Shown here piece by piece: positions 1 through 64,000 of a DNA stretch of 64,000 bases. Source of the stretch: Giardia intestinalis (taxonomy: Eukaryota); the NCBI GenBank assembly GCA_000002435.2, contig CM018793.1; one strand, given 5' to 3'. Positions within the stretch are counted from its first letter, which is position 1, and each line of letters begins with the position of its first letter. The position numbers and the translations under genes are program-made. The notes beneath the pieces are model-generated. The model was not told the origin of the DNA. It was given only the letters and a program-made list of their open reading frames with translations, and ran no database searches.

Positions 1-351
1 ACTTGTTGGATGTTGAGCTTGTTATCTGCGCGACAAAGTTAGGTTAGTGGAAATAACACTAGCGCAATTAATGATCCCAGCGATATCTAAGCGCATTAAT
101 GAGTAGAAACAAGCCACTTTAGCCATTACCTAGGCTTAAACCCTTTATTCTAGGGCTCCCAGGCGAGACGTGCTGATACAGAGCTTACCTTAAAGTAAAC
201 ATGGTTAGGTATTTTACAACGGCTTCAACAGATATGTAGAAAGCAATAGTTTAATTCTATTACTTTAATCTATTCGTACCATTTCAAACTCCGACCGTAG
301 CCGATGAATATCTCACCAGCAAACAGACAGAGTCCAGAGCATGAGAGGAAG

Positions 352-358
352 ATTCACT
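352..358 (-). terminator. polyadenylation signal AGTGAAT for alpha-giardin
   Basis: The rc of attcact is AGTGAAT, which matches AGTRAAY, 4 nt past the TAA stop at 363-365. Confidence 0.6.
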
Positions 359-362
359 AGGG

Positions 363-1250
363 TTACATGACGTGCCAGAGGACGCAGCAGGCCTCGGCGA
401 GGTTCTTGGACATCGTGGCTCGGATGTCCTTGGCTAAGTTGCCGTAGTGGGCGTAGAGGACCTTGCACTGCTCCGCCTGATCGTAGAGCATCCCGGTGAT
501 GCGGCAGCAGCGGTCGGTGTCGCCCTTCTTCTGGCAAGCCAGGCTCAGGAGGTAGGCGGCGCCTCGGGCGGGGCAGTGGAGCGTCGCGTTGCAGCAGCAG
601 AGCGCGAGCTCGTCGTCGCCCTTGTAGGCCTCGATGAGGGCCTGCTCGATCGTCTTCTTGGCGATGCTCTCGAACGCCTCGGAGATCTGCTTCCACTCGC
701 TGGGGACGGTCGTGCCGAGGAGGCGGATGACCGTGTCCGTGTCCGGGTGCTTGACGCCGATCAGCGCGGCCTTCAGGGCCTCTGCATCACCCTGGGCGTT
801 GTTGCGGGCAGACCTGCAGAAGGCAAGCCAGGAGTTCACCATGCGGGCCCAGACGGTCTTGGAGCCGATCTCCTTCCTGAGCGTGGACTCGAAGTCGTCC
901 CCGAAGAGCTGGTGGTACCTGTCCTTGACCCTTGCGTAGACCTCGGGGGTCGTCGTCAGGAGCGCGTCCGTGAGGCACCTCTCGTCGTTCCCGCCCTTGA
1001 AGGCCTTCTTGATCAGCTTGCAGCGGACGTCGATCTCGTCGTCGAGGACGATCATCATGAGGTCCTTGTAGTCCCCGTTCTTGAACAAGGCGTCGAGGTA
1101 CTCGGAGGCCGTCTTCCCGTTGGCCGCCCTGAACGCGGCGTAGATCTCGGCGCGCTGCCTGTCGTCGAAGTCGGCGACGCTCCTCGCAAGCCCGTCCATG
1201 TCCTTGGCGTCGATGAGCGCCTTGATCTCGGTAGCCTTTGCCGCAGCCAT
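363..1250 (-). CDS. alpha-giardin (annexin-like cytoskeletal protein), 295 aa
   Basis: The real start is the internal Met MAAAKATEIKALIDAKD of the 413-aa ORF (ATG at 1248-1250), preceded by A/T-rich ttttaatttt. There are four annexin-like repeats. The C-terminal block (ITGMLYD...CVLWHVM) parallels the ends of alpha-1/alpha-2 giardins (...ITGMM...LWRVK). An AGTGAAT polyA signal on the minus strand (352-358) lies 4 nt past the stop. Confidence 0.85.
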   Translation of the reverse strand: MAAAKATEIKALIDAKDMDGLARSVADFDDRQRAEIYAAFRAANGKTASEYLDALFKNGDYKDLMMIVLDDEIDVRCKLIKKAFKGGNDERCLTDALLTTTPEVYARVKDRYHQLFGDDFESTLRKEIGSKTVWARMVNSWLAFCRSARNNAQGDAEALKAALIGVKHPDTDTVIRLLGTTVPSEWKQISEAFESIAKKTIEQALIEAYKGDDELALCCCNATLHCPARGAAYLLSLACQKKGDTDRCCRITGMLYDQAEQCKVLYAHYGNLAKDIRATMSKNLAEACCVLWHVM

Positions 1251-3979
1251 TTTTAATTTTGCCGAGCTGTTTCTCGCCGCATGCGGACGGCAGAGGTCGG
1301 GCCAGTAGATGGAGCGCCCCTTATCGCACCGGGCTGTGGTGCGTGGACGGGGCGAGTATGTCAATCCTGCTCGGGTGCATGCTGCGACAGTCGAAGACGA
1401 GGGTCTATGTTTCCACACATAAGGGAAGCAACAATTGAGTGCTGCAGCGCGCCCGGCCGCCTGTGCCGTGGCACCCCTGAGAAGGTGCTGCCCGACGATC
1501 ATGGCCAGCCCGTAGGCTAGTCGACACATCGTGGAAGCAACAGAACGTGAGAAGCATGAAAGGCCGGTCCATGGCACGAACCAGGATGCAGATGCTCCGT
1601 GCATCGGGGGATGGCACGCTGGCCTCGCGGCGGCAGAGCCGTCATCTGATCACTCATTTACTCTCCGCTTCACCGGGGCGGGGTTGTCCCCTGCTACCTG
1701 ACCAGGTCCTCCATGCGAGCCACCGCCGCCCCGGACAAGCCACTCCCCCCATGCACCGGCCGAGATCCAGAATCCGAAATCAGAAGGTCAGATGTCGTCC
1801 AGCTCCGACGGGGAGGATTGTGCCTCCTCCTCCAGGGTGGTAACGAATGCAGATGAGCGTCCGAGGCTGGTGGTGGGATCAGCCTCTCACACGCTAAGCT
1901 GACGCTCACCAGGATCATTGCCCGCTGGTCGAGATGGACCCACACGTGACCCATGTAAATCCCTCGACAAGAAATAGGAGTTGGGGTGCTTGGCTGGCAG
2001 AGGTGGACTGATCCTGCCCGCACCGGAGAGTAGTGGCCTGGGCCACCTGCCGGGTGTCTGCCACAGCAGTTGGCAGTGCCTGACACCCTCGAGTAGACAG
2101 GTGTCGTCTGCCGAGCAAGCCGACTTCGGTGAGCCAGTCCTAATCGCTCTTGGTGCCTCAGACGACGCCTCTCAGAGAGGTGGCCCTGGACCGACGCCTC
2201 GACAGACCGAAGCATCACCCCAAGTGTGTTGTGCAGTGCAGATGGAGCCCACACGTCACTGAGCCAGACACACTGCACAGAATGAGCGTCGACACGGTCT
2301 CGTGCTGGGTGACGGAGCACCTGCAAGAGCGCCCTGCGATCCATGAGCAGAGGGCCATACTTCTCCCCGACACAACACATGGGAGTACTCCATCGACATC
2401 CACGAATGCGTACCACAACCTCAAGATGGAGGCGTACGTGGAGCGCACCCTCCGATCATACTCGAGACTGATGGTATAATCCACGAGGAGACGAAGAGGC
2501 ACCCGAGGAACGGGGTAGACACCCGGGGTCGTGGCGTGCGATCTTCGTCATGGAGCACCAGGGCCCGGGCCACGTGGAGACCAGATCGCCGCGACAAACG
2601 CAAGGCCCTGAATAACGGGTGCCCACCAGTGCCAGACGATAGTTGACCCCGATGGGCCAGAGGAAGGGGGAACCCTAGAGGTAACGTGAGGAGCAGCGGC
2701 TTCCGGGGGACGGGGCACAGAGTCTTCTCCTGTCGGGATCGAGGGCATCTGATCTTCGGACTCTGGATTTTGATCTCAGCTGGTACACGAGCGAGAGATA
2801 CCCGCTTGCCCAGGACGGCAGTGGCTCGCACGGGAAATCACTCAGGTAGCGGGTGAGCCGTCATCTGAGCTCCCGGTCGACAGACTGCCTGGCCAGTACT
2901 GATATTATATGCCGCCCCATACATTATGCATTGAGAGAGTGGTACTGCACGAGGACGCAGTGGGGCGTCTTCTTCCTTGCTCTGGAGCCAACACCTGTTC
3001 ACTGTGAGGGCGCGGATGCTCAGAGCTTCCAGGGTCGTCTACATGTGCTGGTGAGACCGGGCGGGTAGCCTTCTGGCATTAGAGGCCTGCACAGGCCAAC
3101 AGGTCCCCTCCTTTGGTTCATGAGCCATGCACCGACGCTTTTCGAGAGGCGACCCGCTCCAAGCCAGGGAACTGCGGCGGAGCGTCCTTGTAGCCTGTTT
3201 GCTGAGGCGCTTCTTATCCCCATGATCACAGAGCTAGAGAAGGCAAGCCATACTCCCCGCTCGAAGCTCTGGGGGTAGAACACCAGTCACCAGACATGGC
3301 CACGGCCACAGCTGTTCTGGCGCCTATTCTATGGGCGCCGCCACACATGTCCTCGCTCTGTGCGCAGTAGCGGCCCAGTACACAAGGGCCTAAAGTAGGA
3401 ATGCCCCAGAGACTGCCGAGATAGCTCTTGGGGTCCTGTCTTCGGGTCCATCTCTGTCTTGATACTAGTGATGCTAGGGACAGAGCCGAGGAGGAAGCGC
3501 TTTACTGGGCTTGCTTCATCTTCTGATTTTTTCGGGTCTTGAGGAGTTGATCAAGCAGCAATAGACCGCGCCAACGAGCGAGCATCGCAGCGTCTGGCAG
3601 TAAGCAGCTCCAGCCCCTGACGCGTCTACTATCGGGTGGCCCGCCGCTCTCAAGTATTTGCAGCAACGACAGCAATAGGCAATCGCCGGCCTCTTTCGCG
3701 CGCACACCCTAGAGTGGCTTCTCAGAGGCACCCTCTGCGGCGTCCTTGCGCAGCAGTGGGCAGGGTCTCGGCAAGCTCTGCCTGCTAGGACGGTCGGGGC
3801 GTCTTCTCGGAGACTGATGGCCAGCTACCGTGGACACGCAGGAAGTCGTCTGTAGTGGTCTAAGCATCGGTATCGAACTCCACGTTAGAAGTCACCGCTT
3901 AGCGGGCCGGAACCGTGAGAGAGGGCCCCGCAAATGCATGTTGTTCCGCCCCACAACCCGCCATCGGTTGGCAGCCTTA

Positions 3980-6139
3980 ATGTTCGGCAGATTTTTGCTC
4001 GCGGGCGCCATTCTTCAGCTGGCACGGGCTGCGTGTGAAGAGGACAAAACCTCAACTGATGGAAAGTGTAAAACATGCGGGGTCACCATCGGCCAAGACA
4101 CTTGGTGCTCAGTTTGCATAGGAGAAAACTATGCGCCCATCAACGGAACATGCGCCGATATAACAACTGACTCTGTGGGCTCTGTCTTTTGCACCCAAAA
4201 GGCCGGCGGCGTTTGTACACAGTGTGCTGGGAACTCCTTTATGTTTGCAGGCGGCTGCTATTCCTCTTCGGAGGGTCTTCCCGGTTATAACTTGTGCTTA
4301 CGATCTGCTGGCAATGGCGTATGCGCAGAGGCTGCCCCAGGGTACTTCATTCCAGGCGAGACGGCTGCCACCAAGCCGTCGGTTATATCATGCAGCGACA
4401 AAACTGGACTGCTTATTACAGCACATACTTATAAGGGAGTGGAATTTTGTGAAGAGTGCAGCGGCTCGGAGCTGACCAGTGGCCAAGATGGAACCGCTAA
4501 GTGCACCAAGTGTGGAGCCAGCAAGTATCTCAAGGATAATGCGTGCGTGGACAACGCCGAGGCGTGCGGGAAGGGATACTTTGGTAAGCCAGATGCAGCA
4601 GCGGGTAATAAGTGCATTGCTTGTACAGATCAGTCCGACGGTGGCACGGCTGGGTGCGCCGAGTGCATGTATGACTCTAACACAAGGAAGGCCATTTGCA
4701 CAAAATGCACCACCGATTACCTCAGAAAGAAAGCAGATGGCACCACAGAGTGTGTGGCGGCGAATGAGTGCGACGATACTCAGAAAGGCTTTTATAAGGT
4801 GGTCGACTCCACAAATGGAAATAAGTGTGTATCGTGTGCCGACGGAGCCGGGCTCGCTGTCGGGACCGATGGGGCTTGGAAGGGTGTCGACGGATGTGCC
4901 AAGTGTATCAAGCCGGCAGATATAAACACACCCACAAAGTGCGACGAGTGCAAGCCGGGATATGAGATAAGTACAGACAAAACAAAATGCACAAGCACTG
5001 CACCACCGGACTGTCCAATCGAGAATTGCAAAGTGTGCTCCGAGGATAAGAGAGCCTGCGAGGAGTGCAATAGCAACAATTATCTTACCCCAACAAGAAT
5101 GTGCATAGATGACTGTAAAAAGATTGGAAACTACTATTATACCAGCAATGCTAACAATAAGCTGATCTGCAAGGAATGTGCTGTGGCTAATTGCAAGGAA
5201 TGCGAGAACACTGGGACTTGTAAGACGTGTGACGATGGATTTTACAAGAGTAGCGAAGAATGCAAGGCATGCGACTCCAACTGCAAAACATGTAATGGAG
5301 GAACTAGTGCCGATTGTACCAAGTGTCTTAGCGGAGCGGTACTCAAATATGGGAATGATGGCACTAAAGGCACATGCGGAGCTGGATGCGCAACGGGCAC
5401 AGGAGCAGGAGCATGCAAGACGTGCGGCCTAATTATTGACGGGACGAGCTATTGCTCAGAGTGTGCTGTCGAGACAGAATACCCCCAGGGTGGCGTCTGT
5501 AGCTCAACAACTGTCCGTGCTGCAGCCACTTGTAAGGCTGGAAGCGTTGCCAAGGGTATGTGTAATTCATGCACCAACGGATTCCTTCGTATGAATGGAG
5601 GCTGTTATGAGACAACCAAGTTCCCTGGAAAGAGCGTCTGTGAGGAAGCAGCATCGGCTGGGGATACCTGCCAAAAAGAGGCCCCAGGCTATCATCTTAA
5701 TAACAATGACCTTGTGACTTGCTCGCCTGGATGTAAGACGTGCACTAGTAACACTGTGTGTACTGCATGCATGGAGGGATATGTGAAAACTAGCGATTCG
5801 TGCGCAAAGTGTGCCGCTGGTTGTGCTACATGTACAGGGTCCACCACAGCTTGCGACACTTGCAGCACTGGGTACTACAAATCTGGGACTACCTGTGTGT
5901 CTTGCACGGAAAGCAACAGTGATAAGACTATCACCGGCGTCGCCAACTGCGCTAGCTGCGCTCCTCCACTCAACAATAAAGGGTCTGTCCTCTGCTACCT
6001 CATAAAGGATAGCGGTAGCACCAACAAAAGTGGTCTCAGCGCGGGCGCCATCGCGGGCATCTCCGTCGCAGTCATCATTGTTGTCGGCGGTCTTGTTGGG
6101 TTCCTCTGCTGGTGGTTTATGTGCAGAGGAAAAGCGTAG
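3980..6139 (+). CDS. variant-specific surface protein (VSP), 719 aa, copy 1
   Basis: The signal peptide is MFGRFLLAGAILQLARA. There are about 29 CXXC motifs and two GGCY motifs. The C-terminus is the conserved TM segment AIAGISVAVIIVVGGLVGFLCWWFM followed by the CRGKA tail. The VSP-typical 3' element ACTTAGGTAGTAAAT follows the stop. Confidence 0.95.
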   Translation: MFGRFLLAGAILQLARAACEEDKTSTDGKCKTCGVTIGQDTWCSVCIGENYAPINGTCADITTDSVGSVFCTQKAGGVCTQCAGNSFMFAGGCYSSSEGLPGYNLCLRSAGNGVCAEAAPGYFIPGETAATKPSVISCSDKTGLLITAHTYKGVEFCEECSGSELTSGQDGTAKCTKCGASKYLKDNACVDNAEACGKGYFGKPDAAAGNKCIACTDQSDGGTAGCAECMYDSNTRKAICTKCTTDYLRKKADGTTECVAANECDDTQKGFYKVVDSTNGNKCVSCADGAGLAVGTDGAWKGVDGCAKCIKPADINTPTKCDECKPGYEISTDKTKCTSTAPPDCPIENCKVCSEDKRACEECNSNNYLTPTRMCIDDCKKIGNYYYTSNANNKLICKECAVANCKECENTGTCKTCDDGFYKSSEECKACDSNCKTCNGGTSADCTKCLSGAVLKYGNDGTKGTCGAGCATGTGAGACKTCGLIIDGTSYCSECAVETEYPQGGVCSSTTVRAAATCKAGSVAKGMCNSCTNGFLRMNGGCYETTKFPGKSVCEEAASAGDTCQKEAPGYHLNNNDLVTCSPGCKTCTSNTVCTACMEGYVKTSDSCAKCAAGCATCTGSTTACDTCSTGYYKSGTTCVSCTESNSDKTITGVANCASCAPPLNNKGSVLCYLIKDSGSTNKSGLSAGAIAGISVAVIIVVGGLVGFLCWWFMCRGKA

Positions 6140-6151
6140 ATGTACTTAGGT

Positions 6152-6158
6152 AGTAAAT
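6152..6158 (+). terminator. Giardia polyadenylation signal AGTAAAT for VSP copy 1
   Basis: This is the AGTRAAY consensus, 13 nt after the stop, within the conserved VSP 3' element. Confidence 0.7.
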
Positions 6159-6600
6159 ACGTCACTGTATAAGCCTATCACTCCTGTTTCCAGGGCCTCG
6201 CCTGTAGGTGCATTCAAGGATCTCACGGGCAATTCTTATTCAATTTCTGGCCGTCCGGAGATGAGGGTTGGTTTTGGATAACATAACGAGAGAGTCCTCT
6301 CCAGTGATATATCCAGAGCCTAGCGCCTTCCCTGGTCGCTCTGTGGGTGTGTGCTCAGACCGAATGCGTACTTCGGTCCTTTCGGGGTTCAGGCCTTCTT
6401 ACGGACTCTCTGGTCCACCAGTGGCGCCTCTTCTTGGTCTTCCTTCGTGGCGGGTGAAGCTCCGGTCGCTGTCTTTTTTAGATGCCCCGTCCGCCAGGGG
6501 CTGCCATCGGGCTCTCCGCTGGCTGGGCCCTCGGTGTCCGGGCAGCTGTGGCTCGAGTCAGTGCTCCCACGGTCGCGGTCACGTAGGTCTCAGTGGGCCG

Positions 6601-6670
6601 GCTGGTGGGTGAGGCAGGGGTATGGGGCGGTGAGGCTGGTGGGGACTGGTGGGGGCTGAGGTGGGGGGTG
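6601..6670 (+). other. G-quadruplex-prone G-run tract at the inner end of arm A (mirrored as a C-rich tract at 8298-8367)
   Basis: The sequence ggtgggtgaggcaggggtatggggcggtgaggctggtggggactggtgggggctgaggtggggggtg has at least six runs of GGG or longer with short loops. Confidence 0.5.
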
Positions 6671-6687
6671 TCTGTATGTGCCTCTGG

Positions 6688-8280
6688 TCCCTCGATAGAC
6701 TGGGGTGATCATAGCTGTGGTGACTGGGGGCTGTCCATCTGTGACTCACCCCTCTGTGTGCTCGTGGTCTGTGAGTGCCTCCACCCAGACAACCCTCAGG
6801 AGCCGTGCACACCAGACAGAGAGGATGACCAAGGGGAGTCAAGTATCCCTGCCATGAGGGTGCACAGCAGCCAGCCTGGGCTGCATGGCCTGCTCAAGCG
6901 ATGTAGTGACAGACGACTCCCTCTGACAGCGACCCTGGTGACTGCACTGGTCTGCTCTCGAGGCTGAGTGGCAGTGTGCACAGACGGACCTGAGTCCAGG
7001 AGGGCCATCCACACACGGACAGACTGTGTGGACCCAGAGAGGACTGGAGTCTGCTCGGGACACGCTGACTGTAGACCTCATGCGAGAGCCCCAGACAGCC
7101 ACCCGAGAGGCAGTGACAGACACGGGCACCAGAGATCCCTAGCCAGACACATTGCTATGCTCATCCACAGGGGCATCAGAGGGCCAGGTGGAGTCACCCT
7201 CACAGTCAGGGCCTGGTAGGAAGCCAGAGGACTCACGCAGCACAGCAGAGCAGGCCCAAGGGAGGCACACTCCAGGCAGGTGAGCAGTGGCAGAGCCCTG
7301 ACAGCTGCCAGCCCCCATGACACCCAGGCAGGCACGACTCACCGAAGACTCTGCTGGCCTCGACTGCCTCTATCAATGACCCGAGGGGGCAGCAGCCAGA
7401 GGAGTGAGGAGGCCTTCGGATGACACAAGAGGCCCGGCTGTCCAGCAGACGATGGAGCACAGGTGGCCTCTGAGCACCACAAAGGCACAGGAGCCGACCA
7501 TCAGAGTGATGCCCGATCACAGAGACGACCACGAGCACCCTCCACCGCACTCTGAGGGGCTGTCGATCATTCCACTGCCTCTCATAGCAGACCTCCTTGA
7601 GGGCAGTGCAGTGAGTGACTCAGCTCATGCAGGAGGGTGCACGCCTCCCTCAGTATAGGGTGCCCCGACTCTCCCCGAGAAGTCATCAGAGCCACGAGGA
7701 GGGGTCAAGGTCCTGGTGGACCACATCGGGAACTCCTCGAGGGCACAGCAGGTGAGGTATGGGTAACCATCAGCGTGCTCCTCTCTGCATGATAGAGCAT
7801 CCTGAGACCAAGGAGGATCACCTCTGCCTACGGACGACACACAGCGCTCCACAACGAGGACCCACCAGGAGCAGCACAGCTGACCACGGAGACAGTGCAG
7901 TCACTGGTGCCCCACCATGCCAGTCTTCTGAGCCATCACACTAGAGGCACGAGAGAACCCCATCCCATCCACAGGGTCATCCACACCCCTGCTGGTCCCA
8001 GGTGAACTACCCTCGTCGAGGCACCGGACAGGGCATGCCAGGGGGCTCAGCAGACACGCACAGAGCAACAGGAGAGGCTGCGATGGCCTGCCTCAGTCCT
8101 CACGTACCGGCCAGGCAGAGAGGCAGTACTGCCCGAGGCATGCAGGGGCCAGGGAGGCACTCAGTCAGGGGGACACGACACGATCGTCGGTGCCTGTGTC
8201 TTGGAGTGCAACGAAGGCTGGGGATCAGACACAACCACCTTAGCAAACAGAGCGGGGATCACCCCAATGACCCACCGAAC
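6688..8280. other. Unique central spacer of the palindrome (~1.6 kb), non-coding, GC-rich and strongly strand-asymmetric
   Basis: It has no mirrored twin. Only short Pro/Arg-rich ORFs occur in every frame. Positions 6688-6965 are G/T-rich and 6966-8280 are markedly T-depleted (C/A/G-rich) on the plus strand. Confidence 0.7.
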
Positions 8281-11200
8281 CCAGGGGCACATACAGACAC
8301 CCCCCACCTCAGCCCCCACCAGTCCCCACCAGCCTCACCGCCCCATACCCCTGCCTCACCCACCAGCCGGCCCACTGAGACCTACGTGACCGCGACCGTG
8401 GGAGCACTGACTCGAGCCACAGCTGCCCGGACACCGAGGGCCCAGCCAGCGGAGAGCCCGATGGCAGCCCCTGGCGGACGGGGCATCTAAAAAAGACAGC
8501 GACCGGAGCTTCACCCGCCACGAAGGAAGACCAAGAAGAGGCGCCACTGGTGGACCAGAGAGTCCGTAAGAAGGCCTGAACCCCGAAAGGACCGAAGTAC
8601 GCATTCGGTCTGAGCACACACCCACAGAGCGACCAGGGAAGGCGCTAGGCTCTGGATATATCACTGGAGAGGACTCTCTCGTTATGTTATCCAAAACCAA
8701 CCCTCATCTCCGGACGGCCAGAAATTGAATAAGAATTGCCCGTGAGATCCTTGAATGCACCTACAGGCGAGGCCCTGGAAACAGGAGTGATAGGCTTATA
8801 CAGTGACGTATTTACTACCTAAGTACATCTACGCTTTTCCTCTGCACATAAACCACCAGCAGAGGAACCCAACAAGACCGCCGACAACAATGATGACTGC
8901 GACGGAGATGCCCGCGATGGCGCCCGCGCTGAGACCACTTTTGTTGGTGCTACCGCTATCCTTTATGAGGTAGCAGAGGACAGACCCTTTATTGTTGAGT
9001 GGAGGAGCGCAGCTAGCGCAGTTGGCGACGCCGGTGATAGTCTTATCACTGTTGCTTTCCGTGCAAGACACACAGGTAGTCCCAGATTTGTAGTACCCAG
9101 TGCTGCAAGTGTCGCAAGCTGTGGTGGACCCTGTACATGTAGCACAACCAGCGGCACACTTTGCGCACGAATCGCTAGTTTTCACATATCCCTCCATGCA
9201 TGCAGTACACACAGTGTTACTAGTGCACGTCTTACATCCAGGCGAGCAAGTCACAAGGTCATTGTTATTAAGATGATAGCCTGGGGCCTCTTTTTGGCAG
9301 GTATCCCCAGCCGATGCTGCTTCCTCACAGACGCTCTTTCCAGGGAACTTGGTTGTCTCATAACAGCCTCCATTCATACGAAGGAATCCGTTGGTGCATG
9401 AATTACACATACCCTTGGCAACGCTTCCAGCCTTACAAGTGGCTGCAGCACGGACAGTTGTTGAGCTACAGACGCCACCCTGGGGGTATTCTGTCTCGAC
9501 AGCACACTCTGAGCAATAGCTCGTCCCGTCAATAATTAGGCCGCACGTCTTGCATGCTCCTGCTCCTGTGCCCGTTGCGCATCCAGCTCCGCATGTGCCT
9601 TTAGTGCCATCATTCCCATATTTGAGTACCGCTCCGCTAAGACACTTGGTACAATCGGCACTAGTTCCTCCATTACATGTTTTGCAGTTGGAGTCGCATG
9701 CCTTGCATTCTTCGCTACTCTTGTAAAATCCATCGTCACACGTCTTACAAGTCCCAGTGTTCTCGCATTCCTTGCAATTAGCCACAGCACATTCCTTGCA
9801 GATCAGCTTATTGTTAGCATTGCTGGTATAATAGTAGTTTCCAATCTTTTTACAGTCATCTATGCACATTCTTGTTGGGGTAAGATAATTGTTGCTATTG
9901 CACTCCTCGCAGGCTCTCTTATCCTCGGAGCACACTTTGCAATTCTCGATTGGACAGTCCGGTGGTGCAGTGCTTGTGCATTTTGTTTTGTCTGTACTTA
10001 TCTCATATCCCGGCTTGCACTCGTCGCACTTTGTGGGTGTGTTTATATCTGCCGGCTTGATACACTTGGCACATCCGTCGACACCCTTCCAAGCCCCATC
10101 GGTCCCGACAGCGAGCCCGGCTCCGTCGGCACACGATACACACTTATTTCCATTTGTGGAGTCGACCACCTTATAAAAGCCTTTCTGAGTATCGTCGCAC
10201 TCATTCGCCGCCACACACTCTGTGGTGCCATCTGCTTTCTTTCTGAGGTAATCGGTGGTGCATTTTGTGCAAATGGCCTTCCTTGTGTTAGAGTCATACA
10301 TGCACTCGGCGCACCCAGCCGTGCCACCGTCGGACTGATCTGTACAAGCAATGCACTTATTACCCGCTGCTGCATCTGGCTTACCAAAGTATCCCTTCCC
10401 GCACGCCTCGGCGTTGTCCACGCACGCATTATCCTTGAGATACTTGCTGGCTCCACACTTGGTGCACTTAGCGGTTCCATCTTGGCCACTGGTCAGCTCC
10501 GAGCCGCTGCACTCTTCACAAAATTCCACTCCCTTATAAGTATGTGCTGTAATAAGCAGTCCAGTTTTGTCGCTGCATGATATAACCGACGGCTTGGTGG
10601 CAGCCGTCTCGCCTGGAATGAAGTACCCTGGGGCAGCCTCTGCGCATACGCCATTGCCAGCAGATCGTAAGCACAAGTTATAACCGGGAAGACCCTCCGA
10701 AGAGGAATAGCAGCCGCCTGCAAACATAAAGGAGTTCCCAGCACACTGTGTACAAACGCCGCCGGCCTTTTGGGTGCAAAAGACAGAGCCCACAGAGTCA
10801 GTTGTTATATCGGCGCATGTTCCGTTGATGGGCGCATAGTTTTCTCCTATGCAAACTGAGCACCAAGTGTCTTGGCCGATGGTGACCCCGCATGTTTTAC
10901 ACTTTCCATCAGTTGAGGTTTTGTCCTCTTCACACGCAGCCCGTGCCAGCTGAAGAATGGCGCCCGCGAGCAAAAATCTGCCGAACATTAAGGCTGCCAA
11001 CCGATGGCGGGTTGTGGGGCGGAACAACATGCATTTGCGGGGCCCTCTCTCACGGTTCCGGCCCGCTAAGCGGTGACTTCTAACGTGGAGTTCGATACCG
11101 ATGCTTAGACCACTACAGACGACTTCCTGCGTGTCCACGGTAGCTGGCCATCAGTCTCCGAGAAGACGCCCCGACCGTCCTAGCAGGCAGAGCTTGCCGA

Positions 11201-13530
11201 GACCCTGCCCACTGCTGCGCAAGGACGCCGCAGAGGGTGCCTCTGAGAAGCCACTCTAGGGTGTGCGCGCGAAAGAGGCCGGCGATTGCCTATTGCTGTC
11301 GTTGCTGCAAATACTTGAGAGCGGCGGGCCACCCGATAGTAGACGCGTCAGGGGCTGGAGCTGCTTACTGCCAGACGCTGCGATGCTCGCTCGTTGGCGC
11401 GGTCTATTGCTGCTTGATCAACTCCTCAAGACCCGAAAAAATCAGAAGATGAAGCAAGCCCAGTAAAGCGCTTCCTCCTCGGCTCTGTCCCTAGCATCAC
11501 TAGTATCAAGACAGAGATGGACCCGAAGACAGGACCCCAAGAGCTATCTCGGCAGTCTCTGGGGCATTCCTACTTTAGGCCCTTGTGTACTGGGCCGCTA
11601 CTGCGCACAGAGCGAGGACATGTGTGGCGGCGCCCATAGAATAGGCGCCAGAACAGCTGTGGCCGTGGCCATGTCTGGTGACTGGTGTTCTACCCCCAGA
11701 GCTTCGAGCGGGGAGTATGGCTTGCCTTCTCTAGCTCTGTGATCATGGGGATAAGAAGCGCCTCAGCAAACAGGCTACAAGGACGCTCCGCCGCAGTTCC
11801 CTGGCTTGGAGCGGGTCGCCTCTCGAAAAGCGTCGGTGCATGGCTCATGAACCAAAGGAGGGGACCTGTTGGCCTGTGCAGGCCTCTAATGCCAGAAGGC
11901 TACCCGCCCGGTCTCACCAGCACATGTAGACGACCCTGGAAGCTCTGAGCATCCGCGCCCTCACAGTGAACAGGTGTTGGCTCCAGAGCAAGGAAGAAGA
12001 CGCCCCACTGCGTCCTCGTGCAGTACCACTCTCTCAATGCATAATGTATGGGGCGGCATATAATATCAGTACTGGCCAGGCAGTCTGTCGACCGGGAGCT
12101 CAGATGACGGCTCACCCGCTACCTGAGTGATTTCCCGTGCGAGCCACTGCCGTCCTGGGCAAGCGGGTATCTCTCGCTCGTGTACCAGCTGAGATCAAAA
12201 TCCAGAGTCCGAAGATCAGATGCCCTCGATCCCGACAGGAGAAGACTCTGTGCCCCGTCCCCCGGAAGCCGCTGCTCCTCACGTTACCTCTAGGGTTCCC
12301 CCTTCCTCTGGCCCATCGGGGTCAACTATCGTCTGGCACTGGTGGGCACCCGTTATTCAGGGCCTTGCGTTTGTCGCGGCGATCTGGTCTCCACGTGGCC
12401 CGGGCCCTGGTGCTCCATGACGAAGATCGCACGCCACGACCCCGGGTGTCTACCCCGTTCCTCGGGTGCCTCTTCGTCTCCTCGTGGATTATACCATCAG
12501 TCTCGAGTATGATCGGAGGGTGCGCTCCACGTACGCCTCCATCTTGAGGTTGTGGTACGCATTCGTGGATGTCGATGGAGTACTCCCATGTGTTGTGTCG
12601 GGGAGAAGTATGGCCCTCTGCTCATGGATCGCAGGGCGCTCTTGCAGGTGCTCCGTCACCCAGCACGAGACCGTGTCGACGCTCATTCTGTGCAGTGTGT
12701 CTGGCTCAGTGACGTGTGGGCTCCATCTGCACTGCACAACACACTTGGGGTGATGCTTCGGTCTGTCGAGGCGTCGGTCCAGGGCCACCTCTCTGAGAGG
12801 CGTCGTCTGAGGCACCAAGAGCGATTAGGACTGGCTCACCGAAGTCGGCTTGCTCGGCAGACGACACCTGTCTACTCGAGGGTGTCAGGCACTGCCAACT
12901 GCTGTGGCAGACACCCGGCAGGTGGCCCAGGCCACTACTCTCCGGTGCGGGCAGGATCAGTCCACCTCTGCCAGCCAAGCACCCCAACTCCTATTTCTTG
13001 TCGAGGGATTTACATGGGTCACGTGTGGGTCCATCTCGACCAGCGGGCAATGATCCTGGTGAGCGTCAGCTTAGCGTGTGAGAGGCTGATCCCACCACCA
13101 GCCTCGGACGCTCATCTGCATTCGTTACCACCCTGGAGGAGGAGGCACAATCCTCCCCGTCGGAGCTGGACGACATCTGACCTTCTGATTTCGGATTCTG
13201 GATCTCGGCCGGTGCATGGGGGGAGTGGCTTGTCCGGGGCGGCGGTGGCTCGCATGGAGGACCTGGTCAGGTAGCAGGGGACAACCCCGCCCCGGTGAAG
13301 CGGAGAGTAAATGAGTGATCAGATGACGGCTCTGCCGCCGCGAGGCCAGCGTGCCATCCCCCGATGCACGGAGCATCTGCATCCTGGTTCGTGCCATGGA
13401 CCGGCCTTTCATGCTTCTCACGTTCTGTTGCTTCCACGATGTGTCGACTAGCCTACGGGCTGGCCATGATCGTCGGGCAGCACCTTCTCAGGGGTGCCAC
13501 GGCACAGGCGGCCGGGCGCGCTGCAGCACT
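8281..13530. repeat. Arm B of the large inverted repeat
   Basis: It is the reverse complement of 1438-6687 and all ORF translations are identical. I found a single mismatch, near the inner boundary. Confidence 0.9.
8829..10988 (-). CDS. variant-specific surface protein (VSP), 719 aa, copy 2, identical to copy 1
   Basis: The translation is identical to 3980-6139. It is convergent with copy 1. Its AGTAAAT polyA signal is at 8810-8816 on the minus strand. Confidence 0.95.
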   Translation of the reverse strand: MFGRFLLAGAILQLARAACEEDKTSTDGKCKTCGVTIGQDTWCSVCIGENYAPINGTCADITTDSVGSVFCTQKAGGVCTQCAGNSFMFAGGCYSSSEGLPGYNLCLRSAGNGVCAEAAPGYFIPGETAATKPSVISCSDKTGLLITAHTYKGVEFCEECSGSELTSGQDGTAKCTKCGASKYLKDNACVDNAEACGKGYFGKPDAAAGNKCIACTDQSDGGTAGCAECMYDSNTRKAICTKCTTDYLRKKADGTTECVAANECDDTQKGFYKVVDSTNGNKCVSCADGAGLAVGTDGAWKGVDGCAKCIKPADINTPTKCDECKPGYEISTDKTKCTSTAPPDCPIENCKVCSEDKRACEECNSNNYLTPTRMCIDDCKKIGNYYYTSNANNKLICKECAVANCKECENTGTCKTCDDGFYKSSEECKACDSNCKTCNGGTSADCTKCLSGAVLKYGNDGTKGTCGAGCATGTGAGACKTCGLIIDGTSYCSECAVETEYPQGGVCSSTTVRAAATCKAGSVAKGMCNSCTNGFLRMNGGCYETTKFPGKSVCEEAASAGDTCQKEAPGYHLNNNDLVTCSPGCKTCTSNTVCTACMEGYVKTSDSCAKCAAGCATCTGSTTACDTCSTGYYKSGTTCVSCTESNSDKTITGVANCASCAPPLNNKGSVLCYLIKDSGSTNKSGLSAGAIAGISVAVIIVVGGLVGFLCWWFMCRGKA

Positions 13531-14029
13531 ATAGAGCAGGATGGTTTTACTGGAAATTTCGATGCGCTCCAGGCAACGGACCCCCTGAAGATCGCACATG
13601 TGGCCGACAGAAAGTACAAGATGCTCCTCTGGAACCTCTCCCTGTTCTTTTCGGTTGTCCTGGAGCGCCGGCGGTTCAGCACCATCGGTTTCAACTCGCC
13701 TTATGACTGGTCCGACCCAGACCTGCACATATCCAAGACGCAGCTGCTTACTAAGTTCCAGGAGATTGCAATCTGCGATCAAGCCAGCTTCCACAAATTT
13801 CTAAGTGATTATCGGATTACAATTTTAATAGGGCAGAGCACATCTACCTATCACGGGAGAATACCAGAATCGTTAAAGATACCCGCCTAAAAAATAAGTC
13901 TTTCGCACTTTCCATAATATAAAGCTATTTGGCATGATATTAATTTCATGGATTAGTAATAGAGCTAGCTACCTCAGTAGGGAGAATTAGATCAGTGCCA
14001 TTAAATCACCTTTAAGCAGCTGGTCTAAT

Positions 14030-17000
14030 TCAAATATGTTTACTAATAGATAGCTTTGCATCTAACTGCCTTCTGCACATTTTTTGTTGCTTGCGCCCGA
14101 GACGCACATAATCATCCTTGAGAAGGGCGTCATATGGACGGATATAGTAGCGCGTTATATGATAATAGCTTCCTAGGATCATAGCTTTTAATTTCCCGGG
14201 TGTGGGTTGAGACCCTGAAACAGAATCGTAAAAGTTGTATCGTATCCATGAAACTCCAAGCAATGCAAAGGCCTGGGAATTAATTCTATAGAACTGACGC
14301 AGCCGGCGCATGAGTTCTGTTACATACCATAGCACCACTGCATTTCTGGCGCGATCTAACTTCAAAAAGTTGTTTAGGTCTTCTTCGGTATTGATTTCGC
14401 TGAGCATGCCATCAGCATGGATAGGCTCTGTCAAATTGTACTGCAGCGCGTTCAATACCATTTTATGCATATCTTGGATTATATCTATAAAACATTTGAA
14501 TACACATTCTCTCACTCGTGGCTTTGAAACATGGGCCTCTATATCTTTCATGAATACTGGTGTGCTGATGAACTTTGTGTAGATTTCATAATTCTTTGTA
14601 TCTATTAAACACTTCATGTTAAACCAATATGTAAGCCCTTCGGTGCTGTCACTCGGGGACTTCAACGCTGATATCTCGTCCAGAAAAGATTTTAATCGCT
14701 TTCCCGCCGTATCGCGCATCTCCTGAGAAAACCTAAGGACGTCAACGATTTCACTGGGAAAATCGATTGTTGTTTCAAATGTGTTCTGTTGTAGTGTACC
14801 GTTTGAGATCATCTCTGCTTTATTTTTGACTGCCATTGTATAGAAGATCTTATCACGCGTGGTCTGTGAAGGCTTCTGGTCACTACCCCACTTCTCTTCC
14901 GCAAGCTTGTTCTCACATATCAGCAAGCAGTGGGTGTGTGGGGCTGTTGGCCAATACTCTTCACTGCAGCGGTCAAGCTCAAACATGTAACTGCTGAGCT
15001 TGTCTTGTGACAGCGAGAAGATATTCTTAGTAACCACTCCACGAACCTTGGCGCCGCAATCAGTATAAATAGTAGAAATATGAGTGATTGCGCTATTGAA
15101 GAAACTAACATTGAGAGCATCTCTGGGCGGAAGCTTCGAGATTGTGACCGTCCGGTGCCTATATAATGGCTTCTGCTGTGTATTGGAAATTGCGAGAATG
15201 CCGTAGTGCATAGTGTCTAGTGAAAAACCTGGATATGAATACATATCAATATAAATCGTACGTATAGCAATACGCGACTCTCTAACTAGAGAAAGGTTCA
15301 TCTCTATTTGCTTTTCTTCGGTGCTTGCAGGATCCCCAGATATCTTTTTGATACGCTCTCGATTAGCCTTGATGCTGTCTTTTTCAGAAATAACAAACAT
15401 TGGAACATTATCTTTATACATTTTCTTGAGGTTATTAGCTAAAGCAAGATTCATATTCCCTCTAGTATAATCGCTAACAATAGACATATCCGCAATGATA
15501 CTTGAGCAATGCAAAATCTCATCTCCGCTCTTACTCATAAAGAACTTATCGTCTAAATTTTCCGCCTGCTCGTAAGGATAAATACTGACATCTACGATTC
15601 GGTCTTGATAGTCGCGAGTAACTCCGTAAATCAGTGTGGATCTGCTAGTAAGTTGCTCGAAGAGACGGGTGATCCCAAAGAGGCACTTTCGGGGATCCCA
15701 GTACTCCTTCATCTGATCGTACACAGTGTAGTCATTCATGTCGATGCTATCCACATAGTATATCTCTTTTCCTTTAGCTGATACTCCATCCTCTGAGCCA
15801 GCAACACGTGCCCTAGTGCCCTTCAGCATTTTGTCCCGTACCGATAAAGACCCATCCAATTGGGGAAGATCGTTAGCCTGGCTGCTTATTTCGTTGTCCT
15901 TTTCCATTTTACCACGTTGCCGAGACCTACCCGCCATTCCGGCTTTTGACTTCAGTGTTTTAGCCTGAGCAGAGGAATCTAGAACAAGGCACTTGTCTCT
16001 CATGGTCAATCCACCCCTAGGGTTACTAACACGAAGGCTGAACAGTGTAGAGCGGTTTTTAATGACACGGATGATTCGGGAGATGTTGCACATTGCCATG
16101 TGCTCGTCGTCCGTCCATCGCTGCCAACACGATTTAACGAGTCCTTTTATGCCCTCGTCAGAAAGAGCTGCACGCGCCTGTTTTACTGGATAGAAAATAT
16201 GAAAGGGGTATACTGCATCGGTGAAGCCTTCCTGACACAAGGGATCGTAGCTATTGGTTTGGACTCCATGATCCACGTCGTTTCCTAGACAAGAGAAGAT
16301 TTCCCGCGGCTTCATGGTGATGGAACTATAATTGGCATAGTTATTAAAGGATGAAATCATCCTTTCGTCAGGAAAGGCCTGAGAATTAATTGTTCCAGAA
16401 ATAGAGTCAGGAAAAACATGTTCCGTGATCGCATTGGCATATCCAGAGATTATCTTTTCAACGCGGTCTTCTCCAGCATCCTTTAATACTTTCTTAGAAA
16501 GAAACGGACAACCTCTGTATGTCATAAAGTCTGATCCTAAGTTATGAGTTGGCAACACGGTTTTCCCCGACAAGAACAGGCTTGCTCTCTTAAGCTTATA
16601 GCGTGCGGCCGCCAGCTTCTCTTGATTTTTGTTATCCATTGCTCGCAGAGCGTGCACATGGATGATGTTATGCTGGTCAGTTGTCAGTATGTCCCGTATA
16701 CCTGTGTCATCAATGATCTCAATGATCTTTTGCATGTATCCTGACCACAACATGTTGCTCTTATCAGACCTATCTAGGTTTGATTTGGCTATCAGGCTTT
16801 GGGAATCTTTTGAGCATTCTGCATCCCTCATTGATAAAACAACGTTGACAGGATGCAAGTGTTCTTTGAATGCTCGCCTGATATGTGTCGGTAAATACTC
16901 TACGTGACTGCTAGACGACCCAGACACCCGTACATCCTGATACCGATGTTCTTCAAGGATCTTACTAGGAAATCCTGTATTAACAACATTAAATTTGTCA

Positions 17001-20000
17001 AGCGGAAGACGCCGCAGTATGTGTACGGGTGTATTGATACAGAATTCTATTTCACTGGCGCAAAGCCCAAACTGCTCGATATGGACGCGTAAGTCATCTG
17101 GGGCGGAGGCACGCTGGCGTGTTTTGGGCAGGAGGGCGGCGTTGCAATTAGTGCAATGAATGTCTGGCCGTTTGTCGAGCTCAAAGACCTTATTCATGCT
17201 CTGAAATATCTCCTGTTCCATGTCATCCTCCTTTTCTGCCTCGAGGCCTCCTTGCTTTGACTTGCTGCGCTTTTGATTTTTATCACGGTTGATAAATGGC
17301 CTTGTAAAGAGCCCTATCTTGGGGAAGGCGCTTGCATGTAGCTTCTTGTATGGATAAAGTATCTGACTATTGACGGGCTGATCGGTTATGACGGAGTAAA
17401 TGCCCTCCAAGAGCGGTCTAGATTGATCCTCTCGCAGAGAGAATGGAAAGATGTGAAGTCTGTTCTTGAAGGGGAGGTCGTGCTTCGGAGAGTTTTCTGC
17501 CTTCTCGCCAAACTTGCTGAGAAGCGAGGTAAAACAGCCAAATCTCAGACTCGTGGCACCAAAACTTTGGTAGGAATTCTCATCAACATATGAGTATGTC
17601 TGGAATTCGTTGTTCTCCCGTATCTTGTGCATGTAAGAAACTCGGAAGTTTGTTAGGAGACAGAGCGCCATTTGAGACCATCCCAAGAATCTATCTATCA
17701 AGAAAAGCTTTGCATCGGATTTTTCTGCGGTCATTTTTGCCGCCTGCATCAAATAATAATCTGCCCGAGATTTGGTTAGAAACCTGTCCACAAACGCCCC
17801 TGATGAAAGGAAATTTTCCAACAGTAAGATGTAGAAAATGTGTGTCTCAGAAACTAGACCTGTGCAAAACTCATCATTCTTGTCCGATTTGTCTCCCTTT
17901 GCAGAGTCTGCCATGTCCTTGAAAAATGATTCTGCGGCAAAGATGCCAAGTAGGTCTTTATAGCGTGTTAGTATGGCGGCCTGAAGCGACGACTTTTCCT
18001 GAGTACCCGTCTTTTGTAAATCGCCCTCTATGTTGAACCGTGTAATGAAGTATCCTATTCTATGCTTTATTATACGCTTTACATTTTCTGGACCAAGGAC
18101 AAAATATACGTTATCACCTATTGACATTTTTTCAGCAAGGCTCTGCTTATTTGTATCTGTAGCTGTTGTAGCTGAGGACGGCTTTTGTCCAGTGGTCAGT
18201 AAAGACTGATCGTCATCAAAAGGGGTCCTCGGGACTGTTGTGTATGATTGTGAGGGATCAGATGCATTAGAAATAGTGTCCTGTGATTGGGCCTTAGACC
18301 TTGGTGCTTGTTTGCGAGCAGGTTCAGCACTATGATTGCCAGGGTCGTTAGTTGTGTTCAGTGTGCCATCAACTTGTTCCTTTTTAGTGTTATCCTTCAT
18401 TTTCTGCAGATCCTTGGCACCAGACTTGCTGTGCTGAACGGTGAACGTCGGGGCAGGGAAGAACTGGCCAGCAAGACAAACAGTTGGTAGTTCACGAAGA
18501 ACCCAGTTTGTAGACCGAAGCTGAAGGGTTGATGCTCCTGCTGGTGCAGAGGACACTGCGTATTGTATGGTAGACTTCTGGGTTACAATGTGCGTCCTGT
18601 CCTTTACAAGAAGAAAGCGGCACCTCTGACCATAGAAGCAACACTGAGCATATCCATGAGGTCCAATAAGATGTGGCGCCACAGTAAGCGTTGTCTTCGA
18701 AATAGTTGTTTTTGTCACGGGATGGATAAAAGGCATATTCTGATCAGTACTATCCATTTCGAGAAGTTGGTTCTGTGAAATAGGTGGAAATAAGTAGAAA
18801 TTAGCTTTGCGCTGTGCTTCTTCAAAGGCAGTAGACGAATGTGGAGAGGTGTCTGTCATGTGCAGATTCTGCGACTCTGGAGCAGCTACAGAGGGGCTAA
18901 TCTGCCGTACTGCATCGGCCCCGTCTGAGTCTTCTGGGAAACCGCAGACTTGATCGGAAGTTGTGTCCATGGAGGTAAAGCAGTAACTCCCTGTATAGGC
19001 TGATGGGTCTCCAGTATAATAGGTATTTATTATAGACTGAATAGTATGCATCTTCCCAAAACTCTTCATGTTCTCTGGGGTGGAGTAGAAAATCCCAAGT
19101 CTGTAAGCCATCCCGGGTAGGCAAACTGAAAGAGGAAAGGGCTCTATGTGTTCGATAACAAAAACCCGCCCCGAATGCGCATATAGATTAGAATTAGAAA
19201 TGATACCATAATCCTGATCCATCCTTGACTTGGAGACCACATTGCCTGATGCTTCCTCTGGATTAACGTATAAGGAAGATAAAATCTGCTTACGATACGA
19301 ATAGATTGGTTGCTGGTCGAGTGGATCGCTTAGCACACCGTTGCGTAGCCCATTAGTAACTGAGAATATAGCCAGAGAATTATCAAATTTCGGCTTGTGA
19401 AACGTGTACATACATCCACCAATAGTGGATAGTGTCAGCGAGCCCAGAAATGGATTTGACAGTGAGCCGAAAACATAGTCAAAGAGCTTTTGCGCATAGA
19501 ACTTATTGACAGATGCCTCAACGCGGTAGAACTCGTCCAGGCTTTTCGTAGACATGATTTTATGGGTAGTAGATACCAATCCATGGGCCTCGTGGTTTTC
19601 ATGCAGAATCCATTTATGATAAGGAGAAAAGGGCCCTGTACTCGCTCCATTATTCTTGAAATAAAGTGTTCGTGCAGACTCTAGTAGAAACAGGTTAACG
19701 TTACCGGTGGCTAAAAGGTTGCTGCAGACGTTGACGAGAAGTGATACATGTGCGGGGAGGACCTTTGCGCCATTAAAGTGGTCAACTACGCTCCGGAGAA
19801 TGTGAATAGGGAACTTTCCATCCAAAAGGCACCTATGCAGAGCACCGGCACCCTGCTCTTTGAGAAGTTGCAAAACAATCTCGAGGAACTCAGGTCCCGA
19901 CGGCACAGTGGTAGTGTAAAAGGATTGAAATACTTGTTGCGGAATGCTTCTTATAAATCCGTCGCCTATGTTGTGTTGTTGTAAAGAAGAACTAACAAGG

Positions 20001-20263
20001 GATGATATATAGCCCAGCTCAGCACCATTGGGAGGATCAAGAGTGCGATCACCTTTAGCTTTGTAGCGGAGGCCAAGGTGCAATCGGTACTGAATCTCGG
20101 ACAGATCGATTTCATAAGAGTGACTTATGTCTTTTTCTGCATATGCATAGAGAGGTACGTCGGCAAGGTCACCCTTATCTGCAGCCCTTGGCCTCCTGTT
20201 ATCATATGAGATGGTGAAGCCGCTCAATAGGTCGAAGGGGATGCTCGCCGTGTTCGCCTCCAT
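14030..20263 (-). CDS. very large hypothetical protein (2077 aa), no recognisable domain
   Basis: This is an uninterrupted 6.2-kb ORF. An AGTAAAC polyA signal overlaps the stop (14028-14034, minus strand). I could recognise no P-loop, kinase or repeat signature by eye. Confidence 0.6.
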   Translation of the reverse strand: MEANTASIPFDLLSGFTISYDNRRPRAADKGDLADVPLYAYAEKDISHSYEIDLSEIQYRLHLGLRYKAKGDRTLDPPNGAELGYISSLVSSSLQQHNIGDGFIRSIPQQVFQSFYTTTVPSGPEFLEIVLQLLKEQGAGALHRCLLDGKFPIHILRSVVDHFNGAKVLPAHVSLLVNVCSNLLATGNVNLFLLESARTLYFKNNGASTGPFSPYHKWILHENHEAHGLVSTTHKIMSTKSLDEFYRVEASVNKFYAQKLFDYVFGSLSNPFLGSLTLSTIGGCMYTFHKPKFDNSLAIFSVTNGLRNGVLSDPLDQQPIYSYRKQILSSLYVNPEEASGNVVSKSRMDQDYGIISNSNLYAHSGRVFVIEHIEPFPLSVCLPGMAYRLGIFYSTPENMKSFGKMHTIQSIINTYYTGDPSAYTGSYCFTSMDTTSDQVCGFPEDSDGADAVRQISPSVAAPESQNLHMTDTSPHSSTAFEEAQRKANFYLFPPISQNQLLEMDSTDQNMPFIHPVTKTTISKTTLTVAPHLIGPHGYAQCCFYGQRCRFLLVKDRTHIVTQKSTIQYAVSSAPAGASTLQLRSTNWVLRELPTVCLAGQFFPAPTFTVQHSKSGAKDLQKMKDNTKKEQVDGTLNTTNDPGNHSAEPARKQAPRSKAQSQDTISNASDPSQSYTTVPRTPFDDDQSLLTTGQKPSSATTATDTNKQSLAEKMSIGDNVYFVLGPENVKRIIKHRIGYFITRFNIEGDLQKTGTQEKSSLQAAILTRYKDLLGIFAAESFFKDMADSAKGDKSDKNDEFCTGLVSETHIFYILLLENFLSSGAFVDRFLTKSRADYYLMQAAKMTAEKSDAKLFLIDRFLGWSQMALCLLTNFRVSYMHKIRENNEFQTYSYVDENSYQSFGATSLRFGCFTSLLSKFGEKAENSPKHDLPFKNRLHIFPFSLREDQSRPLLEGIYSVITDQPVNSQILYPYKKLHASAFPKIGLFTRPFINRDKNQKRSKSKQGGLEAEKEDDMEQEIFQSMNKVFELDKRPDIHCTNCNAALLPKTRQRASAPDDLRVHIEQFGLCASEIEFCINTPVHILRRLPLDKFNVVNTGFPSKILEEHRYQDVRVSGSSSSHVEYLPTHIRRAFKEHLHPVNVVLSMRDAECSKDSQSLIAKSNLDRSDKSNMLWSGYMQKIIEIIDDTGIRDILTTDQHNIIHVHALRAMDNKNQEKLAAARYKLKRASLFLSGKTVLPTHNLGSDFMTYRGCPFLSKKVLKDAGEDRVEKIISGYANAITEHVFPDSISGTINSQAFPDERMISSFNNYANYSSITMKPREIFSCLGNDVDHGVQTNSYDPLCQEGFTDAVYPFHIFYPVKQARAALSDEGIKGLVKSCWQRWTDDEHMAMCNISRIIRVIKNRSTLFSLRVSNPRGGLTMRDKCLVLDSSAQAKTLKSKAGMAGRSRQRGKMEKDNEISSQANDLPQLDGSLSVRDKMLKGTRARVAGSEDGVSAKGKEIYYVDSIDMNDYTVYDQMKEYWDPRKCLFGITRLFEQLTSRSTLIYGVTRDYQDRIVDVSIYPYEQAENLDDKFFMSKSGDEILHCSSIIADMSIVSDYTRGNMNLALANNLKKMYKDNVPMFVISEKDSIKANRERIKKISGDPASTEEKQIEMNLSLVRESRIAIRTIYIDMYSYPGFSLDTMHYGILAISNTQQKPLYRHRTVTISKLPPRDALNVSFFNSAITHISTIYTDCGAKVRGVVTKNIFSLSQDKLSSYMFELDRCSEEYWPTAPHTHCLLICENKLAEEKWGSDQKPSQTTRDKIFYTMAVKNKAEMISNGTLQQNTFETTIDFPSEIVDVLRFSQEMRDTAGKRLKSFLDEISALKSPSDSTEGLTYWFNMKCLIDTKNYEIYTKFISTPVFMKDIEAHVSKPRVRECVFKCFIDIIQDMHKMVLNALQYNLTEPIHADGMLSEINTEEDLNNFLKLDRARNAVVLWYVTELMRRLRQFYRINSQAFALLGVSWIRYNFYDSVSGSQPTPGKLKAMILGSYYHITRYYIRPYDALLKDDYVRLGRKQQKMCRRQLDAKLSISKHI

Positions 20264-20682
20264 TGTTGGTGTCCTTTTGTCTTAATATTTATTGACTCTG
20301 TTATCTCAAGAGGCAGATGACAGAGGGCAGCTTCAACATGACAACGGGCCAGCTGTGGGTGTCCGTTCATTAGTGGACACATATTGTATGTGCTGATATT
20401 TATGTAGTCTGTGATCTTTGCATGTGACCTGAGAGAAATTAGGTAAGTCTTAACTGTTTAAGGAGCAGAATTTTAGCATGCAACTGTAATAAGACGATCT
20501 TCTGTAAGGAGCAGCGCCCCTCACTACTAAGTTAGCAGAGCAAACCGGTATGGTCGTCTTCAGAGCATCAAGACTACTAACGTTGTTGCAATTTACATAT
20601 GGTACCTGAAGAAAAACTATCTGCTCCTATTGTAGTGTTGGTGGCTTGGTAAACCTCGTGGAGATAGCCTCCACCATAAAAA

Positions 20683-21363
20683 ATGTCTCAACGACAAGAT
20701 TCCGAGGAGCTTGCATCCCAGGTTCAGAAGAGACTGATGGCGTTACAAGTACGTTTCGAGGAGGACGTCTTTGTAAGCATACCTGCGAAGATAAGTCGTA
20801 TTCAGACTCTCTTGGAGACAAGCCCCTATCTGCAGCCCGCATACATTACCGAGTTCTCTGCCAACGTTGCTACGCTCCTGAAGAGTGCGTACCCTACAGC
20901 AGAAAACCCGGCTGGTGACACAAAGGGCCTGGTCAAGGAGCTCTCTATTTGTCCGGTCACCATCATTGAAACCCAAACTCTTTTGACGAGCGAAATGAAC
21001 GCTGTCCAGCGACTCATTGCGCGCATTATGTTTAACCTCGTCTATCTTGGGACGCGAGACGAGTTTCGCTTGGAGAGCGAGAGTATCATCGACCAGGCCA
21101 CAACGCAGTGTGGCAACCTGCACTCTAGTATTACCGCCCTGCTTCAGCGGGCGACGCACTATCAGATCACAAGGGGAGCATTTGTGGCGAAGCTCAAGAA
21201 AACGGGGCTCTTTGATTTCGCAAAGTCCATTACCGAGATCGACACGAGCCTCCTGTCGCAGTATGCGGCGGACTTGCGTACGATCCAGAGCGGCATGCAC
21301 CTGGCGGCGTATGCGCTTGTGCGGCTGTTCCGGGACCAACGCGTCCGAGTTGGGAGTGAATGA
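20683..21363 (+). CDS. hypothetical protein (226 aa)
   Basis: The ORF has an A-rich initiator context (ataaaaaATG). Its amino-acid composition looks typical of coding sequence. Its function is unknown. Confidence 0.55.
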   Translation: MSQRQDSEELASQVQKRLMALQVRFEEDVFVSIPAKISRIQTLLETSPYLQPAYITEFSANVATLLKSAYPTAENPAGDTKGLVKELSICPVTIIETQTLLTSEMNAVQRLIARIMFNLVYLGTRDEFRLESESIIDQATTQCGNLHSSITALLQRATHYQITRGAFVAKLKKTGLFDFAKSITEIDTSLLSQYAADLRTIQSGMHLAAYALVRLFRDQRVRVGSE

Positions 21364-21415
21364 GCCAGCGCCAATGAGAATCTATAACCAGTGCTTCCTA
21401 AGTGGCGCGCCGCGC

Positions 21416-21488
21416 GTCTGTGTAGCTCAGTCGGCAGAGCGATAGTCTCATAAGCTATAGGTCGTGAGTTCAAGCCTCACCACAGGCA
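21416..21488 (+). tRNA. tRNA-Met (anticodon CAU), elongator-type
   Basis: A 73-nt cloverleaf was folded by hand. The acceptor stem GTCTGTG/CACAGGC forms 7 bp (one G-U), and T8 A9 are present. The D arm is GCTC-AGTCGGCA-GAGC. The anticodon stem ATAGT/GCTAT carries the loop CTCATAA. The T arm is GTGAG-TTCAAGC-CTCAC and the discriminator is A. G1-C72 and the T-loop argue against initiator identity. Confidence 0.85.
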
Positions 21489-21495
21489 CTTTGTC

Positions 21496-22614
21496 ATGCT
21501 CCGCGCCGCCGCTGCCGCCTTTGGGCTCGCCCATCGGCCCGTCGCCGTCGTCGGTCGCGACGCCGAGCTCTCCGTCCTGGCTGACGTTCTCTCTCTGGGC
21601 TTCGCCGATGGCACCGCCCACGGCCTTTTCCTCTCGGGAAACCCCGGGACGGGCAAGACCCTCTGTCTGCGCCACGTCTGCAGGCTCTCCCCGTCCCTCC
21701 AGGGTGCCCTGCAAATCTGGATTAACGCAGCCTTGCTGGCTCGTCCGGAACAGGTCTACCAGGAGCTCCACTGTAGAATCTTCTCCCAGTCTCGCCGAAT
21801 GGCTCCCCTGCGCGCCAAGAAAGCCCTCGAGGCCCACTTCCAACGGCAACCGCAGACAAAGCGAAACACTCTCATCGTTATCGACGAGGTTGACCATCTT
21901 CAGTCTAAAAATGACCAGATCTTTTACTTTCTGTACAACACGCTACTTACGGCACCGCACCCACTGCTCTTTGTGTCAATAGCCAATTCCCTGTACTTTC
22001 CCTACACTGACAGGATAGCCTCACGCCTTTCCGGGATCACCAAGTTGGAGTTCCCCGCGTACAGCCCTGAAACCTTCACCTCCATTATTAAGGCGCGTAT
22101 ACAGGAGCTCTCGGCTGAGTATACAGAGGTGAATCAACTTTTCCAAAACGACGCCGTTCTGAAGCTCTTGGTCGGAAGAGTTTTGCACCGCGGAGGAGAT
22201 ATACGAACAGCCTTGCAATTCACCTTTAGAACGATTGCTCGTACTGTGGCAGAGGGGCTAACCACTATCCCTTTACGAATAGTTGATCAAATAACCTGCG
22301 CTGACCTCAGTGAGAGCGCTTTGTGCGCCACTGAATTAACAAAACTAGAACATGCTATACTAAAAACCACTGCCCGAGACAACACTACCATCGGAAGCAT
22401 CATAGAGCTAGGACATGGTGGCCTTGGAATTCAACAGCCCTTGTGTACTAACGAACCTCCAAGTCTTAACTTGATAGAAAGGGCAATTTCACGCCTCTGC
22501 ACATCGGGCCTCATCTTGCGGGAGCCCTCTGCAGATGGCTATAATCACCTCACGGAGTCGGATGAACTGTACAAAAGTACGGACAAGCTTTACATTAACG
22601 TTGTGCTAGACTAA
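21496..22614 (+). CDS. Orc1/Cdc6-family AAA+ ATPase (372 aa)
   Basis: It has Walker A GNPGTGKT, Walker B IVIDEVD and a sensor-2 motif GDIRTAL (GDAR-like). Its size and motif order match Cdc6/Orc1/Orc4-type initiators. Confidence 0.7.
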   Translation: MLRAAAAAFGLAHRPVAVVGRDAELSVLADVLSLGFADGTAHGLFLSGNPGTGKTLCLRHVCRLSPSLQGALQIWINAALLARPEQVYQELHCRIFSQSRRMAPLRAKKALEAHFQRQPQTKRNTLIVIDEVDHLQSKNDQIFYFLYNTLLTAPHPLLFVSIANSLYFPYTDRIASRLSGITKLEFPAYSPETFTSIIKARIQELSAEYTEVNQLFQNDAVLKLLVGRVLHRGGDIRTALQFTFRTIARTVAEGLTTIPLRIVDQITCADLSESALCATELTKLEHAILKTTARDNTTIGSIIELGHGGLGIQQPLCTNEPPSLNLIERAISRLCTSGLILREPSADGYNHLTESDELYKSTDKLYINVVLD

Positions 22615-22620
22615 CTAATC

Positions 22621-24045
22621 TTACTTCTTGTAATCACTGTGCCAAATAAATGCAGAATGCTTACTTACAGCAGGGTTGGATTTGGATCTGTAGATAAGCG
22701 AAGAGGATGCACGAGAGGCGGGTGGAAGAGGCCGAATAGCGGGTACTTGAGACAGAGCTGTAACAGGGCCAAGAACTAGGAGTCTCTGGCTTGCAGCTTC
22801 TTGTTTGAGTTGATCAGTGCTGATAGTCTTGTCGAGACTATGTAGCAGATAACCGCCTATCTGTGCCGCTTCTCCTGACTTGGCTTTTCCAGCAAGCTCG
22901 TTCCTCAACTGTCGCGTAAATATGTTTATCACTTGTTTGTGTCGCTGTCTATTATGCGTCAGAGCTTCATCTTCAGCTCTGTCCTTGTCTAGAACCGAAG
23001 ACCCTCTGACGACTAGGGGATCAGGGTCCCTCCGCTGCTGCTCTAACGCATACTGGGTACTACTGTCTATAACTTCCTTACTGACTTGCAACTGAGAATG
23101 GGATAACATTTGATCCCGCACGTCGTTAGGATTGTAGGATAGTATATCAAGATCTACAAGCTGATCGGGTGTACGAAGCTGTTGAGAGCATACATGCGTT
23201 GGGCTGACTAGTTGTGCAGCCTTTAGCTCTTGTGCGTCAGCTACAATGTCAGAGATGGATACAGCTGTATCTCCTATCCTTATAGAGGCCGCAGGGCTTT
23301 GGTGTATGGACAACTTTGGGAGGTCGTGGAAAACAGCAGAAGAGCACCTGCCCTCCGATTCGTTGCTATGAAGAGCAGATTGTGGATTATCGAGTGCACT
23401 TAAGCGCAGTTGACTGGTTGAGGCGTTGCTCTGATCATTTATTTGAGAGACGATATGGTTCGAGTCGCCGAGAGATACACTCCGATGCTCAAAGTCTGGC
23501 TCCGTTGGCGTAGAGTGAAAATGAAGCAAGAAAGATCCTGTCTCTGGCTTTGGTGGAGCAGTAGCCTGAGCCGCCAACACAACAATAGGGTCTTTTGACA
23601 AAACTAAGGGGTCCACTATTTGTATTCGACTGGAGGCCGGTCCGCTGACTGACAATCTATGGTGCGTGCCTGCATAGTGGGAAGCTCTGGCTTTTAGAAC
23701 ATAGTCATATTGATCTCTATCGCGTAATAAAGTGGACAGTCTGCTACGCTGTTGTATCGCTTGCAGATCCTCACTAAGGCACATGTCTCTTTGAAATGAA
23801 AACTCGGTATCAATGCGGACCTTGGCCATCTTCTCCAGGTAGGAATCTGCCTCCTCTGCAGAGATAATAAATGGAGATGTCTCTAGCTTGCTACGCCTCT
23901 TCTTAGTGGGCTTAATGATGGGAGGCAGGACACCTCCCGTTACGTTGTAGGTGTGCACCTCAAAGCCAACTGACGTTCCTGGCAAATTGTACTGTGTCTG
24001 CCGGACGGGCTGGTGGAGGGAAGGCTTATTGATTCTATTTGCCAT
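22621..24045 (-). CDS. hypothetical protein (474 aa), Ser-rich and low-complexity
   Basis: It is a long ORF. Its stop lies 6 bp from the stop of the convergent Orc1/Cdc6 gene. Confidence 0.5.
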   Translation of the reverse strand: MANRINKPSLHQPVRQTQYNLPGTSVGFEVHTYNVTGGVLPPIIKPTKKRRSKLETSPFIISAEEADSYLEKMAKVRIDTEFSFQRDMCLSEDLQAIQQRSRLSTLLRDRDQYDYVLKARASHYAGTHHRLSVSGPASSRIQIVDPLVLSKDPIVVLAAQATAPPKPETGSFLLHFHSTPTEPDFEHRSVSLGDSNHIVSQINDQSNASTSQLRLSALDNPQSALHSNESEGRCSSAVFHDLPKLSIHQSPAASIRIGDTAVSISDIVADAQELKAAQLVSPTHVCSQQLRTPDQLVDLDILSYNPNDVRDQMLSHSQLQVSKEVIDSSTQYALEQQRRDPDPLVVRGSSVLDKDRAEDEALTHNRQRHKQVINIFTRQLRNELAGKAKSGEAAQIGGYLLHSLDKTISTDQLKQEAASQRLLVLGPVTALSQVPAIRPLPPASRASSSLIYRSKSNPAVSKHSAFIWHSDYKK

Positions 24046-24105
24046 TACAACAAGGCTTCAAAATTTCATGATGTTTTGGCATGAGACTGTGCTTTTAAAC
24101 TCACA

Positions 24106-24711
24106 ATGTTATTTCAAAGCGAGCTGTTTTTTCGGCACGTGCTTCAGGTAGACAATCTTAAGGCGCGCTCTTGTTCTGAAAACTACCAGCTCTTCCACAA
24201 GCAGTACTCCATTGGAAAATTCCAAGAGTGGTACAAGAAGTGTTGCGGGCGGGACGGACGAGTCGGCCTTATGCGCTTCATGGCCTTATTGGCTGAATTT
24301 TGCGAGCTTTCTGAACACCAAGCAATACAGCTTTTCCACACCTTCGACCTTTATCAAAACGGTAGACTCGATGCAACGGATATCTATTTAATCTTCTCTC
24401 TGGTGATTGCTAATACGTGGAATTTACGGGTGCTCTTCCTTCATCAGCACCATACGAATATAATTCCTTATCTTCAACTGGACACGGGGGACGTTGTGAG
24501 TCTCTCAGAGCTCTTGAATTTGGTTAGCTGTGCAGGCGTGCAGCCCTCCATCGTTGCACGAGTTCTTCAGCATTTGTCCAAGGACTTTGCACTGGAGTCT
24601 GCCAGTATCTCTACCGCTATCAACTTTCTCTTTGCATGCTTCCTCGAGCAAGACAGGCTTGACAGCAAGGGTGAGGTAGGGTACGATTCTATTTACTCTA
24701 AGGTCGCGTAG
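24106..24711 (+). CDS. hypothetical protein (201 aa), possible degenerate EF-hand (DLYQNGRLDATD)
   Basis: It is an ORF. The EF-hand-loop resemblance is weak. Confidence 0.4.
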   Translation: MLFQSELFFRHVLQVDNLKARSCSENYQLFHKQYSIGKFQEWYKKCCGRDGRVGLMRFMALLAEFCELSEHQAIQLFHTFDLYQNGRLDATDIYLIFSLVIANTWNLRVLFLHQHHTNIIPYLQLDTGDVVSLSELLNLVSCAGVQPSIVARVLQHLSKDFALESASISTAINFLFACFLEQDRLDSKGEVGYDSIYSKVA

Positions 24712-24723
24712 TTCCTTTTAGTT

Positions 24724-26679
24724 CTATTTCGGGCAGACTCCTGTGTTGCCCTTGGGCGAAAAGATCTTTATGATAGTCATGACGAAAGAGGTGCTGTTTG
24801 TAATAATGAAGAGTGAAGTGATGGTCCACAAGATGATTTGCCTCTTTAGTGAAACTTTCGGAGGAGTAAATCCTTCCAAAAGCACCTCGTCTGATATCGT
24901 ATGGCTATGGTCGATTGCAACCTGTTCTGTCACAACACGTGTAGAGATGTTGTGAGTTGTCTCCTCTTCCTCTGTGTCTGGCTCAGTGACCTCTTGGACA
25001 CGGTTTCTGTCATGCTCGTATGTCTCAGGAATCGTCTGAAGACGAGATTGTTGTCTTGCGTGTTCAGATTCTAACGAGACGTTGTTTAAAGGGGGTGTCT
25101 CAATCTTGCTTAAATCACTGGCTTCTGGTATCGTCGAGGGAACTCCTTTGAATGGGATGTGAGAGTGTCGATAGGAAGAAAGCCTACGACCACTGCTGGA
25201 CGATGCCCTATCAGCCCTTCCACCGATGGATAGGCGGTCGCTGGTCATACTCATGCGCCTGACAATAGATTCACTCGCCTGACGGACCCGTTCGGTGGCT
25301 CCAGGCCCAAACACGCTAAGAAAGGCAGTTATAGAGTTAGTCCGGTCGCGTATTTTGGCTTCCATGGCGTTTGTTTGCTTCATCTCTGTGTCTGGATCTT
25401 TTCTATGCATGGCTGCGCGCGTAGCTTCCATGTATTCGCGTCTAGCCTTCAGGACGGGTATCTTCAACCCCACAAGAATTGGAAGACCCAGATACAAGAC
25501 AAATCCAAATAGTGACGTGATAATATCGAACACAAGGGTTATTGACGGGACAAAGATGGCCAGAATAGTGAGAAGTAACACAATGATGATTCCTGTGACA
25601 AAAAACAAAACTTTCCCACGCTTCGTTGTCCGATCTGCCTTGACGATATCAAGAAGAATGGCACGGCACGGGAAGAGACAGCAGACAAATGCAGTAAAGA
25701 TAACCAACACGTACAATATGCGCACGGAGAGAACCAGCTTGTCGTTATCACTGAAGTTATTCAGGATGTTATCTTGTCTATAGTTCTCTTGATTGGAACC
25801 ATAGAATGTGGCAGATGTCACATACGCTAACAACATGTATATTGTGATGAGGACAACAGTGGCATATATTGACGTCCGATGTATAATCTTCGTTTTTTCG
25901 CTAATAGATCCCTTCATCTCTGCATAGAGAGACGGGATTGTGGGTATAAGTGTATACAGAGAGAAATAAGATGGAAAGTCTATCAGTACAGACCAAACAT
26001 CGGGCTTATAGGGAATGGGCGGCTCCCGTCTTGTCCAGCCGCCACTGTCATGCGCAAGCTTTCCTTTGATCAACGCCTCAATGCATCGCCCAAGGATGAC
26101 ACTTATCGAAAAGACAACTAATATAAGGGAAAGACTAGAGATCAACGAAAGAATGCCGACGCTACTGACGAACGAAAGGAGCATGAATGCTCCGCCACCC
26201 ACAATAGCGCGTATTATTTTATCTACCTTGTTGGAAGCAGCCACACACTTGATGTACTCGTTGCAGAGGCCCTCATCATATGCCGCCGGCTGATTGCAGG
26301 CCGGAGTCTTTGAAAAGAAGTTATAGATACTGTGAATGTAGTCACTGGATATAACACAGTATGCTACGAGAAAACCGAATATCAAGAACATGGTCGCATA
26401 GCCTACTATTTCCGCTATGACCTTATTCCACGTGACTATGAGAAGACTACGAATAGTGCTGTATCTGGTGTAGGTGCATGCATCAATTATTTGCCGGTAT
26501 CCCCAGAAAGAAAATATAACCGCGAGGGTCATGTATACCGTTGAGAGTGGCCATCCAAGATTACTGAAGCGATTTCCCAAGGCCAGGAGGGATGCACCTA
26601 TGCAGCTACCGATCATCAACATGGTTGTCCCCGCATAGACTCTTTTTTCCTCATTGGGTGTGTAGGTCTGGGTGGTCAT
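24724..26679 (-). CDS. amino-acid transporter family protein (AAAP/SLC38-like), ~11 TM, 651 aa
   Basis: The N-terminal region (MLMIGSCIGASLLALGNRFSNLGW) resembles the Aa_trans signature. There are many hydrophobic helices and a long hydrophilic C-terminal tail. Confidence 0.6.
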   Translation of the reverse strand: MTTQTYTPNEEKRVYAGTTMLMIGSCIGASLLALGNRFSNLGWPLSTVYMTLAVIFSFWGYRQIIDACTYTRYSTIRSLLIVTWNKVIAEIVGYATMFLIFGFLVAYCVISSDYIHSIYNFFSKTPACNQPAAYDEGLCNEYIKCVAASNKVDKIIRAIVGGGAFMLLSFVSSVGILSLISSLSLILVVFSISVILGRCIEALIKGKLAHDSGGWTRREPPIPYKPDVWSVLIDFPSYFSLYTLIPTIPSLYAEMKGSISEKTKIIHRTSIYATVVLITIYMLLAYVTSATFYGSNQENYRQDNILNNFSDNDKLVLSVRILYVLVIFTAFVCCLFPCRAILLDIVKADRTTKRGKVLFFVTGIIIVLLLTILAIFVPSITLVFDIITSLFGFVLYLGLPILVGLKIPVLKARREYMEATRAAMHRKDPDTEMKQTNAMEAKIRDRTNSITAFLSVFGPGATERVRQASESIVRRMSMTSDRLSIGGRADRASSSSGRRLSSYRHSHIPFKGVPSTIPEASDLSKIETPPLNNVSLESEHARQQSRLQTIPETYEHDRNRVQEVTEPDTEEEETTHNISTRVVTEQVAIDHSHTISDEVLLEGFTPPKVSLKRQIILWTITSLFIITNSTSFVMTIIKIFSPKGNTGVCPK

Positions 26680-26879
26680 TGCTTAATTTTTCTCATAATT
26701 TAAGTATCTGCTCTACGGCCATGCAAAGTCATCAAAATGATCACGCCTCAGTCAGCGTCTCCAGCAGCTGTGTGAGTGATTTGGTGCCGGCAGCCACTGA
26801 TTCCTCATCTGGTTCTTTGTCTCTCTCTTTAGTCAATATTATTCAAATTATTTATTGCAATTAATTTTGTATCTTAATT

Positions 26880-28985
26880 TCAATTTATATAGTAAAGCAT
26901 TTGGGGATTGTGGCCAGATATTTTAAAATACCCGTTCTCAACTCCCCATGCCACTAAGTGGTTTATCGCATCTGGCTCTAGACGTGATAGGGCGGCACTA
27001 TGGTTGTTGTCACCAATATACCTATAAATCTGTAACACATCTGTGAGCTGAATGGAGCCGATGCGCTTCATTGTATACACTAGCTCTGCCCTTGCAACTA
27101 GTTCTGTTTGGTTTCGGGACATAGTCCTGACCTTACTCATGTACTGAGATGTGTTTTTACTGCTGTCTAGTGTCTTGCTTTGTGAGCTCAGCTGCACCAT
27201 GTTACCACTTACGCAGAACGTCCGATGGAGCGTTTGCATCACGATCCGTAACTTCTTCTCTGCCTCGCTCCAGTCATAATTCCAGAGATGCTGTATGTGG
27301 CCTATTAACTGTGACAGCTCCAGATGATGCAGGTCCCAAACTAACAGTTCAAAGAGAGACAGCTCGCGCTCCGTGCCCTGAACCATCACAATAAACCTAC
27401 ATTCGTGAGTACATAGTGCGGGCATTCGGGACTTTCCTTTGGTCGTTTTCAGCTTTGATTGCTTAGAAGATGGAGTAGCCATGCTTCTAAAAAGCTCAGC
27501 TATTGGACGGGACAGCGGCAGCCCTAATATCCTATGAATTGGGATCTTTATTTCCTCAGGGATTTGCATACAGCATATGCTACTGTCCAGAATAGGATAA
27601 AGTTCAAGCCATCTTCCCTGTTCGTTGAGGTTACAGAACGCGTCCGATATGCACCCATGTAGGGCAACTAGAATGAGAGTCTCGAACTGGAAGATTGCCT
27701 TCACTATGCTTTTGTTTGAATCCCGAGATAGCGCAAACGAATCCAGAGCAGTCTTGGCTGAAAGGTTGAAGTAACAAGTTACTAGGGAAAGGCAAACAAT
27801 TGTTATTACTGGACTTATAAGTTGATCTTTTGACTTAGTAGATGCAGAAATCAAGTGTTCTATTAAGGTTTGAGCAGAGATTGCATTTGCAACGTCGTAA
27901 CAACTCTCAGTCAATGCAGACCGCAATCGTACAATCAGTTTTCTTATTACATATGAACTTGTTATGGAGCGAGGCACTGAGCCTTCTGTGTCTAGACCGA
28001 AAAGCTTTGCATATGCTTGCATTCCAGTGGATAAGAGTAGCTCACATAATATGATGTACTCGTCTGGATCGTTGAGGACAGGATATTCGCTAAGCATCCT
28101 GATAACTGTATCTAAGGAGGACGTGGAATAAGAAGTGCACAGAGGAATAGACGACACTTGTGTACTCCAGCCACATGTAAATCGCAAGTAAGCAAAGTAG
28201 CTAGCGCCTATATCCTCTAACGCCATCGCAAACTGTGGTAAAAGAGAGTCTTTCCGACTTCTGTTAACAAAGAGAAGAATAATATGTGATGGCCTACATA
28301 GCCAATGTAATGCGCTGGCAAAGAGCTTGAATCTAGCTAACCTCTTAGAAACAGTGTCTGCTCCCCATAGATGTACAGTTGGTTTGACAAATGAAAGTCT
28401 GGCAAAGATGGGCAGATGTAGTATTAAGTTGGCAACAACGAAACTTGCAGGTTTACGGCTATAGAGTACAGAGAGTAGGTCTTCCAGGGGAAAGTGCAGA
28501 GGATTAAGAAATAATGCCCCAGTTAGAATGTGCGTAGAAGCATGGTTCTCATACTTTGGTTGTCTTAGTATCATCAGGGAGTCTTTCACGATGGGGAAAA
28601 GGCGTGCCCAAGCGAGCTGCATGCTGGAAGCACCTAGGAGCTCTGTGAAGTACTGTGCCCGTAGTTCATTAAGCTTTTGGCAGCAGAGGTCAAAATGAGA
28701 GGAAGTATACAACTCCAGATTGGAAGGGTTTAAGAAAAGGTGTTTCAGGACGCATACAATAACGGAGTTAAGAATTGAGGAATGAACAAGAATATCTGTG
28801 TCGCTGGCACCTCTAAGGACGTCAATAGCATTTTCTACCAAACACCTAATGGCATGCATGGTTGCCTTATACTCTGTGGAGCCGGCAATTTCAAGAAGTC
28901 TGTTACTAATATTGTCCAGGACAAACTGAAAGGCTCTGGCAACGGTTGGCAGTGGCCGTAGAGACCAGTGCAGAGCAGGGTTCAT
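26880..28985 (-). CDS. hypothetical protein (701 aa); the C-terminus is weakly reminiscent of a cullin/APC2 winged-helix
   Basis: It is a long ORF. Only a loose pattern similarity at the C-terminus was noted. Confidence 0.45.
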   Translation of the reverse strand: MNPALHWSLRPLPTVARAFQFVLDNISNRLLEIAGSTEYKATMHAIRCLVENAIDVLRGASDTDILVHSSILNSVIVCVLKHLFLNPSNLELYTSSHFDLCCQKLNELRAQYFTELLGASSMQLAWARLFPIVKDSLMILRQPKYENHASTHILTGALFLNPLHFPLEDLLSVLYSRKPASFVVANLILHLPIFARLSFVKPTVHLWGADTVSKRLARFKLFASALHWLCRPSHIILLFVNRSRKDSLLPQFAMALEDIGASYFAYLRFTCGWSTQVSSIPLCTSYSTSSLDTVIRMLSEYPVLNDPDEYIILCELLLSTGMQAYAKLFGLDTEGSVPRSITSSYVIRKLIVRLRSALTESCYDVANAISAQTLIEHLISASTKSKDQLISPVITIVCLSLVTCYFNLSAKTALDSFALSRDSNKSIVKAIFQFETLILVALHGCISDAFCNLNEQGRWLELYPILDSSICCMQIPEEIKIPIHRILGLPLSRPIAELFRSMATPSSKQSKLKTTKGKSRMPALCTHECRFIVMVQGTERELSLFELLVWDLHHLELSQLIGHIQHLWNYDWSEAEKKLRIVMQTLHRTFCVSGNMVQLSSQSKTLDSSKNTSQYMSKVRTMSRNQTELVARAELVYTMKRIGSIQLTDVLQIYRYIGDNNHSAALSRLEPDAINHLVAWGVENGYFKISGHNPQMLYYIN

Positions 28986-29011
28986 CTACTCAGCTAAACT
29001 CCGATTAAAAA

Positions 29012-32000
29012 ATGATTTTGTCCTATTCCAGGAACCTCTACCCCCAATCAACCGGGGAAAAGATCGTCATGGGCATAGATTGGAGCCCCAACTCACAGAA
29101 ATTGGGGGTGCTGACGGCTGATCATTCGCTTTACCTGTTCAACGATCAGGGTGAGCGCCAGGATAAGATCGGACTCAGAAGCACAGAAGTAAAGTCCAGC
29201 AACAAAGACTTCATTCCTCTGTGTGGGACCTTTTCTCCTTGTTCTACGCTGTTCGTCGTTGGCCAGTCAGATAAAGTAGCCTATATCTTCCGATTAGGTC
29301 AGCTCTGGACAGACAAAAAGTCTATCGTAGCGCGCATACCTATGGACGATGCAGTCACAGCGGTTTCTTGGCCTCTTAGTGAAGCTACCTCAGAGTTATC
29401 TCCAATTATTTTCGGCACAGCATCTGGCAACTTATACCTTTATTCCTTTCAGTCCAAGTCAATTCAAGCATTTGTCTCATCTGCATGCTTCGCCTCGTTA
29501 GCGTCTTCCAAGACAACGACCGCTGACAACCAGGCTACACCTCTTTCGCCAATGTCCAGCCCCATCATCAAGATACTGCCCATTCCATCCATGCCTCAAT
29601 GCTTTGTGGCAGTTGCAGAATCAGGCCTAGCTGTCTATGTGGATATAAAGACCCAACAGCTCAGAGCTGCTGCACGACACTCGAAAGCCGTAACTACTGC
29701 CTGCATGATTGCCCAAAAGACGTCTCATGGGCGACACTACCTTGTACTAGCAGATGTAATGTGCAAGGTCACAGTCTATGCAGTGGAGACGTCTGCTGCG
29801 CTTTGTGTGTGTAATATCAAGACTCCACAGAACATTCCTTTCACTGCGTCAACAGCGAGCCCTTCGGGAGGAGGATGCATTGTTGCCAACGCTAGTGGAC
29901 TTCATTTTCTTACACTAGTCAACTCTCAGCCGGTCACGGTCTCGTATGAAGCTTCGTCTTCTGCAGTGACTGTCTACCAGGACTCCGGCAAAGGCTTCCT
30001 TCCTCAAATAACCAGTATTGCATGGCGCCCAGACGTCTCTGTTCTGACTGTGGGGACTTCTCTGGGTAGCGTGGACAACTTCACCCCAACTATTGGAAGC
30101 TACCGCTACTGTGGTGCAGAGGTTGTCAATAGTGCACCCAATCGTGCCACAATTAATATACCACGCTTTAATGGTTCAAAGCGCTTTGCTGCAGGATCCA
30201 TAGACCTTCATGCCTCTATGTCTTCTGAACTGAGGACAGTGAAAGCCTTCCCTAAGCACGACTTCACTTCTTTTGTTCAGAATCCATCCGGTTATAAGTC
30301 TACCAACATATATTTACTTGGCATTGGAGACTCTTCGATTGTTATTTATTCCTTAAACGACGACACTATTAACGAGTTTCGCTACAATGCCTCCCTCACA
30401 GACAAATTCTTCTTTGATGTAGGCGCTTGTAGAACAATGGTGATCTCCAATACATTAGGAGAATTTACAGTTTGCTACTTGACTACACAGTCCGATCCTG
30501 GGTGTACCTTTTATAAGGTGGATATCTATGCAACCATGCGGGGATGTGTGGCCCCGCATGCCTCTGTCATTAGCTGCTATCCTATTTATGAAGATGCAGC
30601 AGGAAGCTTGAACCGGATCAGTAAGATCCGCACTGTTTGTTTAGGTGAAGAGCGCACAGATGTATTAGTTACCGACCTAATGCCACCGGACATGTGCGAT
30701 GATTTTTCCGACCCAATTGTTGTCCTTTTCCGTACAAAGACCTCCAGAGCAGTGGATTGGCTATTCTTTGGTCCAAGTGGCAACGCAGTTCTGCTTCGAG
30801 ACATATCCGGAGGAGTCTCTATCCTTAATATCACAGATTATTCCATTACACAATTAAGCACAAGTGTTGGTAATGGGGTTGTTCAGTGGGCGGACCCCTT
30901 CGACGTTATCGTAGGCCAGGAGTCTCCAGACGCACCACTATATGTATGGTATAATCCCACAGATATAGAGGATGCGCCAGAGATTCTTCAACCCCCTGTT
31001 CCTGTGGACAATGAAAGCTGGTCTTTTAGTTACGTAAAGAGCAACCCTAACAACTTTAGCAAGATCACAGCCGGACATGTCAAGAATATCTCTGTGCAAG
31101 CTATCATGACAACTCCATCAGGTAGACAGACAAGTGTTTCTCTGGACACTAACCTTCTGCTGTTCAACCTACTCCTCGACAAGCATGATATTTTAGGGGC
31201 CTGCCAGCTCTTGTCTGCTTTGCAGGATAACAACGCACGCGTGACAAATCGTAATCTGTGGCAAAAGCTGTGCAGTGTGGCTCTAGATTCATTCAATTTT
31301 ATTGTCGCCAGTCGGTGCTATGCGGCACTGGGTGACCTGCCTCTCTCTATCACCGCAAGAGAAATTCATGAGCGAGTGCAGAACGCAAAGGACGGAGAGG
31401 CCGGAATGACGCACGATCGTATGAATCTCTATTGTCAGGCACAGATAGCACTGCTCAACTCCGACTTGGACAAGTATGATGGCTTGATGATGTCCTGTGG
31501 GCGGATTGATGAGGTCCTCACTCTTTATAAAGAGTTGAATCTATATAGTCGAGCAGAGAAAATATGTCCGGAATCTATGATAAACACCCTTAGGACTGAG
31601 GCAATTCAATGGCTCATCAACTCAGGCCAGATGACTACTGCAGGCATGCTGTTAGCCCAGCGTGGAGACGTGCGTGGGGCTCTAGATCTGTTGATTCAAG
31701 ATAGGTCCTATTTGAGTGCGTTTGAGCTTGCTAAGCGGGCGATGACATCATCTGCAGATCCATCTCTTGCTCCAATAATAGAACTTCTCATCGGCAAGCT
31801 AGAGGATTCACATCACTATAGTCAGGCAGCAGTCTTATGCACGCTTGGCTCCGGAAGGAATCACGAGCGTGCACTAGCTCTGTTTCGAAAGTCACATGCT
31901 TTTGATGAAGCACTCGAACTCGCACGCCAGCATTTGCCTCACGAATGTTTGCCAATAGAGAGAGAGTGGGCAGAGTGGCTCTTTCAAACGGGGCAATACG

Positions 32001-34894
32001 ACAAGGCCACGCAGCATTATCTTGAGTGCATGAACCAGGAAATGGCTGTCGAATCCGCCTTTCGTGCCAATAACTTTAAGCTCGTCGAATCCTTGCTTAT
32101 GGACATCCCGGCCGCAGAAACTAACGCTCATCTCTGCTTTAGACTTGCCGAGATGAAATATATCTCCGGAGACGCTGCAGGGGCAGCGACTTGGCTTTTA
32201 AAGGCAGATCAACCCTTACTGGGGCTGTCTGCGTTCATCTGTGCCGGGAAGTTTGATGAGGCCATTCAGTTTATACGGTCAAATCTTCCGCGGCAGAGCT
32301 ACAGAGAACTCCTTGTTCACGAGGCTAAAAGAATTATTTCACTCGGGTCTGCTCCGTCGAACAATCCGGTACAAGAAAAAACGAAGACACTAACTAGCTC
32401 TGGGGTGTTCGCGAGCTCTTCCGGAGAATCCTCAGAAAAGCAGAATGTCCAATCTTTCCTTAATCGTATGGAGTCCTTGTCCCATATTCGTGGAGTTTAT
32501 TCTGCGATCGAACTTCTAAAGCTTGCTGGCCTGTATGAGGACGTGGCGGATATTCTACAAGGGAACTCTATGTGGGACGAGCTATATAGCTTTGCTAAAG
32601 AACACGCGGCTTCCTTCTCTAATTACCCTGACATATTGCGCATGGTTGCAGATGCTAAAAGAGTGAAAGGAGATAAGAAGAGCTGCGCCACGATACTCGA
32701 GGAGCTTTGCATGGAGCTATATGGGTTATCTGGATCATCGAGTGGATCCTCTGGAGGCATGGGTGCAGCGACTGACGGCTACACGCGGCTACGGACACAG
32801 GCTAGTCATTTGATACAAGCGCGCAGAGACGTCCTCTTGGAAGCTAGCTCTATGTACTGCGACCTATTTATGTATTTAGAGGCTATTCGGTTGTGCAAGC
32901 GCTGTGGGGACATGGACGCATTAACTGACGTTTGCCTTTTGTGGGTTAGCTCTAATGCTAACAGATCTCTTCTTATTCAGCAGCTTAAGCAGCTCAATAT
33001 TATTGAGCCGACTCTTACCAAGGCAGCTGATAGGGGTATGTGGGACGTGTGCACAGAGCTTAGCGAATATTGTCCAGATCCAGAAGCTGTACGCTGTGAT
33101 CTCTTCTGGCGCAGAGGAAGGAAGCTGGAAATAGAAGGGCGCCTAAAGGAGGCTGAGGAGTTCTACGCAAAAGCAGGAAAGCACCAAGAAATAGTTGGAA
33201 TGTACCTTGATACAGGAAAGTTTGAAGATGCGCAGCAGGCAGCTATGGAGATGACTAGTAATTTTGAGCGTGAAAGAGCCATGCGCAGTATCCGTGAATC
33301 CAAAGCGAGAGTACTAGCTAGTGAAGGGAAGTGGCGAGAGGCTGAGGCGGAATTCATTGAGTTAGGTCTTGTAGAAGATATAATATCTATCTATCGAAGC
33401 AACCAAATGTGGCAAGATGCTCTTCGGGTGGCCAAGGAACACGGAGATAGCGTCCTAGTGGAGAACCTCAGTGAGTCTTATGTAAAGCATGATAAGCTTC
33501 GCTCGGGGCTCGGCACAAGTGCAAGTGCTTTTGAGCCTGGCGCAAAGGCAGATCTTGGTGATGGATCCGGCCTTGCTGGTAGGACTAAGCAGCATGGAAG
33601 CGATGTGCAGACTGCCAGGTCCATACTGGAGGCAGGCAGTAGCGCCGGCCTGCGTAAAATGCTGATGTCTGCGGCCCGCAGTGGTAGCGATGTTCTATTC
33701 GAGGTTGTGCTTCATCGTTGTGCCGAGCTAGCGTCAATGGTGCTTAACAATGACATTCAGGACTCAAGCATCGTGGAAGATATAGCAATTATCTCGCCGT
33801 CCATTCACAATTTCGAGGAGATAGGCTCGCCTCATGAACGTGTCATGTCCCTTGCGGTTGCATACTTGAGCAAGGGCGTGCCTCTTTCTGTCACAACTGG
33901 GACAGAAAGCAAGGGCACTATAAGCCTAATTATCTCTGACGTCTGCAATAGGGAGCAGCTACTGCTAGTATGCAGAGGGGTCCTCTCTTTGGCGTTTGTA
34001 GAGTCCGAATACGTTAATCGCATAACAAAACAAGAGACACACGGAGACGGGATCTTTTGTAGATTACGGAGCATTTTGTTAAGCTACAGAAACATGCTTT
34101 TGAACACTGTCAGAGGCACAAAAGCAGCAGAGACAGATAAGGTTAACTTTATTCCCGGTGACCAGGAGCTGTCTCGCTGTTTCGAGGCAACGCACCTGAT
34201 AATTCAGCTGGCCAAGTTGTTCATTGGAGCAAAGACCATCTCTTCTATGCGAGACATCGTCTTAGTTTCATCCAGTCTCGTGCGCTATTGTGACTTGCTG
34301 CCCGTCGACAGGTGCTTTGTCGTCGCAGGCGAAAGCTGCAAGCAATTTGTGGAGATCTCCAACGGAAACTCTAATGCTAAGGTGATGGAAGCCCGAACAC
34401 AGTACCTCAACCAATGCTGCGTTTTCCTCAATAAGTTCATTGATCTTCACGAAGAAATATCTAACCACTCGAGAAATTTAGAGCGTATAGACATATCAGA
34501 CTTAACAGGCAGTGGAATCCCGTGGACTGCTCAAGTACCCGTCAACTTGTATTTGTCCAAATCTAGGGCGGATGAAGTGCGGGCCTTTATTCTAGAACTG
34601 ACCATGGACGAAAGTACTACCACAACGCAAGAGTTACCACGAGAGCCTTGTCCTTTCGGTTGTGGAAAACCAATTTGGATAGGGGCATGCTCATGCATCA
34701 ACTGTCGCCAGGTCAGTCCAATTTGCGCGGTTACGGGCTGTCACGTCATCAATCCCAACACACACATGCTTCCAAGCTCGCGTGCTTGCCAAATCTGTGG
34801 GTGTTATGCACGCCCTGCACCATGGAACTCATTAATAACTAAGAGCAAGAATTGCCCTGTTTGTGAAGAGGTAGGCTTTCCTATCGGTAAATGA
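29012..34894 (+). CDS. IFT172: intraflagellar transport protein IFT172 (1960 aa)
   Basis: The N-terminus aligns with metazoan IFT172 from residue 1: VMGIDWSPNSQKLGVLTADHSLYLFNDQGERQDKI against TCMAWS.NN.K.AVCT.DRVVLLYDE.GERRDKF, and ...DKKSIVARIP...VTAVSWP against [21 protein letters not shown]. WD40 repeats come first and TPR-like repeats follow. The C-terminal module is Cys-rich. Confidence 0.8.
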   Translation: MILSYSRNLYPQSTGEKIVMGIDWSPNSQKLGVLTADHSLYLFNDQGERQDKIGLRSTEVKSSNKDFIPLCGTFSPCSTLFVVGQSDKVAYIFRLGQLWTDKKSIVARIPMDDAVTAVSWPLSEATSELSPIIFGTASGNLYLYSFQSKSIQAFVSSACFASLASSKTTTADNQATPLSPMSSPIIKILPIPSMPQCFVAVAESGLAVYVDIKTQQLRAAARHSKAVTTACMIAQKTSHGRHYLVLADVMCKVTVYAVETSAALCVCNIKTPQNIPFTASTASPSGGGCIVANASGLHFLTLVNSQPVTVSYEASSSAVTVYQDSGKGFLPQITSIAWRPDVSVLTVGTSLGSVDNFTPTIGSYRYCGAEVVNSAPNRATINIPRFNGSKRFAAGSIDLHASMSSELRTVKAFPKHDFTSFVQNPSGYKSTNIYLLGIGDSSIVIYSLNDDTINEFRYNASLTDKFFFDVGACRTMVISNTLGEFTVCYLTTQSDPGCTFYKVDIYATMRGCVAPHASVISCYPIYEDAAGSLNRISKIRTVCLGEERTDVLVTDLMPPDMCDDFSDPIVVLFRTKTSRAVDWLFFGPSGNAVLLRDISGGVSILNITDYSITQLSTSVGNGVVQWADPFDVIVGQESPDAPLYVWYNPTDIEDAPEILQPPVPVDNESWSFSYVKSNPNNFSKITAGHVKNISVQAIMTTPSGRQTSVSLDTNLLLFNLLLDKHDILGACQLLSALQDNNARVTNRNLWQKLCSVALDSFNFIVASRCYAALGDLPLSITAREIHERVQNAKDGEAGMTHDRMNLYCQAQIALLNSDLDKYDGLMMSCGRIDEVLTLYKELNLYSRAEKICPESMINTLRTEAIQWLINSGQMTTAGMLLAQRGDVRGALDLLIQDRSYLSAFELAKRAMTSSADPSLAPIIELLIGKLEDSHHYSQAAVLCTLGSGRNHERALALFRKSHAFDEALELARQHLPHECLPIEREWAEWLFQTGQYDKATQHYLECMNQEMAVESAFRANNFKLVESLLMDIPAAETNAHLCFRLAEMKYISGDAAGAATWLLKADQPLLGLSAFICAGKFDEAIQFIRSNLPRQSYRELLVHEAKRIISLGSAPSNNPVQEKTKTLTSSGVFASSSGESSEKQNVQSFLNRMESLSHIRGVYSAIELLKLAGLYEDVADILQGNSMWDELYSFAKEHAASFSNYPDILRMVADAKRVKGDKKSCATILEELCMELYGLSGSSSGSSGGMGAATDGYTRLRTQASHLIQARRDVLLEASSMYCDLFMYLEAIRLCKRCGDMDALTDVCLLWVSSNANRSLLIQQLKQLNIIEPTLTKAADRGMWDVCTELSEYCPDPEAVRCDLFWRRGRKLEIEGRLKEAEEFYAKAGKHQEIVGMYLDTGKFEDAQQAAMEMTSNFERERAMRSIRESKARVLASEGKWREAEAEFIELGLVEDIISIYRSNQMWQDALRVAKEHGDSVLVENLSESYVKHDKLRSGLGTSASAFEPGAKADLGDGSGLAGRTKQHGSDVQTARSILEAGSSAGLRKMLMSAARSGSDVLFEVVLHRCAELASMVLNNDIQDSSIVEDIAIISPSIHNFEEIGSPHERVMSLAVAYLSKGVPLSVTTGTESKGTISLIISDVCNREQLLLVCRGVLSLAFVESEYVNRITKQETHGDGIFCRLRSILLSYRNMLLNTVRGTKAAETDKVNFIPGDQELSRCFEATHLIIQLAKLFIGAKTISSMRDIVLVSSSLVRYCDLLPVDRCFVVAGESCKQFVEISNGNSNAKVMEARTQYLNQCCVFLNKFIDLHEEISNHSRNLERIDISDLTGSGIPWTAQVPVNLYLSKSRADEVRAFILELTMDESTTTTQELPREPCPFGCGKPIWIGACSCINCRQVSPICAVTGCHVINPNTHMLPSSRACQICGCYARPAPWNSLITKSKNCPVCEEVGFPIGK

Positions 34895-34949
34895 TCCGAC
34901 GAGGCCAGCCCAAAGACAAGTAAATTAAGGCAAATAAATTAAAAAGCGG

Positions 34950-37544
34950 ATGGCAAGTCTGGAGCCACAGACAAAGCGCACATCCCACGCTGCTCCGCTT
35001 CGCGCAACAGACTTTCAAGACCGCGAGGCCTCTGATAGCTACGACGATGACGCAAAGTATTCAACTGATGAGGAAGAGCTGTCAGAAGAGGAGGCAGAGT
35101 CAGATAGTGGCATTATCACCAGCGACGATGATTCTAACTCCGACAATCTGGCACAGGTGAATGAACATAGAGCGATGGATAATAGAGCAGTGATCAATGA
35201 TAGTATGGACCAGGCGGCGTTTGGTAGAAGATATCATCTCGAAGCCGACTATCAGGATGCAGAAGAGCAGAGACACGTGCGAATAGAGGAGACTGATCCA
35301 CACATCTACAGAGTTCCCGTGAAGCGTGGGAAGCAGTTCATCTGCCTGCTCAAGATGCATCACCGCTTGATCGAACTAAAGGTGCGTGCAAACAATCCAG
35401 ATAAGTACGTAGGCCTGGGCAGGGTATCAAGCTTTGATGTGCGATCCATTTTCACCAATCCAAACGACCTCAGTTGTATCTATGTCGAGGTATCTGACTT
35501 GCGGACATGCGAGGCCTTCCTTGCTCAATTCATGGAGTATCTGGGACCATATACAGCTACAACATTCACTAAAGCACGCACTACCCGCAGAAAGAACAAG
35601 CAGCCCCCTCCACCTCTGTACTTTGTTCCCCTAATGAACCGCTACAACATCCTTGATTATCAAATAAAGACGGAGAAGATTAATGTTGGAGGCTTTTATG
35701 AGTTGAGGCATGGTAAACGTGCATACAGAAAAGATAGCTGTTGCGTGCTAGAGATCAAGAACCAGACGGCACTTGTCGCTGTCCTCCCGCGCATTCTTTC
35801 TTTGCACAGTAGAGAGCGTCCATCCAATGAAAACCCTCCCAGGCGCCTAACAAGGGAAGAATTTGAAGACTGTATGGGCGAGTCAGCTACATATAGTAGT
35901 GTCACTAGTATCACCAGGGAAAACGAAATCGTCCTTCTTCAAGATGGATACGAACTTCTAGAAGGTATACCATTAAAGGGTCTGGTGCCGCTATCTCAAG
36001 AGCGATATCTCAAGGCCAAGAAGGAGATTTCGCTTTCACAGATATCAGACGTTGATAAACAGTTTGTTAACATTGCCAATCAGAAGCGTATAGATAACGA
36101 AAAGAAGAGCTCCTTGTACACAGGTGAACAAGTAATTATACACAATTATTCTCTGCGGGGAATGGACCTTACAAACGTGAAGGGTATAGTGAGAGCAAAG
36201 TCGACAGGCCACGGGGCTGACGCCCACTATGAGGTAGAAATCATTGGGTTACCGGCCCGAAGCATCAATGATGACACTGATTCAGGACAGCACAACGCAC
36301 AGGGAGCAGCTCCCGCGACACGAGTGCTGCATACCATACAGAGAAGCCATCTCATACGCTTAGTGTCTATCGGCGATCACGTCCAGATTAAAAGGGGCAA
36401 ATATGAGAACACAACCGGGGAAATCAGAGAGGTTGGAAGGTCTGCAGACCAGCGATACCTTTTACTCCGCATTAAGGTGGACACATCCAACGAGTACATA
36501 GGCACATTAGGGTACGACGCCGATGGTGACCAAGACGTCGTTAGTGCCTTCTACGATATGACAGAAGAGATAACATCAGATGAGGTGCGGGTGCACCCAG
36601 GAACTTGGAACGGGCTATCAGAGAACAAGCTTGTAAGCGGCGATATAATTAAGAACAAACGGCTGGTTCAGACGCGAAACAACGAGGACGCTGTTGTGGT
36701 CTTCATTGGACATACCAATGTCGTAATTGTCACTGCCTCCGGTGAAGAAAGAACATGTGAGTTGGAAGAGCTGAGTGCAGTTCAACGTCCGTTCAACCTT
36801 CCGATGCCAAAGGACCACGATGGGCGGATGATGAACGTAGAGAGCGTTGTGCGTGTTCGGGATACAGTAGAGGAGCACAAGGGTGTGATAGGAGAGGTAA
36901 TCCAGATAAGCGTCAACAATCCGTCGATATTGTTCATTGAGCCCTCAAAGAATATCATGGAAAGGAACATCTTCCCGGTCGACTCGCGCTCATGCGATAG
37001 CCTAGTCAGTGGAAGACACGTAGACAACTACAACCGCAAGTTATCAAGGAATAGAAACACAATGAATATTGGTCAGCAAGTTGTGTGCATAGACCGTCAG
37101 TACTCCGGAAAGCAAGGGATGCTGATATCTGTCAACGATAGGGGGGAAGGCCAAGTACAGTTAAGCGATAGAAAGATCACGGTTCCGCTCCATCTACTCA
37201 AAGTTGCTCTCCCTCTTTATAGCAAGCAGTCGACCCAGGTAGAGTATGTACCAACAACGTCCTCGGTCACTAATGTGTTCAGAGAGCTTCACTTCTCAAC
37301 AAACACTGCAGCGCCTTCAACTAGAAGCACAGGGTTCTGGTTCGGTGACAGGTCAGAAACCACAAGAAACATGCTGGCAACCCATAACCAGCTGGAGACG
37401 ACTGAACTCAACCTAGGTGAGTCGGGCATCGCTTCTGCAGCTGATAACACACAAATCGCGGCCTCCAGTACCAACATTAATAACTATGGTGCAAACGACG
37501 AAGACAGTGACGTGGGATTTGAGCAGTATCTTGCTGACTTTTAA
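34950..37544 (+). CDS. SPT5: transcription elongation factor Spt5 (864 aa)
   Basis: An acidic N-terminus is followed by an NGN domain (KRGKQFICLLKMHHRLIELK...IYVEVSDLRTCEAFLAQFMEY). Multiple KOW motifs follow (GDHVQIKRGKYENTTGEIREV, GQQVVCIDRQYSGKQGMLISV). Confidence 0.7.
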   Translation: MASLEPQTKRTSHAAPLRATDFQDREASDSYDDDAKYSTDEEELSEEEAESDSGIITSDDDSNSDNLAQVNEHRAMDNRAVINDSMDQAAFGRRYHLEADYQDAEEQRHVRIEETDPHIYRVPVKRGKQFICLLKMHHRLIELKVRANNPDKYVGLGRVSSFDVRSIFTNPNDLSCIYVEVSDLRTCEAFLAQFMEYLGPYTATTFTKARTTRRKNKQPPPPLYFVPLMNRYNILDYQIKTEKINVGGFYELRHGKRAYRKDSCCVLEIKNQTALVAVLPRILSLHSRERPSNENPPRRLTREEFEDCMGESATYSSVTSITRENEIVLLQDGYELLEGIPLKGLVPLSQERYLKAKKEISLSQISDVDKQFVNIANQKRIDNEKKSSLYTGEQVIIHNYSLRGMDLTNVKGIVRAKSTGHGADAHYEVEIIGLPARSINDDTDSGQHNAQGAAPATRVLHTIQRSHLIRLVSIGDHVQIKRGKYENTTGEIREVGRSADQRYLLLRIKVDTSNEYIGTLGYDADGDQDVVSAFYDMTEEITSDEVRVHPGTWNGLSENKLVSGDIIKNKRLVQTRNNEDAVVVFIGHTNVVIVTASGEERTCELEELSAVQRPFNLPMPKDHDGRMMNVESVVRVRDTVEEHKGVIGEVIQISVNNPSILFIEPSKNIMERNIFPVDSRSCDSLVSGRHVDNYNRKLSRNRNTMNIGQQVVCIDRQYSGKQGMLISVNDRGEGQVQLSDRKITVPLHLLKVALPLYSKQSTQVEYVPTTSSVTNVFRELHFSTNTAAPSTRSTGFWFGDRSETTRNMLATHNQLETTELNLGESGIASAADNTQIAASSTNINNYGANDEDSDVGFEQYLADF

Positions 37545-37590
37545 GAGACGCGTCTCGCGATTGCACTAACGTAATTGGTAACGACCCTGA

Positions 37591-38274
37591 TCACTTCTTC
37601 ACTATTGCGAGGATGAAGTACATCACCGTTATCACAAAGATAACAGTATACGTTATTATCACCTGGGTAAGTATTAGATACTTCAATATCCGGGCACGTG
37701 TGTTGACAACGATATTTGTATTGAAGCTCTGAAGGATGTACAGCATGACGACGCATATGTGGATAGCAAAGATGGACACGACGGCCCCTATCTTTACAGA
37801 GATAGAATCGTCTTGTCGGATGTAAAGGCCAGAAAGAAAGAATGTGAGTATTAGAAGCAAAATTATGGAGCTGATGTGCATGGGCTCAACTATCCAGAAA
37901 TAGCTTCCGTAGGTCTGCTTTGAGAAGAACACATTTGTACTCAACACAAGTGCCCATATATTGATTCCTATCAGTAGGAATATAAGCACCAAATATGCTA
38001 TGTAGGCTGATTTGAACATGGTGAGGCGATATATATCGAAGCTCTGAGCGGCAGAGAAGACCGTATTGCATTCCCTTATGTGCTGGATAGAATTCCTGCA
38101 CCCTAGAATAAACTGACTGTTCATCAATCGCTCCTTGTATTGAGTGGTCAGAAGGCGCCGCTTTGTCTTCTCGTTGGTTTTAGTATCATTGCTAAGCATC
38201 TCATTGAGTACTAGCGGGTCTGATTCATCACTAGACGACTGCTTAGTCTTGGGTCTTAGCCTGCCTTTGCGCAT
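37591..38274 (-). CDS. hypothetical multi-pass membrane protein (227 aa)
   Basis: There are five or six hydrophobic helices. It shares a 29-bp divergent intergenic region with the next gene. Confidence 0.5.
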   Translation of the reverse strand: MRKGRLRPKTKQSSSDESDPLVLNEMLSNDTKTNEKTKRRLLTTQYKERLMNSQFILGCRNSIQHIRECNTVFSAAQSFDIYRLTMFKSAYIAYLVLIFLLIGINIWALVLSTNVFFSKQTYGSYFWIVEPMHISSIILLLILTFFLSGLYIRQDDSISVKIGAVVSIFAIHICVVMLYILQSFNTNIVVNTRARILKYLILTQVIITYTVIFVITVMYFILAIVKK

Positions 38275-38303
38275 AGTTTTGGGCGGTGGCTTAGAATTTT
38301 TGC
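38275..38303. promoter_or_regulatory. 29-bp bidirectional promoter region between divergent genes
   Basis: The ATGs of the divergently transcribed genes 37591-38274(-) and 38304-39461(+) are 29 bp apart. Confidence 0.5.
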
Positions 38304-39461
38304 TTGAAAACCAAATTTAGCCCAATGTCCTGCCGACGCTATGGGTTCTTCGGACCGCAGCCAATGCTGGGTGATGCTCCACAGGGGACGCTGTCCCTAG
38401 AGCCAGAGGAACAAAACTATAACACTCGGGCATTTAAGGGACCCCGCAGCTTCACGACATCTGCTATGCGCCGGGGCACGGGAACAGACATAGGCCTATC
38501 CGGATACCAGCCTTTTTCAAAGAACGAGCCATATGAGGCAAAGAACACCGTCGCAAATCATGACTTTCGGCCCGGGAAGAACCCTAACCGCCAACCATTT
38601 CTCCCCAACTCCAATCCCCAAGTCTCTACAGGAGCTGCTTCTCTCTACACGACTATCACCTGGCCTGATCCACACCAGGACAGGCCGGACAATAACTTGT
38701 ATTCCCATAAGTGTGATGAGACCTGTACGCCTGATTACTATCACGCCAAGATGGTCAATAAGCCCGATGACAGGATCAAGGGGCACCATCCCAATATTAA
38801 GACGAAGCCAGAGGGGGACATAAATAAGGGTCCTCATCTGCGGTACTGCCTGAAGGGGTATCCAGGGGGCATACTTGTCCCAGACGGGGACAAAGACGGA
38901 AGTGAGACCGGACGGGCTTTAAGTGCTGAGTCACGAGGCTTTAACCATAAAAAGTATGGGCATCCAATGCCTTTCAAGACAAGCGGAAGGCCATTCTATG
39001 ATAATCCTTACAGATGGGAGCCGGAGCCGTACAATGACAACGTAAACCACCCAAACTATCGGTCACACAACTTCAAGGGAGGATCCTTCAAAGCAGGAAA
39101 GACTAAGAATGATGTTTTTGACCCGAGCATCTACTCACGGAAAATCAAGAGCGAACGAGTAGGCACTCCAGAAGATTACAAGGGACCTCGACAGTTCCCT
39201 AACACAATGGATCTACCCACTGGCTCAAATGTGCACATATCGGGCAGAGAGTCACGTAAAGGAATCGGCGACAAGTTTATTCCGGGAGGATGCGTTCACC
39301 ACTCGCATCCCACGTACGTTTCTGCAGGCCCTTACGAGATCCAGGAGTATGAAGCAGCAAACACTATACACAACGTTAAGGACGGCATCTTCCTCACCAC
39401 AAACCCACGAGAGAGGCCAAAGGCATGCGCTCGGCCTCGTTTCCAAGGCTCTAAGTACTAG
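38304..39461 (+). CDS. hypothetical protein (385 aa), Pro/Asn/Gly-rich
   Basis: It is an ORF with low-complexity composition. Confidence 0.45.
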   Translation: MKTKFSPMSCRRYGFFGPQPMLGDAPQGTLSLEPEEQNYNTRAFKGPRSFTTSAMRRGTGTDIGLSGYQPFSKNEPYEAKNTVANHDFRPGKNPNRQPFLPNSNPQVSTGAASLYTTITWPDPHQDRPDNNLYSHKCDETCTPDYYHAKMVNKPDDRIKGHHPNIKTKPEGDINKGPHLRYCLKGYPGGILVPDGDKDGSETGRALSAESRGFNHKKYGHPMPFKTSGRPFYDNPYRWEPEPYNDNVNHPNYRSHNFKGGSFKAGKTKNDVFDPSIYSRKIKSERVGTPEDYKGPRQFPNTMDLPTGSNVHISGRESRKGIGDKFIPGGCVHHSHPTYVSAGPYEIQEYEAANTIHNVKDGIFLTTNPRERPKACARPRFQGSKY

Positions 39462-39572
39462 CAGACTCACTAACCCAATGTGTGCTATGCGCTGCACTCA
39501 CATCTTGTTGCAGACATCATCCTGGCATCGTTATCACGTCAATGGCGTGGTGGGTGCAGTTGATTCTTCAAT

Positions 39573-40805
39573 TCACTTCACCATCTTCTTTTCGGAGATC
39601 TTTACCCCTACATCCTTCCAGCTCATAACTTTGGTCGCCGCCAACGTGAAGTCGTCCTCTGTGACATAGTTCCGTCGCTCCCTAAGGGCAAACATCCCTG
39701 CCTCCATGCAGACAGCCCTGCAGTCACTACCAGAAGCCCCCTCCATGCTCTGGCTGATTTTCTTGAAGTCTATCTGTCTAACAAGGTTCATCTTTCTGCT
39801 GTGAATTCTGAGAATCTCTATTCTTCCAGCGACATCTGGAAGCGGGAACTCCACCTTCCTATCAATCCTGCCGGGTCTCAGCAACGCGTCATCCAATGTG
39901 TCTATGCGGTTTGTGGCCATAATTAGCTTAACCGAATTGTTCTCTTCGAAGCCGTCGACCTGGCTGAGCAGTTCCGTCATTGTGCGGTTTACCTCTGATT
40001 CCCCTCCATGCGAATCCTCAGAGCGCTTCGTCCCAATACTGTCGCATTCATCGATGAACACAATTGCAGGCGCGTTCTTAAGTGCCATTTGGAACACTTG
40101 TCTGACCATCCTACTGCCTTCTCCGATGTACTTCGATAACAACTCACTGCCGGAGACCCTAATGAAGGTACACCCGCAGTGATGAGCAACTGCACGTGCA
40201 ACGGCAGACTTACCGCAGCCAGGAGCTCCATAGAGAAGCACTCCCTTCGGCATGGGGATCCCCAGGCGTTTGAAAACCTCGGGATGCTTTATGGGTAGCT
40301 CAAGTATCTCTCGCAACTCTAACACCTGCTTGCTCAGTCCTCCAATGTCGTCATATGATTGATCTGGCACCTTGTCAAGCTTCATCAGCGAGATAGCTGG
40401 ATCAACGTGCTTGGGGAGAATCATCACTATCTCGCTGTCTGACGACCGAAGAGCCACACGGAGCCCAGGCTTCAAGTCGCTCATCGAAACCTTCGAAGAA
40501 ACGTTAACTATCTGCTTGTCGTCCACAGAGGACTTGATATAGCACTTATTGTCTGGAAGGGGTCTGATGACCTCTCCAATGTCGCAGGCAGGCTCTTGAA
40601 GTGTTGCAAGCTCCTCCTTAAGGTGCTTCACCTGGTTGTTAAGCTCGCTGCGTCGGAATAATATGGTTTCAAGCTCTTGACGTTTCTTGAAAACAAGAGC
40701 CCGTGTATTTTCTAGACGCGCCTTGTAGTAGTTTTCAAGAGTAAATTGGATCGGCTCGCCCACTTTGTCCTGCTGCATGCCCTGCTTATTACTGCTAACA
40801 GTCAC
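39573..40805 (-). CDS. RPT3: 26S proteasome regulatory AAA-ATPase subunit, Rpt3 (PSMC4)-like
   Basis: It has Walker A GAPGCGKS, Walker B IVFIDECDS, and second region of homology (SRH) ATNRIDTLDDALLRPGRIDRKVEFPLPD. The strings AVAHH, FIRV, ENAPAI and KMNL match Rpt3 better than other Rpt paralogs. Confidence 0.8.
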   Translation of the reverse strand: MTVSSNKQGMQQDKVGEPIQFTLENYYKARLENTRALVFKKRQELETILFRRSELNNQVKHLKEELATLQEPACDIGEVIRPLPDNKCYIKSSVDDKQIVNVSSKVSMSDLKPGLRVALRSSDSEIVMILPKHVDPAISLMKLDKVPDQSYDDIGGLSKQVLELREILELPIKHPEVFKRLGIPMPKGVLLYGAPGCGKSAVARAVAHHCGCTFIRVSGSELLSKYIGEGSRMVRQVFQMALKNAPAIVFIDECDSIGTKRSEDSHGGESEVNRTMTELLSQVDGFEENNSVKLIMATNRIDTLDDALLRPGRIDRKVEFPLPDVAGRIEILRIHSRKMNLVRQIDFKKISQSMEGASGSDCRAVCMEAGMFALRERRNYVTEDDFTLAATKVMSWKDVGVKISEKKMVK

Positions 40806-41062
40806 TCAAAGATTTTAAAAAATTGTTAAGATATGTGACATCAAAATTGCAATTGCATCGGATGATGAACCACCCTGTTCAGCCTCCCACGTTCATCTAC
40901 CGTGACCTGATACCTATTCCAGACATAGTGTGGGACGAAGACGATGTCGACCTCAACGATTCATATGCTCTAGAGCGCCTCATGCTGAAGCGGATGGTCG
41001 ACTGACTCAGCAGACTACCGACGTGGCATGCAAAATGTTTACATTATACACTCGGCAGTAAA

Positions 41063-42622
41063 TCATGCCTTTTTCTGTTTCCGTGATTTCACGGGACTAG
41101 TCTCCTTGGAGAATATCAGGATAAGCGCTGCAACAACTGCATTTACCGCCAGCAAGTAGCACATGTTCTCATATCTCTTTCCTCCGTTCAACTTTATGAG
41201 TTCCGGCGATACATTCTGGAACACTGCAGCGCCCAGGAAGGGAGCTATATTGAAGAAGCCGATCGCCGTCCCAGAAACAGCGATTGGGAACATTTCTTTT
41301 ACATTTGTATAGGCCACGACAATCATAGTGCCTCCTACAAGACCGATGAAGACATAAAGGATCGCGTAGCCCCAAATGGCTGGATTGACGAGCTTTACTA
41401 TAGCAATCCCTAAGTACACTAAAAACATAATTCCATTATTAATAAGTTGCATTGGTTTTCTGCCCATAAGATTGGCGAGTACTGACTGGAGTGGAGACCC
41501 CACGATCGTCCCCAGGTTCAATCCTGCTTGCACCCATGTAGCATCTAGCTTTACATTGCCTCCATTTTGGCTAACTGTGTTGGTGATAAGCTCAACTCCT
41601 GCAGTTGCAGAGATGGTGAAGTATGACCCGGTGCAGAAGAAGTAGGCTACCATCATTAGTATGAGGTACTTGCTGTTCTCTGAGCAGAAGACGATCTTCA
41701 TGGAATCACAGAACTCCGCTAAGTGACTCTTCTTCGCGAGTGAGGACGCAGCAGGATCACTCCTTACCGCAGGCTCCACGACCTCGAAGGTGGGCGCAGC
41801 TGTGTTGCAGTAAAAGTCATGGGCAGAGTCGGGAGCATTGACGACTCCACTTGAGACCAAGCTGCCTTCGGCCACCGTAGGCCCGGCGGCTGGCACAGTA
41901 TTCTGTTGTAGAGTAGGGTCTGTAGGGTCTGTTGATGTGACTCCGAGCTGTTCAGGTTTGCTGGCAGAGGGGTTGGCTATGGGGGCGTAGCCAGCCTTCT
42001 CCGGGGTGTCGTGTGCCACACAAACAAATATAACTGTTAGCAGGGCGGTTATGCCCCCAACAATACTAAAAATATAATCTATAATTAAAGGTTTTGCATT
42101 CGGATTTCTGACTATTGTCTGGATCAATATGGTAAGAGGGGCAGTACAAAAAAAGCCCCCGAGTCCCCCCAGAGCTACCATAATCCCGGTTAACAGCCCG
42201 AACTTATGGATGGGGAACCACAGAGCGATCAGCTTCAGTATCGGAACGTACACAAAGGCTGCCCCTATCCCCACCAGCGATCTCCCAAAGTATACTATAG
42301 CTAGATTTCTAGGGAAAGCAATCACAAGAGATCCTGCAGTCATAAAAATTCCAGCCATAAAAATTGTCCACCGCGGCTTTATCGCATCCACTGTAATGCC
42401 TACAAAAGGTTGCAAAAAAGCGTAAAAGTAGAAGTAAAGCGAGCCGAAGATTGGCAACATCATTTCCTTGGATACGCTGGAACTCGCACTAAATTTATCA
42501 TGAAACTCTTCCCCGATGGAAGCAGCAACCAAACGGTGAAAGAACACTACAATATACATCAAGGCAGATATTACATAGATGGATATGGCTCTGCATTGAC
42601 GAGCACTGTCGCTCTTCGGCAT
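41063..42622 (-). CDS. major-facilitator-superfamily-type transporter (519 aa, ~12 TM)
   Basis: Twelve hydrophobic segments are in 6+6 arrangement with a central hydrophilic loop. There is an MFS-like motif near TM2-3 (GRSLVGIGAAF). Confidence 0.55.
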   Translation of the reverse strand: MPKSDSARQCRAISIYVISALMYIVVFFHRLVAASIGEEFHDKFSASSSVSKEMMLPIFGSLYFYFYAFLQPFVGITVDAIKPRWTIFMAGIFMTAGSLVIAFPRNLAIVYFGRSLVGIGAAFVYVPILKLIALWFPIHKFGLLTGIMVALGGLGGFFCTAPLTILIQTIVRNPNAKPLIIDYIFSIVGGITALLTVIFVCVAHDTPEKAGYAPIANPSASKPEQLGVTSTDPTDPTLQQNTVPAAGPTVAEGSLVSSGVVNAPDSAHDFYCNTAAPTFEVVEPAVRSDPAASSLAKKSHLAEFCDSMKIVFCSENSKYLILMMVAYFFCTGSYFTISATAGVELITNTVSQNGGNVKLDATWVQAGLNLGTIVGSPLQSVLANLMGRKPMQLINNGIMFLVYLGIAIVKLVNPAIWGYAILYVFIGLVGGTMIVVAYTNVKEMFPIAVSGTAIGFFNIAPFLGAAVFQNVSPELIKLNGGKRYENMCYLLAVNAVVAALILIFSKETSPVKSRKQKKA

Positions 42623-42649
42623 CTTTTTATTCTATCCGAATTAAATAAT

Positions 42650-44518
42650 TTACTTCGTCTGTAAATCCTCATAGCTCCCACGCCGGTTAGTATAATATTG
42701 TTTCACAAAGTCAACAAATCTATCTACATCTTCAACGGTCGTGATGTATCCCAGTGAAAGCCTGATTGCCCCCAACGGTATCCCTTTCACCATGTCTAAT
42801 TCATCTCCGCACGACGTCTTGTTCTTAGACGCTTCTATGACGTCTTCCTCAGAGATACCCATGTATGTGTTGCAAGCGCCGGGGTTGCAATTGCAACCTA
42901 CTCTCAGCATGAACCCGTTCTTGGCAGCGTGTCTGCTGAAGTTGTAGTATCCGAGATAATTCCCATCGACATCCTTGAGATTGAAAGCTATGATGCCACC
43001 CTGTAAGTTCATGTCATTCTTAGCATGCTCACCATAAACCTCAACCAACGGACGACCGTTATGGTGCTTAAGAGCTATCAGGCTTTCATATGCGCGCCGA
43101 GTCACGGCCCAAACGTGTGCCTGAATGTTCGACATACCAAGACTCTTCAGGATGTTGAACCCGTACCTCAGAGACGGAATGTGGAGAAAATTTAAGGTAC
43201 CGTCTTCGAAACGCTCGTGGTAACTTGGCTTCAGCTTGCAGTAGTCGGATTCGCAGCTGGCCAATACGACAGCTCCGCCCCCGAAGAACGTCTTTTGAAG
43301 CAGCGGATTGATATCATTTCGAACAAGAAGGGCACCGACCCCCGAGGGGTACCCAAACATTTTGTAGAAGCTCACAACCACAAAGGATGCAGGATATTTG
43401 TTCAGGTCCAGGGGATTGGTCGGGACAAACGCAGCAGCATCGAGCAGCACATGCCACACAGAGTTCTTGCTGGTACACATACTGTTAGTGTTCATGAACT
43501 TTGCAGCGAACTCCCCACTCTGGAATGCATGTATTAAATCCAGATTGTACTTGACACCGGAAAAGTTATCCTCCGCTGGGAAGGCGATGAGGTGGTGCGT
43601 CTTGTTTAGATAGACAGAGTCCACCTCCTTGTTGAACGCGATATCCCGGGCTGTCGGTCTGTTGATTCTGTTTGCAGCAGATGCACCACTATTGCCGTTG
43701 GCCAGTTTGAGATATGATGTGTTGCACAGCTTTACGAACTCATCTTCTAGGCTTATGCTGTAGAGATCGAAGGGAAGTGTTCCAAAGCTGGCCCCATGTT
43801 TGAGAGCGACTCTGCGCATCCCCAAGACAGAGTTATGGTTGTGCTTCGAGTACATGAACTGGGATCGGTTAGACCAGGGGAAGGAGTGTGCAATGAGCTG
43901 CAGTCCAGCGGAGGCCCCCGACGTGAAAATGACGGAGTATGTTCCCCGGGGAGCGTTAAAGAACTCGAGGATCATATCTCGTATGTCATCAACTGCTCTC
44001 TCCGAGTTCCTGCTACACGCAGAGTCTGAATGGATATTGCAAAAGAGAGCAGACTCCAGAAATTTAAGAGACTCTTTGAGCTGCGTTACCTGGAAGAGCC
44101 CAGAGCCGGTAAAGTCCAGATACGTAGAGTTTGCACCGAGATTAGGGAATTCTACATGTCTCCAGGAATACAGGCTACCCCCATACGCATAGGCAGGGTA
44201 CTTCTGCATCCATCTTTGAGCGTCTGCATTGGGTTCAACCCTTATTCCACGCCCAGAAATGTCTGTTGCCACATTTGCAAAACCATAGTCAGCAGTCGAT
44301 TCGTTCGCTACATTGGCTGAACGTATGAATGCATCCAACCCAGCCCTATAACCAAGTATGAGCAAGAGCATGAACAACATGCCAGACGCTGCTCCTGCTA
44401 GAAGGGGGATGACCAGCGAAGATTTCTTTGAGGATGGCTTGTACGTGGAATGGCCTTTAGCGCTTTCCTTGTTAGGCATCTTTGAGCTAAAAATAAAAAC
44501 AGACGTCATAGAACGCAA
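42650..44518 (-). CDS. class-V aminotransferase-fold PLP enzyme (cysteine desulfurase / MOCOS N-domain-like), 622 aa, N-terminal TM anchor
   Basis: YLDFTGSGL...VIFTSGASAGLQL resembles the MOCOS/NifS N-terminal region. The PLP-lysine motif SFYKMFGYPSGVGALLV corresponds to S.HK..GP.G.GALYV. Confidence 0.6.
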   Translation of the reverse strand: MRSMTSVFIFSSKMPNKESAKGHSTYKPSSKKSSLVIPLLAGAASGMLFMLLLILGYRAGLDAFIRSANVANESTADYGFANVATDISGRGIRVEPNADAQRWMQKYPAYAYGGSLYSWRHVEFPNLGANSTYLDFTGSGLFQVTQLKESLKFLESALFCNIHSDSACSRNSERAVDDIRDMILEFFNAPRGTYSVIFTSGASAGLQLIAHSFPWSNRSQFMYSKHNHNSVLGMRRVALKHGASFGTLPFDLYSISLEDEFVKLCNTSYLKLANGNSGASAANRINRPTARDIAFNKEVDSVYLNKTHHLIAFPAEDNFSGVKYNLDLIHAFQSGEFAAKFMNTNSMCTSKNSVWHVLLDAAAFVPTNPLDLNKYPASFVVVSFYKMFGYPSGVGALLVRNDINPLLQKTFFGGGAVVLASCESDYCKLKPSYHERFEDGTLNFLHIPSLRYGFNILKSLGMSNIQAHVWAVTRRAYESLIALKHHNGRPLVEVYGEHAKNDMNLQGGIIAFNLKDVDGNYLGYYNFSRHAAKNGFMLRVGCNCNPGACNTYMGISEEDVIEASKNKTSCGDELDMVKGIPLGAIRLSLGYITTVEDVDRFVDFVKQYYTNRRGSYEDLQTK

Positions 44519-44828
44519 ATTAGGAAGGAAAATGTGTGATCACCCCAGCAACCCTTAGTAATCGCCAAGAGTGGCGGAGAGCAACGCAGGAGCGTCAGTT
44601 TAGCTTTTACTCATAGGCGGTCTTTAAAAGCCGATTCTATTTACTTAGAGATTAACGAAAGGAAAACGTGACGCATCACGGGCTTGGCCCGCGCCAAGGC
44701 TCGGCAGCAGGAATGCCTTAGATTACTTGCAACGTAGCTGTACAGTGTTCATTAAATTAAATTTGAATTTCAAATCGATTTTTGCTGCAAAGTTCAAAAA
44801 ACGGCATCAGCAGCTTAAATAAAAACCT

Positions 44829-45575
44829 ATGGCCGAGGCATTTACGCGTGAAGACTACGTCTTTATGGCTCAGCTCAACGAGAACGCCGAGCGCTATGAT
44901 GAGATGGTGGAGACCATGAGGAAGATCTCCGGTATGGAAGGCGAGCTCTCGGATAAGGAGCGAAACCTGCTTTCTGTAGCCTACAAGAACGTCATCGGCC
45001 CCCGCCGCGCAGCCTGGAGGATCGTCTCCTCCATCGAGGCGAAGGAGAAGGGCCGCCAGAAGCCGAACGCCAAGCGAATCGAGCAGATCCGTGTGTACAG
45101 GCAGAAGATAGAGAAAGAGCTTTCGGACATCTGCAACGACATCCTCAAGCTCCTCCAGGAGCAGTTCGTCCCCCGCTCCACAAATGCCGACGCGAAGGTC
45201 TTCTACTACAAGATGCAGGGAGACTACTATAGGTACCTCGCCGAGTACTCGTCGGGCGAGGACAAGGAGAAGATCGCCGGCTCTGCCCTCAACGCCTACA
45301 ACTCTGCGTTCGAGATCTCCCAGCAGCTGCCTCCGACCCACCCGATCCGTCTCGGGCTGGCTCTGAACTTCTCTGTCTTCTACTATGAGATCCTCGCGTC
45401 TCCTGACAGGGCTTGCGAGCTTGCGCGCAAGGCTTTCGACGCGGCCATCACAGATCTGGACAAGCTGACCGAGGAGTCTTACAAGGACTCGACCCTCATC
45501 ATGCAGCTCCTCCGCGACAACCTCAACCTCTGGGTGACGGACTCTGCCGGTGACGATAATGCCGAGGAGAAGTAG
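44829..45575 (+). CDS. 14-3-3 protein (Giardia g14-3-3), 248 aa
   Basis: Canonical 14-3-3 signatures are present ([31 protein letters not shown]). The N-terminus [16 protein letters not shown] matches the known Giardia isoform. An AGTAAAT polyA signal lies at 45587-45593. Confidence 0.95.
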
Positions 45576-45586
45576 ATCTGGCGCCG

Positions 45587-45593
45587 AGTAAAT
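45587..45593 (+). terminator. polyadenylation signal AGTAAAT for 14-3-3
   Basis: This AGTRAAY match lies 12 nt after the stop. It is only 15 nt from the stop of the convergent Vps11-like gene at 45608. Confidence 0.6.
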
Positions 45594-45607
45594 GTGCTGA
45601 CCGTTTA

Positions 45608-48600
45608 CTAGGGGAAGAACTGGGCAACTTCGGGGCAAAGCAGCTCCTCGACGAGGTTTGTAAACGTCTTGGCGCACCCGGAGGCCACCTTGACGACTGG
45701 TGTGGCACTCGAGTGGCCTCTTGGGTAGCAGTGCGGACAGCTCTCCTGGCCTTGGAGGCAGTTGCCATGGAATGCGTGCCCGCAGCCGAGATAAGTGATT
45801 GGGGGCTCTAGTCGGAAGTTGCAACGTGCACAGTTCCCCTTGGTCCATTGGCGCGGCTTAGATATATCGGCAAGACGCTCCTCCCAAGTCCGGAGCTGCG
45901 TCTGATTCTTTATCATAGTGTTCACGCAGTCGCAGAGGCTCGTAGACACCTTTTCGCCTATCTGCCGGAAGTACTCTGCGAAGGGCCCGAAGGTCACGCT
46001 TGGGCTGCTGTCCGAAAAGGTTGGAGAAACAGTAGTGAACTCATCTGCCTCAAAACAGTACTCACTCTTTGCATCGGTCTGCAACGACTCATGCGAAAGC
46101 GGGAGGGCTGTGGTGATGACCTGCAGTACCTGCTCATACGGTGCCTCCTTGCGCTTCATGATCGTCCGGAGAACGTCGGCAGTCGCCTCGACATTCTTGG
46201 TGCTGATGCACGCCGTTAGGAGCTCCATCCAGATGTCTTTCTCAAAGCTGGCGTCTGAAATAAACTCTTTATCATCCAGCATGCGCCCATACGCCTCGCC
46301 GGCGCTATATAGGTCTCCAGTGCTGATATAAAAGCGAATACAGCTTATGTGATCAAGATTCATTTGCAACAAACGCAGGATCCCTGCCTTAAAGTCGTGA
46401 AGATAGAAGCATACCAGAATGCGAGCCAACCCATCTCTTATCTCGAACTTGAGCTTCTTCTGTCTCTTGGCTGCCTTTTCCTTTCCACTGGCTCTCCCCG
46501 CCGGCTTAACTGCTACCTGACTTCGTGCAATATCGGGGCTCTTAAGCCGGGATATAACCGCACTGCCGGTGTTATCAATCACGTTATTTATAAATCTGAT
46601 ATAATCCTTGAGATTCTTCAGAATTTCTGCCTCGCTTATCTTCAGACAGAGTTGGAGCTCGAAAAACACAACAGCCGTGGCCGGCTTGAACGAATCATAA
46701 CCGAGGGTGTTATCCAGCACTCTTGCAAAAAGTGATTTCAGAATATCTAGAAGATTGCTGTTAAGCGATGCTTCAAAAAAGACAAGCATGAACTCCTCAA
46801 TAGAAAACACCTGCTCAGTCGTCACCGCTGGTTTGTTCCATTTGGACATGCGCGTGATCCATGCAGGGATCTCTCTCGGCTCTTCCTTGGTCGCCAGCAG
46901 GACAGACTGGCGGTACCGCACAGGAAGGTTGGCAGGCTGTTCAGAGGAAAACATCACACACAGGCGCTTTATGGTCTTGCAGATGTCCTGGGGCGAATGC
47001 CTAATGAGCTCGCGCCCAAACTCCAGTATGGCTGCCCGACAGTCGTCGAAGTCCATCACAGACAGGAGACAAAGCACCTCAATGTATCTGTTTGTTTCAA
47101 TTAGAAGGTTAATGGCGAGCAGTCCCTCCCCGAGACAGATAGAAAGTAATAGCGCCTCGTCCACCATTCCCATGTCACGTAGTGCATCGTATGCTCCCTT
47201 GATGTTTTTAATTGTGCACTGCTGGCAATTAGTATTCTGATAAACTTGAATAGCCTCCTCGATAAAGTCGTGGATGGCTTCCCTCTGGCCCAGTTTCTCA
47301 TAGAAATTAAAGAGCATGCGGACATGCATGTCCTCGGCCTTTCCTGCCCGATTGATGGACAGAATATAGCGCACCATCAGGTCCACCCTGTTCTTTGCAA
47401 GAAACTTAGACAGCACCACACAGGGCTCCAGAAGCTTCGATGTTTGACTATACTCTTCGATTGATTGTTCAAGCTGACCCTGTTCAAAGAGAAAGTCTGC
47501 AAACTGCATGTGTATAGTTGCAATGTTGAACGATGTTAAGGAGCAGTTGCTGCTCTTCGCCATGGCAAGAGCCTCGGTGTAGAGCTTATTGCTTATCAAA
47601 GACTTGATCTGTGCATGTGTACTGAGAAGATTGATCTCTCTTATGGAAAAGTTTTGAGAGGGAGAGGTAGCCAGACAGACGAAGGCATTCGTCACAGGAG
47701 ACACAACAACCTTGTACTCCGTTTGCGGAAGGGATGATTTGTACACAAGCTTCGTAGCGTCATACACTGCTAGAGCCCCTGAGAGCTCCAGTGTCATTAA
47801 GTGATTAATGGAGTTTCGTTGAAGAGCCATCAGAGGTGACGGAAGTGACGTGTAGAGGAGGGGATGCGGTGCCCTAATAACGGTGTCAATCTTCGCTATA
47901 TCGTTTGGATTATTGAGAGCTAAATTAGAGAGAGAGCATGGTGTCAGTACCTCTACAATTTGGAGTGATGACGTATAATTAAAATAAGTTATAGTGCCAA
48001 ACGCATTCTTGGGAGAGCTTGCGGGGAAGCTACTATTGTAGTCACAAAGAATAGCAGATCTATGCGTTGGTTGCGGGGAAACAAGTCTAGCCAGGCTATG
48101 TAGATGTGCGCCATAACCGTTAAACGCGTACAGTCCTATGTATGAGGAAACACTGTCGGAATTAAGGGTAGAAGAAATTGTCGTGAGGCTCGATCCAAAG
48201 ACCCATGCAAGGCGAGTCCCCTCAGTCGATGGAACTATAAAAACGCTCTGAATGGGAATGCGTGAACTAGAGTCCTTCTTTCCTTGCAGCGATGCCCCAG
48301 TAATCTCTGTGACATACAAGGATTTGTTTCTGTTGAGGCGAATGACCTCAACCTGGCCCTTGTTAGTTCCAAGAATAAGGTAATGTTCATCCTCCGTTAC
48401 TGACATGGCGGAAACAGCCATCCCAGTGATGGCCATTGAAAGTGAGGACGGGATCTTCTGCCGAAAGATTAAAGTCGCGCCAGTTCCTGAGGAGTGACGC
48501 CTTCTGTTCTGAGAATAAGCAAAGACAGCAAGGGAGAACCCAGAACGCGCCTGGCCTGATGATTGGTGGGCCAAAAAAGCGCCGCCAAAACGAGTACGAG

Positions 48601-48895
48601 ACTGAACACTTTCGTCTATCCCCACAACAAAGATGTGGGTTGGACCAACAAGGATCTTTTGGAGCGTCACACTGAAGACTTCGATGAGTGACCACTCAAT
48701 AGCATTCGATTCACGCTGGCCCAAAAGCAGGCTACCGTCCGACAGCCCAAGAAGATAGCCTCCCCAGGAGGTCATAGCAAAGTCTGTGATGACTACGCCG
48801 CTGGCCAGAAACGGTGACAGGTCGTGTTCAAGGAGGACCTCCTCGTAGAAGGAAACGTGGTCTGGTTGCTGCATGCTATGGCAGGTATGTAACAA
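45608..48895 (-). CDS. Vps11/Vps18-like HOPS/CORVET subunit with C-terminal RING-H2 (1095 aa)
   Basis: The N-terminal beta-propeller-like region is followed by an alpha-solenoid. The C-terminal CARCNFRLEPPITYLGCGHAFHGNCL...CPHCYP matches the Vps11 RING (C.IC...LELP.VHFLCGHSFH..C...CP.C.P). Confidence 0.55.
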   Translation of the reverse strand: MLHTCHSMQQPDHVSFYEEVLLEHDLSPFLASGVVITDFAMTSWGGYLLGLSDGSLLLGQRESNAIEWSLIEVFSVTLQKILVGPTHIFVVGIDESVQSRTRFGGAFLAHQSSGQARSGFSLAVFAYSQNRRRHSSGTGATLIFRQKIPSSLSMAITGMAVSAMSVTEDEHYLILGTNKGQVEVIRLNRNKSLYVTEITGASLQGKKDSSSRIPIQSVFIVPSTEGTRLAWVFGSSLTTISSTLNSDSVSSYIGLYAFNGYGAHLHSLARLVSPQPTHRSAILCDYNSSFPASSPKNAFGTITYFNYTSSLQIVEVLTPCSLSNLALNNPNDIAKIDTVIRAPHPLLYTSLPSPLMALQRNSINHLMTLELSGALAVYDATKLVYKSSLPQTEYKVVVSPVTNAFVCLATSPSQNFSIREINLLSTHAQIKSLISNKLYTEALAMAKSSNCSLTSFNIATIHMQFADFLFEQGQLEQSIEEYSQTSKLLEPCVVLSKFLAKNRVDLMVRYILSINRAGKAEDMHVRMLFNFYEKLGQREAIHDFIEEAIQVYQNTNCQQCTIKNIKGAYDALRDMGMVDEALLLSICLGEGLLAINLLIETNRYIEVLCLLSVMDFDDCRAAILEFGRELIRHSPQDICKTIKRLCVMFSSEQPANLPVRYRQSVLLATKEEPREIPAWITRMSKWNKPAVTTEQVFSIEEFMLVFFEASLNSNLLDILKSLFARVLDNTLGYDSFKPATAVVFFELQLCLKISEAEILKNLKDYIRFINNVIDNTGSAVISRLKSPDIARSQVAVKPAGRASGKEKAAKRQKKLKFEIRDGLARILVCFYLHDFKAGILRLLQMNLDHISCIRFYISTGDLYSAGEAYGRMLDDKEFISDASFEKDIWMELLTACISTKNVEATADVLRTIMKRKEAPYEQVLQVITTALPLSHESLQTDAKSEYCFEADEFTTVSPTFSDSSPSVTFGPFAEYFRQIGEKVSTSLCDCVNTMIKNQTQLRTWEERLADISKPRQWTKGNCARCNFRLEPPITYLGCGHAFHGNCLQGQESCPHCYPRGHSSATPVVKVASGCAKTFTNLVEELLCPEVAQFFP

Positions 48896-49033
48896 ATTTT
48901 TTTTGACTGGAAGAGAAGATTTTTAGATCAGCCCCATCATTACGGCATAAGGCCGTCAATTAAAAAGGGTGCCAAATCTGCTACAAGACAGCTTTCATCA
49001 AGGGCAGCAAAGCTAATTTTAAAAAGTCTCTGC

Positions 49034-50767
49034 ATGCCTGCTACCCAACAAATAGCAGGCCTTGCCCTTGGAGAGCGTGTCTCTGGAAACAGTGCACTCA
49101 TGGGGTCTCTCGAATCACTATATAAAGCCAAATGCGCTGCACGGTCCATTCTTCAAAGTAATGCCAGGACTACCAAGTGCGCTAAATCCCGTAAGGGACA
49201 GTTCCCAGCTAACGATGACGAAAAAGGAGCCACATCGCAGGAGGTTGCATCAGTGTTGGACACTCTATCCAACTCGATTTCACAGATAAAGAAGACTACC
49301 GATCTCGGAAGGTCCAGTGACGTTCCTAGGGTGCAGACGCTGAATCAGATCACTGCTTCAGACCTGCTTATGATTCCTGCCCAGGTCCAGGCACCGACGG
49401 CGGCGGAAGAGACAAACACTAATGATAGGGATTTTGACAGTAGTGTTTTCTTCTTTGACTATAGCCATTGCAATGGGAAGTCTCTGCAGATGCAGGTGGC
49501 TGAGCTTAGACAGCATCCTGAGTTGCTTCGGAGCTTCCAAGAAGAGGTAATCGCTAACAAGCGTAAGCAGGTCCTAGATGAGAGGAACCGCCAAAACAAG
49601 TTACGCATGCAGCACAGGGAGAAAATGATGCGCTCATTGAGTTGCTCGTATGCAGCAAAGCCTATCATTGAGAACTTTCCGGCTTACAATAAGGCTCTAA
49701 TATCTCAAGGCTTCTACTCGCCAGAATCGCAGCACATGCGAACGCTAAAGCACGCAGAAGCTCTAGACGCGCATATTGATAATATCTATTATAAAAGGGA
49801 CTGTCTAGACGCCGATTTGTTGGCAAGGAAGCTGCTAACAATTAGGAAGCCTTCAGAAAAGCCAATACTTCCGCAGACCTTTATCAGACAACGCACAGAG
49901 CTGGGACAATTTGTGTGTTTTACTGCCCGGCTGGCACTGCTGTTCCAAGTCGCCACAAGATTCTGTGAGATCCGAATGAACAATGACTACATGACAAGCG
50001 CAGCGATAATCATACAATACACATACAGAGTACACAGGGCGTCGCTTACGTATAAGCAAACAAAAGCGTCAACGATACGCATTCAGCGGGCATCACTTGC
50101 GTTTCTTAATAGACTACGACGACAGAGGCGCCAGAAGGCTCTAGTCAACGTTAAGCAGTTTCTTCTAGGGATTTACATGAAGAATGTTTGGCCCGCTGCT
50201 GCCATTATGCACATGAATGCTGGCAATACAATCCTTCGCGAGCTGCGGCTTTACAAGGCACGGAAGTTGGCTCGCTTGGAGTTGCTTGTTCTCCTTCTGG
50301 CAAAGATAGACCGCCTAGATACGTTTTCCAGACTTCGCAACACGGGGTACCAGGCTCACCTGCGCGAGCTAGCGCTAGACGCCAACAAGAAGAAAAAGCC
50401 AGGCGAGGGCGCTAGAAAGCCACCTGCGCAATATTCCATAGAGCACTTTAATCCATCCCCAGACGAAGTAGAGGAGGATCTCCTTGCACCAGAGACTCTC
50501 CTTATTATCGCGCGTGTCTACTTGACGGCTGCTTTTCAGTTCCACCAGTCTGAACTGGAGGCTGTTGGGTGCAGAAATGCTGATGCTAATGCTAATAAGG
50601 ACAATACTATTTCTGCTTTATTGCTGCTTCCAAGCTACGTGTGTAGCTCTGCTCTGCTCAAAACTGCCCGTGAAAACCTTCCGGAGTTCCGTGTTATGCT
50701 TACAGACTACCTAAGTACAGAATTAGATCTTCTTGAGTTTGGACCTCGGTTTCCAGATGAGCACTAG
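49034..50767 (+). CDS. hypothetical protein with IQ calmodulin-binding-like motifs (577 aa)
   Basis: It has IIQYTYRVHRASL and IRIQRASLAFLNRLRRQRRQ. The start codon is uncertain. Confidence 0.5.
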   Translation: MPATQQIAGLALGERVSGNSALMGSLESLYKAKCAARSILQSNARTTKCAKSRKGQFPANDDEKGATSQEVASVLDTLSNSISQIKKTTDLGRSSDVPRVQTLNQITASDLLMIPAQVQAPTAAEETNTNDRDFDSSVFFFDYSHCNGKSLQMQVAELRQHPELLRSFQEEVIANKRKQVLDERNRQNKLRMQHREKMMRSLSCSYAAKPIIENFPAYNKALISQGFYSPESQHMRTLKHAEALDAHIDNIYYKRDCLDADLLARKLLTIRKPSEKPILPQTFIRQRTELGQFVCFTARLALLFQVATRFCEIRMNNDYMTSAAIIIQYTYRVHRASLTYKQTKASTIRIQRASLAFLNRLRRQRRQKALVNVKQFLLGIYMKNVWPAAAIMHMNAGNTILRELRLYKARKLARLELLVLLLAKIDRLDTFSRLRNTGYQAHLRELALDANKKKKPGEGARKPPAQYSIEHFNPSPDEVEEDLLAPETLLIIARVYLTAAFQFHQSELEAVGCRNADANANKDNTISALLLLPSYVCSSALLKTARENLPEFRVMLTDYLSTELDLLEFGPRFPDEH

Positions 50768-51421
50768 ACTACAAACTAACTGTAGCGATCTCACCACCTT
50801 GGCTGTTGTGGGGCGCCTTTAGAAAGCAGGGCGTTCTTGCCTTCTAGTGGCTGATGCATCTTTGCTCAGTCTGCTCAAAACGTTACAAGTCTTTGGCATC
50901 ATGCGTGCTATGCCTGGACCGAGACTTCATTTAGAGAATACTTACTTTGGTGAATATCCCTCAGACTTAGTTCTTGACGGCGTTATATATACTTTCGCGT
51001 GCTTTCTCGCTCATACTTCTCCAGTTACTGGTTGATTTCTGCTCCTACAGTGCTCTCTGTCCCACGAGCTTTTACGGCTTGACTTACAGTACGGCTTCGC
51101 TTGCGTCTATACAGGTTGTTATTTACACAGATGTCATAAAGTGCTTTGCTGTGAAAAGCCTATGTTTTTTGAGGACATTATCAATCTGGATTTACTAACC
51201 TAACCAACAATCTCAAATAAATTTATATCACTGTGACCTCTTGAGAAATTTCTACCATTTGGAGCCTTATCTAGGACTCGGGAGACGACAGGGACGATGG
51301 TAAAATGTAACGCTGTATGCATCCCGTGGCTAGCCACTTATGGTTTACAGGTAGTACATTAGACTTAATTATGTCTAAATCATTTTAGCGTCTGTTGTAC
51401 CCGAGCAAAAAATAAAAGACC

Positions 51422-52690
51422 ATGAATGCGACAGCCACCATGATCTATAACAAATATGCACAGCAGTGTGCAGCAGCCTTCGGAAAGGCACGCCAGATCT
51501 CAAAGATAATCCCCATAAGGGACTTTAACAATTGGGCCAAGTCAGTGCTGATTAAGCAGTACTTGGTGCGTGGCTCGGGAAGGAAGGACTTATCTGTCAT
51601 GGACATGTGCAGTGGTCGTGGAGGAGATCTCAAGAAGTTTTCCGCGCTAGGAAGGGTCAGATACCTCGCATGCGTGGATGTCTCGTTAGAGTCCATCGTG
51701 GAGGCAATAATGCGCTACAACGCAATGGTGTCAGGCCCAAATAACAGGGGCCTCTATCTTGCAGACTTCGTTTGGGCTGATGTCTTCGAGACCGCTCTAT
51801 CAAAGCACTTCATTCCGCACAAAAAGGGGCTCCGTTTTGATATGATCTCGTGTCAATTCGCCCTGCACTACGCTTTTGAATCTGAAGCTCGAGCGAGGAT
51901 TCTCTTTCAGAACATAAGAGATTGTCTGAGTAACGAAGGTTCTTTCATAGCCATCTTTGCTTCTAAGGAGATAATATTGTCAAGACTGGAAGCAGCTGGT
52001 TATAGCTGGCCATCTGCAGCCATCCCTCCTTCGATAGGAAATGGGCTCTATAGTGTCCGCTTTACAGAGCCCTTCAGGGCCGATCCTCACAACCCGAATT
52101 ATGGTGTGAAGTACTACTTCGAGCTCGAAGAAGCCATAGATAATATACCCGAGTATTTTGTCGACTTTGAGAACATTCGGACTCTGTGCAAAGAATTTGG
52201 ACTGACCATCAAGAAGCATTTTGCAACTCTGAGCGACTTTTATAATGAATACTTCAATTTACATCCAGAACCATCTGAAACAGAGTTCTTCAAGCGCATG
52301 TTGAAAAATACCGGCAAATACCTGACACAGGAGATCCAGAGAGGAGAAAACCTTGAAAACAGTTGCAGTGACTTCTTTGATGACGCCAGCGAGGAAGAAC
52401 AGCCGGCCCAGCTTGCTGAAGGAACAGTTGTTACAGAGGTTGTGGACGTCAAGGCACTCACAGACCTGCCGGCCAAATATCTCGAAGTAATTAACATATA
52501 TCAAGCGGTGGTCATAGGGCATGCTCAGCCATCATCCTTCATTGAGCCATACACATGCAGAAGCGCGCCTGTGTGCCGGCGCTTAGCAGATGTAATCAAT
52601 TTAACCCCAAATAATATCTCGCGGGAGCAGCTTAGAGAGAGCTTTAGCAATCACTTCTGGACCCCAGGAACAGGTCTGGTTAAACAGTGA
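51422..52690 (+). CDS. mRNA cap guanine-N7 methyltransferase (422 aa)
   Basis: The SAM-binding motif VMDMCSGRGGDLKKF corresponds to VLDLGCGKGGDL in Abd1/RNMT. The blocks FDMISCQFALHYAFE and FIAIFASKEIILSRL match conserved cap-MTase motifs. Confidence 0.7.
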   Translation: MNATATMIYNKYAQQCAAAFGKARQISKIIPIRDFNNWAKSVLIKQYLVRGSGRKDLSVMDMCSGRGGDLKKFSALGRVRYLACVDVSLESIVEAIMRYNAMVSGPNNRGLYLADFVWADVFETALSKHFIPHKKGLRFDMISCQFALHYAFESEARARILFQNIRDCLSNEGSFIAIFASKEIILSRLEAAGYSWPSAAIPPSIGNGLYSVRFTEPFRADPHNPNYGVKYYFELEEAIDNIPEYFVDFENIRTLCKEFGLTIKKHFATLSDFYNEYFNLHPEPSETEFFKRMLKNTGKYLTQEIQRGENLENSCSDFFDDASEEEQPAQLAEGTVVTEVVDVKALTDLPAKYLEVINIYQAVVIGHAQPSSFIEPYTCRSAPVCRRLADVINLTPNNISREQLRESFSNHFWTPGTGLVKQ

Positions 52691-52715
52691 GACCCACAGT
52701 ACGTCTCGTATCTAT

Positions 52716-55661
52716 TTATGCACTCAAATTCTTGAAGTCAAATGGTATGGTGTCTGTAATATGCTTTGCTAATGAAAAGCCTTGTGGCACGGGGACAGTC
52801 GGCCACGTTCCCCTTACCTCCTTGAGTTCAACAAAGAGGGCGCTTCCATCCGTTATCATTCTCTCCTCGGAATCCGTTGCCTCGCCCTCTTTGACGCGCG
52901 ATCTACTGCACAGGTCGATCTTTCTTCTCACTAATCCGCCTAGCACCCCTATGCACCGCAGTACGTCCCACTTTATTGCCTCATCTAACTGGTTCACTGG
53001 AAGCTTCGTTAGGAGTACAACGATGTCCTTTGTGATCGAATCTCGCAGAAATGCCTTTTTGGTGAATGGCGTAAGGAGCTCTTCTACAATAAATGCTGAG
53101 TTCATTGTGGATGGGTCGCAGGAGCACGCATACTGAGCAAAAAAGTGACAAACAGCTCCTAAGAGCTTTCTGTCCATCTGAATCTCACTCAGCTCCTTTT
53201 GGGCCACGTCCAAAGCGTTTGCGTATGCATCCACAGGAACACATTCGGGGATAAGGGAGGCGATATTCGTTAGGACCCCATATCCATATAACCTGAAGTT
53301 ACTGGTTGTTACCAGCTTCGATCCAAACTGCACGACGCGCTGTATGCACGAAGTAGACGTGCCATCAGGAGCAGTTATGGGGTTGTTCAAGAGTGACCTG
53401 TTGTGTGCCACAGCCAGGCTAACAAACGAGTTCATCGCCAGTGCATATGCTGGTATAGAAGCAGAGACCTGCAGTGAAGCTGCATTGATATACATAGGAA
53501 GAATTTCTTTGAACAAAACAGGATAGTGTGCTTCGGTGAAAGCATCTGTGAGGGCTGCTATTTGCATAAGAGGGGAGAGTAGTTGGAAGTAAATAGGCAG
53601 CCAATCCTCTTCATTTTCTAGCTGGCTGTACAACGAAGCAAACAACTTTATCATCTGGTTCACCACTTCAGAATTTGTTTTGATTCCAGAGATGGCTCGG
53701 TCCGATATTACATTGAGTATAATGACAAGAGACTCGAAAAGCTTATGCACGAATTTTAGTCGATCCTTCCTCTGGAGACAGGTAGGGAAAACAAAAGAGA
53801 AAAAGAGGACGACAAGCTCGACCAGCGCATCGATAGTCATCGACTGGGAGACGAGGCGTAGAACGGCTGAGAACGCATTAGCAACGTAGACATCATTTGT
53901 ACCGGAGTGGAGCAGAAGACAAGTGCTGCTTCCCTGACCACTCGATGAAAGAAATGTGTGAAGGAGTTGAATGAACTGTGGCTCTAGCTGTGCGACTACA
54001 CTAGTGTGCTTGCAGTTCTTCAGAATCGTAGATAGGCAGGATGATAATACTGAATTGGAGACGTTGTTGTGGGAACAGCTGAGGCACCGTAGTAATGCCT
54101 GTAAGCCTTCGCTGAACTGCTCCTCCGTCATTATATTGCGGAAATCGGTAACAAAGTGCATAATTTCACAGAGTGCAAGGGTTTTTGCGGCGGACAATTC
54201 CATCGGCTCCGTACTGGACGCAAGATAGGGTAGTCTAAGGCTGGGAGCGATAACCGTAGCGTAAAACTCATTGAAGTTAGAATCAGATATAATAAGACTG
54301 ACTCCAGTGAACTTCGACACTTGCTGAATGACCACAGCGCGATAGAATGCAAGTGCTTGACAAAGAGAGACGAACCAGTCAAGTGTTCCTTGTCCCTGGC
54401 CCAAGGAAGCGATGCTTTCTTGAGCCTTCTGCATAGCGACTCCCCTGGCCTCTGGTAAGGCCCTACAGACAGTGCGCAGAATCCCCTCACAAGCAGAACG
54501 ACGAGATGTGCTATCACCTATCGACAGAAGCCCGCAAACGTACTCGTGATCCTCCTCCTCTATAGCCTCAAAGTCAGAGGCTGTAAGCCGCAACGCAGAA
54601 AATATGACCTGGTTCATCAGCTGCGGCGCGTTGGCATAGATGTACTTTTGAGACTCTAGACCCTCTGCGAAGAAGTGCAAGTGAAAAAGGATGTCTGTGA
54701 GGATCATGTTGAATGTCTTATGTTCCGTAACAGCCACATAGTTACATGCCATATCAATCAAGAGCTTTATCACATTTGCGGCATGTGCTTCCAATTCTGC
54801 ATTATGGGCGCTGATAGAATTGCAGAGCATGCTTAAGATCTTCTTGCACACCTCTGCTACAATGGGGTCCGTCAGGTTGAAGCCTTGAGACGCCAGCGTT
54901 CTTAAATCAAGGAATGTGACAGAAGAGGTTGCTATGTACAAATACTTGTCGTTGTATATTGTTGGTAAATCATCCAGAGAGTACATAGACATAAGGAACG
55001 AGTAGAGAGAGTGCAAGAAGCTCTGGTAAGCGATGAATGAGGCCTGGTCTCGCAGGGAGGCAACGTAACACGTAGTTGCCATGGTCAACAGGGAAATAAT
55101 GAGCTCTGAAGTGGAGCCAATTATGCTCTTCAACTTAAGGGCGATCGTATCATCTAGCTCCACAGTAGCGGCGTGGGATGGGAAGGGAAGCATGAGGAAT
55201 ATTACATCACTGAGTATACATAGAACATCGGGCGTTAGAACCCCTTGATACGTCAGGGGGTCGATGCCATTTTCCCGCAAAACACCATACAGGATGCTGG
55301 CACAGTCACTGTATAGATTTGGAAGCTTTCCACATTGGTAGAGGTGGTTGAGTGTTACAGCAAGACAGTCCTTTATGACTCGCCGAATCTTTAGTGGCAA
55401 AGTACAGAAGCAATGGAGCGTAGACTGGGAGAACTCCATGAGCACGCTCTTCTCATGAGAAAGAGGACTCCTAAATATCTGGGAGAAGTAAATGGATGCT
55501 AAATATCGTGTCTGCTCGTCATTTGAAGCGTCGAGCATATAACTATAGAGCATGTTTGCGAACTCCGGCGACCCCTTGAGCTTCTGAATAGCATCCGTGC
55601 TCGCCTGAACGCGGGAGGGGTCCAAGGTCCCCAGAAGCAGCTCACGGACGTTTGAATACAT
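52716..55661 (-). CDS. importin-beta-family karyopherin-like HEAT-repeat protein (981 aa)
   Basis: There is an N-terminal importin-beta-like motif (LLLGTLDPSRVQASTDAIQKL). It is all-alpha repetitive, and the length is typical of the family. The start lies 6 bp downstream of the upstream gene's stop. Confidence 0.5.
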   Translation of the reverse strand: MYSNVRELLLGTLDPSRVQASTDAIQKLKGSPEFANMLYSYMLDASNDEQTRYLASIYFSQIFRSPLSHEKSVLMEFSQSTLHCFCTLPLKIRRVIKDCLAVTLNHLYQCGKLPNLYSDCASILYGVLRENGIDPLTYQGVLTPDVLCILSDVIFLMLPFPSHAATVELDDTIALKLKSIIGSTSELIISLLTMATTCYVASLRDQASFIAYQSFLHSLYSFLMSMYSLDDLPTIYNDKYLYIATSSVTFLDLRTLASQGFNLTDPIVAEVCKKILSMLCNSISAHNAELEAHAANVIKLLIDMACNYVAVTEHKTFNMILTDILFHLHFFAEGLESQKYIYANAPQLMNQVIFSALRLTASDFEAIEEEDHEYVCGLLSIGDSTSRRSACEGILRTVCRALPEARGVAMQKAQESIASLGQGQGTLDWFVSLCQALAFYRAVVIQQVSKFTGVSLIISDSNFNEFYATVIAPSLRLPYLASSTEPMELSAAKTLALCEIMHFVTDFRNIMTEEQFSEGLQALLRCLSCSHNNVSNSVLSSCLSTILKNCKHTSVVAQLEPQFIQLLHTFLSSSGQGSSTCLLLHSGTNDVYVANAFSAVLRLVSQSMTIDALVELVVLFFSFVFPTCLQRKDRLKFVHKLFESLVIILNVISDRAISGIKTNSEVVNQMIKLFASLYSQLENEEDWLPIYFQLLSPLMQIAALTDAFTEAHYPVLFKEILPMYINAASLQVSASIPAYALAMNSFVSLAVAHNRSLLNNPITAPDGTSTSCIQRVVQFGSKLVTTSNFRLYGYGVLTNIASLIPECVPVDAYANALDVAQKELSEIQMDRKLLGAVCHFFAQYACSCDPSTMNSAFIVEELLTPFTKKAFLRDSITKDIVVLLTKLPVNQLDEAIKWDVLRCIGVLGGLVRRKIDLCSRSRVKEGEATDSEERMITDGSALFVELKEVRGTWPTVPVPQGFSLAKHITDTIPFDFKNLSA

Positions 55662-55667
55662 TTTAAT

Positions 55668-56171
55668 TTACTGCGTCTTAGACCTATTTGCTGGGCTTAC
55701 AGGAGCCAGCATCCGCGCTATAGCAGGGTTTTCTCGTTGAAGTTCTACCAGAGCAGCCTCAAGACTGGCCTTTGTGTGATATGTTTTTTGATCTTCATTG
55801 GTGCAGAATATTTGCTTTACCTTTTGTACGTAGGAGTGGAGGATGTCTGTTACGGCAGCCGAAATGGCAATTGCTGCTTCATCGCTGACAATTATCCTGG
55901 AAACGCCTGTATCAGCGTTTGGGTCTCTCTCACTGATATAAGATACTGAATCTTGGCCCGAGTGATGCCTTAGAGCATCAACAAACAGCCTTCCAGCATC
56001 ACGCCGCTTCAGGCCACAACTCATATATGGAGGCGCAGGGACAGATGCAAGACGGTGAGTCTTGGCCTGACCCTGCTGAGTCTCTGTCTTTGACGTGATA
56101 TAAGGACCATTCCACTCCTCAGAATCGCCGCCCGCACTGTCTGCTGGGGAGGGTATATTGTCACCTTGCAT
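55668..56171 (-). CDS. hypothetical protein (167 aa)
   Basis: It is an ORF. A histone-fold-like segment is possible but unsupported. Confidence 0.4.
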   Translation of the reverse strand: MQGDNIPSPADSAGGDSEEWNGPYITSKTETQQGQAKTHRLASVPAPPYMSCGLKRRDAGRLFVDALRHHSGQDSVSYISERDPNADTGVSRIIVSDEAAIAISAAVTDILHSYVQKVKQIFCTNEDQKTYHTKASLEAALVELQRENPAIARMLAPVSPANRSKTQ

Positions 56172-56256
56172 GAGCTGGTGTGAAGAGCGGAGAATCTTTT
56201 TTGTCGCCGCTCACTGAAGGCAAGACTCTCTGTTGCCAGCTATCCAGCGATTGTAG

Positions 56257-57717
56257 TCATATACCAGCATCTAGGATCTTATCATGTTGAAGGACGATGA
56301 AGCTAAGATCCTCCTTTGGAAGAGCAAGTTCAAAGAGGCTGTCAAGTTCATCCTCATTCAGATCTATCTTGGCAGAGGCCTGGAGGTTTCTAATAGACTG
56401 AGATAGATTGGCCTTTGACTTACCAAACCAGTTCTTGGCGATTGTACTCTGGGTGACATCTGTATCCTTAGTCTTGGTGAACAGCCCCAGAAGCTTGTCC
56501 GCCTTCGAGGTGGCCAGAGAAGGAGGTGCATCTATAGACTGCTGCAGATGGGCCTCCCGACCTGACACAGCGGGTTTATCGGGAACCAGTGGATGAATCC
56601 CAAATGTCAGGTTGACCATTGCCACCCAGGGGTGTGCCAGGAGATCGTCCACAGACGCCCTAGCTTCTGGATTTATTTGCAAGCACTTGGAGAGGAAGTC
56701 CCTCCCCTCGTCTGACATGGTTTCTGGCAGCCCTGGTGGCTCTGTGATAGTGGCAATGTGATACAGCAGGGCAGGAACCTGCTTGAACTGGAAGAATGGA
56801 GGGTATGTCGTGAACATCTCGATGAACAGGCACCCGATGGACCAGATGTCTGCTTTGAAGATATCGTAGAGTGTGGACCTTACGCATTCTGGGGCAATCC
56901 AATAAGGAGAACCTTTAATTCCTAGATTGAACTTTTTTGCAGCTTCGGATGGCAGGCCTGGCTTCTTAGGGTCTGCCTCTGTTTCCTTCCGGCGTTGAAG
57001 TTCATTGATGATGTCGTCCCGCGCCAGTCTAGTGGCAGTTCCAAAGTCAACCAGCTTCACCAACCCGTCGCCACCGATCATTATATTACTGCACTTAAGA
57101 TCTAAGTGTGCAACATTCTGTCTATGCATATGCTTAATGGCCTCCAGAATTTGCCTAGCATACCGTCTACAGAGGATTTCGGGTATACCCTTGAATGACT
57201 TTGAGAGAGACGCAAGGCTTCCTCCGGCAATAAAGTCCATGACAATGAGCAGCTTGTTGCCATCGTCAGATACCTCGATGTCATATATGTTAACGATATT
57301 TGGATGCCTCAAGTTGATCAAGATCCGTGTCTCAGCGTCGATGGCTTCAAGAACTTCCCGACTGCAATTCTTGACTACCATCTCTTTGACAGCTAGCAGT
57401 TTTCCTGTGAGGTGTTCAAGGGCTAAATAGACTTGTCCAAAGCTCCCGTGCCCTATTATCCGTCCTAAGGAATATTTGAGGTGACGCTGACGCGGCTTTG
57501 GCGGACTGAACTCGCGGTCTGGCCGCTTGTCCTCGTTGTCATCCTCGTTGTCATAGTTGTCATAGTTATCCCCCGCGGCCAGCAAGCTGATGCCGGACTG
57601 GTCCACTGCCGCCTCAAGTCCCAATTTATCTCGCTCTAATTGAGGAACAGGAAGCAGGCTACCATCAATATGTTCTGAAGTGGCATTACCAGGGACCGAA
57701 GACGCCCCAACTCCCAT
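56257..57717 (-). CDS. serine/threonine protein kinase (STE/MEKK-like), non-RD type (486 aa)
   Basis: It has a Gly-loop GHGSFGQV, a VAIK-like LLAVKEM, a catalytic loop HLDLKCSNIM (HRD Arg replaced by Leu), DFG VDFGTA and APE WIAPE. Confidence 0.8.
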   Translation of the reverse strand: MGVGASSVPGNATSEHIDGSLLPVPQLERDKLGLEAAVDQSGISLLAAGDNYDNYDNEDDNEDKRPDREFSPPKPRQRHLKYSLGRIIGHGSFGQVYLALEHLTGKLLAVKEMVVKNCSREVLEAIDAETRILINLRHPNIVNIYDIEVSDDGNKLLIVMDFIAGGSLASLSKSFKGIPEILCRRYARQILEAIKHMHRQNVAHLDLKCSNIMIGGDGLVKLVDFGTATRLARDDIINELQRRKETEADPKKPGLPSEAAKKFNLGIKGSPYWIAPECVRSTLYDIFKADIWSIGCLFIEMFTTYPPFFQFKQVPALLYHIATITEPPGLPETMSDEGRDFLSKCLQINPEARASVDDLLAHPWVAMVNLTFGIHPLVPDKPAVSGREAHLQQSIDAPPSLATSKADKLLGLFTKTKDTDVTQSTIAKNWFGKSKANLSQSIRNLQASAKIDLNEDELDSLFELALPKEDLSFIVLQHDKILDAGI

Positions 57718-57798
57718 GCCAGCACGTGGTTGCGGCGATTTTGACTAGTTGGCGAATCAAAAAAATGCATTATTTTTAAAGCGTTTTAAAACAGGAAG

Positions 57799-58116
57799 AT
57801 GAATGCGATGAGCGCTGCAGACGCTGGCACATCTTACAAATGCCCGTACAGAGCCATTCACATACATATAGTCAAAAAGGGTAAAAAGTACACAACGCAG
57901 GTAGTGAACATCAACCAGAGCTATAACTTTGACAAGATCGTCAAGGCCATAAAAAGGGACCTATGCTGTTCGGCATATGTTTTCGACGAGACAGACGGAA
58001 CCAAGTCCATTCATGTCCGCGGCAATTACTACCGTGAGATCGTTGAGTGGCTGCTCAGGGAGCGGATCGTCAAGGTCAAAGAGCAGATCAAACCCCACAA
58101 TGCAGTTCAGAGTTAG
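57799..58116 (+). CDS. SUI1: translation initiation factor eIF1 (SUI1), 105 aa
   Basis: IHIHIVKKGKKYTTQVVNI...GNYYREIVEWLLRE parallels the SUI1 consensus IHIRIQQRNGRKTLTTVQGI...GDQRNNICQFLVE. Confidence 0.8.
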   Translation: MNAMSAADAGTSYKCPYRAIHIHIVKKGKKYTTQVVNINQSYNFDKIVKAIKRDLCCSAYVFDETDGTKSIHVRGNYYREIVEWLLRERIVKVKEQIKPHNAVQS

Positions 58117-58222
58117 GCAACCGGCTCCATAATACCTTCACTACTTATTTACAGCTCCACTTCCTTGCACAGCTCCGCAATCTAAAAGAGGCCATAGCCT
58201 TTCTGTCAAGAGGAAAGTTCCG

Positions 58223-59323
58223 TTACAAGAAGAAGCGGGTTCTGCTATGGTGGTCCATTTCCGGTTTGTAGAACCACTCGTACTCCTCGTTATGCGGGTC
58301 GAATAGCCCTTTTTGCAACCATTTTAACTTCAGAGTAAACTGCGGTCCCAACTCGTGCATACGGACGATAACCTCAGACGTGGGGTCCTTCTTGTCCTTG
58401 TTTTCAAAGATGTATCTGTAGGCCCTGAAGAAGATAAAGTCGCGCTGATTATGAAACGTGATAACCTGGCGCGCCCGCAGGTGCTCCTCACGGCTAAGCA
58501 TGGATTGAATCATACGGCCCACGCGGCGGCCTAGGCGCGTCTTGAAGTTATTCATGATCACCTCGGGTGGGCAGTCAGGGATAGGAACTCCAGATCCCAC
58601 GAGCTCCTTGTGGGTGTAGACGTTAGTCATTCTGAACCACGCCGTGGGCCCTGCAGGAAGAGCCATCATCATCATGTGAGTTATAATATCTCTATCTTCA
58701 TGCACAATGATAACGCTGGTAAACCCCTCGTCTATTAGCCTAACTGCAAGCTGCCGAATCTGGAGCTCTTCGCGGGGGATATAGGATATGACGCCTCCCA
58801 GCACCTTGATAAAATCGTCGATAAACTGCAGTGTTCCCTTGTTCTTGCAGCCAACAGACGTAGTTATGGCTACCTTGACTATGCGAGTGCCGTCGAAGTA
58901 CTCGCCAAACTCGTCCAGGGTTTCTGCATGCACCAGCTCCTCTGCAACGACCTCCTTTGCATGTGCAGTCATCGTTGCATCCTCGTCACGCTTGGAATCC
59001 AATGTCAAGCGTGGCTTGCGGAGAGAAGTAATATCTTTTCCTTCGGCCCTCAATTGTGCCTCTTGCTCATCCCGTCGCCTGTGGAGCTCTCGCTTAACTC
59101 TGAGCTTCTGGTCACGGACCTCCTGCACTATACGGAGGCGTTTAAGGCGGTTCCGAATGCGTGAGGGGTTGTGTCTGATGGATAGATTTCCTGGTGTGCG
59201 GGACTGCAAGTCTTGAATTTCTTCATCGATGGGGCGCGCGGGCTTCATGCCCAGCGGCTTTTCTTTGCGGAACGGATTGGAATACGAAGAGAAGATCCTC
59301 TTGCGAGGAGCACTGGGAGTCAT
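58223..59323 (-). CDS. Brix-domain ribosome biogenesis protein (Rpf1-like), 366 aa
   Basis: It has Brix domain motifs (ITTSVGCKNKGTLQFIDDF, PTAWFRMTNVYTHKEL, VITFHNQRDFIFFRAYRY, GPQFTLKLKWLQKGL) and a basic N-terminal extension. Confidence 0.8.
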   Translation of the reverse strand: MTPSAPRKRIFSSYSNPFRKEKPLGMKPARPIDEEIQDLQSRTPGNLSIRHNPSRIRNRLKRLRIVQEVRDQKLRVKRELHRRRDEQEAQLRAEGKDITSLRKPRLTLDSKRDEDATMTAHAKEVVAEELVHAETLDEFGEYFDGTRIVKVAITTSVGCKNKGTLQFIDDFIKVLGGVISYIPREELQIRQLAVRLIDEGFTSVIIVHEDRDIITHMMMMALPAGPTAWFRMTNVYTHKELVGSGVPIPDCPPEVIMNNFKTRLGRRVGRMIQSMLSREEHLRARQVITFHNQRDFIFFRAYRYIFENKDKKDPTSEVIVRMHELGPQFTLKLKWLQKGLFDPHNEEYEWFYKPEMDHHSRTRFFL

Positions 59324-59396
59324 GAATTAATTGTTTTAAACTCCTCAAATCTGCTTGCGTTAAGACCACACATTGTGACCCACAAAACAGGCACAT

Positions 59397-60275
59397 TCAT
59401 CCCATGTATGGAACTATAAATCTCATTGAGGAGTCTAGGTCACCGTCGATTGCAGGGTGTACTGTCATAGAGCATATGGAAGCCTCAGACTTTATTCTGC
59501 GAGCAACCTCTTGATCCTCTTGACCAGGAATTGGAAGAGCAAATGTTCGTACTGGATAGATATCTCTTTCAAATGCATCCCTTAGTGCATCTCTCGAGAT
59601 GGTTGACGAGAAGTAAAGTACACACGCATTTCTTCCGTGATAGCATACCCCAGAGAGCCCTACCAACAAGGGGAACTTGTATTTCTCTAGGTCTGCATGA
59701 TCAATTATGAGAGCTAACTGGCGATCTTCATCGAAGGCAGATTGCAAAAGCTCCTCTGTGCATTGGCTAGACAACTCTATCAAATCATCAACCTCGCCCT
59801 CAAACTCTGGTCCTGTTGGAATAACGATCTTGCTTTCAAGCACAGAACTTCTAATGCTTATGCAGGCGTCCACTTGGAGCGTCCCCGGTTGGCCCTTCTT
59901 CATGAGAGACCGCGAGCAGGAGTTCAAGATGGCATAAAGGTGGGCATCTGGTTTTTCTAACTTATGCTTACTGAACTTATACAAGAGGAAGAGGAGGCGT
60001 AAACAGTTGGAAGCATCGATGCTCTTCTTGGCAAAGATCCTCACATGCACCTCTTTTGTACGAACCTCAAACATCCCAAATAGCGAGGTGCTGCCACCAA
60101 CTGGCCTGTCGTCAAGTATTGTAGCTTTGTGTATCTCCTTGCATAGATCAACAGAAACAAGCATTGGTAGCTTTGTAGACCAATTTGTATCAATTATCCA
60201 GCTGACCGCTGCAACGCCCACCTCTTCGAGTGCAGTACGCAGAAATTCAAACAATGAATTAACTGCTCTGAACAT
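59397..60275 (-). CDS. hypothetical protein (292 aa)
   Basis: It is an ORF of unknown function. Confidence 0.45.
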   Translation of the reverse strand: MFRAVNSLFEFLRTALEEVGVAAVSWIIDTNWSTKLPMLVSVDLCKEIHKATILDDRPVGGSTSLFGMFEVRTKEVHVRIFAKKSIDASNCLRLLFLLYKFSKHKLEKPDAHLYAILNSCSRSLMKKGQPGTLQVDACISIRSSVLESKIVIPTGPEFEGEVDDLIELSSQCTEELLQSAFDEDRQLALIIDHADLEKYKFPLLVGLSGVCYHGRNACVLYFSSTISRDALRDAFERDIYPVRTFALPIPGQEDQEVARRIKSEASICSMTVHPAIDGDLDSSMRFIVPYMG

Positions 60276-60514
60276 TTTTTGTTGCTGCGGCTCTCAGCTC
60301 CTACAGTTTGCAACCGTATGCATACTGTGCTGATCATGTGGCAGCAAACTTTCCCTTTATTTTCAAATCACATCTTGTCCTACTGTTGCGATGCTGACTA
60401 TCTTTTGACCCTTGTGAATCATTCTAGTCACTCGCATATATACGTTATACTAAGCTACTATGGAAAAAAGTTGATAGCTAAGACAATCTATCCTGCCATC
60501 AATCAAAATTTACA

Positions 60515-63451
60515 CTAACGTAGCTTGTTCGTAGTATTAGAAAGGATTGAAATACACAGTTCATAACTGGTATCGGAAACATTCCATGATGCAGTGGTTT
60601 TATAAGGTTTTTCTTGTGCCCACTGCAACGCGGTCTTCCCTCTCTTATCTCGAATGCGTCGCTCAAAAGGCATCAGGAGTTCCACGCAAGCCGCATGACC
60701 ATGCTTAGCAGCCAGAATAAGAGCTGTCTCACCATCGCTATTAACCTGGCCTGCTTCTGCGAGCAGCAAGCGAAGACATTCTCTGCGCCCATGCTTTGCT
60801 GCATACATGAGAGCAGTCATCCCGTTTTTAGGAAGGATTCCGAGCTCTCCCAGCAACAACATCAAACAGTGCACATTTCCTACTGACGCAGCAGCACCAA
60901 GCGCAGTCATCCCATTGTGCGACTTCCCCATCGTAGAGGCCCCGCCCTTTTCGTCCATTAAGCTCGGTGGGCTTGGTGGACTACCTGGCTGAAGCAGGGC
61001 TGCTACATCCCCACGAGCACCTTGCAGAAAATCTGAGGAGGTGCTCGATCGAAAGTCATTTCGTAAGAAGTCCGAATCATGCTTTAGAAGAAGCCTGAGC
61101 TCTGTCTCATTGCTGTTCAGTGCAGCACTGATGAGAGGAGTAGCCTCAGTAACGTCGTTAGACTCACGCCATACCAAGGAAATCTTTGCATTCCTTAATG
61201 CAACTCGTTCGCATAGGTGCGGGAGAGCCTCGAAGCGGCCATCTTTTAGAGCAAGGTTGATGGCACTGTTCAGGTGGGAGTCTAGAGCGTCTGGACGCAG
61301 CTGTGCTATCTCACAATAATATGTGGGAAATTCAAACTCCATGAAAACATGCAGAACCTGAGGCTGGGGCCAGTAGGAACGAATGATGTGCCCTATTTTC
61401 TCAGCCACACCTTTGTCTGCGTGTTTAGTTGCATATATTTGACGCTCGACCAGACATTTAAGATGGTCATAGCCCAGAGTTGATGTAGTGTGCCACTCGA
61501 ACGAGAGGAGGAGCTCTTCACAGTCTAAACGATTGTATACCCTGGCAACCTCGATGGGAGTAAGGTTTACCTTGTTCGGCATGCTTGACATAGACGGAAT
61601 AAGTTGACGCACGCCCTCCACGAATCCCTCTCGAATGGCGTATGTCAGAGCAGTCTCATCTGGATTGGGGATTTCTTTCTCATTGTCCAATAGTGGGAGA
61701 AGAGTATCATAAGACGTCCCACGTGCCAGGCCCCGTGACAGAGCTGTCCTCCCAAAAGAGTCCTGCATTCCCTGGAGTTCCCGAAGAGCTTCCACACCCT
61801 CCTTGCAGTTGGCCTCGACAAGAAGCATTAAGAGAGTGGTTCCGTCATCCGCAACGATGTCTTTTTCGTGAGCTGACAAGAGAGTGATGCACGCATTTTG
61901 ATCTTCATGGTATGCAGGGTTGTTGCACCTTCCTGCCACCGAAATATTGCCTGACGCAAACGGATTGGACAAACTTGGCATTGCAGAGGATCCCATAAAG
62001 CTACTTCTAAAGCTAGAGCTAACACTCCCACGATCCCCTATGCTCTCTCGGTTACTGTATGAATATAGAGGAGCATCGAAGCCAACGTACGCATAGTACA
62101 GTGCTGTTTTGTTCTCCAAGTCAACGTATCCTGCTTCAATTAAGAGCAGTCTCACACACTCATAATGCCCACCCTCTGCAGCCAGCATGAGAGCAGTCTT
62201 TCCATATGTGTTCTGTCTTCCTGCCTCGTGGAGGAACTCTCTAACTAACTCGACATTTCCTGCCGCAGCAGCATTCATCAAAGAGGTCCGCTCAGCGAGA
62301 GAAAATGTCGATATGGAGTCTCGCTGATGATCGGCAAATAGAGAATTTCTTGGAGACATCATCGTGCTGTGTGGCGCAGTCAAGCTTGTAGGGAAGTCTT
62401 TAATCCTGATGCGAATGTTGATGTCGGCTATACACTCGCAGAGTATCGACAGAAGCCTTGATCTTCTCAGAGTTATACAGAGAGAAACCGCCTTTTCAAT
62501 AGTTTCTTGTTGTGCACAATCTTGGCTTAAAATCGGCTTATGCTTATTGAACCCTTCTATCGAGTCCTCATGAATAGCAGCGAAAAGCCCCAGTATGCTC
62601 ACTGGTTGAGTGAGCGACGACTCTAGCGGTGTGGGGCTAACCATAAGACGTGCATTAGCCTTAATAGCAAGCGAATAAGAGCTGAGCTCGGCAGCCTTTG
62701 GTCGTCGAGAAGGGTCAGAAGACAAGCAAGAGCTTATCATATCTACCAGCTGAGAGGAGTAAGATGAGAGATGAACTTCGGGGTCTGCCGCGAGTTGTTC
62801 TTTCGAGTAGAAAGACTGAGGGTCTGCAAAAGACCAGGCCAAACAACCAAGAGCCCAGATGGCAGCAGGCTCCGTTGCAGTCCCCTGCGCGGAATGTCTA
62901 CACTCTGGAGGAGTGAATGACGCAAATGAGGCGCAATTTTCTGTAGAAAAGAAAGTCGTCATAATGTGGGGATTAAAGAGCTTAATGTGCCCCGTTTCTA
63001 TTCTAATAATCCTTGCTGGGTGAATAAAGCTCCACATTGACGGTTCTAAATTATTGAGGGGATTGTAACAATAGGAGATTGCTTGGGCAAGTTGTGACAC
63101 AATCTCCCATATGGCATCTTCAGGAACCTGAAACTGTGCATCCTTCACACGCAGAAGAAGATCAGCAGCAGTCTCGTGGAAGCCAGGCTCCAGTTCGAGC
63201 AACAAAAGGTCATCTGCAGGCATATAGCACGCATCATAGCAATCTAGGAGCACAGAATGCTTTTCAATTACCACGGATCGATATTTTTCAAGGGCAGCGA
63301 TTATGGTAGTGGCGTGTTCAGGCTTGACAGGAAGACGCAAAATGGATACATGCACGTCGTCAGAGATGCGGACTGCCGAAAAGATGCTATAAGAATCAGT
63401 CTCCCGAATGAAGCGGGAGTCCTTATAGCGGGAGGGATTCAGCCGGTCCAT
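60515..63451 (-). CDS. NEK-like kinase-domain protein with ankyrin repeats (likely pseudokinase), 978 aa
   Basis: The N-terminal kinase-like fold lacks the GxGxxG loop, the VAIK Lys and the HRD/DFG motifs. Multiple ANK repeats follow (GKTALMLAAEGGHYECVRLLL, GMTALMYAAKHGRRECLRLLL, GETALILAAKHGHAACVELLM). This architecture is typical of the expanded Giardia NEK family. Confidence 0.7.
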   Translation of the reverse strand: MDRLNPSRYKDSRFIRETDSYSIFSAVRISDDVHVSILRLPVKPEHATTIIAALEKYRSVVIEKHSVLLDCYDACYMPADDLLLLELEPGFHETAADLLLRVKDAQFQVPEDAIWEIVSQLAQAISYCYNPLNNLEPSMWSFIHPARIIRIETGHIKLFNPHIMTTFFSTENCASFASFTPPECRHSAQGTATEPAAIWALGCLAWSFADPQSFYSKEQLAADPEVHLSSYSSQLVDMISSCLSSDPSRRPKAAELSSYSLAIKANARLMVSPTPLESSLTQPVSILGLFAAIHEDSIEGFNKHKPILSQDCAQQETIEKAVSLCITLRRSRLLSILCECIADINIRIRIKDFPTSLTAPHSTMMSPRNSLFADHQRDSISTFSLAERTSLMNAAAAGNVELVREFLHEAGRQNTYGKTALMLAAEGGHYECVRLLLIEAGYVDLENKTALYYAYVGFDAPLYSYSNRESIGDRGSVSSSFRSSFMGSSAMPSLSNPFASGNISVAGRCNNPAYHEDQNACITLLSAHEKDIVADDGTTLLMLLVEANCKEGVEALRELQGMQDSFGRTALSRGLARGTSYDTLLPLLDNEKEIPNPDETALTYAIREGFVEGVRQLIPSMSSMPNKVNLTPIEVARVYNRLDCEELLLSFEWHTTSTLGYDHLKCLVERQIYATKHADKGVAEKIGHIIRSYWPQPQVLHVFMEFEFPTYYCEIAQLRPDALDSHLNSAINLALKDGRFEALPHLCERVALRNAKISLVWRESNDVTEATPLISAALNSNETELRLLLKHDSDFLRNDFRSSTSSDFLQGARGDVAALLQPGSPPSPPSLMDEKGGASTMGKSHNGMTALGAAASVGNVHCLMLLLGELGILPKNGMTALMYAAKHGRRECLRLLLAEAGQVNSDGETALILAAKHGHAACVELLMPFERRIRDKRGKTALQWAQEKPYKTTASWNVSDTSYELCISILSNTTNKLR

Positions 63452-63557
63452 CTAGTGGATAAAGCAATTTGAGAACTATAATTAAAAGAACCTCATTACT
63501 TTCAATTTCAAGTTAAAAACTAATAAGACTAAATAATTTATATTAGAGATCGAGTTA

Positions 63558-63995
63558 ATGGCTCCACACGCCCCGTACACTGCCGGCCCCTTTTTCAACC
63601 GAGGTCGTCCAGAGGACTACGAGCCGATAACCCCCGAGGAGGTGTTTGATATCATCCGATCTGTCAGAGATCCCGAACACATGAACATGACCCTCGAGGA
63701 CCTGCGAGTGGTGAATCTCAACGATATCACGGTCATGGATGAGCAGGGTTTGGTTCGCGTTGTTTATACGCCTACTACTCCAACATGCAGCCTGGGAAGC
63801 ATAATAGGTTTGAGCTTGAAGATTAAGCTTGATAGGTGTCTCCCGAGGCGTTTTTGCTCCGTTGTCTACTGCAAGGATGGAACGCACGAGAACGCCATCT
63901 CACTCAATAAGCAAATTAACGACAAAGAGCGTGCTTTGGCGGCCCTTACCAATAAGAATATTGCATCTGTGGTCAACACGGCAATCCGCATTTGA
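63558..63995 (+). CDS. MIP18/CIA2 (FAM96, DUF59) cytosolic Fe-S assembly factor, 145 aa
   Basis: It has DPEHMNMTLEDLRVV...VVYTPTTPTCSLGSIIGL...NKQINDKERALAAL, the MIP18-family signature. Confidence 0.75.
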   Translation: MAPHAPYTAGPFFNRGRPEDYEPITPEEVFDIIRSVRDPEHMNMTLEDLRVVNLNDITVMDEQGLVRVVYTPTTPTCSLGSIIGLSLKIKLDRCLPRRFCSVVYCKDGTHENAISLNKQINDKERALAALTNKNIASVVNTAIRI

Positions 63996-64000
63996 TTCAG

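Follow-up and report, generated by a model that had tools for sequence, protein, structure and literature searches.

G4 or other G-rich elements have been linked to the recombination of antigen genes in Neisseria gonorrhoeae (pilE), Borrelia (vlsE) and Plasmodium (var). Large palindromes of 9 kb to 1.45 Mb are found among the ampliconic sequences of the human Y chromosome, where they are kept identical by gene conversion from arm to arm. G-rich pause or R-loop termination elements have been described downstream of poly(A) sites in mammalian genes. In Giardia, antisense transcription is abundant and RNA interference has been connected with the control of VSP genes; VSP switching is considered to be epigenetic or RNA-based and not recombinational.

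VSP genes of Giardia also occur as identical inverted pairs, the flanks of which were described as 'nearly identical up to a point of abrupt divergence' by Adam et al. (2010, PMC2996952). For tail-to-tail pairs the tabulated points of divergence in that paper lie 318-559 nt past the stop codon, and seven of the nine published pairs diverge in the narrower range of 486-559 nt (Adam et al. 2010, PMC2996952). Tail-to-tail pairs have intergenic regions of 2.5-2.8 kb that are 'very similar' within groups, according to a preprint (10.1101/2022.03.07.483299).

The locus analysed here is such a pair and, like the other tail-to-tail pairs of Giardia, diverges abruptly a few hundred nucleotides past the stop codon. 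The parts of the published accounts that deal with VSP pairs mention neither a G-rich tract at the point of divergence, nor decayed mirror homology, nor a single skew flip. A link between G-quadruplexes and VSP pairs was absent from the literature searched, and the G4-prone tract at the inner edge of the palindrome is a previously unreported detail. With the human Y palindromes the locus shares long inverted arms of more than 99.9% identity, a unique spacer and an arm sequence that varies between lineages (4.2% between WB and DH); it differs in that the arms are about 5 kb long, that their cargo is a surface-antigen gene and that conversion is here inferred from sequence. As in the pilE-type systems a G4-prone motif lies beside a variant surface-antigen gene, in this case inside both arms and 462 nt past the stop codon, whereas promoter evidence for transcription through the Giardia motif, genetic dependence and conversion from donor to expression site are all lacking. 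The G-rich non-template strand a few hundred nucleotides past the poly(A) signal of each gene recalls the mammalian G-rich terminators; unlike these, the Giardia element is short, is absent after a solitary VSP gene and is known here from sequence alone.

Results

The earlier note had taken the locus for a Giardia VSP palindrome, and this identification holds. The palindrome is the catalogued, already known tail-to-tail pair 14586/d14586 of chromosome 5 of isolate WB. It appears in Table 2 of Xu et al. (2020, PMC7000408) with the entries Chr 5, orientation -> <-, 719 aa and 2689 bp; the same 14586/d14586 pair is found in table S4 of the preprint (10.1101/2022.03.07.483299), and GL50803_14586 is listed as vsp-186 with 733 aa by Adam et al. 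(2010, PMC2996952). In the window, by which we mean the whole 64-kb stretch of DNA that was analysed, the two ORFs are identical, convergent and end in CRGKA (with the stop TAG of GL50803_14586 at 6137-6139), and the 2689 nt between them are non-coding, compared with about 2.4-3.2 kb for the tail-to-tail class. Identity between the copies stops 543-548 nt past the stop codon, within the 318-559 nt given in Table 5 of Adam et al. (2010, PMC2996952), and the tract and boundary of the 14586 flank fall in the range of 486-559 nt. The preprint further describes the 14586/d14586 intergenic region as very similar to that of another VSP gene pair (10.1101/2022.03.07.483299). For assembly GCA_000002435.2, Table 2 of Xu et al. 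(2020, PMC7000408) has 12-13 VSP pairs of the -> <- orientation and 7 of the <- -> orientation. Coordinates of all features are collected in Table 1.

Table 1. Features of the VSP palindrome, in window coordinates.
Feature	Position	Strand	Basis or remarks
Arm A	1438..6687	+	Repeat search; 5250 nt
VSP GL50803_14586	3980..6139	+	Translation; 719 aa from second ATG, 733 aa from ATG at 3938
Non-coding 3' flank common to other VSP loci	6140..6600	+	Mirror 8368-8828; alignments with DH L011, ENA L012, ENA L016/L017
G-rich, G4-prone tract	6601..6670	+	VSP sense (non-template) strand; +462 to +531 from stop codon
Boundary patch, end of 100% identity	6683..6700		Mirror 8268-8285; local WB-DH divergence hotspot
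Decayed mirror continuation	6701..6790		On-axis alignment; T>A skew to ~6790
Asymmetric spacer core	6791..8203		GC ~62%; A>T on plus strand
Arm B, reverse complement of arm A	8281..13530	-	Repeat search; 5250 nt
Mirror copy of tract	8298..8367	-	Minus strand G-rich; sense strand for second VSP copy
VSP GL50803_d14586, identical convergent copy	8829..10988	-	ORF and arm comparison

Arm A consists of a GC-rich, non-coding upstream part of 2.5 kb, the VSP gene and a 3' flank of 548 nt. A spacer of 1593 nt separates it from arm B, to which it is identical at 5249 of 5250 nt, the sole mismatch being at 6683, 5 nt from the inner end. In their outermost 2.5 kb (1438-3979, mirror 10989-13530) the arms have a GC content of about 60% and contain no ORF recognisable by Pfam.

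Both outer ends adjoin genes. An annexin (alpha-giardin-like) ORF lies at 363-1604 on the minus strand beside arm A; its longest frame extends 166 nt into the arm, so that the true start is probably further downstream. A dynein heavy chain gene is interrupted by the outer end of arm B, and only a C-terminal remnant of it is left in the window, at 13531-13890 (Pfam AAA_lid_11). Short-read contigs from other runs (loci L001 and L003-L006) match the window exactly to the right of this remnant and then continue not into the palindrome but into a dynein ORF that is intact and exceeds 2619 aa; in L001 the region concerned spans about 11358-19217. The dynein contigs show 4-8 differences to the window, all of them transitions and clustered at 13549-13678, and three fully or nearly identical contigs end at 13751. 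The discrepancy could correspond to a heterozygous structural variant or to a second genomic copy.

The tract is 64% G (45 of 70 nt). The sequence quoted in the earlier note was located at 6604-6670, and its six runs of three or more G are present: GGG at 6607, GGGG at 6617, 6624 and 6641, GGGGG at 6651 and GGGGGG at 6663. An extra GGG is found at 6595, just outside the tract. The loops had been given as 1-7 nt, which is wrong for one of them, the actual lengths being 7, 3, 13, 6 and 7 nt. Because of the 13-nt loop the canonical motif of four runs with loops of at most 7 nt is absent, and the strict pattern (G3+N1-7)x3 G3+ gave zero matches in the whole window. Relaxed patterns do match, at 6595-6627 when loops of up to 12 nt are allowed and at 6595-6668 with loops of up to 15 nt.

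G4Hunter, which had been proposed as a check, scored the tract at 1.84-1.86 over 70 nt. This is the top value of the window and lies above the threshold of 1.5, the runner-up outside the tract reaching 1.14. The score was compared with dinucleotide-preserving shuffles in four backgrounds, namely the 3' flank, the centre, the whole arm and the GT-rich stretch, and was matched by 0 of 500 shuffles in each. Folding was performed by means of ViennaRNA with G-quadruplexes enabled (RNA parameters) and predicted a four-layer G4 on 6617-20, 6624-27, 6641-44 and 6651-54, an improvement of about 10 kcal/mol over the best fold free of G4. A rival hairpin in the single-stranded DNA of the tract was rejected, as it reached only -7.7 kcal/mol (z = +0.23). 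By G4Hunter and by the energy model the tract is thus predicted to be strongly G4-prone. Tandem Repeats Finder detected a 10-nt unit, CTGGTGGGGA, with 2.3 copies in the tract. The minisatellite-like units of the tract are CTGGTGGGGA and GGTGAGGCTGGTGGG, and on account of the 10-nt repeat unit the tract resembles a degenerate G-rich minisatellite.

Two further sequence features were recorded. The octamer GCTGGTGG, which is the Chi site of E. coli, occurs 11 times in the window against 2.2 expected, at 908, 1866, 6108, 6601 and 6635 plus their mirrors, as well as at 24009 and 42271. Eight of the 11 sites lie within the palindrome, two of them in each copy of the G-tract; the excess can probably be put down to the G-rich repeat unit and to VSP codon content. 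A weaker G-rich site is present at 1708-1757 (mirror 13211-13260), about 270-320 nt in from the outer end of either arm, with a 50-nt G4Hunter score of about 1.2.

The coordinates that the earlier note gave for the mirror copy are exact (14968 minus x), and its distance of about 15 bp between the tract and the end of arm identity compares well with the 12-17 nt found. Its statement that such tracts mark both junctions stands in part: a G-rich tract does lie at the inner edge of each arm, but the second copy is merely the mirror of the first and not independent. Both tracts are within the repeat and therefore constitute a single observation seen twice. A random placement as near to the boundary as this corresponds to about 0.35% of arm positions, or to about 4% of the 548-nt flank, both figures having been computed after the result was seen.

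At the boundary the identity between the arms falls very sharply, from 100% to about 63%, and decayed mirror homology extends for some 75-100 nt more. On the axis of the palindrome, 6701-6763 matches 8266-8204 at 63% over about 65 nt, including the shared 10-mer TGGGGTGATC, and global alignments of the spacer ends beat all shuffles at lengths of 200-800 nt. The AT skew of the plus strand was followed across the same region. The sequence is T-rich to about 6790, flips a single time at about 6790-6800 and is then A-rich through the spacer and the whole flank of arm B. The flip lies about 105 nt inside the spacer and about 125 nt from the tract. There is no change of skew at 8281, therefore the spacer is compositionally continuous with the flank of arm B, and we infer that the spacer core and this flank are one continuous older sequence, which is met by the arm A side near 6795.

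We discarded the view that the duplication originally broke at the spacer ends, since it is contradicted by the on-axis mirror homology and by the single skew flip. From the decayed homology, the skew flip at about 6795 and the types of junction present in other genomes (see below), the boundary is best read as a putative inner limit of arm-to-arm homogenisation and not as a raw breakpoint.

Screening of the spacer core against Pfam in six frames gave no match to a protein domain. A decayed VSP or retrotransposon gene was rejected as the identity of the spacer, with no Pfam match and with E > 0.05 in tblastn, for which 56 VSP-family proteins and the VSP of the window were used as queries. A known RNA was likewise rejected, the only Rfam hit being a chance match (E = 0.097). 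Beyond its edges the spacer shows no self-complementarity, and the possibility that it is a palindrome in itself was dismissed because its local self-complement score is inside the range of the shuffles. An imperfect self-complementary stretch is present at 7532-7643, about 100 nt off the axis of the palindrome, with 68% over 120 nt; as DNA it folds at -26.2 kcal/mol (z = -2.2).

The flank between the stop codon and the tract, which contains a poly(A) signal AGTAAAT at 6152-6158, is shared with other VSP loci. In L012 and L016/L017 it is 75-77% identical, although the VSPs that precede it have only 44% protein identity. Two blocks of the flank, at about 6250-6320 and about 6403-6515 (mirrors 8648-8718 and 8453-8565), are near-invariant; one is common to four loci and the other to three, the proteins of which are 44-89% identical to the VSP of the window. 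Examples are GAGAGTCCTCTCCA and CTTTTTTAGATGCCCCGTC.G.CAGGGGCTGCCATCGGGCTCT. This pattern suggests that the blocks may be a conserved non-coding element rather than neutral DNA, which might be a regulatory site, a promoter of antisense transcripts or an RNA. Neither the solitary VSP gene of L015 nor the GS (assemblage B) loci L013 and L014 have this flank.

At least some of the genes that carry the flank are apparently duplicated. Coverage is 52 for L012 and 57 for L016, versus 22.5 for the single-copy VSP contig L015 of the same sample, or about 2.3-2.5x, which apparently fits collapsed duplicated pairs. L012 ends at +362 and L016 at +230 past the stop codon, and the last 70 nt have G4Hunter scores of 0.23 and -0.1; these contig ends serve as proxies for pair boundaries and may have ended for other reasons. 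L017, obtained from a different sample, stops at the same base as L016. As indirect evidence, the ends that are not G-rich argue against a universal G-tract rule. A separate tract that is G-rich on the VSP sense strand was observed in GS, at 3254-3387 of L014, with a 70-nt G4Hunter score of 1.59. The VSP C-terminal fragment that precedes it by about 90-225 nt belongs to a head-to-tail array, and G-rich DNA downstream of VSP genes may for this reason exceed one flank family.

Two sequences bear on the age of the junctions. The DH (assemblage A2) contig L011 encodes a VSP that is 89% identical in protein to that of the window; it aligns through junction A to 6858 at 95.8% and follows arm B only to 8272. 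As junction A is present in DH, it predates the split between assemblages A1 and A2. The second sequence is P0001, a 129-aa database ORF of which the genomic context is not given, which spans a diverged arm B-type junction with its spacer and arm sides. P0001 is Pro-rich across the tract, which suggests that G-richness may be retained there too. Protein searches with the ORFs of the flank and spacer matched only P0001, a concatenate of 13 ORFs gave nothing, a HMMER search with P0001 as query returned only the self-match, and metagenome scans with one peptide pattern and one 29-nt flank pattern gave no matches. The earlier note had supposed that the tract could have generated or maintained the palindrome. 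A recent origin is not supported: both types of junction, junction A in DH and the arm B type in P0001, appear to predate the arm identity, and consequently the tract is probably not a recent creator of the boundary.

Divergence between WB and DH amounts to 4.2% overall. By region, the figure is 1.6% for the coding sequence and 8.0% for the flank; it rises to 15.7% in the tract and to 30% in the patch 6671-6700, and the spacer stands at 10.1%. The arms of WB show no flank differences between them, as against the 8% that separates the flanks of WB and DH. The boundary patch of DH resembles arm B, as would be expected if the end points of conversion vary slightly. In the comparison of WB with DH the tract was not found to be more strongly conserved than its surroundings; it appears to evolve fast and bears no sign of selection. 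The DH tract keeps five of the runs of three or more G and has lost the last one, and its G4Hunter score of 1.42-1.49 is the top of the 13-kb locus. The DH orthologue is not preceded by the outer 2.5 kb of the arms, and its neighbouring genes are different, so that VSP and flank stand in different contexts in assemblages A1 and A2.

Discussion

Our leading explanation, which we hold tentatively, is that the tract is an inherited, fast-evolving G-rich part of a shared flank, that the arms are homogenised and that no G-quadruplex activity is needed to account for the structure. The tract would be the slippage-prone G-rich end of a non-coding flank, about 550 nt long, which follows several VSP genes; some of these genes, at least, have apparently been duplicated. 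The arms would be held identical by homogenisation from arm to arm, that is by gene conversion between inverted repeats, and the end of identity at 6683-6687 would be the inner limit of this process within an older palindrome, now decayed, that may once have reached about 6790. Once the innermost 100 nt or so had diverged, the loss of homology alone would hold the boundary in place. The tract may well fold into a G-quadruplex when single-stranded, and its position beside the boundary was most likely inherited together with the flank. We infer that gene conversion is ongoing and that the tract is passive in it.

It is possible, if doubtful, that the tract is instead an active recombination element that forms a G4 on the sense strand during replication or read-through transcription, helps to maintain the palindrome and fixes its inner edge. 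Such an element could act as an initiator, its G4 stalling forks or polymerases and seeding repair from the other arm, or as a barrier that blocks heteroduplex extension or repair synthesis, so that conversion tracts coming from the arms end just beyond it. An active role is in line with a G4Hunter score that is the highest of the window and was reached by none of the 500 shuffles, with the predicted four-layer G4 and its lack of a competing hairpin, with a boundary 12-17 nt past the tract, with the G4 potential kept in DH and with the G-quadruplexes of antigen-gene recombination in Neisseria pilE, Borrelia vlsE and Plasmodium var. Against this, the two copies of the tract are one sequence, a stable boundary is explained by homology loss alone, the tract evolves fast, the canonical short-loop motif is absent and the literature searched holds no link between G-quadruplexes and VSP pairs. 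The two versions do not fare equally well. If the conversion tracts of an initiator ran to both sides, the inner 100 nt should have been homogenised too, whereas a barrier explains a decayed mirror of about 100 nt inside the tract versus 100% identity outside it, and is the version that fits the decayed inner 100 nt better. The clustering of tabulated boundaries at +486 to +559 (Adam et al. 2010, PMC2996952) also speaks for an active element, but it could equally come from common descent of the modules; other boundaries, at +230, +318 and +354/362, appear upstream of the position expected for the tract, and the two readable contig ends are not G-rich. In its general form, with the tract as a cis-acting recombination element common to tail-to-tail VSP palindromes, which would set the inner limit of conversion or seed conversion and perhaps spacer inversion, we consider the proposal rather unlikely. 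That judgement is made jointly with a variant, by which the tract stops convergent read-through that would otherwise give hairpin RNA feeding VSP silencing.

A transcriptional role taken on its own seems to us decidedly improbable. The tract would then be a G-rich, R-loop-prone pause or termination element after the poly(A) site of each convergent VSP gene, which would stop read-through into the identical copy in antisense and so avoid a long VSP hairpin RNA. The genes are indeed identical and convergent, the non-template strand is G-rich for both of them at 443-518 nt downstream of the poly(A) signal, GC skew is +0.58 over 6600-6699 and RNA folding predicts a G4 in the read-through transcript; abundant antisense transcription in Giardia and the link of VSP control to RNA interference point the same way. 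The G-rich zone is short, however, at about 110 nt, with a G content that drops after 6780, and thus offers no long zone for R-loop extension. Moreover, the tract is conserved no better than its surroundings, and the solitary VSP gene of L015 does without such an element.

That the palindrome and its junctions are an assembly artefact is hardly credible, even though perfect inverted repeats of 5 kb are hard to assemble and the earlier WB assembly broke at such pairs, as noted by Adam et al. (2010, PMC2996952). The pair stems from an assembly for which Xu et al. (2020, PMC7000408) give PacBio and optical-map data, and identical VSP pairs were present in the earlier WB assembly, being reported for vsp1267 (Adam et al. 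2010, PMC2996952). Junction A also runs through an independent DH contig, P0001 contains an arm B-type junction, and the arms hold one real mismatch.

Conclusions

The reason for the existence of identical inverted VSP pairs was called 'interesting, but cryptic' by Adam et al. (2010, PMC2996952). A role of the tract in making or maintaining the palindrome is neither shown nor excluded by the present data. Should the tract determine the start or end of conversion, it would be the first cis-element linked with the upkeep of VSP pairs and would connect Giardia with the G-quadruplex-driven antigen-gene recombination of bacteria and Plasmodium. A cis-element of this kind would represent a G-quadruplex-linked way to keep paired antigen genes identical, comparable to the G4 of Neisseria pilE. 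If the tract is passive, as in the explanation that we favour, the 'abrupt divergence point' of VSP pairs would be a limit of homogenisation inside an older palindrome, and the near-invariant blocks in the 3' flanks of distant VSP loci would merit a study of their own.
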